A DNA stretch of 32,000 bases from Patescibacteria group bacterium (GTDB taxonomy: Bacteria; Patescibacteriota; Patescibacteriia; UBA2591; UBA6264), in the NCBI GenBank assembly GCA_028713575.1, contig JAQTOB010000003.1, forward strand, positions 30,001 through 62,000. The letters run 5' to 3'. This document shows, piece by piece, positions 1 through 32,000 of the stretch. Within the stretch, counting starts at the first letter, position 1, and every line of letters begins with the position of its first letter. Both the position numbers and the translations under genes were made by a program. The notes under the pieces are model-generated. The model had not been told where the DNA came from. It did no database searches and worked only from the letters and a program-made list of their open reading frames with translations.

Positions 1-520
1 AATCTATGCCATTTAAAAATTCATACTTAACAAACAAGGCGTTATCTCGGCTAATTTCCATTAATGTGGCAAAAAAATCATCTTTTATCAGCCCTTCTTT
101 TTCTAAAATATATTTTAATTCCATATTTGTTCCGCCCTCAATAATCGTAACTGTCTTCTCTGGCGCCAAGGGTGAATTAGTTAAGGTTTTAATTAAATCT
201 CTTAAACTAAGGTTTGTGTTTAAATAATATTCTCCCGGCCAAAAATCATTTTTAGCCTGAGTTAAAATGGCGTAAATTTTAAAAAATAAAGCGTTCTTTA
301 CCAAACCCTGTTCTTTTAATTTTTCCCCTATCTCTCTAATGCCCTCTCCTTTTTCAATGGTTAGAGATTTTACTTCTTGGCCAAATTCTTCTGTTTCTTG
401 TTGCTCCTGTTCAAAATTAAAAACCGGCATTTCTAAATGGTCTTTTTGAAATAAAAAATGCAATAAAATTACAACAAAAACAAAAAATAAATATCCTAAA
501 ATAATTCCTTTTTTAGACAT
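1..520 (-). CDS. mltG: MltG/YceG-like endolytic murein transglycosylase, N-terminal part (gene runs off the left edge)
   Basis: Not in the ORF track because it has no stop in the window. Reverse-complement translation from ATG (518-520) is open to position 1: MSKKGIILGYLFFVFVVILL... (N-terminal TM) ...LTIEKGEGIREIGEKLKEQGLVKNALFFKIYAILTQAKNDFWPGEYYLNTNLSLRDLIKTL...KTVTIIEGGTNMELKYILEKEG. This pattern is typical of the YceG family. The track ORF 6..227(+) is antisense to it. Confidence 0.7.
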   Translation of the reverse strand, partial: MSKKGIILGYLFFVFVVILLHFLFQKDHLEMPVFNFEQEQQETEEFGQEVKSLTIEKGEGIREIGEKLKEQGLVKNALFFKIYAILTQAKNDFWPGEYYLNTNLSLRDLIKTLTNSPLAPEKTVTIIEGGTNMELKYILEKEGLIKDDFFATLMEISRDNALFVKYEFLNGID

Positions 521-631
521 AATTCCTTTTAAAAATTAAAATAACTTAATTCTTTCAAAATCCCGATTAGAAATTATGTTAACATAGAATCTCTAACGGG
601 ATAAATTTGATTAAATTTTAAGTCCTAAATT

Positions 632-817
632 TTAAATTTTGGAAATGTTAAATTTTCTATATAATTCTTGAAATAATTTTTTTTGCGTGTTATAATCCAA
701 AGATTCTCGGCGAAGACGAGCTTTTTCTTGACGAATGTATTTTCTAAGACCCTTGGAAAATCTCTTGGACATAAATTTATTACTAACATTAATATCATAA
801 CTAGATTTTAGAAACAA
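632..817 (-). CDS. hypothetical small basic protein (61 aa; may start at internal Met MSKRFSKGLRKYIRQEKARLRRE)
   Basis: ORF track only. It is Lys/Arg-rich and lies divergent to trxB. I recognise no motif. Confidence 0.3.
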   Translation of the reverse strand: MFLKSSYDINVSNKFMSKRFSKGLRKYIRQEKARLRRESLDYNTQKKLFQELYRKFNISKI

Positions 818-879
818 AACAAGCCCTAAGATTATCCTGCGGAATTTGTAATTTTAATAAATTAAAGTATAATAAAAAT

Positions 880-1821
880 ATGATTTACGACTTAGTTATT
901 ATTGGGGCCGGGCCCGCCGGTCTGACCGCTTCAATTTATGCCTCTCGTTATGGTTTAAAAAATCTAATTATTGGTCGCACCCCTGGCGGCACTGCTACTG
1001 AAGCTTATCGGGTAGAAAATTATCCGGGCTGTTCGGCAATGACCGGGAATGAATTGATGAGAAAGGTTCTTTCCCAGGCAAAAGAATATCAAGCAGAACT
1101 AATTAACGCCGAGGTAAAGGAAGTCAAAAAAGAAAAAAATTTTTTCACCGTCAAAACCGACACCCGTCGTTCCTTTAGGGCGAAAACTATTGTTCTTGCC
1201 ATGGGATTGCGTCGCCGAACCCTTGGTGTTCCAGGAGAAAAAGAATTTTTTAACCGAGGCGTCGCTTATTGCCCTACCTGCGATGGGCCTCTTTTCAAAG
1301 ATAAGGTTGTGGCCGTAGTTGGCGGCGGAGACAGCGCCCTGACTTCTTGTTTGTTTCTTTCAAAAATAGCCAAAAAAGTTTATCTCATTCACTGTCTGCA
1401 ATATTTTGAGGGGCAAAAAATTTGGCAAGAAAAAATCAATCAAGAAAAAAAAATCGTCAAAATTTTCCCCCGAAGAATAGAAGAAATACATGGCCAACGA
1501 TTTCTGACTCACGTTATCTTAAATAAACAATATAAAAACAAAAAAAGACTAAACCTTGATGGCCTTTTTATTGAAATTGGGTCTCTGCCGGCGGAACAAG
1601 AAACAAAATTTATTTTGGGTTTAAAAATAAAAAGGGATCGCTCTGGATATGTAATAATTAATGACTCGGGACAAACAAACGTTTCTGGTTTGTTCGCGGC
1701 CGGCGACCTTACCGCTCCAGCTAATAAATTAAGGCAAATCATTACCGCTTCGGCTGAAGGAGCCATCGCTGCCAAGGGGGTTCAAGATTTTTTGGCCAAA
1801 AACCGACTTAAAACAAGTTGA
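880..1821 (+). CDS. trxB: thioredoxin-disulfide reductase
   Basis: FAD motif VIIGAGPAGLTASIYASR, redox-active CPTC (AYCPTCDG), second dinucleotide motif VVGGGDSA, and C-terminal GLFAAGD. Length of 313 aa fits low-Mr TrxR. Confidence 0.9.
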   Translation: MIYDLVIIGAGPAGLTASIYASRYGLKNLIIGRTPGGTATEAYRVENYPGCSAMTGNELMRKVLSQAKEYQAELINAEVKEVKKEKNFFTVKTDTRRSFRAKTIVLAMGLRRRTLGVPGEKEFFNRGVAYCPTCDGPLFKDKVVAVVGGGDSALTSCLFLSKIAKKVYLIHCLQYFEGQKIWQEKINQEKKIVKIFPRRIEEIHGQRFLTHVILNKQYKNKKRLNLDGLFIEIGSLPAEQETKFILGLKIKRDRSGYVIINDSGQTNVSGLFAAGDLTAPANKLRQIITASAEGAIAAKGVQDFLAKNRLKTS

Positions 1822-2222
1822 TAAAGCAAAAGGGTTACGGCGGAAAAAATCATTATATCTGCGATATTTATAACAACAAAAAAGAAATCAAGATAATCTA
1901 TTACCGCCCCATATTTAAATCTATCTAATAAATTACTAAAGGCGCCGACTAAAATGGCGGTCCAAGAGAAAACTTCAAAAGTTTTCCCTTTTTCATAGGC
2001 CTGATTAAGTTTAATTATTATTATAAAAATAATAATAATTAATAAAAAATAAAATAAAAAACCCCTTAAAGGAATACTTAAAGCGATGTTAATGTTAGGA
2101 AAATAAAAAAATTTAAAAAACGCGGTTTTTGAAACGAATCCCCTTAATGCTATTTCTTTTAGTGTCCGGTCAAAAATAAAAAAGGCCAAAATTACAGTAT
2201 TAAGCCAAAAAAATTTTTTCAT
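1782..2222 (-). CDS. lspA: lipoprotein signal peptidase (signal peptidase II)
   Basis: Four-TM small protein with GAFSNLLDRFKYGAVIDYLDF and NIADIMI, matching the LspA N..DR...G.V.D / N.AD motifs. Its 3' end overlaps the trxB 3' end convergently by 40 nt. Confidence 0.8.
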   Translation of the reverse strand: MKKFFWLNTVILAFFIFDRTLKEIALRGFVSKTAFFKFFYFPNINIALSIPLRGFLFYFLLIIIIFIIIIKLNQAYEKGKTFEVFSWTAILVGAFSNLLDRFKYGAVIDYLDFFFVVINIADIMIFSAVTLLLYQLVLSRFLAKKS

Positions 2223-2242
2223 TAATTATTAATTAAGTGTTT

Positions 2243-2596
2243 TTATTTTTTATCTTCTTTGCAATTCAAACAATAACGAGCGGTCGGCAATATTTTTAAT
2301 CTTTCTTTGCTAATTTTTTTCCCACAAGTTTCACAAAAACCATATTTACCTGAATTAATTTTTTTTAGAGCTAAATCTATCTCATCAAGAGATTTTTTTA
2401 GGTTTTCTCCCATGGAAATGCCGTCAATAAAAGCCGCCACCTCCTCAGCGTTTTCGTCTTCCGCTCTGCCATATTGAGGAAAAACTGCGTTATAATTATT
2501 TTCTCCTCGGCCACTTTTTTTGGCCACTTGTTCAAGGCTACTTTTAATCTTTTTTCGCCTTTCTTGTAAAACTTCTTTAATTGAGTTTTTAAACAT
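2243..2596 (-). CDS. DksA/TraR-family C4-type zinc-finger protein
   Basis: C-terminal CETCGKKISKERLKILPTARYCLNCK (CxxC-17-CxxC) preceded by a coiled-coil-like region. Confidence 0.8.
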   Translation of the reverse strand: MFKNSIKEVLQERRKKIKSSLEQVAKKSGRGENNYNAVFPQYGRAEDENAEEVAAFIDGISMGENLKKSLDEIDLALKKINSGKYGFCETCGKKISKERLKILPTARYCLNCKEDKK

Positions 2597-2703
2597 AAAA
2601 ATTTTTTAAGAGAAAAAGGCTTAAGCCCTTATTATTTATTAAACATATAATCATTTTAGTATATAGATTAAAAAATAATTAACAAGTGATTTATCCACAA
2701 TTT

Positions 2704-3849
2704 TTAAATTATCCTTAATATTCCTTTGATTAATTCCCGTGTTTCTATAACAGTTAAATCTCTTGCTCCTTTGTTGTTTATAAAATAATAAAATCCATTA
2801 ACCACTTCATCTTGTTTAAAAACTCCCGTTAGGCCATTAACCGTTTTAAATAAATGAGGTCCATTAGAAAGATAAAAATAATTTTGGTCTTGGTATAAAA
2901 AAATTTCTTCAAAATCTTGTTGAAACGTTAATTGCTTTATTTCAAGTCCATCTGTCGTCTTGTTTATAAATTCATAAACATTGGGGTCTATTATTTGTTC
3001 AACGTAACTCGTTCCATCTGGCAAAAAAACCGTTTTTTCAACCGGATTTTTAACGGCCATTCCTGTTTTTATTTTATTTTCAAAGCTTTCCATTGTTTCT
3101 CTTTTTAAATAAATTAAAACGTATTCTTGGTTGGTTCTGTTCTCTGTTTTTGGCCAATTTAAAAAAATATTGGAAATATCTTTTTGGTTATCAATTTTTA
3201 AATTAAAAAACAAACTATTCAGCCCCAGAAAAGAAAAACAATTTATTTTGACTTTTGTTTCTAGACAATTGTTTAGATTTGTTTTTTCGGGATAAAAATG
3301 ACCCTTAATCCAGAAGGGCGTCGTATCTAAAGAAAAAGAAAATTTTTCTTTAAAAGAATTTTTATAAAAAATGTCCTGTTGAAAAATATTTTCCAACGAA
3401 ACCATCCAAACCCGCCTATTTATCTTTTTAACCGCAAACTCCTTTATTTGTTTGTCAATTAAAGAAGGGTCTGTCCATTGTTTTATTTTTAAAAGAAAAA
3501 CTAAATTAAACTCCTTATTATCGTTCCCTCCGCCTTCTTTCTTAAAACCAATCAAACCAACTTCGTCTAAATGTTCTTTATTTTCCAAAATCCTTCTTAT
3601 TAATAAAGAATTTTCGTTTGTTGTCAATAATCCTTCTAAAAAAATATTTGTTTTAGTGTTCTTAAGCCAATCATTTCCGATTTTGCCCGCACGACGAATA
3701 CTATTTAAATCAAAATGTAAATAAAAATCCTCCTGCCCAGAAACAAGTCCCATTAAGCTGTCTGGATGCCAAAAAAAACGAATAAAAACAAGAAAAAAAA
3801 GGGCCAAAAAAAATAAAAGAAAAATTGTTGTTTTTTTAACAAAAGACAT
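2704..3849 (-). CDS. hypothetical membrane-anchored protein (381 aa)
   Basis: Long ORF with N-terminal TM (TTIFLLFFLALFFLVFIRFFW). No recognisable catalytic motif. Confidence 0.55.
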   Translation of the reverse strand: MSFVKKTTIFLLFFLALFFLVFIRFFWHPDSLMGLVSGQEDFYLHFDLNSIRRAGKIGNDWLKNTKTNIFLEGLLTTNENSLLIRRILENKEHLDEVGLIGFKKEGGGNDNKEFNLVFLLKIKQWTDPSLIDKQIKEFAVKKINRRVWMVSLENIFQQDIFYKNSFKEKFSFSLDTTPFWIKGHFYPEKTNLNNCLETKVKINCFSFLGLNSLFFNLKIDNQKDISNIFLNWPKTENRTNQEYVLIYLKRETMESFENKIKTGMAVKNPVEKTVFLPDGTSYVEQIIDPNVYEFINKTTDGLEIKQLTFQQDFEEIFLYQDQNYFYLSNGPHLFKTVNGLTGVFKQDEVVNGFYYFINNKGARDLTVIETRELIKGILRII

Positions 3850-3913
3850 AAAGGCATAATAGAAAAAATAAAAAACCTTGTCAATCTTTTTAAAATCGTT
3901 ATAATAATGCCAT

Positions 3914-4990
3914 ATGAAAAACTTAACAAATAAAAAAGATTATCTTCAATTGGTAAAATCCTTTCCTCGCCTTGGAGATTTAATTGAGGGAACTGTTATT
4001 GAAATAGGTCGAAATGAAATTTATTTAGATATTAATGGCTTAACCACGGGTATTGTTCGGGGACCTGAGCTTTTTGATGAATCGGGAGAATTTTCTAACC
4101 TTAAAAAGGGAGATAAAGTTTTTGCTACTGTGATTGATTTGGAAAATGAAAAGGGATTAATTGATCTTTCTTTTCGGCAAGCCAGCCATAAAAAGGCTTG
4201 GAATAATTTAGAAGAAATCAGTAAAAATAAAAACCTCTTATCAGTTAAGATAACCGAAGCAAATAAAGGAGGATTGATTGTTTATGCTGGCAAAATTCAA
4301 GGATTTTTGCCCGTTTCTCAATTAAAACCAGATCATTATCCGCGCGTGGAAGAAGGAAATAAAAATAGAATTTTAGAAAAATTAAAAGAATTTGTTGGGC
4401 AAGAGATGAAGGTTAAAATAATCACTATTGACGAAAAAACCGGCAAATTAATTGTTTCAGAGAAAGAAACCTCAACCACAGAAAAAAAACTCGCCAGCAA
4501 ATATAAAATAGGCGATGTAGTGGAAGGAAAAATTAGCGGATTGGTTGATTTTGGCGCTTTTATAACCTTTGGCAAAGACCAAGAAGGATTGGTTCATATT
4601 TCCGAATTAGCCTGGCAAAGAATTGACCATCCTCAAGATGTAGTAAAAATTGGAGATAAAATAAAGGCAGAAATTATCGGTATTACCGACGATGGAAAAA
4701 TTTCTCTTTCCATTAGAAGACTGTTAAAAGACCCATGGAAAACGGTTAAAGAAAAATATAAAATAGGGCAAATAATTGATGGAAAAGTTTTAAAAATAAA
4801 TCCCTTTGGCCTTTTTGTGGAGATTGACCCCGACATTCACGGGTTAGCTCACATCTCTGAACTCTCAGACAAACCGATTAAAGACGCTTCTTGTGTTGCC
4901 CAAATGGGGGAAACACTAAAATTTAAAATTGTTTCTATTGAGCCAGACGACCATCGCCTGGGTCTTTCTTTAATTAAAAAAAATAAATGA
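3914..4990 (+). CDS. rpsA: S1 RNA-binding-domain protein (ribosomal protein S1-like, about four S1 repeats)
   Basis: Repeated S1/OB units (G..V.G.V...G.FV.L...GL.HISEL), for example GDVVEGKISGLVDFGAFITFG..QEGLVHISEL and GQIIDGKVLKINPFGLFVEI.PDIHGLAHISEL. The stop overlaps the ftsH start (ATGA at 4987-4990). Confidence 0.8.
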   Translation: MKNLTNKKDYLQLVKSFPRLGDLIEGTVIEIGRNEIYLDINGLTTGIVRGPELFDESGEFSNLKKGDKVFATVIDLENEKGLIDLSFRQASHKKAWNNLEEISKNKNLLSVKITEANKGGLIVYAGKIQGFLPVSQLKPDHYPRVEEGNKNRILEKLKEFVGQEMKVKIITIDEKTGKLIVSEKETSTTEKKLASKYKIGDVVEGKISGLVDFGAFITFGKDQEGLVHISELAWQRIDHPQDVVKIGDKIKAEIIGITDDGKISLSIRRLLKDPWKTVKEKYKIGQIIDGKVLKINPFGLFVEIDPDIHGLAHISELSDKPIKDASCVAQMGETLKFKIVSIEPDDHRLGLSLIKKNK

Positions 4991-6807
4991 AATCTTTTTT
5001 AAAAAATTTCCTTATTTTTTTAATTGTTTTCTTGATTATTTCTGGACTTTTTAGTCTGCTTAATTCTGGGGAAGGTGGCACCCAACAAATTAGCTTGAAT
5101 AATTTAGTTGAAAAAATAAAAGCCAAAGAAATTCAAGAAATTTTAATTGAAAAAGACCGTTTAAACATTATTTCTTTTGACCAAAAACGTTATTTTACTT
5201 TTAAAGAAGAAAATGAATCCCTGATTAGCGTTTTAACCGATTATGGCGTCTCGGCTGAAGACCTCTCTTTAATCTCTATTAGTGTTGAAAACACAAAAGG
5301 ACGAGAAACTTTTTTTAATGTTATTCTTCCTGTTCTTTTTCCTTTATTTTTATTGATTATTATCATTTTCTTTTTTTCCAAACAAGTCCGCGGCGCCGGG
5401 ATGCAGGCTTTCAAATTTGGAGAAAGTCAAGCAAGAAAAATAAATCCCCAAGATAAAAGAGTTAAAACCACTTTTCAGGATGTGGCTGGAATAAGAGAAG
5501 CAAAAGACGATTTATCTGAAATTGTTGATTTTCTTAAAAATCCAAAAAAATACATTAAATTGGGGGCAAAAATACCAAAAGGCGTTTTGTTAATTGGACT
5601 TCCGGGTTGCGGGAAAACCCTTTTGGCCAGGGCGGTTGCAGGAGAAGCTGGTGTCCCATTTTTTCATATTTCTGGGTCAGAATTTATTGAACTTTTTGTT
5701 GGAGTTGGCGCCTCTCGGGTAAGAGATCTTTTTTCTAAAGCTAAAAAAAACCTTCCCGCCATTGTTTTTATTGATGAATTAGACGCTGTTGGTCGTCAAC
5801 GTGGAGCCGGGTTGGGCGGATCACACGATGAAAGAGAACAAACCCTAAATCAAATTCTCGTTGAATTAGATGGTTTTGAACCTAATATTGGCCTGATTGT
5901 TTTAGCCGCAACCAATCGACCGGACATTTTAGACCCCGCACTTCTGCGACCCGGCAGATTTGACCGGAAAGTTATTCTTGATTTACCAGACCTAAAAGAC
6001 CGCGAGGCTATTCTTAAAATTCACGCCAAAGGAAAACCCTTGTCAAAAGAAATTAATCTTCAAAAAGTTGCAGAAAGAACGCCTGGTTTTACCGGGGCGG
6101 ACCTAGAAAGCCTTTTGAATGAAGCTTCTATCTTAGCGGCAAAAAGAAATAAAAATAATATTGGCCAATTTGAAATTTTTGAAAGCATAGAAAGAGTTCT
6201 TTTAGGGCCTGAAAGAAAAAGCCATGTTCTTTCGGAAAAAGAAAAAGAAATAGTGGCTTATCATGAGGCCGGACACGCTATTATTAGCTATTTATTGCCG
6301 GGATGCGACCCTGTACAAAAAATCTCTATAATTTCTCGCGGCCAAGCCGCTGGCTATACTTTAATTATGCCGGAGAAGGAAAAATCCCTTAAAACAAAAT
6401 CTGAGTTTTTAGATAATCTTAGCGCTTTATTGGGAGGGTATGTAGCGGAAGAAAAATTTTTTGGAGAAGTAACAACCGGGGCGGCCAATGACCTTCGTCG
6501 GGTTACTCAATTAACCCGCAAATTAATAACCGAATATGGAATGAGTGAAACGTTTGGTCCGCGAACTTTCGGAGAAAAAGAGGAGCTGGTCTTTCTTGGT
6601 CGAGAAATTTCTGAACGAAGAGATTATTCTGAAGAATTCGCCAAAATGATAGATAAAGAGGTTTCTTCTTTTATTAAATTATGCCATAAGAGGGCCTCAG
6701 ATTTATTAGAAAAAAATAAAAATAAATTAAAAACCTTAGCCATTTTTTTACTAAAAAACGAAACAATTGAAAGGGAACAATTTGTTAAAATAATGAAGAA
6801 AAAATGA
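4987..6807 (+). CDS. ftsH: ATP-dependent zinc metalloprotease FtsH
   Basis: Two N-terminal TMs, Walker A GLPGCGKT, Walker [31 protein letters not shown], and zinc site HEAGHAI. Confidence 0.95.
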
Positions 6808-7718
6808 AAACAATAAATATAAGGTCTTTGTTTAAAGAAAACTTAAATTTTATCTGGGCAAATCCTATTCTTTGGGTATGGGGATTTTTTGCTGCCCCTC
6901 TTTTAAATAATGAAATTATTTTATTAACCAAAAATTATAAAAAAATAATTGATTGGATAAATCAATCAATCGCCTTTAAATTAATCAATTCTTCCCTTGG
7001 GGGCATTTTTGAATCATTGTCGTTTTTAAATTTTTTAAATTCCAATATTTCATTTATAATCCTTATAGTTTTAATTACTGTTTTATTATTCTTCCTCTCT
7101 TTTCTCTCTCAAATTGCCCTTATTTTGTCGGTAAAAAATAGACAAAATCTATTATTCAAAAAAACATGGAAGCAGGGAAAATCTTTTATTTGGCCAGTAA
7201 TTGGCGTTTATTTGTTAGTTTTTATTATTACTTATGGATTTTTGTTTTTATTAAGCATCCCTTTATTATTTAATCATTTATTAATAATTATTCCTGTTGT
7301 TATTTTTTTACTCTTGGGGGTTATTCTTTCTTTTATTTCAAGATATGTTTTATTTTTTATTATTCTTGAAAATAATCGTTTTTTAAAATCCATAAAAAAC
7401 GGTTTCTCTTTTTTCATTAAAAACTGGGGGACAACAATAAAAACGTCTTTTTGTATCTTTTTAATAATGTTCTTAATCGGCTTAATAATATTATTAATTT
7501 CTATTGGTGCGGCAATTCCTTTTGTTATTATAATTGACCTTGTTTTAAAATTAAATTTAATGTTTCTTTTTTGGTTGATTTCTATAATTTTTATTTTATT
7601 AATTATTGTTTTTGTTTTATTTTTAAGTTCTACTTTCTCCGCTTGGCAAACCGCTGTTTGGAGTTCTTTATTTTTAAAATTATCTAATAAACCTTCCTTA
7701 AGCCTAAATAAGGAATAA
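6804..7718 (+). CDS. hypothetical polytopic membrane protein (304 aa)
   Basis: Very hydrophobic ORF with multiple predicted TM segments. Its start overlaps the ftsH stop (ATGA at 6804-6807), suggesting co-translation with ftsH. Confidence 0.6.
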   Translation: MKTINIRSLFKENLNFIWANPILWVWGFFAAPLLNNEIILLTKNYKKIIDWINQSIAFKLINSSLGGIFESLSFLNFLNSNISFIILIVLITVLLFFLSFLSQIALILSVKNRQNLLFKKTWKQGKSFIWPVIGVYLLVFIITYGFLFLLSIPLLFNHLLIIIPVVIFLLLGVILSFISRYVLFFIILENNRFLKSIKNGFSFFIKNWGTTIKTSFCIFLIMFLIGLIILLISIGAAIPFVIIIDLVLKLNLMFLFWLISIIFILLIIVFVLFLSSTFSAWQTAVWSSLFLKLSNKPSLSLNKE

Positions 7719-7919
7719 TGAGTGGATAAATTGTTAATGAAAAGATTTCTTTAAATAAATTAAGGTTTAATCCACTTTTTATTAATCTGTTTTCCTATTT
7801 TTATTTATTCTTTTCTTTTCTTAATAAGCCCTTAATAAACGCATTTTTATTTTATTAAATAAATATCCCCTTCTCTATTATTATAAAAAGTATATAATAT
7901 TATATATTATATAATAAGT

Positions 7920-9038
7920 ATGAAATTTTCCTGCCTTCAAGAAAATATATCACAAGGATTGAATATTTGTTCTCATTTAGTTAGTTCTAATCGGGTAAGT
8001 TTGCCTATTTTGAATAACATTTTATTAACCACCCAAAAAGGTTATTTAAAATTAAGTGTTACTAATTTAGAAACAGCGATTGAAACAAAAATTAGGGCAA
8101 AAATAGAAAAAGAAGGACAAATAACAATTCCTTCTCAAATTTTAAATAATTATATAGAATTACTTCCTAATGAGGTCTTAAATTTTGAATTAATAAAAAA
8201 AGAGTTAATTATAAAAAGTAAAAAACAAACAGCAAAAATAAAAGGAATATCTGCTGAAGAGTTTCCAATTATTCCTCAAATTGAAACAAAGGAAAAATTT
8301 ACAATCAATAGTGATATTTTAAAGAATGTTTTAGAAAAAACTCTTTTTGCAATCTCATCTTCAGAAATAAGAATTGAATTAAGTGGAGCCTTATTTTCTT
8401 TTAATGACCCAGATTTAAATAAATTAAGCATAGTTGGGACTGATAGTTACCGCTTAACAGAGAAACAAGTAGATTTAAAAAAAATAAGCTTCAAAAATAA
8501 TAAAAAAATTATTATTCCAATAAAAACCCTTCAAGAAGTTTTAAGGATTATTAAAAATAAAGACGAAGTAGAAATTTGTTTATCAGAGAATCAAATATTA
8601 TTTATTTATCAAAATACAGAATTAATTTCTCGTATTATTGATGGGGAATATCCCGACTATAAACAAACTATTCCAGAAATAATTAAAACAAATGTGATTG
8701 TTAAAAAAGACGAATTTTTAAGAATAATTAAAACAACAGGATTTTTTACAAAAATAGGAATTAATGACGTAAGCTTAAAATTTATTAGTAAGGAAAATAA
8801 AATAATAATATCATCTCTTAATAATCAAATAGGAGAAATTAAAGCCACGATTTCCGCGGACATAAAAGGAGAAAATAATGAAATTATTTTTAATTATCGT
8901 TATTTAATAGATGGCCTAACTAATTTACCGGGAGATGAAATAAAAGTGGAAATAGTTAACGATGATACTCCGGCAGTAATTCGCTCAGTTTCCGATAAGT
9001 CGTATTTATATTTAATTATGCCAATAAAAAATAATTAA
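7920..9038 (+). CDS. dnaN: DNA polymerase III beta subunit (sliding clamp)
   Basis: 372 aa. N-terminus MKFSCLQENISQGLNICSHLVS..RVSLPILNNILL, mid GTDSYRLTE, C-terminal YLIMPIK. These are typical DnaN landmarks. Confidence 0.9.
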   Translation: MKFSCLQENISQGLNICSHLVSSNRVSLPILNNILLTTQKGYLKLSVTNLETAIETKIRAKIEKEGQITIPSQILNNYIELLPNEVLNFELIKKELIIKSKKQTAKIKGISAEEFPIIPQIETKEKFTINSDILKNVLEKTLFAISSSEIRIELSGALFSFNDPDLNKLSIVGTDSYRLTEKQVDLKKISFKNNKKIIIPIKTLQEVLRIIKNKDEVEICLSENQILFIYQNTELISRIIDGEYPDYKQTIPEIIKTNVIVKKDEFLRIIKTTGFFTKIGINDVSLKFISKENKIIISSLNNQIGEIKATISADIKGENNEIIFNYRYLIDGLTNLPGDEIKVEIVNDDTPAVIRSVSDKSYLYLIMPIKNN

Positions 9039-9073
9039 TCCCACTTTGAGGGAAGGTGGAAAAAGAGGTTTTT

Positions 9074-9349
9074 ATGAATAAAAAAGAGTTAATTGAAAAA
9101 TTAACCAAAGAAGCAAAGGCCTGTTCAATGGCAGAAGCCGGACGTTGTTTGGATTCTTTTATTAAGATTGTTAAAAACGCCTTAAAGGCGGGCGATAAAG
9201 TCGCTATCGCTGGTTTTGGTACATTTTCGGTGAGCAAAAGAGCGGCTCGCACCGGCATCAATCCACAAACCAGGGCAAAGATTCAGATTCCAGCGACAAA
9301 AGTTCCTAAATTTAAAGCTGGACAAGGATTCAAAAAATCAGTCAAATAG
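9074..9349 (+). CDS. hup: HU-family DNA-binding protein
   Basis: MNKKELIEKL...GDKVAIAGFGTFSVSKRAARTGINPQTRAKIQIPATKVPKFKAGQGFK is a canonical HU arm. I prefer ATG 9074 over the track's GTG 9056; a GGAAGGTGGA purine-rich stretch lies upstream. Confidence 0.9.
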   Translation: MNKKELIEKLTKEAKACSMAEAGRCLDSFIKIVKNALKAGDKVAIAGFGTFSVSKRAARTGINPQTRAKIQIPATKVPKFKAGQGFKKSVK

Positions 9350-9360
9350 ATTTTTTTAAT

Positions 9361-9390
9361 AAAAGGCCCCTATTAATATGGGGGCTTTTT
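9361..9390. terminator. putative bidirectional rho-independent terminator between convergent hup and the M23 peptidase gene
   Basis: aaaaGGCCCCtattaatatGGGGGCttttt: a GC stem (GCCCC/GGGGC) flanked by an A-run and a T-run. Confidence 0.5.
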
Positions 9391-9406
9391 ATGTTATATT
9401 TATTCA

Positions 9407-10171
9407 CTATTTTAAAATTTTTAATGGGTCAATGATTTTTTTAAGGTCTTCTTCGCTTCCATAACCAGCAACAGCGCCTTGTTCTTTTAAAATATTAAAA
9501 TGCAGGTGAGCGGGCCAGCCGCCGTTTTCCAGACTAAACGATTTTCCCACTTGACCAATAATTTCCCCTTTTTTGATTAAGTCGCCGATAATAGGAGTTT
9601 CTCTTGGAGCGGCTAAATGTCCATAAAGAGAATAAAAGATTTTTCCAGCCAGTTTGTGTTGTATAAGAATCATATTCCCATAACCCCCTTCTCCGCGATA
9701 AAGTTTTTGGCCACTTTTTTCAAATAATTCTTGTTCATTTTTTCTAATTATTTCCATTCCCGCTATTTTCCCATCTTGTACAGCAAAAACCTCTAACCCA
9801 CTTTCTACAACGTAATCAATTCCTAAATGAAGATTAGTTTTTTCGTGGCTAGAAGGTTGTCCGGGCTTTTGATTGTAATATATTCTTTCTTCTCCCGACT
9901 TTAAAATAAAACCATTTTTAGCCATTTTTTTAAACTGTTCCGTTTCTACTGCTGCTGCTAAATCAGTTGTTCTAAATTTTTTTATTAATTCTTCAAAAGG
10001 GTAAACTGGCATTTTTTTTGCGTTTTTTAATGGTTCGTCGCAGGTTTTACGGAGTAGTTCAATTAATTTTTTGTCATCCCTTGAGGCTTCCGGGTTAACA
10101 ATACCCTTTTCTTTACTATAAGATTTTTCTATGGGCTTTAAAAAATATTCAAATGGTCTTTTGAAAAACAT
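9407..10171 (-). CDS. M23-family (LytM-like) metallopeptidase
   Basis: HLGIDY, GYGNMILIQH, YGHL and PAHLHFNI match the M23 H.xxxD / HxH zinc-site pattern. Confidence 0.8.
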   Translation of the reverse strand: MFFKRPFEYFLKPIEKSYSKEKGIVNPEASRDDKKLIELLRKTCDEPLKNAKKMPVYPFEELIKKFRTTDLAAAVETEQFKKMAKNGFILKSGEERIYYNQKPGQPSSHEKTNLHLGIDYVVESGLEVFAVQDGKIAGMEIIRKNEQELFEKSGQKLYRGEGGYGNMILIQHKLAGKIFYSLYGHLAAPRETPIIGDLIKKGEIIGQVGKSFSLENGGWPAHLHFNILKEQGAVAGYGSEEDLKKIIDPLKILK

Positions 10172-10194
10172 AAGCGGATATAATCAGTTTTTTA

Positions 10195-10265
10195 TACCCC
10201 CTGGGGGAATCGAACCCACATCAATTGCTTAAGAGGCAACTGCTCTACCATTGAGCTAAGGGGGC
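10195..10265 (-). tRNA. tRNA-Lys (anticodon CUU), no encoded CCA
   Basis: Hand-folded minus strand: GCCCCCT-TA-GCTC-AATGGTA-GAGC-A-GTTGC-CTCTTAA-GCAAT-TGAT-GTGGG-TTCGATT-CCCCC-AGGGGGT-A (71 nt). Imperfections are a G1:U72 wobble and a U50:C64 mismatch. Confidence 0.8.
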
Positions 10266-10361
10266 AGGTTTGTTTTAATGAAGTTCCTCTTGCATAATTG
10301 TTTAAGAGTCCGTCAGCTGACGGATCCCTGCCTGCCGGCAGGCGCCATTAAGCTAAGGGGC
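10266..10361 (-). pseudogene. tRNA-Lys-like 5' relic interrupted by two GC-rich palindromes
   Basis: Minus strand GCCCCTTAGCTTAATGG (compare GCCCCCTTAGCTCAATGG of the intact gene), then a GC-rich insert, then CTCTTAAACAATT (compare CTCTTAAGCAATT). There is no matching D-stem 3' strand, T arm or acceptor 3' strand. Confidence 0.5.
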
Positions 10362-10391
10362 AAATGACTTTAGTTTCAAGTATTTTAATAA

Positions 10392-10463
10392 TGCCTCTGA
10401 AGGGAATCGAACCCCTATTTACAGTTCCGAAGACTGTCGTGTTGTCCATTACACCACAGAGGC
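10392..10463 (-). tRNA. tRNA-Arg (anticodon UCG), no encoded CCA
   Basis: GCCTCTG-TG-GTGT-AATGGACA-ACAC-G-ACAGT-CTTCGGA-ACTGT-AAAT-AGGGG-TTCGATT-CCCTT-CAGAGGC-A (72 nt). It lies 7 nt downstream of the pilT stop. Confidence 0.85.
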
Positions 10464-10469
10464 CCGACA

Positions 10470-11516
10470 TTATTCTTTTATTATTTCATCTGGGTAATTA
10501 GCGTAATTTAAAGCTGTTTTTAAGTCAATTTCGCCGAGATGATAGAGTTTTTTAAGGTCTTGTTCTAATGTGGACATTCCATCCTGGCTACTAGTTTGTA
10601 AAACCGACCTAATTTGGGAGATTTTATTTTCTCTAATCAAATTAGCAATCGCTGGCGTATTAAAAAGAACTTCTCTGGCCGCCACCCTTCCGCTATTAAT
10701 TTTAGGGAGTAAGTGTTGGGAAATAATACACTTAAGCGCCATAGATATTTGTAATCTTATTTGTTTTTGTTGGTCAGTAGGAAAAATGTCAATAATTCGG
10801 TCAATGGTTTGCGGGGCATTTGGAGTATGAAGGGTGGCAAAAATTAGATGTCCGGTTTCAGCCAGAGTGACGGCCAAAGAAATGGTTTCTAAGTCCCTCA
10901 TTTCACTAACCAAAATAATATCAGGGTCTTGGCGAACAATATGTTTAAGGGCCGATTGGAAAGAATTCATATCTTTTCCTAATTCTCTTTGGGCGATAAT
11001 GCTTTTTTGAGAAGAAAAAACATATTCAATAGGGTCTTCTAAGGTAATAATATGGCAAGACCTTTTTGTGTTAATATAATTAATTAAGGCTGCAAGGGTG
11101 GTTGATTTTCCACATCCAGTTGGTCCAGTAACTAGAACAAGCCCGTCTTTAAGGTTAATTAATTTATAAATTGATTCAGGCATTTTGATTTCTTCCATAG
11201 AAGGAATGAGCGACGAGATTAAGCGGGCCGATAGGGCTATCTTACCTTTTTCCCAAAAAACGCTTATTCTAAAACGAATACCGCTTTTAATTTGATAAGA
11301 AAATTCTAAAGTTTTTTCTTTAAAAAGAATTTCTTTTTGATTTTCATTAATAATCGGTTCAATTAATTTTAGGATGTCCTCATGCTTTAAAACAGGCCAA
11401 TTTTTAATTGGCTGAAGCAGTCCGTTGATTCTAAAGAAAACAGACAAATCAGAGCTTAAATGGACATCAGAAGCATTTAAAGAAGTTGCGTTGCTAAATA
11501 TTTCTTCAAGGCCCAT
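10470..11516 (-). CDS. pilT: type IV pilus retraction ATPase PilT (twitching motility protein)
   Basis: ASDVHL, Walker A GPTGCGKST, Asp/His boxes (TLEDPIEY, ILVSEMRD, GHLIFATLHT), and a length of 348 aa. Confidence 0.9.
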   Translation of the reverse strand: MGLEEIFSNATSLNASDVHLSSDLSVFFRINGLLQPIKNWPVLKHEDILKLIEPIINENQKEILFKEKTLEFSYQIKSGIRFRISVFWEKGKIALSARLISSLIPSMEEIKMPESIYKLINLKDGLVLVTGPTGCGKSTTLAALINYINTKRSCHIITLEDPIEYVFSSQKSIIAQRELGKDMNSFQSALKHIVRQDPDIILVSEMRDLETISLAVTLAETGHLIFATLHTPNAPQTIDRIIDIFPTDQQKQIRLQISMALKCIISQHLLPKINSGRVAAREVLFNTPAIANLIRENKISQIRSVLQTSSQDGMSTLEQDLKKLYHLGEIDLKTALNYANYPDEIIKE

Positions 11517-11550
11517 ATTTTAAATATTAAATAAAATTTAACGCTTTTTG

Positions 11551-12108
11551 TTAAATTCTTTCAACATATCCTCCGGTTTCAGTGTTAATTTTTATTACAT
11601 CTCCATTTTTTATAAAGATAGGAACATTGATTTTAGCGCCAGTTTCCAAGGTAACAATTTTGGTTGGCGAGGTGGCAGAGTCGCCTTTAATTCCAGGAGG
11701 GGCTTCAATCACTTTCAAGTCAATTTTTTTAGGCAAGTCAATATTAATTGGCTTCTTATTAAAAATAAGAACTTCAACAACCAGTCCTTCTTTTAAAAAT
11801 TTTTCTTTTTCTTCCAAAAATGATTTTTTAAAAGAAAATTGTTCGTAAGTTTGGGTATCCATAAAAAATATTTCGTCTTTTTCTGCATATAAAAAACTGG
11901 CCTTTGATTTTTCAACGTCGGCCCCTTCTATTTTATCAGAAGCATTAAATGTTTTTTCTAAAATTTGTCCATTGCTTAAATTTCTAAGTTTTGTTCTAAC
12001 AAAAGCCCGCCTTTGGGCGGTCCGGGCATGTTGGGAAAAAATTACTTGATAAGGCTCGTTATTAATAACAATAACCGAACCGATTTTTTTAAGGTCATTA
12101 ACTTCCAT
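11551..12108 (-). CDS. efp: translation elongation factor P
   Basis: 185 aa. EPYQV..., AFVRTKLRNL..G...EKTF, PPGIKGDSATS..K...LETGA.I.VPIFI..GD.I.I.T..G.Y..R. Confidence 0.9.
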   Translation of the reverse strand: MEVNDLKKIGSVIVINNEPYQVIFSQHARTAQRRAFVRTKLRNLSNGQILEKTFNASDKIEGADVEKSKASFLYAEKDEIFFMDTQTYEQFSFKKSFLEEKEKFLKEGLVVEVLIFNKKPINIDLPKKIDLKVIEAPPGIKGDSATSPTKIVTLETGAKINVPIFIKNGDVIKINTETGGYVERI

Positions 12109-12110
12109 GT

Positions 12111-12320
12111 TTATTTTTTAACAAAAGAAATCAAAGACATAAAACGAGCTCTTTTAACGGCCGTTGCCAGCTTTCTCTGGTGTAAGGAGCAGGTCCCTCT
12201 TTTTCGACGGGGGAGTATCTTTTCATAACCAGAAGTAAATCGACGCAAAAGGTCGGCGTTTTTGTAATCAATTTCTTTAATGTTATTAACACAAAAATAA
12301 CAGTGTTTTTGATTGTTCAT
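12111..12320 (-). CDS. rpsR: 30S ribosomal protein S18
   Basis: CYFC..I..IDYKN..LLRRF.S...KILPRR.RGTC..HQRKLA.AVKRARFM.L. Confidence 0.9.
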   Translation of the reverse strand: MNNQKHCYFCVNNIKEIDYKNADLLRRFTSGYEKILPRRKRGTCSLHQRKLATAVKRARFMSLISFVKK

Positions 12321-12366
12321 AATCAGATGTTTAATTTAAATTATTTACAATTAGCGGGATTATTTT

Positions 12367-12789
12367 TTAAAACGGAATTTCTTCAACATTAATTTCGTCT
12401 GTTGTAACATCTTCTTCTGATGAGCTTTCTCCAAAAGAAGAAACGTTTTCTTTAGCTTCCGGTCGAGGCCCTAATTGTAATTTTTCCGCAATAATTTCCG
12501 TTCGCGATCGTTTAGCTCCCTGTTGGTCTTGCCAGTTCCTTGTTTGAAGCCTTCCTTCAACATAAATAAGACCGCCCTTTTTCATAAAATTTTGGACGAT
12601 TTCTCCTAATCGTCCCCAGGCGATTATATTATGATATTCGGCTTGTTTCTTTTTTTCGCCAGTTTCTTTGTCTGTCCAAAAACGATTAGTGGCGACACTA
12701 AAAGAGGTTACGTTTTGTCCAGAGGGAATGGTTCTCGTCTCCGGGTCCCGGGTTAAATTCCCCACGACAATTGCTTTATTTACATTCAT
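12367..12789 (-). CDS. ssb: single-stranded DNA-binding protein
   Basis: MNVNKAIVVGNLTRDPETR...FSVATNR.W........EYHNIIAWGRLGE, with an acidic tail ending EEIPF. Confidence 0.9.
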   Translation of the reverse strand: MNVNKAIVVGNLTRDPETRTIPSGQNVTSFSVATNRFWTDKETGEKKKQAEYHNIIAWGRLGEIVQNFMKKGGLIYVEGRLQTRNWQDQQGAKRSRTEIIAEKLQLGPRPEAKENVSSFGESSSEEDVTTDEINVEEIPF

Positions 12790-12914
12790 AGGTTTATTTT
12801 TATAATTATAATAATTTTAGAATCAGGCCAACCCACAAGGAAGGCCTTTTGGCGGGCCGCTACTCGCCCAAACCTTAGACGGGTTTGTAAAATTAATGAT
12901 TTATATATTAAGAC

Positions 12915-13343
12915 TTATATCTTAAACAAGTCATCAATTTTTTCTCCCAGTTTTTCTAGGTCAATTTTTTCTTCCTTATTGGGGACTTCCTTTTTTGACT
13001 CATTGGGACTTTCTTCAATTTTATTCTTTATTTTTTTTGGTTCTTCTTTTCTTTCAATAATTTTAACAATCAGATGTCGCAAAATTTCGGACAACAATTT
13101 AAGTTCCTTGTTTAAGTTTTTTAGAAATTCGGTTTTTAAGTTAAAATTAACCAAAAGATAAAAACCGCGATAAATTCCTTTTATTGGATACGCTAATTTT
13201 TTGTTTCCCAAATTATCTTCTTTAACAACATTTCCCCCAAATTTTTCAATAAGATTTTTTACTTTTTTTGAAATTTCGGGCAAATCTTTTTCAGTTAAAG
13301 GACCGGGAACGATATACAATAATTCATACATAGACATTGACAA
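12915..13343 (-). CDS. rpsF: 30S ribosomal protein S6 (start may be one of the Met codons in MSMSM)
   Basis: YELLYIV....E........V..LI...GG.V......G.KKLAYPI....G.Y. It heads the conserved rpsF-ssb-rpsR order. Confidence 0.85.
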   Translation of the reverse strand: MSMSMYELLYIVPGPLTEKDLPEISKKVKNLIEKFGGNVVKEDNLGNKKLAYPIKGIYRGFYLLVNFNLKTEFLKNLNKELKLLSEILRHLIVKIIERKEEPKKIKNKIEESPNESKKEVPNKEEKIDLEKLGEKIDDLFKI

Positions 13344-13371
13344 TTAGTTGGTTTTTAAAGACAATTATATT

Positions 13372-14607
13372 ATGACTTATTTTTTCATATTAGGCAATAA
13401 TCCAACTTTGTCAATAGCGGAAATAATAAAAATAATAAAACCGAAAGAAAAAGACATTAAGGAGATAACGTCGGAGTTTTTAATATTGGAAGATGAAAAA
13501 ATGGCCAAAGAGGGAGAATGGCAATCAAAATTAGGAGGGGCCGTAAAGATTGGAAAAATAATAGAAAAAATAAAATTAGATGATTTTAAAAAAGGAATTT
13601 TAATAAATAAGATTATTGATGTTTTGATGTCTAAAAATCAAAAAAAAATTAATTTTGGCTTTAGTTTTTATAATCAGGACACAAAAAACGAAACAATAAA
13701 TAAAGAAAGAATGGCGTTGAGCATCAAAAGGGAGCTTAAGGGAAAAAATATTTTTTCGCGGTGGGTGGAATCTTCTGAGAAGACATTATCTTCAGTGGTT
13801 GTTGAAAAAAATATTTTAAATCAAGGACTTGAAATAGTTTTTTTGTTTACTCAAAACGGCGTTTTTTTAGGACAAACATCAAGTTGCCAATTATTTAAAG
13901 AATACGGCGATCGCGATTTTAATAGACCAGTCAGGGTGATAAAGAAAGGAATGATTCCTCCGAAGTTAGCCAGAATTATGATTAATTTGGGGGGTAAAGA
14001 CGAATTTTCAATAAGAAGAACATGTTTTTTAGATCCATTTTGCGGAACAGGAACAATTTTACAAGAAGCATTTTTAATGAATTTTGGTCAAATTATAGGA
14101 ACGGATAAAAACAAAAGAATCATAATTGATGCTCAAAACAATTTGAAATGGTTGATACAAAGGACCAAAAGGGAGTCAGGGGCAAAAAAGGTAAAAATTT
14201 TTTACAGCGATTCTAGAAAATTGGCGAATAAAATAAAACAAAAATCAGTCGGTTTAGTCGTAACAGAACCTTATTTGGGGCCAATGAAATTTAATTTGTC
14301 AGATAATCAATTTATTGTTAAAGAATTAGCCCGACTGTATTTTTTAACATTTAGAGAGTTAAAAACGATTATAAAAGATGACGGTCGAGTAGTAATAGTT
14401 TTTCCTGTTTTTAAAATAAAAGGAAGAGAATATTATATTCAGATATTAGAACAACTAAAAAAAATTGGTTGGCAGACGGAATCCTCTTTGCCGAATTTTT
14501 TGTTAAAAAATAAAACAGTAAACATTACTAAGAGAAATTCAATAATATACTCTCGGCCGGGTCAGACAATAATGAGGGAAATTTTAGTTTTTAAATTAAA
14601 CCGCTGA
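13372..14607 (+). CDS. putative class-I SAM-dependent RNA (guanine-N2-type) methyltransferase, UPF0020/Trm11-like
   Basis: SAM motif I LDPFCGTGTILQEA and an NPPY-like motif IV VVTEPYLGP. The N-terminal about 200 aa is unassigned. ATG 13372 is preferred to the track's TTG 13348. Function is inferred from motifs only. Confidence 0.6.
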   Translation: MTYFFILGNNPTLSIAEIIKIIKPKEKDIKEITSEFLILEDEKMAKEGEWQSKLGGAVKIGKIIEKIKLDDFKKGILINKIIDVLMSKNQKKINFGFSFYNQDTKNETINKERMALSIKRELKGKNIFSRWVESSEKTLSSVVVEKNILNQGLEIVFLFTQNGVFLGQTSSCQLFKEYGDRDFNRPVRVIKKGMIPPKLARIMINLGGKDEFSIRRTCFLDPFCGTGTILQEAFLMNFGQIIGTDKNKRIIIDAQNNLKWLIQRTKRESGAKKVKIFYSDSRKLANKIKQKSVGLVVTEPYLGPMKFNLSDNQFIVKELARLYFLTFRELKTIIKDDGRVVIVFPVFKIKGREYYIQILEQLKKIGWQTESSLPNFLLKNKTVNITKRNSIIYSRPGQTIMREILVFKLNR

Positions 14608-14834
14608 TTTTTTAAAAGAAAATAAATCAATTAAACGTGGACAAATAATTTGATATTATTTATAATAAAAAAATAGTGATAAATGTTTTATATCTCTATT
14701 TTTTAAAATTTAAAATTTAAACATGCGGATAAGCATTGACGCTTGTCCCGACACTAAATCTACGGATTAGTGTGGAACTTCGCTGTTTTGGAAAGAACAA
14801 GGCCTTATGGCATAAATTTTTAATCTTAACAAAT

Positions 14835-15359
14835 ATGCGGATAGGTATTGACGCTCGCTTCTTAGGACTTAAGGTTGGAATTGGGCGTTACACGGAAAAA
14901 TTAATAGAACACTTAGAAAAGAATGATAATCAGAATGATTATTTTATTTTTGTTAAAAAACAGAATTTCAACCTCTATTGTCCAACCAATAAGAGATTTC
15001 ATAGAGTTTTGGCTGACGACCAATGGTATTCGTTCAGGGAACAAATATTTTTTCCCCACCGGCTTTATAAACAAAGACTGGACTTAGTGCATTTTCTTCA
15101 TTTTAATGTTCCTTTACTGTATTTTGGAAAATTTATTATAACTATTCACGATTTAACACAAAGAAATCTAACCAAAGAAGCAAGCAAACGGCCTTGGCTA
15201 TTTTTTCTATTTAAAAAGGCGGCCTATCGGCTGATCATATGGAGCGCTTTAAGGAGGGCCGAAAAGATTATCACAGTATCCAATTTTACTAAACAACAAA
15301 TAATTAAATATTATAACGTGAATCCCGAAAAAATATCAGTTGTTTATGAGTCCTGTTAA
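14835..15359 (+). pseudogene. GT4-family glycosyltransferase, N-terminal fragment
   Basis: MRIGIDARFLGLKVGIGRYTEKLIEHL...ITIHDL...ITVSNFTKQQIIKYYNV.PEKISVVYE is a typical GT4 N-domain. It ends at TAA 15357-15359, just where the inter-domain linker is expected. Confidence 0.65.
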
Positions 15360-15426
15360 AAATTCCCTTTTAAGAGGTTTTTTATTAGGATTTAAAGAAA
15401 GATAATTTATTATAATTTCTAATAGG

Positions 15427-15981
15427 ATGAATCAGCATAAAAAAAACAACCCTTACTTACTTTACGTGGGCAACTCCTGTCCCCATAAAAATCTTGAACG
15501 TTTACTTAGGGCTTTTAATGTTGTTTCAAAAGAAATTTCCGATTTGAATTTGATTTTAGTGGGCAAAATAGATTATTTTTATAAAAGAACACAGAAACAG
15601 GCGGAAAAATTAAAATTAAGTAACAAGGTGATATTCGTCGGCGAATTGTCAGACGAAGAATTAAACAAGGCCTATCAGGACGGTTTGGCCTATGTTTTTC
15701 CTTCTTTGTCCGAGGGGTTTGGCCTACCTGGCTTGGAAGCAATGAAACAAGATTTACCAGTAATCAGTTCAAATAAAGAGCCTTTGCCTGAAATTTACGG
15801 TCAGGCGGCGATTTATTTTAATCCTGAAGATATCCAGGACATGGCTAAAAAAATTTTAGAAGTTGTTACCAATGGCCCTTTAAGAGAGAGGTTGAAGATT
15901 TTAGGAAAAAATCAGGTAAAAAAATATTCTTGGAACAAGTGCTCTAAGCAAATATTAGAAATTTACAAGCAGATTTTATAA
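15427..15981 (+). pseudogene. GT4-family glycosyltransferase, C-terminal fragment (different frame from the N-terminal fragment)
   Basis: PYLLYVGNSCPHKNLERLLRAF...LILVGK...FPSLSEGFGLPGLEAMKQDLPVISSN...PE is the GT4 C-domain with the E..G.P..EAM motif. The N fragment, a short middle open stretch and the C fragment use three different frames within about 70 nt. Confidence 0.65.
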
Positions 15982-15999
15982 TAATCTATTTTACGACAC

Positions 16000-16036
16000 A
16001 ATAATCCTTTTTAAAGTGTGGATTATTTATTTTTTT
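16000..16036 (+). terminator. weak candidate rho-independent terminator after the glycosyltransferase
   Basis: AATAATCC-tttttaaagtgt-GGATTATT followed by tattttttt. The stem is AT-rich, so confidence is low. Confidence 0.3.
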
Positions 16037-16127
16037 AAAAAATAAGAAATATATTAAACAAAAATGATTCTTATCTAATATATCTAAGCATCCAAATGCC
16101 TTAATGATTAATGATTAATAAGTTCGG

Positions 16128-16616
16128 TTATAATTTTTCAGTCCCGATCATTTTTGGCTCAAAATTTTCATGCGTTAATTTTGAAACGGGTTGGATTGAT
16201 TTAGACAATTTTTCCACATAATGGTATTGCCATTTTTTTTCTTGTTTAAAAAATTCTTTTTTCCATTTATTAAACTGTTTCTCTTTTAACCCATATAAGC
16301 GACCATCAAGGGCCGGAATAATAATTTTTTTGATTACTTCTCTTTTTCGGACCAATAAAACAATTTGATGTCGTCGGATAGAAGTTTTTGTTTTATCTTG
16401 ATATTCATATTCATAAATAGATTCTTTTAGGCCTAGACTATTTTTAAGGGCAAAAAGAAGCTTTTTATCATTATGGCGCATTCTAATTTGGAAAACGGCA
16501 TTTTTTGAATTTTTATTACCATAAGTCCAGCTAAAATATCCATTTTCACAAATTAGGCCGGCAATAAAATCAAAAGAAAGGTTTTTAACATTTGTAATAT
16601 TGGGAATCTTTGACAT
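16128..16616 (-). CDS. free-standing single-motif LAGLIDADG homing endonuclease (162 aa)
   Basis: FDFIAGLICENGYFSW matches the LAGLIDADG dodecapeptide (..AGfIdgeGcF). The downstream pattern F.I.....D..LL..LKNSLG.....Y........V......I.KIIIP..D...L.G.K..QF..W is typical of I-CreI-like homodimeric enzymes. It is not embedded in any recognisable host gene, intron or intein. Confidence 0.8.
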   Translation of the reverse strand: MSKIPNITNVKNLSFDFIAGLICENGYFSWTYGNKNSKNAVFQIRMRHNDKKLLFALKNSLGLKESIYEYEYQDKTKTSIRRHQIVLLVRKREVIKKIIIPALDGRLYGLKEKQFNKWKKEFFKQEKKWQYHYVEKLSKSIQPVSKLTHENFEPKMIGTEKL

Positions 16617-16755
16617 AAGATATGTTTATTTAGGAATGTTCCTCGCGGAACATTTCGTTATACAGTATAACAAAATTAAGAAATAAAGTAAATAGATAAA
16701 TCAATAATATCCCTTTTTAATAATATATTATTAGCGTCGTAAATTATAAATAATT

Positions 16756-17249
16756 AATGCGAATTATCTTTAAAAACCAATTTTACGAATGGTTTTTACA
16801 TTATATAGGGGCACGAGTTTAATATAATGGTTATAATGTGAGCCTTTAATTAAACCTATATTATATAAGCAGGCCAAAGCTCTCATGGGGCCAGTTCCCT
16901 AAAAGTAGTCAAAATAGTTCTAAATTTAAAAAATCCTTCTAAAACGCTTTACTGATAAGACTTTTAGAAGGGTATTTTGGGGGGACAGTCCCCTTTTTGA
17001 ATAAATGCGAATTATCTTTAAAAACCAATTTTACGAATGGTTTTTACATTATATAGGGGCACGAGTTTAATATAATGGTTATAATGTGAGCCTTTAATTA
17101 AACCTATATTATATAAGCAGGCCAAAGCTCTCATGGGGCCAGTTCCCTAAAAGTAGTCAAAATAGTTCTAAATTTAAAAAATCCTTCTAAAACGCTTTAC
17201 TGATAAGACTTTTAGAAGGGTATTTTGGGGGGACAGTCCCCTTTTTGAA
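16756..17249. repeat. perfect tandem direct duplication, 2 x about 245 nt with 248-bp period
   Basis: 16756..17000 is identical base for base to 17004..17248 by my reading; the copies are separated by taa. Each unit contains hairpins AAAAACCA/TGGTTTTT and CCTTCTAAAA-17 nt-TTTTAGAAGG, and ends GGGGGGACAGTCCCCTTTTT. Confidence 0.9.
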
Positions 17250-17297
17250 GAAAGTCTCTTTTTTAAAGAAGCCCCGAGCGAGGCGGCTGATTTAATA

Positions 17298-17572
17298 TGG
17301 TGGACTTAGGCAGAATTGAGCTGCCGTCTCCGCAACTCGCTCCGTTAGAAATTTAGTATGTGAATCACCGCGCCAAATTCTTAAATAGATAATTCCATTT
17401 TATTTTGAAAGCACTTACAATAATTAGAAGTATAGATTTAGTGTAGGAGTGGACTCGACGAGAATCGAACTCGTATTTCCGCAATGCGAATGCGGTGTAC
17501 TGCCGTTGTACTACGAGCCCTAATTTTCTAACGGGGTGAAAATGCGGCGCACCACTGCTGTACTATAAGCCC
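17298..17572 (-). other. interrupted tRNA-Ala-like gene: 5' half at 17543-17572, 3' half with encoded CCA at 17298-17334, with a 208-nt intervening region
   Basis: 5' half GGGCTTA-TA-GTAC-AGCAGTG-GTGC-G-CCGCA. 3' half TGCGG-AGAC-GGCAG-CTCAATT-CTGCC-TAAGTCC-ACCA. Acceptor pairs 7/7 with G3:U70, the anticodon stem pairs 5/5 and the T stem 5/5. See findings. Confidence 0.6.
17450..17520 (-). tRNA. tRNA-Ala (anticodon CGC), no encoded CCA
   Basis: GGGCTCG-TA-GTAC-AACGGCA-GTAC-A-CCGCA-TTCGCAT-TGCGG-AAAT-ACGAG-TTCGATT-CTCGT-CGAGTCC-A (71 nt). The cloverleaf is perfect and G3:U70 is present. Confidence 0.9.
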
Positions 17573-17602
17573 ATTTGTCAAAATAAAATAAATTTTTATC
17601 AA

Positions 17603-17676
17603 TGCCCCCGGAAGGACTCGAACCCTCAGTCTTTCCCTTAGGACGGGACCGCTCTAATCCATTGAGCTACGGGGGC
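17603..17676 (-). tRNA. tRNA-Arg (anticodon CCU), no encoded CCA
   Basis: GCCCCCG-TA-GCTC-AATGGATTA-GAGC-G-GTCCC-GTCCTAA-GGGAA-AGACT-GAGGG-TTCGAGT-CCTTC-CGGGGGC-A (74 nt). G27:A43 is a mismatch and G32 is unusual. Confidence 0.8.
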
Positions 17677-17743
17677 TTAGTTCTTTTTCGTTTTGCATTG
17701 GAGCCCTGAGGGGACAAATAGCCAGCCCGGAATAATCAATTTA

Positions 17744-17890
17744 TTATTTTATAAACAACTCAGCTAAATTTAAAAGGAAGTCGGTTTGAGAATCAAATAT
17801 AAACAAAACAATCAAGATAGTGAGCATAAGGGCCACAACAAAGAGAATTTTTTTAAATTCTTTTTTTACATTTTTTTGTTCATTTTCCAT
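17744..17890 (-). CDS. possible small single-TM protein (48 aa), below the ORF-track cutoff
   Basis: MENEQKNVKKEFKKILFVVALMLTILIVLFIFDSQTDFLLNLAELFIK: charged N-terminus plus one hydrophobic helix. It lies upstream of the tRNA cluster on the same strand. No homology is recognised. Confidence 0.3.
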   Translation of the reverse strand: MENEQKNVKKEFKKILFVVALMLTILIVLFIFDSQTDFLLNLAELFIK

Positions 17891-18131
17891 AGTGTTAATA
17901 TTTTAATCTTTAAAACCCTTTTGTCAACCCTGTTAAAATCTTCCAAATAATATTTTTAAACAAAAGACGAAAGTCGTTAGACAAAATCGCTTATCAAAAA
18001 TATTTTTATAAAAAATCCGGCTGAATTTTCAGCGGGATTAATTCAATTTTAATTTTAATTATTTTTTAATATGTTTTTTTAAAATAAAATTAGTTATTGG
18101 CCAATTAAATAATCTAGGATTAAGGGGCGAA

Positions 18132-18160
18132 TTGACCAAGTTTAGGTAATTTGTTATAAT
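18132..18160 (+). promoter_or_regulatory. candidate sigma-70-type promoter for the bactofilin gene
   Basis: TTGACC (18132-18137), a 17-nt spacer, then TATAAT (18155-18160), about 38 nt upstream of ATG 18198. Confidence 0.45.
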
Positions 18161-18197
18161 ATTAATATAATTTATTAATAAAATTAATTATTTGTTT

Positions 18198-18605
18198 ATG
18201 CTTGGTAAAGATTCAAAAATAAAATCCGAAGACGCGGAAACAATTATTGGTTCGGGCGTAAAAGTAGAAGGTTCTTTCAACGCTTTTGGAAACGTAATAG
18301 TAAAAGGACAATTAATCGGTTCCTTGGAGACCCAGAGTGACCTCTCTTTGAGAGATACGGGGGTAATTGAGGCCGACATTAAGGCCAAAAACGCCTTCAT
18401 TGCGGGCGAAATTAAAGGAAACCTGGGAATAGAAGAAAAAATAGAATTGGCTTCAACGGCAAAGGTTTTTGGAGATATAAATTGTCGCGTCTTAACAATT
18501 GAAGAGGGGGCAATTCTTAATGGACGGTGTAAGGTGGGTGGCGAATTTTCAAATAATTCTCGGGAAAAGAAAAAATTAAAAGAAGAGCCGGCTGACCTGG
18601 ATTAA
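18198..18605 (+). CDS. bactofilin (DUF583) cytoskeletal protein
   Basis: A repetitive beta-helix pattern (IIGSGVKVEGSFNAFGNVIVKGQLIGSL...IEADIKAKNAFIAGEIKGNL...AKVFGDINCRVLTIEEGAILNGRCKV) with a charged C-terminal tail. Confidence 0.85.
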   Translation: MLGKDSKIKSEDAETIIGSGVKVEGSFNAFGNVIVKGQLIGSLETQSDLSLRDTGVIEADIKAKNAFIAGEIKGNLGIEEKIELASTAKVFGDINCRVLTIEEGAILNGRCKVGGEFSNNSREKKKLKEEPADLD

Positions 18606-18661
18606 AATTATTATAGGCTTTATTTTTGTAAGCGGATTATAAAAATATAATCCATAAATAT

Positions 18662-19444
18662 ATGTATTTTTATATTTACGATTCTTTTTTAGCTGAAAAA
18701 AAATATCTTAGGATTCTTTCTAAAATAGAAACGAGATTGGCTAGTTTGGACATTGCCGGGAAAAAATATCAACTTTCTATTTTAAGAAGTGTTAAAGAAA
18801 TAGTGGACGAAATCCTTACAAAAGAATCGCCCACCATTATTGTTGTTGGCGGAGACCAAACTTTTTATCAAGCGGCCTTAGCCGCGGCCGGGACATCGGC
18901 GGTTTTGGGATTTATCCCCACAGAACAAGATTCTTTGGTCGCTGGAATTTTGGGCCTGCCGATTAATGAATGTTCTTGTGATATTATTTCCGCCCGACGA
19001 ATAGAGGAAATTAACACGGGGAGAATCAACAACGAAAGATTTTTTTCCTCAATAATTTTTGAAGCGAATAAAACAACCATTAAGGCGGACGAAAAATACG
19101 AGATAGTTCCTCAAAAAATAAAATTAATTAAGGTTATCAATTTAGATATGTTGTGTTTTGATAAAATTTTTTCCGAACCGGACTGGCCAAGATTGGCCAG
19201 TAATCCCAAAGATAACCAATTAGAAGTTTTAATGGGAACTCCAGAAAGAAAACTTTTATTTTTTAAAAAAAAGGAGAAAAGAGACAGCTTGTTTTTTGTT
19301 AAAAAATTAGAAATAAAATCTAAAAAACACGACCAAGAAATTTTAATTAAAGTTGATCGCCATCGAACAGTTAAAACGCCGGCGGTGGTAAAAACCGCCA
19401 AAGAAAAAATTAATTTAATTGTAGGAAAAGACAGAATTGTTTAA
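18662..19444 (+). CDS. divergent diacylglycerol-kinase-catalytic-domain (YegS/BmrU-like) protein
   Basis: The layout ...TIIVVGGDQTFYQAALAAAGTSAVLGFIPTEQDSLVAGILGLP parallels the GGDGT ... G.LP.GT.ND.A..LG.P signature, but both motifs are degenerate (GGDQT, TEQDS). Confidence 0.5.
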   Translation: MYFYIYDSFLAEKKYLRILSKIETRLASLDIAGKKYQLSILRSVKEIVDEILTKESPTIIVVGGDQTFYQAALAAAGTSAVLGFIPTEQDSLVAGILGLPINECSCDIISARRIEEINTGRINNERFFSSIIFEANKTTIKADEKYEIVPQKIKLIKVINLDMLCFDKIFSEPDWPRLASNPKDNQLEVLMGTPERKLLFFKKKEKRDSLFFVKKLEIKSKKHDQEILIKVDRHRTVKTPAVVKTAKEKINLIVGKDRIV

Positions 19445-19484
19445 TGTTTTAAAAAACAAAGAATTAAACAAATTAATAATTAAA

Positions 19485-20999
19485 ATGAAAATACTTTTTG
19501 TTGCTTCAGAAGTAAATCCAATTATAAAAGTGGGGGGGATTGCCGATGTTGTTGGCTCTTTAAGTAAAGAGATAAAAAAATTTGGTCAAGATGTAAGAAT
19601 AGTTATTCCTTTTTATCGGATTTTAAGAGGAAGAAAATTTTTAAAAAAAGCTTTGTTTAAAATTCAAATTGACGGAAAGGGGGAAACCGTGGAAGTTTTT
19701 CAAACATTTTTGCCCCGCATTGGCGGCCGGTCAAAAATAAGCGTTTATTTGATAAAAAATAGCCATTATCTTATTGAAAAAGGGGTTTATTTAGACACGA
19801 GAAAATTTTTACATTTATCCAGATTTTTGTTTTTTTCCAAAGCGGTTACAGAAATGTTTCCTGCCATTAATTGGACACCCGAAATTATTCATTGTCACGA
19901 TTGGCACGCCGGAGCAATTCCTTTATTTTTAAAAGTTAATCAAAATCAAATTCATTTAACGGGCAGAGGAAAATTGATTTTAAACAAAGAAGACCTTAAA
20001 ATTAAAAAAATAAAAACTTTGTTTACCATTCACAATCTTTTAACCCAGGGCTATTGGAATCATTCGCGAGTCATAGAATTTTTAGGATTAAAAGGAGATG
20101 AAGCGCCTTCTTTATTTGAAAAATCATCAGGACCCTACGGAGACAATTTCAATGTTGTCCAACAGGCGATTCTTAATGCGGATTTAATCAATGCGGTCAG
20201 TCCGACTTATGCAAAAGAAATAAAAACAAATTCTTATTATGCCCGAGGATTGGACCAAACAATAAAAAAAAGAAAAAAAGACATATTTGGCATTCTCAAC
20301 GGAATTGAAATAAAGTTGTTTAATCCATCAACGGATAAATACATAAAGAAAAATTATTCTTTAAAAACAATAAATTTAAAAGAAATCAATAAAACAGAAT
20401 TACAAAAAGAGGCGGGTTTGGAAAAAAATTTGAAAATTCCGTTATTGGCGGTGATTTCTCGTTTAGATGTTCAAAAGGGAATAGATTTAATTTATAAATC
20501 AGCCAATCAGATTCTTAAAAAAGGCGCGCAAATAGTTTTTTTAGGGCAAGGAGACAAAAAATATGAAGAAGCACTGTTAAAAATTGCCCGGAATTATCCC
20601 GGGCGGATGTCTGTTTACATTAAATTTGACGCCGAATTAGCTCAACGAATTTATGCCGGCGCTGATATTTTTTTAATGCCCTCCCGCTTTGAACCATGCG
20701 GTTTAGTTCAGTTGATTGCCATGCGGTACGGAACCATTCCGGTGGTAAGAGAAACCGGGGGACTAAAAGACACAGTAGAAAAAGCAAAAGTAACCAAGGG
20801 AAAAATCGTCAGAGGAACAGGATTTGTTTTTAAAAAATATTCATCACAAGCATTTTTGAACAGTATTAATCAGGCCTTGAGTTTTTATAAACAACCGAAC
20901 ATTTGGCGACAGCTACAAAAAAATGCCATGAAAAGAGATTTTTCTTGGAAAAAATCAGCGGGAGAATATCTAAAAATATATAAGAAACTATTAAAATAA
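19485..20999 (+). CDS. glgA: glycogen/starch synthase (GT5)
   Basis: MKILFVASEVNPIIKVGGIADVVGSL (KxGGL-type motif), HCHDWHAG, TIHNL..QG, LLAVISRLDVQKG, MPSRFEPCGLVQLIAMRYGTIPVVRETGGLKDTV. ATG 19485 is preferred to the track's TTG 19437. Confidence 0.85.
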   Translation: MKILFVASEVNPIIKVGGIADVVGSLSKEIKKFGQDVRIVIPFYRILRGRKFLKKALFKIQIDGKGETVEVFQTFLPRIGGRSKISVYLIKNSHYLIEKGVYLDTRKFLHLSRFLFFSKAVTEMFPAINWTPEIIHCHDWHAGAIPLFLKVNQNQIHLTGRGKLILNKEDLKIKKIKTLFTIHNLLTQGYWNHSRVIEFLGLKGDEAPSLFEKSSGPYGDNFNVVQQAILNADLINAVSPTYAKEIKTNSYYARGLDQTIKKRKKDIFGILNGIEIKLFNPSTDKYIKKNYSLKTINLKEINKTELQKEAGLEKNLKIPLLAVISRLDVQKGIDLIYKSANQILKKGAQIVFLGQGDKKYEEALLKIARNYPGRMSVYIKFDAELAQRIYAGADIFLMPSRFEPCGLVQLIAMRYGTIPVVRETGGLKDTVEKAKVTKGKIVRGTGFVFKKYSSQAFLNSINQALSFYKQPNIWRQLQKNAMKRDFSWKKSAGEYLKIYKKLLK

Positions 21000-21080
21000 A
21001 CATTAAAATTATTACAAATCTCATTAGAAATAGAGTTTCCAATGAGGTTGAAGGGATTAATTTATTTAATTTTTAACGGA

Positions 21081-21710
21081 ATGAAAATTACCTGGTACGG
21101 ACAATCTTGTTTTAAATTACAAAACAATCAAGAAATTGTTATTATTGATCCTCGGGGCCCAAAAAAAGTGGGACTGAAAGGACCAAGCCTAAAAGCAACA
21201 ATTTTTATTTTAACTGACCCCGATGATAAAAAAGTTTTAGAAATAAAAGACGGAATGATAATCAATTCCCCGGGGGAATATGAAGTAAAAGGGATTATGG
21301 TTTATGGAATAGATTGTTCAAGGAAAAATAAAAATTTAATAATTTATCAAGTTGAAATAGATAAAATTAAATATGGATTTTTAGGAGAAATAAATACCCA
21401 GCTTAAAAGCGAAGAATTAGAACACTTGGACGGAATAGATGTTTTATTTGTTCCTGTTGGAGGAAAAGATGCGCTTAATGCAGATAAGGCCGTAGAAATA
21501 ATTAACTCTGTTGAGCCAAAAATTGTCATTCCTTGTTGTTATAAATCTGCCAGCTGGCAGACTAAAATTAAAACAAACATCGGAACATTGGACGAATTTT
21601 TAAAAGAAATGGGAGTTAAAAAGGTGGAAAAATTAGAAAAACTTTTATTGAATAAAAAGGATTTACCAACAGAAGAAACTAAGGTTATTATCTTGGAACC
21701 TAAAATTTAA
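21081..21710 (+). CDS. MBL-fold (UPF0173/Lactamase_B_3-like) protein lacking the HxHxDH motif
   Basis: MKITWYGQSCFKLQ...IVIIDP is a typical N-terminus of this family. The position of THxHxDH reads LTDPDDKKV, and the protein has only one His. Confidence 0.55.
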   Translation: MKITWYGQSCFKLQNNQEIVIIDPRGPKKVGLKGPSLKATIFILTDPDDKKVLEIKDGMIINSPGEYEVKGIMVYGIDCSRKNKNLIIYQVEIDKIKYGFLGEINTQLKSEELEHLDGIDVLFVPVGGKDALNADKAVEIINSVEPKIVIPCCYKSASWQTKIKTNIGTLDEFLKEMGVKKVEKLEKLLLNKKDLPTEETKVIILEPKI

Positions 21711-21714
21711 AATT

Positions 21715-21987
21715 ATGTTGAAAGGAGCTCTAAATGTTATTGTAATTATAATTTTTATCTTTATTTTTTTGGTTTGGTTTCTTGATTTAACCGCCTCTAA
21801 CCAGACGGAAGGCAATTTAATTAAAATGCTTGAGGGGGCGGTAATTGAAGCGGGGAAATCTTTTAAAGAATTTAAAGATAACATAAACCTGTTTAGGGGC
21901 GAAAAATCTTTCGTGCCATTAAATGAAACAGAAATAGATATTTTAAAAGAAAAAATTTTACAGCATGAAGATGAAGAAAAAAAATAA
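21715..21987 (+). CDS. hypothetical small membrane protein (90 aa)
   Basis: N-terminal TM ([16 protein letters not shown]). It overlaps the gyrA start by 23 nt. No motif is recognised. Confidence 0.4.
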
Positions 21988-24900
21988 AAAACCTGAAATT
22001 AATAAAAAAGAAAATTTGTTAAACGGGCCTTCTATAGAAATTAGAAAAGAAAAGATAGAGTTAGTTGACATGGAGCAAGAAGTCAGCCGCTGTTATATAG
22101 ATTACGCCATGAGTGTTATTGTTTCTCGCGCTCTTCCTGACGTGCGTGATGGTTTAAAGCCGGTTCATCGACGAATCCTCTATGCAATGTTTGAAATGGG
22201 CTTAAAACCCAATGTTAAATATAGAAAATCGGCAACAGTGGTAGGAGAAGTTTTGGGGAAATTTCATCCACATGGCGACGCCGCGGTTTATGACGCCATG
22301 GTAAGAATGGCTCAGGACTTTTCTTTACGTTATCCTTTAATTGATGGCCAAGGGAACTGGGGGTCTAATGAAGATGAGGCGGCCCATATGAGATACTGTA
22401 TTGGCGGAAATTCATTGGTTATTACTAATAGATGTTTAGAGAGGATAGAGAACATCTCAAAGAAAGAGAATATAAACATCAAAGTACTTTCCTTTGACAA
22501 TAAAATAAACAGGGCGTCAAAATGGTTTGATTCGGGACTCCACCCCACTTTAACCGTTAGGACGTTCAGGGGGATGACTCTTTGTGGAAGCTTTAACCAT
22601 CCCATTTTGACCTGGGATTTAAACGGAGAAAAGCCGGGATTCAAGTGGAAGTTGTTGGAAAATTTGGAGAAAAACGATTACGCGGTGATTTCCAGGAGCG
22701 ATCCGCTTTGGTCCGGGAAAGACCCTCTTTTGAAAAAATTCCATCAAATCCCCGTAAACAAAAGGACGAAAGTTCACGTTTTGCCCAAGAAAATGACACC
22801 GGAATTGGCTTTTATTCTCGGAGCGATAATCGCCGAAGGATATACGGCTAAGGGATATCGCAATTCGGGGAGCAAAAAATGGCAGCCGCCGTATATCGGA
22901 TTTTGTAACAGTAATGAAGAATTTATAGAAAAATTCAAGCAGAATTTCAAAAAAACATTTCCAGACTGCCGTTTACATGAATTTAAACGCCGGTCGCAGG
23001 GGCGGACCAGAAAAAAATACGTTTTGGAAGTCCGCTCAAAACACGTAGTCGATTTTTTAATAAACCTCGGTTTGAAACATTGTCGGGCCGGAGACAAAAC
23101 TGTTCCTCCGGCGTTGTTCCACGCTTCTCCCAAAACGATAACCACTTTTCTTAGGGCCTATGCGGAGGGCGAAGGCAGCGTTTATGAGAGCGTGAATAAA
23201 AAAAGAAAAAGCGTTTATTCAACCGTCGTTTTGGCTTCCAAGGGAAAACGATTATTGGAAGAGATTCAAATTATTCTGTTAAGATTAGGGATAGTCTCTT
23301 CCTTCAGGAACAAAAAACAGAGAAATACACACAGATTATTTATCTTTGGTTACGATAATCTGAATCTGTTTCGGCAACATATCAATTTTGTTTCTCACGA
23401 CAAAATTAGTCGTCTTCTGAAATCCATACAGAATAACGGGGGAGATAAAGCCATATCCAAAGCGGATTATATCCCTTTCATGACAGAGTATATAAGAGAT
23501 AAATACAAGAAAAAGCGGTCCGTGATTCACGAGGACCAAAAGTGGATAGAAAAGCACAATTTTGATAGATTGCCGAAAATAAAAAATTACTGGGACAAAA
23601 TCAAATCCATTCTCGATGAAGGCGATGTAAAATTACTCAATAGTCTAATAAAAAATAATTATTTATTTGACAAAATTGTTTCAATCAGAAAGAGCGGTTT
23701 TCAAAAAGTCTATTCTCTAAAAGTAGAAAGCGATTGTCATTCTTTTATTTCCAATGGTTTTATCAGCCACAACACCGAGTGTCGTCTGGCGCCCATTGCC
23801 GAAGAGGTTTTGGCTGACATTGACAAAAAAACAGTTGACCTAATTTCCAACTATGATGGAACATTAAAAGAGCCCGTTGTTCTTCCAACAAAAATTCCCA
23901 CTTTAATTCTCAATGGTTCAATGGGAATCGCCGTAGGGATGGCCACTAATATTCCCCCTCACAATCTAACGGAAGTTTGCAACGCCCTAAATTATTTAAT
24001 TGACCATCCTGAGGCAGAAATAGAAGAAATTTTTAAATTTATTAATGGGCCCGATTTTCCAACGGGCGGCATTATTTTTAATTCTGATCAGATAAAACAA
24101 GTTTACGCCATTGGTAAGGGCCCGATTTTAATGAGAGCTAAAACAGAAATTATTGAAAAAAATCTTAGTAGTTTTTGCATCATTATCAACGAACTTCCTT
24201 ATCAAGTTAATAAAGCCGTTCTTTTACAAAAAATTGCCGAGTTAGTAAAAGACAAAAGAATTGAGGATATTAAGGATATTCGCGACGAGTCAGACAGAGA
24301 GGGAATCAGAATTGTTATTGAGCTTAAAAAGGGAGCATATCCTCAAAAGGTTTTAAACAAACTTTTTAAGCTTACTGATTTACAAATGACTTTTCATGTT
24401 AATATGGTTTCTTTAATTAATGGAATCCAGCCAAGAGTTATGGGATTAAAGGGGGTTTTAGAAGAGTATATTCAACACCGTCAAATTATTGTTAGACGAA
24501 GAAGTGAGTATGATTTGGAAAAAACAAACGAAAGAATTCACATTTTAAAAGGGTTGCAAACGGCATTGGACCATTTAGACGAGATTATAAAAATAATCAG
24601 ACATTCTCAGGACAGAGAAACTGCTAAAAATAATTTAATAAAAAAATATAGATTAACCGAGGTTCAGGCTCAGGCAATATTAGAGACAAAACTTCATCAA
24701 TTAGCTAACTTAGAAAGACAAAAAATTAAAGAGGAATTAAAAGAAAAAATTCAAAAAGCCAAAGAATTAGAAACATTACTCGCTCAACCCAAAATGATTT
24801 TAGACATTATAAAGAAAGAAACCAAAGAATTAAAAGAAAAATATGGGGACGAAAGAAGGACCCAGGTGGTTTCTCAAGGGGTGGAAAATTTTAAGGAAGA

Positions 24901-25873
24901 AGATTTAGTCCCCAATGAGCCGGCGATTATTATTATTACTCAAGACGGTTATATAAAAAGAATTTCTCCAGAAAATTTTAAAATTCAGGCGAGAGGAGGA
25001 AAGGGGGTGACGGGATTAGAAATCAAAGAAGAAGATAGAGTTCAACATTTAATTGCTACAACCACTCATGCTAATGTTTTGTTTTTTACCACAAAAGGAA
25101 AAGTTTTTCAATTAAAAACCTATGACGTTCCTCAGGCACAACGGGCCGCCAAAGGACAGGCGTTAGTTAATTTTTTAGAAACAGGACCACAAGAAAAAAT
25201 ATCTTCAATTTTGCCGATTTCAGATTTGAAAAATTATAAAAATTTAGTGATGGTTACGCGACAAGGGGTTATTAAAAAAGTTTCCATTAATGATTTTATT
25301 AACGTTAGAAGGTCGGGGTTGATTGCCATTAAATTAAAAGACAATGATGTTTTAAGGTGGGTGAAGCCCACAACAGGCAATGATGAAATAGTTTTGATTT
25401 CGGCCCTAGGACAGGCTATTAAATTTAAAGAAAAAGATTTAAGACCAATGGGGCGGGGAGCCACAGGCGTGAGGGGGATGAGAATAAAAAATCAGGATTT
25501 TATTGTTGGGATGGATGTTTATCAGGCCGGAAAAACAAATATTAATAACAAATTATTAGTAATTACTGAAAATGGCTTTGGAAAAATGACATTAATAAAA
25601 GATTATCGTTTTCAGCATCGGGGAGGGTCCGGCACTAAAACCGCTAAAATTACAGATAAAACAGGGAAAATTGTTGATGCTAGACTAATTAATGAAAAAG
25701 ATTTGCCCAATCACATAAAAGGAGATTTATTACTTATTTCTCAGCAGGGGCAGACCATCCGCTTGCCGATTAAAAGCATTCCCACCATGAGCCGGTCAAC
25801 CCAGGGAGTGAGATTAATGCGCTTTTCAGCCAAAAACGGGAAGGACCAAGTAAGCTCTTCAACCTTAATTTAA
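21965..25873 (+). CDS. gyrA: DNA gyrase subunit A, interrupted by an in-frame intein (extein about 843 aa)
   Basis: [58 protein letters not shown] then intein then [30 protein letters not shown], and C-terminal beta-pinwheel repeats ([42 protein letters not shown]). Confidence 0.95.
22397..23773 (+). mobile_element. GyrA intein (459 aa) with a LAGLIDADG (dodecapeptide) homing-endonuclease domain, inserted directly after the catalytic Tyr
   Basis: Starts with Cys (MRY|CIGGNSLV). Block B is GSFNHPILT, the DOD motifs are [13 protein letters not shown] and [12 protein letters not shown], and blocks F/G are [22 protein letters not shown]|T. It is collinear in my recollection with the Mycobacterium xenopi GyrA intein (CITGDALV...GTANHPLL...YSLRVDTADHAFITNGFVSHN). 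Confidence 0.9.
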
Positions 25874-25880
25874 TTAATAT

Positions 25881-26513
25881 ATGGAAAATTTAAACCAAAA
25901 ACTTATCAATTTGGGTTATTTAAAAAGCCCTCAAATTATTCATGCTTTTGAAAAAATAAAGAGACGAGATTTTGTTATTCAGGAATTATTTTATCAAGCA
26001 GAAGAAAATGTTCCTTTGTCTATCGGACACGGGCAAACGATTTCTCAGCCACTAACGGTCGCTTTTATGTTAGAACTTTTAGACCCGCAGCCGGGACAAA
26101 AAATTTTAGACATTGGGTCCGGTTCTGGTTGGACAGCCGCCCTTTTGGCGGAGATAGTTGGGGAAAAAGGAAAGATTTTTGCCATTGAAAGAATTGAAGT
26201 GTTAAAAATTTTTGGAGAAAAAAATGTTGATAAATATGGCTTTGTTAAATCAAAAAGAGTTGTTTTTAAAACGGGAAACGGGATTAAGGGCTTAATTAAA
26301 GAATCGCCATTTGATCGGATTCATGTTGGCGCGGCCGCCAATAAAATTCCCGAAGATTTGTTAAAACAATTAGCAATTGGGGGCAAAATGGTGATTCCTC
26401 AGGGAATTAATTTTCAAGATATAGTTTTAATAGAAAAAAGAGGAAAAAACCAATATCAGCAGAAAAATTATCCCGGTTTTGCTTTTGTTCCGTTGATTGA
26501 AGAAAAAAAATAA
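25881..26513 (+). CDS. pcm: protein-L-isoaspartate O-methyltransferase
   Basis: GQTISQPLTVAFMLELL, SAM motif ILDIGSGSGWTAALLAEIVG, and FDRIHVGAAA..IPE.L..QL..GG.MVIP. Confidence 0.9.
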   Translation: MENLNQKLINLGYLKSPQIIHAFEKIKRRDFVIQELFYQAEENVPLSIGHGQTISQPLTVAFMLELLDPQPGQKILDIGSGSGWTAALLAEIVGEKGKIFAIERIEVLKIFGEKNVDKYGFVKSKRVVFKTGNGIKGLIKESPFDRIHVGAAANKIPEDLLKQLAIGGKMVIPQGINFQDIVLIEKRGKNQYQQKNYPGFAFVPLIEEKK

Positions 26514-26518
26514 TTACA

Positions 26519-28747
26519 ATGTTTGCCAAAAAAAATAAAAATTTAATTTTTATTTGTTTATTAGTATTCCAAATAATAAACCCTTTTAATTTTATAGAAA
26601 AAACAAAAGCCCTTGAACGGGATTCAGGGTCTGTCCCCGGCGAACTTTTAATAAAATTAAAAGGAAATTCTAAAATTTATAAAGTAAAAATCACAGACAA
26701 TTTAATGGAAAGACAAAGGGTTGTTTTGGATATGCCGGAAGTGGAATGGGCGGAGCCCAATTATTTGTTTAAAATGAGTTATTTGCCCAATGATTTGTAT
26801 TATCATGAACAATGGTATTTTAATAAAATAAAAACTCCGCAAGCTTGGGACCTAATAAAGGGCGGAGACGGCGATATTATAATTGCTGTTTTAGACACAG
26901 GGGTGGACATTGACCATCCGGACATTAAAAAGAATGTATGGATCAATCAAAATGAGGTTTCCAATGACGGAAAAGACAATGATAACAACGGTTATATAGA
27001 CGACTTAAATGGCTGGGATTTTATTAGAAATAATCCTAATCCCCGGCCAAAATTTGATGAATTATATACTGAAGGAGGAATCCATCACGGAACCTTGGTA
27101 GCCGGGATTGCTGCTGCCAGTGGAGACAATAACGAGGGGGTTTTAGGAATTGCCTGGCAGAGTAAAATAATGCCCTTAAGAGTGTTAAACAGCGAGGGGG
27201 TTGGCAGTGTAGACCACGTTATTCAAGCAATTAATTATGCGGTCAACAACGGAGCTAATGTTATAAATTTAAGTTTTGTTGGAACGAGTAAAAGTTATTT
27301 TTTGGCCGAAGCGCTAAAGTCCGCTTGGCACAAGGGTTTGATTATCGTTGCCGCGGCTGGGAATGAAACAACCGATCAACCGGTTAATTTAAATCAAAGT
27401 CCGAATTATCCGATTTGTCTTGATGAAAAAGATGAAAATTTTATTATTGGCGTGGCGGCCGTGGATAATACTGATCGCAAGGCCCTTTTTTCCGATTATG
27501 GATCAAATTGCGTTGACATTTCTGCTCCGGGCACGAGAATTTATGGCCTTTTGTCTTACAATCAAAATTATGATGGCTTTAAAGAATATTACGGCGGTTA
27601 TTGGTCTGGCACCTCACTTGCCGCTCCCATGGTTTCTGGTTTGGCCGCTTTAGTTTGGTCTGTTAATCCCCTTTTTAGCAATAAACAGGTCCAAAATTTT
27701 ATTTTATCAAAAGCAGATGGGATTAATTTAATCAATCCTAATTATAAAAATCAGTTAGGGACGGGGAGAATAAATGCTTATCAGGCGGTAGAATATGCTT
27801 ATAATCAACTAAGCGGATTGCCGCAATCTCATTATATTGTTACCGGCGCGGGCGCCAGCGGCGGACCTCATATTAGGGCTTTTGACTCTTCGGGTTTATT
27901 GATTAGTAATTTTTTCGCTTTTCATGAAAGTTTTAGGGGCGGTGTAAATGTGGCGGCCGGAGATGTTGATGGCGACGGCCGGGACGAAATTATTGCCGGC
28001 GCGGGCGCCAGCGGCGGACCCCATATCAGAGTTTTTGATTTATATGGACAACCGAAAGGAGGATTTTTCGCTTTTCATGAAAGTTTTAGGGGCGGTGTAA
28101 ATGTGGCGGCCGGAGATGTTGATGGCGACGGCCGGGACGAGATTATTACTGGAATAGGGAAAGGAGGGCTTCCTCAGGTTAAAATTTTTGATTTAACGGG
28201 TAATTTAAAAAAAGAAATAATGGCCTTTCATGAAAGTTTTAGGGGCGGTGTAAATGTGGCGGCCGGAGATGTTGATGGCGACGGTCGGGACGAGATTATT
28301 GCCGGCGCGGGCGCCAGTGGCGGACCCCATATCAGAGTTTTTGATAAAGACGGCAATTTAAAATTTCATTTTTTTGCCTTTCATGAAAGTTTTAGGGGCG
28401 GTGTAAATGTGGCGGCCGGAGATGTTGATGGCGATATGAGAGATGAAATTATTGTTAGCGTTGCTTCCGGCGCTTCGTCTTATGTTAGAATTTTTAGCCC
28501 AGAACTTCTTTTACTAAGATATCAATTTTTGGCCCATTCAAAGGATTTTTATAACGGGGTCAGAATTGCAACCGCTGACTTTGACAATAATCAACAAGCG
28601 GAGATTATCACTTCTTCCGGTCCGATTATAGAACCGCAAGTGCAAGTTTTTGATTCATTGGGCGGACAATTGTCACAATTTTACGCCTATAATCGTTATT
28701 TTAGAGGCGGCGTAAATGTGGCAACAATAAGAACTCAAGGATATTAA
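26519..28747 (+). CDS. secreted S8 subtilisin-family serine protease fused to a C-terminal FG-GAP/VCBS-type repeat (beta-propeller-like) domain
   Basis: N-terminal signal-like segment. Catalytic D (AVLDTGVDIDHPD), H (HHGTLVAGIAAA) and S (WSGTSLAAPMVSGLAAL). These are followed by about seven 51-aa repeats of type FAFHESFRGGVNVAAGDVDGDGRDEII.G.G.GGGPHIRVFD. Confidence 0.85.
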   Translation: MFAKKNKNLIFICLLVFQIINPFNFIEKTKALERDSGSVPGELLIKLKGNSKIYKVKITDNLMERQRVVLDMPEVEWAEPNYLFKMSYLPNDLYYHEQWYFNKIKTPQAWDLIKGGDGDIIIAVLDTGVDIDHPDIKKNVWINQNEVSNDGKDNDNNGYIDDLNGWDFIRNNPNPRPKFDELYTEGGIHHGTLVAGIAAASGDNNEGVLGIAWQSKIMPLRVLNSEGVGSVDHVIQAINYAVNNGANVINLSFVGTSKSYFLAEALKSAWHKGLIIVAAAGNETTDQPVNLNQSPNYPICLDEKDENFIIGVAAVDNTDRKALFSDYGSNCVDISAPGTRIYGLLSYNQNYDGFKEYYGGYWSGTSLAAPMVSGLAALVWSVNPLFSNKQVQNFILSKADGINLINPNYKNQLGTGRINAYQAVEYAYNQLSGLPQSHYIVTGAGASGGPHIRAFDSSGLLISNFFAFHESFRGGVNVAAGDVDGDGRDEIIAGAGASGGPHIRVFDLYGQPKGGFFAFHESFRGGVNVAAGDVDGDGRDEIITGIGKGGLPQVKIFDLTGNLKKEIMAFHESFRGGVNVAAGDVDGDGRDEIIAGAGASGGPHIRVFDKDGNLKFHFFAFHESFRGGVNVAAGDVDGDMRDEIIVSVASGASSYVRIFSPELLLLRYQFLAHSKDFYNGVRIATADFDNNQQAEIITSSGPIIEPQVQVFDSLGGQLSQFYAYNRYFRGGVNVATIRTQGY
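27841..28440 (+). repeat. 153-bp-period intragenic tandem repeats with near-identical DNA cores
   Basis: The roughly 60-nt core ttcatgaaagttttaggggcggtgtaaatgtggcggccggagatgttgatggcgac recurs starting at 27921, 28074, 28227 and 28380 (spacing exactly 153 nt) with almost no substitutions. Confidence 0.9.
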
Positions 28748-28769
28748 TATATAAATAAAAAATTATAAA

Positions 28770-29711
28770 ATGAATAGCTCAAAACAAATTTCGGAAATTA
28801 GAAAAGATTATTTTTTAAATAGATATGTAATTATCACGCCGACAAGAAGCAAACGTCCAAGAGAGACTAAAATAATTCCCGCTTTTGAAAACAAAAAAAT
28901 AAAAGATTGCCCCCTCTGTCCCGGACAAATAAAAAAAAATCTTATAATTAAAAGTTATCCTTCTTTTAAAAAACAACCCTGGTCAGTGATGGTTATAAAA
29001 AATAAATATCCAATCGTTTCTTTAACAAATCAAAAATCATATGGTCAACATGAAGTGGTTATAGAAACACCTGACCACAGCAAAGAACTTTCCCGTCTTA
29101 GTTTGAAAGAAATAATAAACCTTTTGAATGTATATCAAGATAGGACAAAAGAATTAAGTAAAATTAAAAAAATCAACTATATTTTAATTTTTAAAAACTA
29201 TGGAGGAAAAGCCGGAGCGTCTTTAACTCACGCTCATTCCCAAATTTTTTGTTCAGAAGTTTTGCCGCCTGATTTAAGGGAAGAGTTTCAATTCATGCGT
29301 CAATATCAAAAGAAACACAAAACTTGCCCCTATTGTGATATTATTAGAAAAGAGGAAAAGGGCCCGCGAAAAATTTACAGCAACAAAGAAATGATTGCTA
29401 TTGCTCCTTATTCTTCGGCTTATCATTATGAAACATGGATTTTCCCTCGCCGACATTTAGACAATATTGTTGATTTGAATAAAAAAGAAATAATTTCTTT
29501 AGCCATTTTTTTGAAAAAAATATTGACTAAATTGTTTAAAATAAATATTCCATATAATTTTTTTCTTCACCAGGTTATTTCTGAAAAAAATCAACATTTT
29601 TATTTAAAAATTCAACCCCGTGAATCAATTTGGGGAGGATTGGAATTGGGGTCAGGCCTGGTGGTCAATTCTTTGTCTCCAGAGAAGGCGGCAAGCTTTT
29701 TAAGAAAATAA
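28770..29711 (+). CDS. galactose-1-phosphate uridylyltransferase-like (GalT/HIT-superfamily nucleotidyltransferase)
   Basis: Zinc-knuckle CPLCPG, FKNYGGKAGASLTHAHSQIF (H-x-H-x-Q active site of the GalT branch), and a second half-domain with CPYCD. The exact substrate is not inferable. Confidence 0.7.
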   Translation: MNSSKQISEIRKDYFLNRYVIITPTRSKRPRETKIIPAFENKKIKDCPLCPGQIKKNLIIKSYPSFKKQPWSVMVIKNKYPIVSLTNQKSYGQHEVVIETPDHSKELSRLSLKEIINLLNVYQDRTKELSKIKKINYILIFKNYGGKAGASLTHAHSQIFCSEVLPPDLREEFQFMRQYQKKHKTCPYCDIIRKEEKGPRKIYSNKEMIAIAPYSSAYHYETWIFPRRHLDNIVDLNKKEIISLAIFLKKILTKLFKINIPYNFFLHQVISEKNQHFYLKIQPRESIWGGLELGSGLVVNSLSPEKAASFLRK

Positions 29712-29721
29712 TTTATTAATT

Positions 29722-30225
29722 ATGGCAAATAAATTTTGGTCAAAAATAACGGGTCTAAAAAACGACATTTTGGAAAAAGACGGAGAAGAGGTGATGGTTT
29801 TTTATCAAGAAAAAAAGAAAAAACAATCTTTTAAAAAAGAGTTTCCTAAACAAAAAAGGGAGGAAAAAATGTTTCAAGAAGAGTGGTTGCCTGATTCGGC
29901 CCAGGGACAATTAGTGATTGATCTTTATGAAAGGACGGACGTCTTGGTGATTAAATCGGCCATTGCCGGAGCAAAAACTAAGGATATTGATATTACGGTT
30001 GAACCAGATTTAGTGGTGGTCAAGGGGGAAAAGTTGAAAGACGAGGATAGTGGGGCGGGAAAATATTATTATCAAGAATGTTTTTGGGGAAAATTTTCCC
30101 GGACAATTATTCTTCCCTGTCCGATAAAACCAGAACAAGTAAGGGCTAATTTCAAAAATGGAATTTTAACAATTATTTTGCCTAAAGCAGAAGAAAGGGA
30201 GAAGAGAGTGGAAATCAAAGAATAA
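29722..30225 (+). CDS. Hsp20/alpha-crystallin-family small heat-shock protein
   Basis: Alpha-crystallin domain: QLVIDLYERTDVLVIKSAIAGAKTKDIDITVEPDLVVVKGEK...FSRTIILPCPIKPEQVRANFKNGILTIILPK. Confidence 0.85.
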   Translation: MANKFWSKITGLKNDILEKDGEEVMVFYQEKKKKQSFKKEFPKQKREEKMFQEEWLPDSAQGQLVIDLYERTDVLVIKSAIAGAKTKDIDITVEPDLVVVKGEKLKDEDSGAGKYYYQECFWGKFSRTIILPCPIKPEQVRANFKNGILTIILPKAEEREKRVEIKE

Positions 30226-30235
30226 ATTCTAAAAG

Positions 30236-32000
30236 ATGAGGAAAAAGAAAACCCTAAAATATAGGTTTAGAATAATCATTTATTTAACAATAATTATTTT
30301 TTTGACGTATTATTTTGTTTTTCAAAAATTTTATGAATCAAAAGTTTTCCCCAGGACATATTGCGCTCAGGCCATAAAATTAAGCGGGATGAATTTTGAA
30401 GAAACAGAATTTTTAATAAAATCATTAACTGAAAGAATGGAAAAACAGGGATTTTCTTTCTCCGTTGAAACGGAATTGGGAGCAAAAAAAACCGTTATCA
30501 AACCGCAATTAATAAGTTTAACTGACCCAGATTTAAGTCGCCAATTAATTCAATTTAACATCCAAGAAACATTAGATAAAATATTTGAGCCAAATCATCA
30601 AAGGGTCAAAAAAATAATCAATCCCTTTTTAAGCTTGGTCAGAAGCCGTCATGTAGATTTGGTTTTTAAAATGAATGAAGAGGAAATAAAAAGGATATTA
30701 GAAAATGAATTTAATGAATTTCAACATCCGGCTAAAAACGCTTTTTTCGTTGTTGAGTCGGGGATAATAAATTTAAAAGATGAACAGCCGGGATTTATTT
30801 TTGATTATCAAGAGGCAATTGGGGAATTAAAGAATAATTTGAAAAATTTTGAGAATCAAGAAATAAAAATAACAGTTATTCAAAAAGAGCCGGAAATAAA
30901 AGTTAAAGACGTGAATAAAGCATTTTTTCTGGCTCAAGAAATTTTTAATTCAGCTCCTTATTATTTGTTTTATCAGGGGAAAAAATGGACAATTTTACAA
31001 GCAATAATTGGCGATTGGTTAAAGTTGGATGTTAATGAAATTGACGACACAATAGGGGTTGATTTTGATCAAGAAAAAATAATAAATTTTTTTCAACCAA
31101 TCGCCGAGGAAATCAACATCACACCCATTAATCAAAAGCTGGAAATAAAAGACGGGAAAGTGACGGAATTTCAGGTGGGTCGGTCAGGGTATGTTCTTAA
31201 TCCAGTGGTTAATGCGGAAAAGATTACCCGGGAAATATTGGACGGAAAAAAGGAAATTAGTTTGCAAGTTGATGAAATAGGGCCGACGCCCTTATCAGAT
31301 GATATTAACACCCTGGGGATTAAAGAATTGGTCGGCGAAGGAAGTTCTAATTTTGCCGGTAGCCCCAAAAATCGCCGAATTAACATTAAATTAGGAGCGG
31401 AAAAATTACATGGATTATTAATTAAGCCGGACCAAGAATTTTCTTTAATTGAAGCAATCGGTCCAGTAGACGAGGCGTCCGGGTTTTTGCCGGAATTGGT
31501 CATTAAGGGCGATCGAACCGTTGCCGAATATGGCGGTGGATTATGTCAGATAGGAACAACTATGTTTCGTTTGGCCATTAATGCCGGACTCCCAATTACT
31601 GAAAGGTCTCCGCATTCTTATCGGGTTGTTTATTATGAACCGGCCGGCATGGACGCTACCATTTATAATCCTCATCCTGATTTACGATTTATAAACGATA
31701 CGGGCCATTATTTGCTTTTACAAACAGAAATAAAAGGAGATGACTTAATTTTTAAATTTTTTGGCACATCTGATAACCGACAAGTTGAAACAACTAAACC
31801 GATAATTTCTAACATTACTTCTCCCGGTCCAGCTCAATATATTGAAACCACGGAATTATTACCCGGGGAAAAAAGGAGAATAGAGTCGTCTCATTTTGGA
31901 GCTGACGCAGAATTTAAAAATATTATTACTTTTCCCAACGGGATTGTTCGGGAAGAAAACTGGAAAAGCCGTTATCGCCCTTGGCCCGAAGTTTGGTTGG
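30236..32000 (+). CDS. VanW-domain protein (YoaR-like), partial: runs off the right edge
   Basis: Not in the ORF track because it has no stop in the window. ATG 30236 gives MRKKKTLKYRFRIIIYLTIIIFLTYYF (TM) and later NRRINIKLGAEKLHGLLIKPDQEFSLIEAIGP...GFLPELVI......EYGGGLCQIGTTMFRLAINAGLPITERSPHSYRVVYYEPAGMDATIY, the VanW core signature. Track ORFs 30294..30485(-) and 31171..31503(-) are antisense to it. Confidence 0.8.
   Translation, partial: MRKKKTLKYRFRIIIYLTIIIFLTYYFVFQKFYESKVFPRTYCAQAIKLSGMNFEETEFLIKSLTERMEKQGFSFSVETELGAKKTVIKPQLISLTDPDLSRQLIQFNIQETLDKIFEPNHQRVKKIINPFLSLVRSRHVDLVFKMNEEEIKRILENEFNEFQHPAKNAFFVVESGIINLKDEQPGFIFDYQEAIGELKNNLKNFENQEIKITVIQKEPEIKVKDVNKAFFLAQEIFNSAPYYLFYQGKKWTILQAIIGDWLKLDVNEIDDTIGVDFDQEKIINFFQPIAEEINITPINQKLEIKDGKVTEFQVGRSGYVLNPVVNAEKITREILDGKKEISLQVDEIGPTPLSDDINTLGIKELVGEGSSNFAGSPKNRRINIKLGAEKLHGLLIKPDQEFSLIEAIGPVDEASGFLPELVIKGDRTVAEYGGGLCQIGTTMFRLAINAGLPITERSPHSYRVVYYEPAGMDATIYNPHPDLRFINDTGHYLLLQTEIKGDDLIFKFFGTSDNRQVETTKPIISNITSPGPAQYIETTELLPGEKRRIESSHFGADAEFKNIITFPNGIVREENWKSRYRPWPEVWL

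Follow-up and report, generated by a model that had tools for sequence, protein, structure and literature searches.

How does an intact tRNA gene come to lie inside the anticodon loop of another tRNA gene, and what becomes of the gene that is interrupted in this way? This question is raised by a locus of the Patescibacteria assembly GCA_028713575.1. The locus was analyzed within a stretch of 32,000 nt, called here the window, which covers positions 30,001-62,000 of contig JAQTOB010000003.1 and to which all coordinates below refer. The genome is of low GC content (~33%), and its S6-SSB-S18, EF-P, PilT and bactofilin genes, together with an intein-bearing GyrA, place it in the Patescibacteria.

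Organization of the nested tRNA locus

Read on the minus strand, positions 17572-17298 describe the cloverleaf of a tRNA-Ala-like gene, the outer gene, in which a 208-nt insert takes the place of the anticodon loop. The insert is composed of an intact tRNA-Ala(CGC) surrounded by a leader and a trailer that are complementary to one another. Sequence and fold locate the outer 5' half at 17543-17572, with the acceptor 5' strand GGGCTTA, the D arm and the anticodon-stem 5' strand CCGCA. The 22-nt leader (17521-17542) contains TT, TTCAC and an inverted-repeat arm, CCCCGTTAGAAAATTA, detected with a repeat finder. The inner tRNA-Ala(CGC), 71 nt long and devoid of an encoded CCA, occupies 17450-17520; it scores 65.2 bits (E 3e-12) with the Rfam tRNA model, and ARAGORN concurs. 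The trailer (115 nt, 17335-17449, read from 17449 to 17335) comprises an extra, lineage-specific segment of ~90 nt (17356-17449) and a terminal part (17335-17355) formed by the second inverted-repeat arm, TAAATTTCTAACGGAG, and a CGAGT junction, which stands where the CGC anticodon and A37 would be expected. The outer 3' half (17298-17334) provides TGCGG, the variable loop AGAC, the T arm GGCAG-CTCAATT-CTGCC, the acceptor strand TAAGTCC, an A and then, directly after 17334-17301, an encoded CCA at 17300-17298. All these elements are carried by the minus strand, on which the coordinates and sequence statements of the initial annotation were all borne out. At this locus the stems of the outer cloverleaf are free of mismatches and the G3:U70 pair is present.

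The nested unit is preceded immediately, on the same strand, by a tRNA-Arg(CCT) gene (17603-17676), a neighbor conserved in all relatives, and a terminator-like hairpin with a T-rich tail (17271-17284, minus strand) lies directly 3' of the outer 3' half. Judging from this layout, the hairpin is probably the end of the transcription unit, and tRNA-Arg(CCT) and the nested unit are probably co-transcribed.

Only the inner gene is called at the nested locus by ARAGORN and Rfam, and the intron mode of ARAGORN does not call the outer gene. Besides the inner tRNA, the Rfam search, already proposed in the initial annotation, returned no group I intron and, for tmRNA, only a partial match far below the gathering score. 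The insert does not contain any ORF of at least 40 aa. According to an independent repeat finder, the inverted repeat formed by leader and trailer extends over 20 nt with 85% complementarity, and the corresponding duplex is predicted at -15.8 kcal/mol (z = -6.2). An unconstrained MFE fold of the 275 nt produces both cloverleaves and the connecting helix at -77.3 kcal/mol (z = -3.3), a stability equaled by none of 200 shuffles.

Such an unusual arrangement could have been a chimeric join, a concern raised from the outset. The nested locus is nevertheless present in three independent assemblies. Mis-assembly is excluded: the complete locus is reproduced without a difference in L081, a 517-kb JGI contig, and in L083, a Logan contig, while L082, from an NCBI MAG, matches the window from within the insert onward.

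Identity of the interrupted gene

Syntenic loci were retrieved by means of the orthologs of a neighboring DAGK-like protein. Two of them (L094 and L091, 67-69% protein identity) carry, in the same place after tRNA-Arg, a plain uninterrupted tRNA-Ala(CGC). The T arm of the outer gene, GGCAG/CTGCC, is found in both, and its variable loop AGAC in L091. The 3' half of the L091 tRNA matches the outer half of the window at 31 of 34 positions, versus 26 of 34 for the inner tRNA. A closer relative (L090, 82% protein identity) is represented by a contig that ends in a 5' half of the outer type followed by an intact TTCGCAT loop; this 5' half is identical to that of the window outer gene at 26 of 30 positions and to that of the L087 outer gene at 29 of 30. 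Since L091 and L094 are uninterrupted and possess its T arm, and since L090 displays its 5' half with an intact loop, the outer gene is, on these comparative grounds, the resident tRNA-Ala(CGC) of the lineage, to which the insert has been added.

The same nesting is observed in a sister lineage represented by L087, L088 and L089 (81% protein identity), where the insert measures 120 nt and consists of a 22-nt leader, a 71-nt tRNA and a 27-nt trailer. The extra trailer segment of the window is missing from it, and BLAST matches to this segment were obtained only in near-identical strains. Between the window and L087, the inner tRNA shows two compensatory changes, T:A replacing C6:G67 of the acceptor stem and C13:G22 of the D stem, as would be expected of a working gene. 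The encoded CCA of the outer gene, to which attention had been drawn earlier, is real in the window but not conserved, ACTCTG being found in its place in L087.

The ORF nearest to the nested unit, located downstream, encodes a LAGLIDADG protein of 162 aa; its assignment as SmpB was considered and rejected. The LAGLIDADG gene was also examined as a possible driver of the insertion. A homolog is present in L087 and another adjoins the uninterrupted gene of L094, and the gene is on the latter account not linked to the insertion. A search for further close lineages via the neighboring glycosyltransferase found none. As a separate observation, a scan of genome contigs with the glycogen synthase gave matches nearly all from distant phyla.

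A recurrent family of nested tRNA units

Metagenome contigs were scanned with a degenerate tRNA-Ala 3'-half pattern fitting both the inner and the outer half, which yielded at least 120 Patescibacteria loci. The unit tables, the insertion classes and the alignment A2 described below were curated by hand. The nested tRNA, taken at first for a one-off, proved to recur: the same architecture is found in about 20 of the 120 matches listed, most of the others being ordinary Patescibacteria tRNA-Ala(CGC) genes. The resulting nesting frequency of ~1/6 is a rough one, as it applies to a scan selected on tRNA-Ala and to loci among the matches listed. In each case a complete tRNA and a short trailer stand ahead of a 3' half, with a leader and the matching 5' half upstream. 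Nesting reaches two or three levels in L097, L204 and L166, and in such arrays Rfam scores the innermost gene alone as a tRNA. The same design exists for tRNA-Pro(CGG) (L146), tRNA-Val(CAC) (L111) and tRNA-Ile(GAU) (L149, L174). Wherever the relic loop is readable, the anticodon of the cargo is that of the interrupted gene. The neighbors of the nested loci are bacterial housekeeping genes.

Four insertion points can be distinguished. The window type, between positions 33 and 34, reads ..TT, then TT(T/C)AC-CCCCGT.., the tRNA and ..ACGGGG-C(G/A)(A/G)G, then T.., and is represented by the window, L087, L097 and L176; the ..ACGGGG-CGAGT junction is common to the units of these four loci and occurs twice in L097. 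The insert is located between positions 35 and 36 in L111, L185 and L204 (TTCR before, CAT after), between 37 and 38 in L116, L117 and L127 (TTCGCA before, T after), and between 26 and 27, before the anticodon stem, in L194.

The termini of the cassettes are conserved across the Ala, Pro, Val and Ile units, and the sequences of the inverted-repeat arms vary from unit to unit. Leader and trailer are complementary with z <= -2.6 in 19 of 20 units, L116 being weaker (z = -1.8). In alignment A2, for which CCCC/GGGG served as a hand-set anchor, 96% of the cells pair and 13 of the 17 pairs have changes on both sides; this degree of pairing is reached by none of 500 shuffles, and slid registers give ~45%. 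This covariation fits an RNA helix and DNA terminal repeats equally.

Full-text literature searches brought up no account of CPR tRNA genes that are nested or interrupted; the closest reports deal with mobile archaeal tRNA introns and with CPR rRNA introns. The tRNA-carrying insertion cassettes of the Patescibacteria thus apparently constitute a recurrent and undescribed family.

Proposed mobility of the cassettes

The cassette of the window can be recognized by its leader, CCCCGTTAGAAA.., by a cargo with the acceptor strand GGGCTCG and the T arm ACGAG, and by its trailer, ..TTTCTAACGG(A/G)G. The same leader, cargo and trailer are encountered in quite different outer genes (L113, L197, L203), on contigs of 36-48% GC, so that the hosts sharing this cassette across outer genes span 33-48% GC. 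Taken separately, the leader type is found in the outer genes of L113, L197, L203 and L176 and the cargo type in L113 and L197; the latter also exists as a stand-alone gene in L183 and L205. Moreover, the closest match of an inner tRNA is generally not the outer gene that surrounds it, and some inner tRNAs are near-identical to the outer halves of other units. Because the same cassette occurs in different outer genes, the cargo is known as a stand-alone gene and inner tRNAs are not closest to their own outer gene, the sequence comparisons fit cassettes that travel with their cargo, each cargo becoming later a target. The initial annotation had suggested a MITE-like insertion bringing a replacement tRNA, a proposal that gains support from both the uninterrupted relatives and the presence of one cassette in different outer genes.

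The neighboring ORFs of eight nested loci include a tyrosine integrase beside L166 and a serine recombinase beside L176, most loci having neither; no transposase recurs among these eight, and no transposase or recombinase is found at the window locus. Target-site duplications or direct repeats are absent from the junctions inspected in the window and in other units, and there is no second copy of the cassette within the 32,000-nt window. A phage origin was rejected, viral contigs and phage genomes giving no match. The models of integron attC sites, of IS200/IS605 elements and of serine or tyrosine att sites were also rejected, owing to the misfit of core orientation and hairpin layout and to the missing overlap or duplication.

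It is likely, on balance, that a resident tRNA-Ala(CGC), now a relic, was split by a mobile cassette bounded by inverted repeats and carrying a replacement tRNA. The resident gene would have been cut in the anticodon loop after U33, its CGCA being lost or replaced. The cassette would be a small non-coding insert, whose basic form has 120 nt and whose version at the window locus has 208 nt, with TTCAC-CCCCGT.. as its leader, ..ACGGGG-CGAG as the complementary trailer and a complete tRNA-Ala(CGC) between them, and it would belong to a family that targets the anticodon arm of tRNA genes. Such an insertion would be tolerated because the tRNA of the cassette has the same anticodon as the gene destroyed, the inner tRNA becoming the working gene and the outer halves a relic. 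The nested unit would share a transcript with the tRNA-Arg that precedes it; the helix of leader and trailer, together with the relic stems, would then close the outer cloverleaf, holding the relic halves off the inner tRNA, which would be freed by RNase P and a 3' endonuclease before the addition of CCA. The cassette itself would move as DNA, via a site-specific enzyme supplied in trans. Its termini, if joined end to end, would create a palindromic site, ..ACGGGG-spacer-CCCCGT.., a speculative hint that a site-specific recombinase and a circular intermediate are involved.

Fate of the interrupted genes

The hand-curated outer genes were compared with 90 distinct intact tRNA-Ala genes taken from the same matches listed. 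Mismatches of the acceptor stem affect 7 of 16 outer genes versus 3 of 90 intact ones (p = 4e-5), and mismatches of the anticodon stem 5 of 16 versus 0 of 90 (p = 4e-5). The G3:U70 pair, kept in 90/90 intact genes, is lost in two outer genes (L141, L206). One half is missing in 5 outer genes (L097, L146, L154, L204; the contig-end case L176 is left out) and about 8 contain extra insertions, neither condition being observed among the intact genes. Hairpin inserts without cargo, located between positions 26 and 27, are likewise confined to relic halves (0/90 intact genes). In view of these stem mismatches, lost G3:U70 pairs, missing halves and extra insertions, the outer genes are, as a class and as far as their sequences tell, pseudogenes. 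That of the window is among the best preserved. It nevertheless has C54, versus T54 in 90/90 intact relatives, several changes in the D loop when compared with L090, and a CGAGT that replaces CGCAT, and is, by the same reckoning, a young pseudogene with its ability to fold preserved. The caution first expressed, that the outer gene might be a dead relic, is reinforced by C54, by the altered loop and by the decay of the class as a whole.

The conservation of this relic deserves a closer look. Four-fold degenerate sites are 33-56% identical between the window and L087, which is near saturation. The outer halves are nevertheless identical at 56 of 64 positions, and leader and trailer at 19 of 22 each (86-88% in all these parts), with all outer stems intact in both lineages; immediately beyond the outer gene, conservation drops sharply, to 19/30 and 18/40. 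Conserved outer halves next to saturated sites call for a recent or separate acquisition, a transfer between lineages, or selection on the outer structure. The last of these possibilities corresponds to a reading in which the same insertion event took place but selection retains the outer halves, along with the leader-trailer helix, as a non-decoding RNA scaffold, whose role would be to close around the inner tRNA, to prevent mispairing of the homologous halves or to direct processing, in the manner, for instance, of a stem of the RNase III type. Selection is favored by one compensatory change of the helix between the window and L087 (C-G to U-A) and by the polymorphism of L087-type strains, in which one of only 2 polymorphisms in 1600 nt restores a C-G pair of the helix. 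The relic loop CGAGT would also pair with the leader better than the ancestral CGCAT. At other loci, however, the outer halves are mismatched, truncated, further inserted or missing while the inner tRNA is intact, which implies that the scaffold is dispensable. This free decay favors instead a recent or separate entry, or an exchange between lineages; the window and L087 lineages co-occur in the same sample series, and recency or transfer would account equally for the conservation. A selected scaffold is therefore regarded as unlikely, albeit with an appreciable chance of being correct.

It is more doubtful still that the locus represents a true intron or a bacterial split tRNA, the outer pieces being spliced or annealed after the release of the inner tRNA. 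There would be the same slender chance that the annealed or ligated pieces form a second tRNA, or an anticodon-less alanine-accepting RNA, as a bacterial counterpart of the archaeal split tRNAs. A mobile tRNA-carrying intron processed at the RNA level, which this reading implies, appears improbable to the same degree. In its favor, the outer cloverleaf of the window is perfect, with G3:U70 and an encoded CCA, and AlaRS has no need of the anticodon. Removal of the insert restores the anticodon loop exactly in several other units (TTCG^CAT, TTCGCA^T, CTGA^TAA, ^CGCAT), and the inserts are spread over several sites in the anticodon arm, like those of archaeal tRNAs with multiple introns. The four insertion points nevertheless differ in local structure and offer no consistent splice motif. 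The junctions of the window and of the four insertion classes were inspected by hand for a bulge-helix-bulge: none of the classes has the 3-4-3 form, the internal loop of the window measuring 7 x 5 nt, and this type of intron was rejected. A group I intron was rejected as well, since RF00028 gives no match at E <= 10 in 17150-17750 and the insert of the sister lineage is only 120 nt long; nor did a search of 10 further nested loci, at the gathering threshold, detect a group I core. When the outer halves are joined in silico, as had been proposed at the start, ARAGORN accepts a tRNA at 7 of 8 junction choices, but the anticodon reads CGA, UGA, UUA or UUC and never xGC, so that an alanine anticodon is not restored. 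An intron, finally, would need no tRNA cargo with the same anticodon, and the restriction of cargo-less hairpins to relic halves also speaks against splicing. The initial annotation had likened the locus to the split tRNAs of Nanoarchaeum, with halves held together by the helix; this analogy finds no support, given the lack of a bulge-helix-bulge, the presence of CGAGT rather than CGCAT, the decay of the class, C54 and a CCA that is absent in L087.

A purely local duplication or rearrangement of tRNA-Ala genes, without any mobile element, would explain why the inner gene has the tRNA-Ala(CGC) identity of the outer one and a common anticodon stem with it. This has very little probability: inner tRNAs resemble the outer genes of other units at least as much as the one enclosing them, the same cassette resides in unrelated outer genes and hosts, and its termini are conserved across four tRNA specificities (Ala, Pro, Val, Ile). 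Inner/outer similarity and shared cassettes, as read from the sequences, largely refute it. That the outer structure is the tRNA-like domain of a compact or two-piece tmRNA, as G3:U70, the T arm, the ACCA end and a long helix replacing the anticodon loop could evoke, has a vanishingly small probability and was ruled out, ARAGORN being negative in tmRNA mode at normal and relaxed thresholds and Rfam giving a 9.2-bit partial match versus a gathering score of 84, while the D arm is complete, pseudoknots and a credible tag frame are lacking and the orthologs are ordinary tRNA-Ala(CGC) genes.

Implications

If the insertion of a replacement-carrying cassette is confirmed, these elements of the Patescibacteria would enter an essential single-copy gene by bringing a spare copy with them, a new design among the ways in which mobile DNA exploits tRNA genes. 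Each cargo would be the next target, leading to tRNA genes nested at multiple levels, and reduced genomes would have a route by which their tRNA genes can be replaced horizontally. Such structures are invisible in current annotation because tRNA finders report the innermost gene only. The cassettes would account for orphan tRNA halves and perhaps for contig breaks at the tRNA loci of CPR assemblies, of which one MAG provides an example here (L082). To the debate on how the split and intron-containing tRNAs of archaea arose, they would add a bacterial point of comparison.

Comparison with known systems

The outer structure shares with the tRNA-like domain of tmRNA a G3:U70 acceptor, a T arm, a CCA end and a helix at the site of the anticodon loop. 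It differs from it by the absence of a tag frame and of pseudoknots, is missed by tmRNA models and has plain tRNA-Ala orthologs.

Group I introns are known to occupy the anticodon loops of bacterial tRNAs, as in the cyanobacterial tRNA-Leu(UAA) and the Azoarcus tRNA-Ile. The resemblance lies in the interruption of a bacterial tRNA anticodon loop by ~200 nt; the cassette, however, lacks a group I core according to Rfam, is only 120 nt long in the basic version and carries a tRNA.

Integrative elements such as phages and islands insert into tRNA genes while carrying the displaced tRNA segment, and their integrases fall into anticodon-loop, T-loop and 3'-end classes. Like the cassettes, they target tRNA genes, often at the anticodon loop, with a tRNA sequence of their own that preserves function, and their repeated insertion leaves arrays of displaced 3' fragments comparable to those of L097, L204 and L146. 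The cassettes are nevertheless of only 120-210 bp and encode one whole tRNA and nothing else; they are bounded by inverted rather than direct repeats, retain both old halves and have no integrase at the locus. Indeed, neither direct repeats of a tRNA segment at the ends nor an integrase gene inside the insert were found when these hallmarks were looked for.

The tRNA introns and the split and tri-split tRNAs of archaea (Thermoproteales, Nanoarchaeum, Caldivirga) display canonical and non-canonical interruptions of the anticodon arm, and there is evidence that these inserts move between tRNA genes (PMC10714607, PMC4390854). An interrupted anticodon arm, complementary flanks pairing beside the anticodon stem and mobile inserts are common to the cassettes and to these archaeal systems. 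In contrast, the host of the cassettes is bacterial, a bulge-helix-bulge is absent and a complete tRNA of the same anticodon lies inside the insert; the interrupted genes appear to decay instead of being spliced, and the anticodon is not restored in the window.

MITEs and other small palindromic elements of bacteria are short and non-coding, with terminal inverted repeats and many copies. The cassettes have all these properties, being present in many copies across genomes, and in addition give rise to cargo-less hairpin derivatives and are found in differing insertion contexts, whether outer genes or hosts. They depart from MITEs in that no target-site duplication and no autonomous partner were found, and above all in that they target nothing but the anticodon arm of tRNA genes, their cargo matches this target, and they are nested several levels deep.

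Multi-level arrays and decaying halves

The nested organization can reach more than two levels. Arrays of this kind were observed in three metagenome loci, L097 (~9890-10160), L166 (~10400-10970) and L204, in which an intact tRNA-Ala occupies the innermost position, the middle gene is split, and at least one further 3' half is displaced, its 5' partner being decayed or gone. In addition, the relic 5' halves of L127 and L166 carry a homologous composite insertion of ~75 nt at 29|30, which splits the 5' strand of the anticodon stem. Because this homologous insertion is found in two different contigs, it suggests that entire nested arrays were inherited or transferred together.

Other insertions lack an inner tRNA. 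These cargo-less hairpins follow the pattern CCC..GGGG(CAGGCG), are ~35-75 nt long and lie in the relic 5' halves of L097, L113, L146, L166 and L203, at 26|27, where the D arm meets the anticodon stem. Among the matches listed, they are confined to relic halves, none being present in the 90 distinct intact tRNA-Ala(CGC) genes from the metagenome loci.

The nested design is also found for tRNA-Pro(CGG), tRNA-Val(CAC) and tRNA-Ile(GAU), the non-Ala units being located in L146 (~3840-4070), L111 (~5950-6260), L149 and L174. The relic of L111 bears an additional insertion of ~100 nt in the D loop.

Sequence features and neighbors of the metagenome loci

Position 55 of the T loop is normally an invariant U. 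Among the matches listed, it is a C (TCCGATT) in 12 of the 90 intact Patescibacteria tRNA-Ala(CGC) genes, including those of L098, L103, L104 and L124. The unrelated contigs L115, L123, L127, L148, L166 and L176 have in common the motif C(C)AT(T)AGACGA(T/C)T, which comes immediately after a tRNA-Ala gene or a relic 3' half.

Two nested loci adjoin a recombinase gene: in L166 the array has a tyrosine integrase as its immediate neighbor (11159-12079, minus strand), and in L176 a large serine recombinase is encoded next to the unit (254-1279, plus strand). No recombinase was found beside the remaining nested loci whose neighbors were examined.

Gene neighborhood in the window and its relatives

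In the syntenic relatives L090, L091 and L094, a phosphoribosyltransferase gene separates tRNA-Arg(CCT) from tRNA-Ala(CGC); this gene is absent in both nested-tRNA lineages, namely in the window (at 17603-17676 to 17572) and in its sister L087. On the other side of the nested tRNA, a 248-bp non-coding repeat forms two perfect tandem copies (16752-17247), of which the near-identical strain L081 has a single copy and a fragment; the contig breaks of several assemblies fall at this repeat. Beyond it lies a free-standing LAGLIDADG-type ORF of 162 aa (16128-16616, minus strand; Pfam 22.9 bits, slightly below the cutoff), whose homologs occupy the same position in L087 and L094, whether the tRNA is interrupted or not. 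Another LAGLIDADG domain belongs to an intein in the 1302-aa GyrA (21965-25873, plus strand); GyrA is ~840 aa long and intein-free in L087, L090, L091 and L094. Finally, a family-4 glycosyltransferase is encoded by two separate plus-strand ORFs for its N-terminal and C-terminal domains (14736-15359 and 15427-15981), and this split is kept in relatives.
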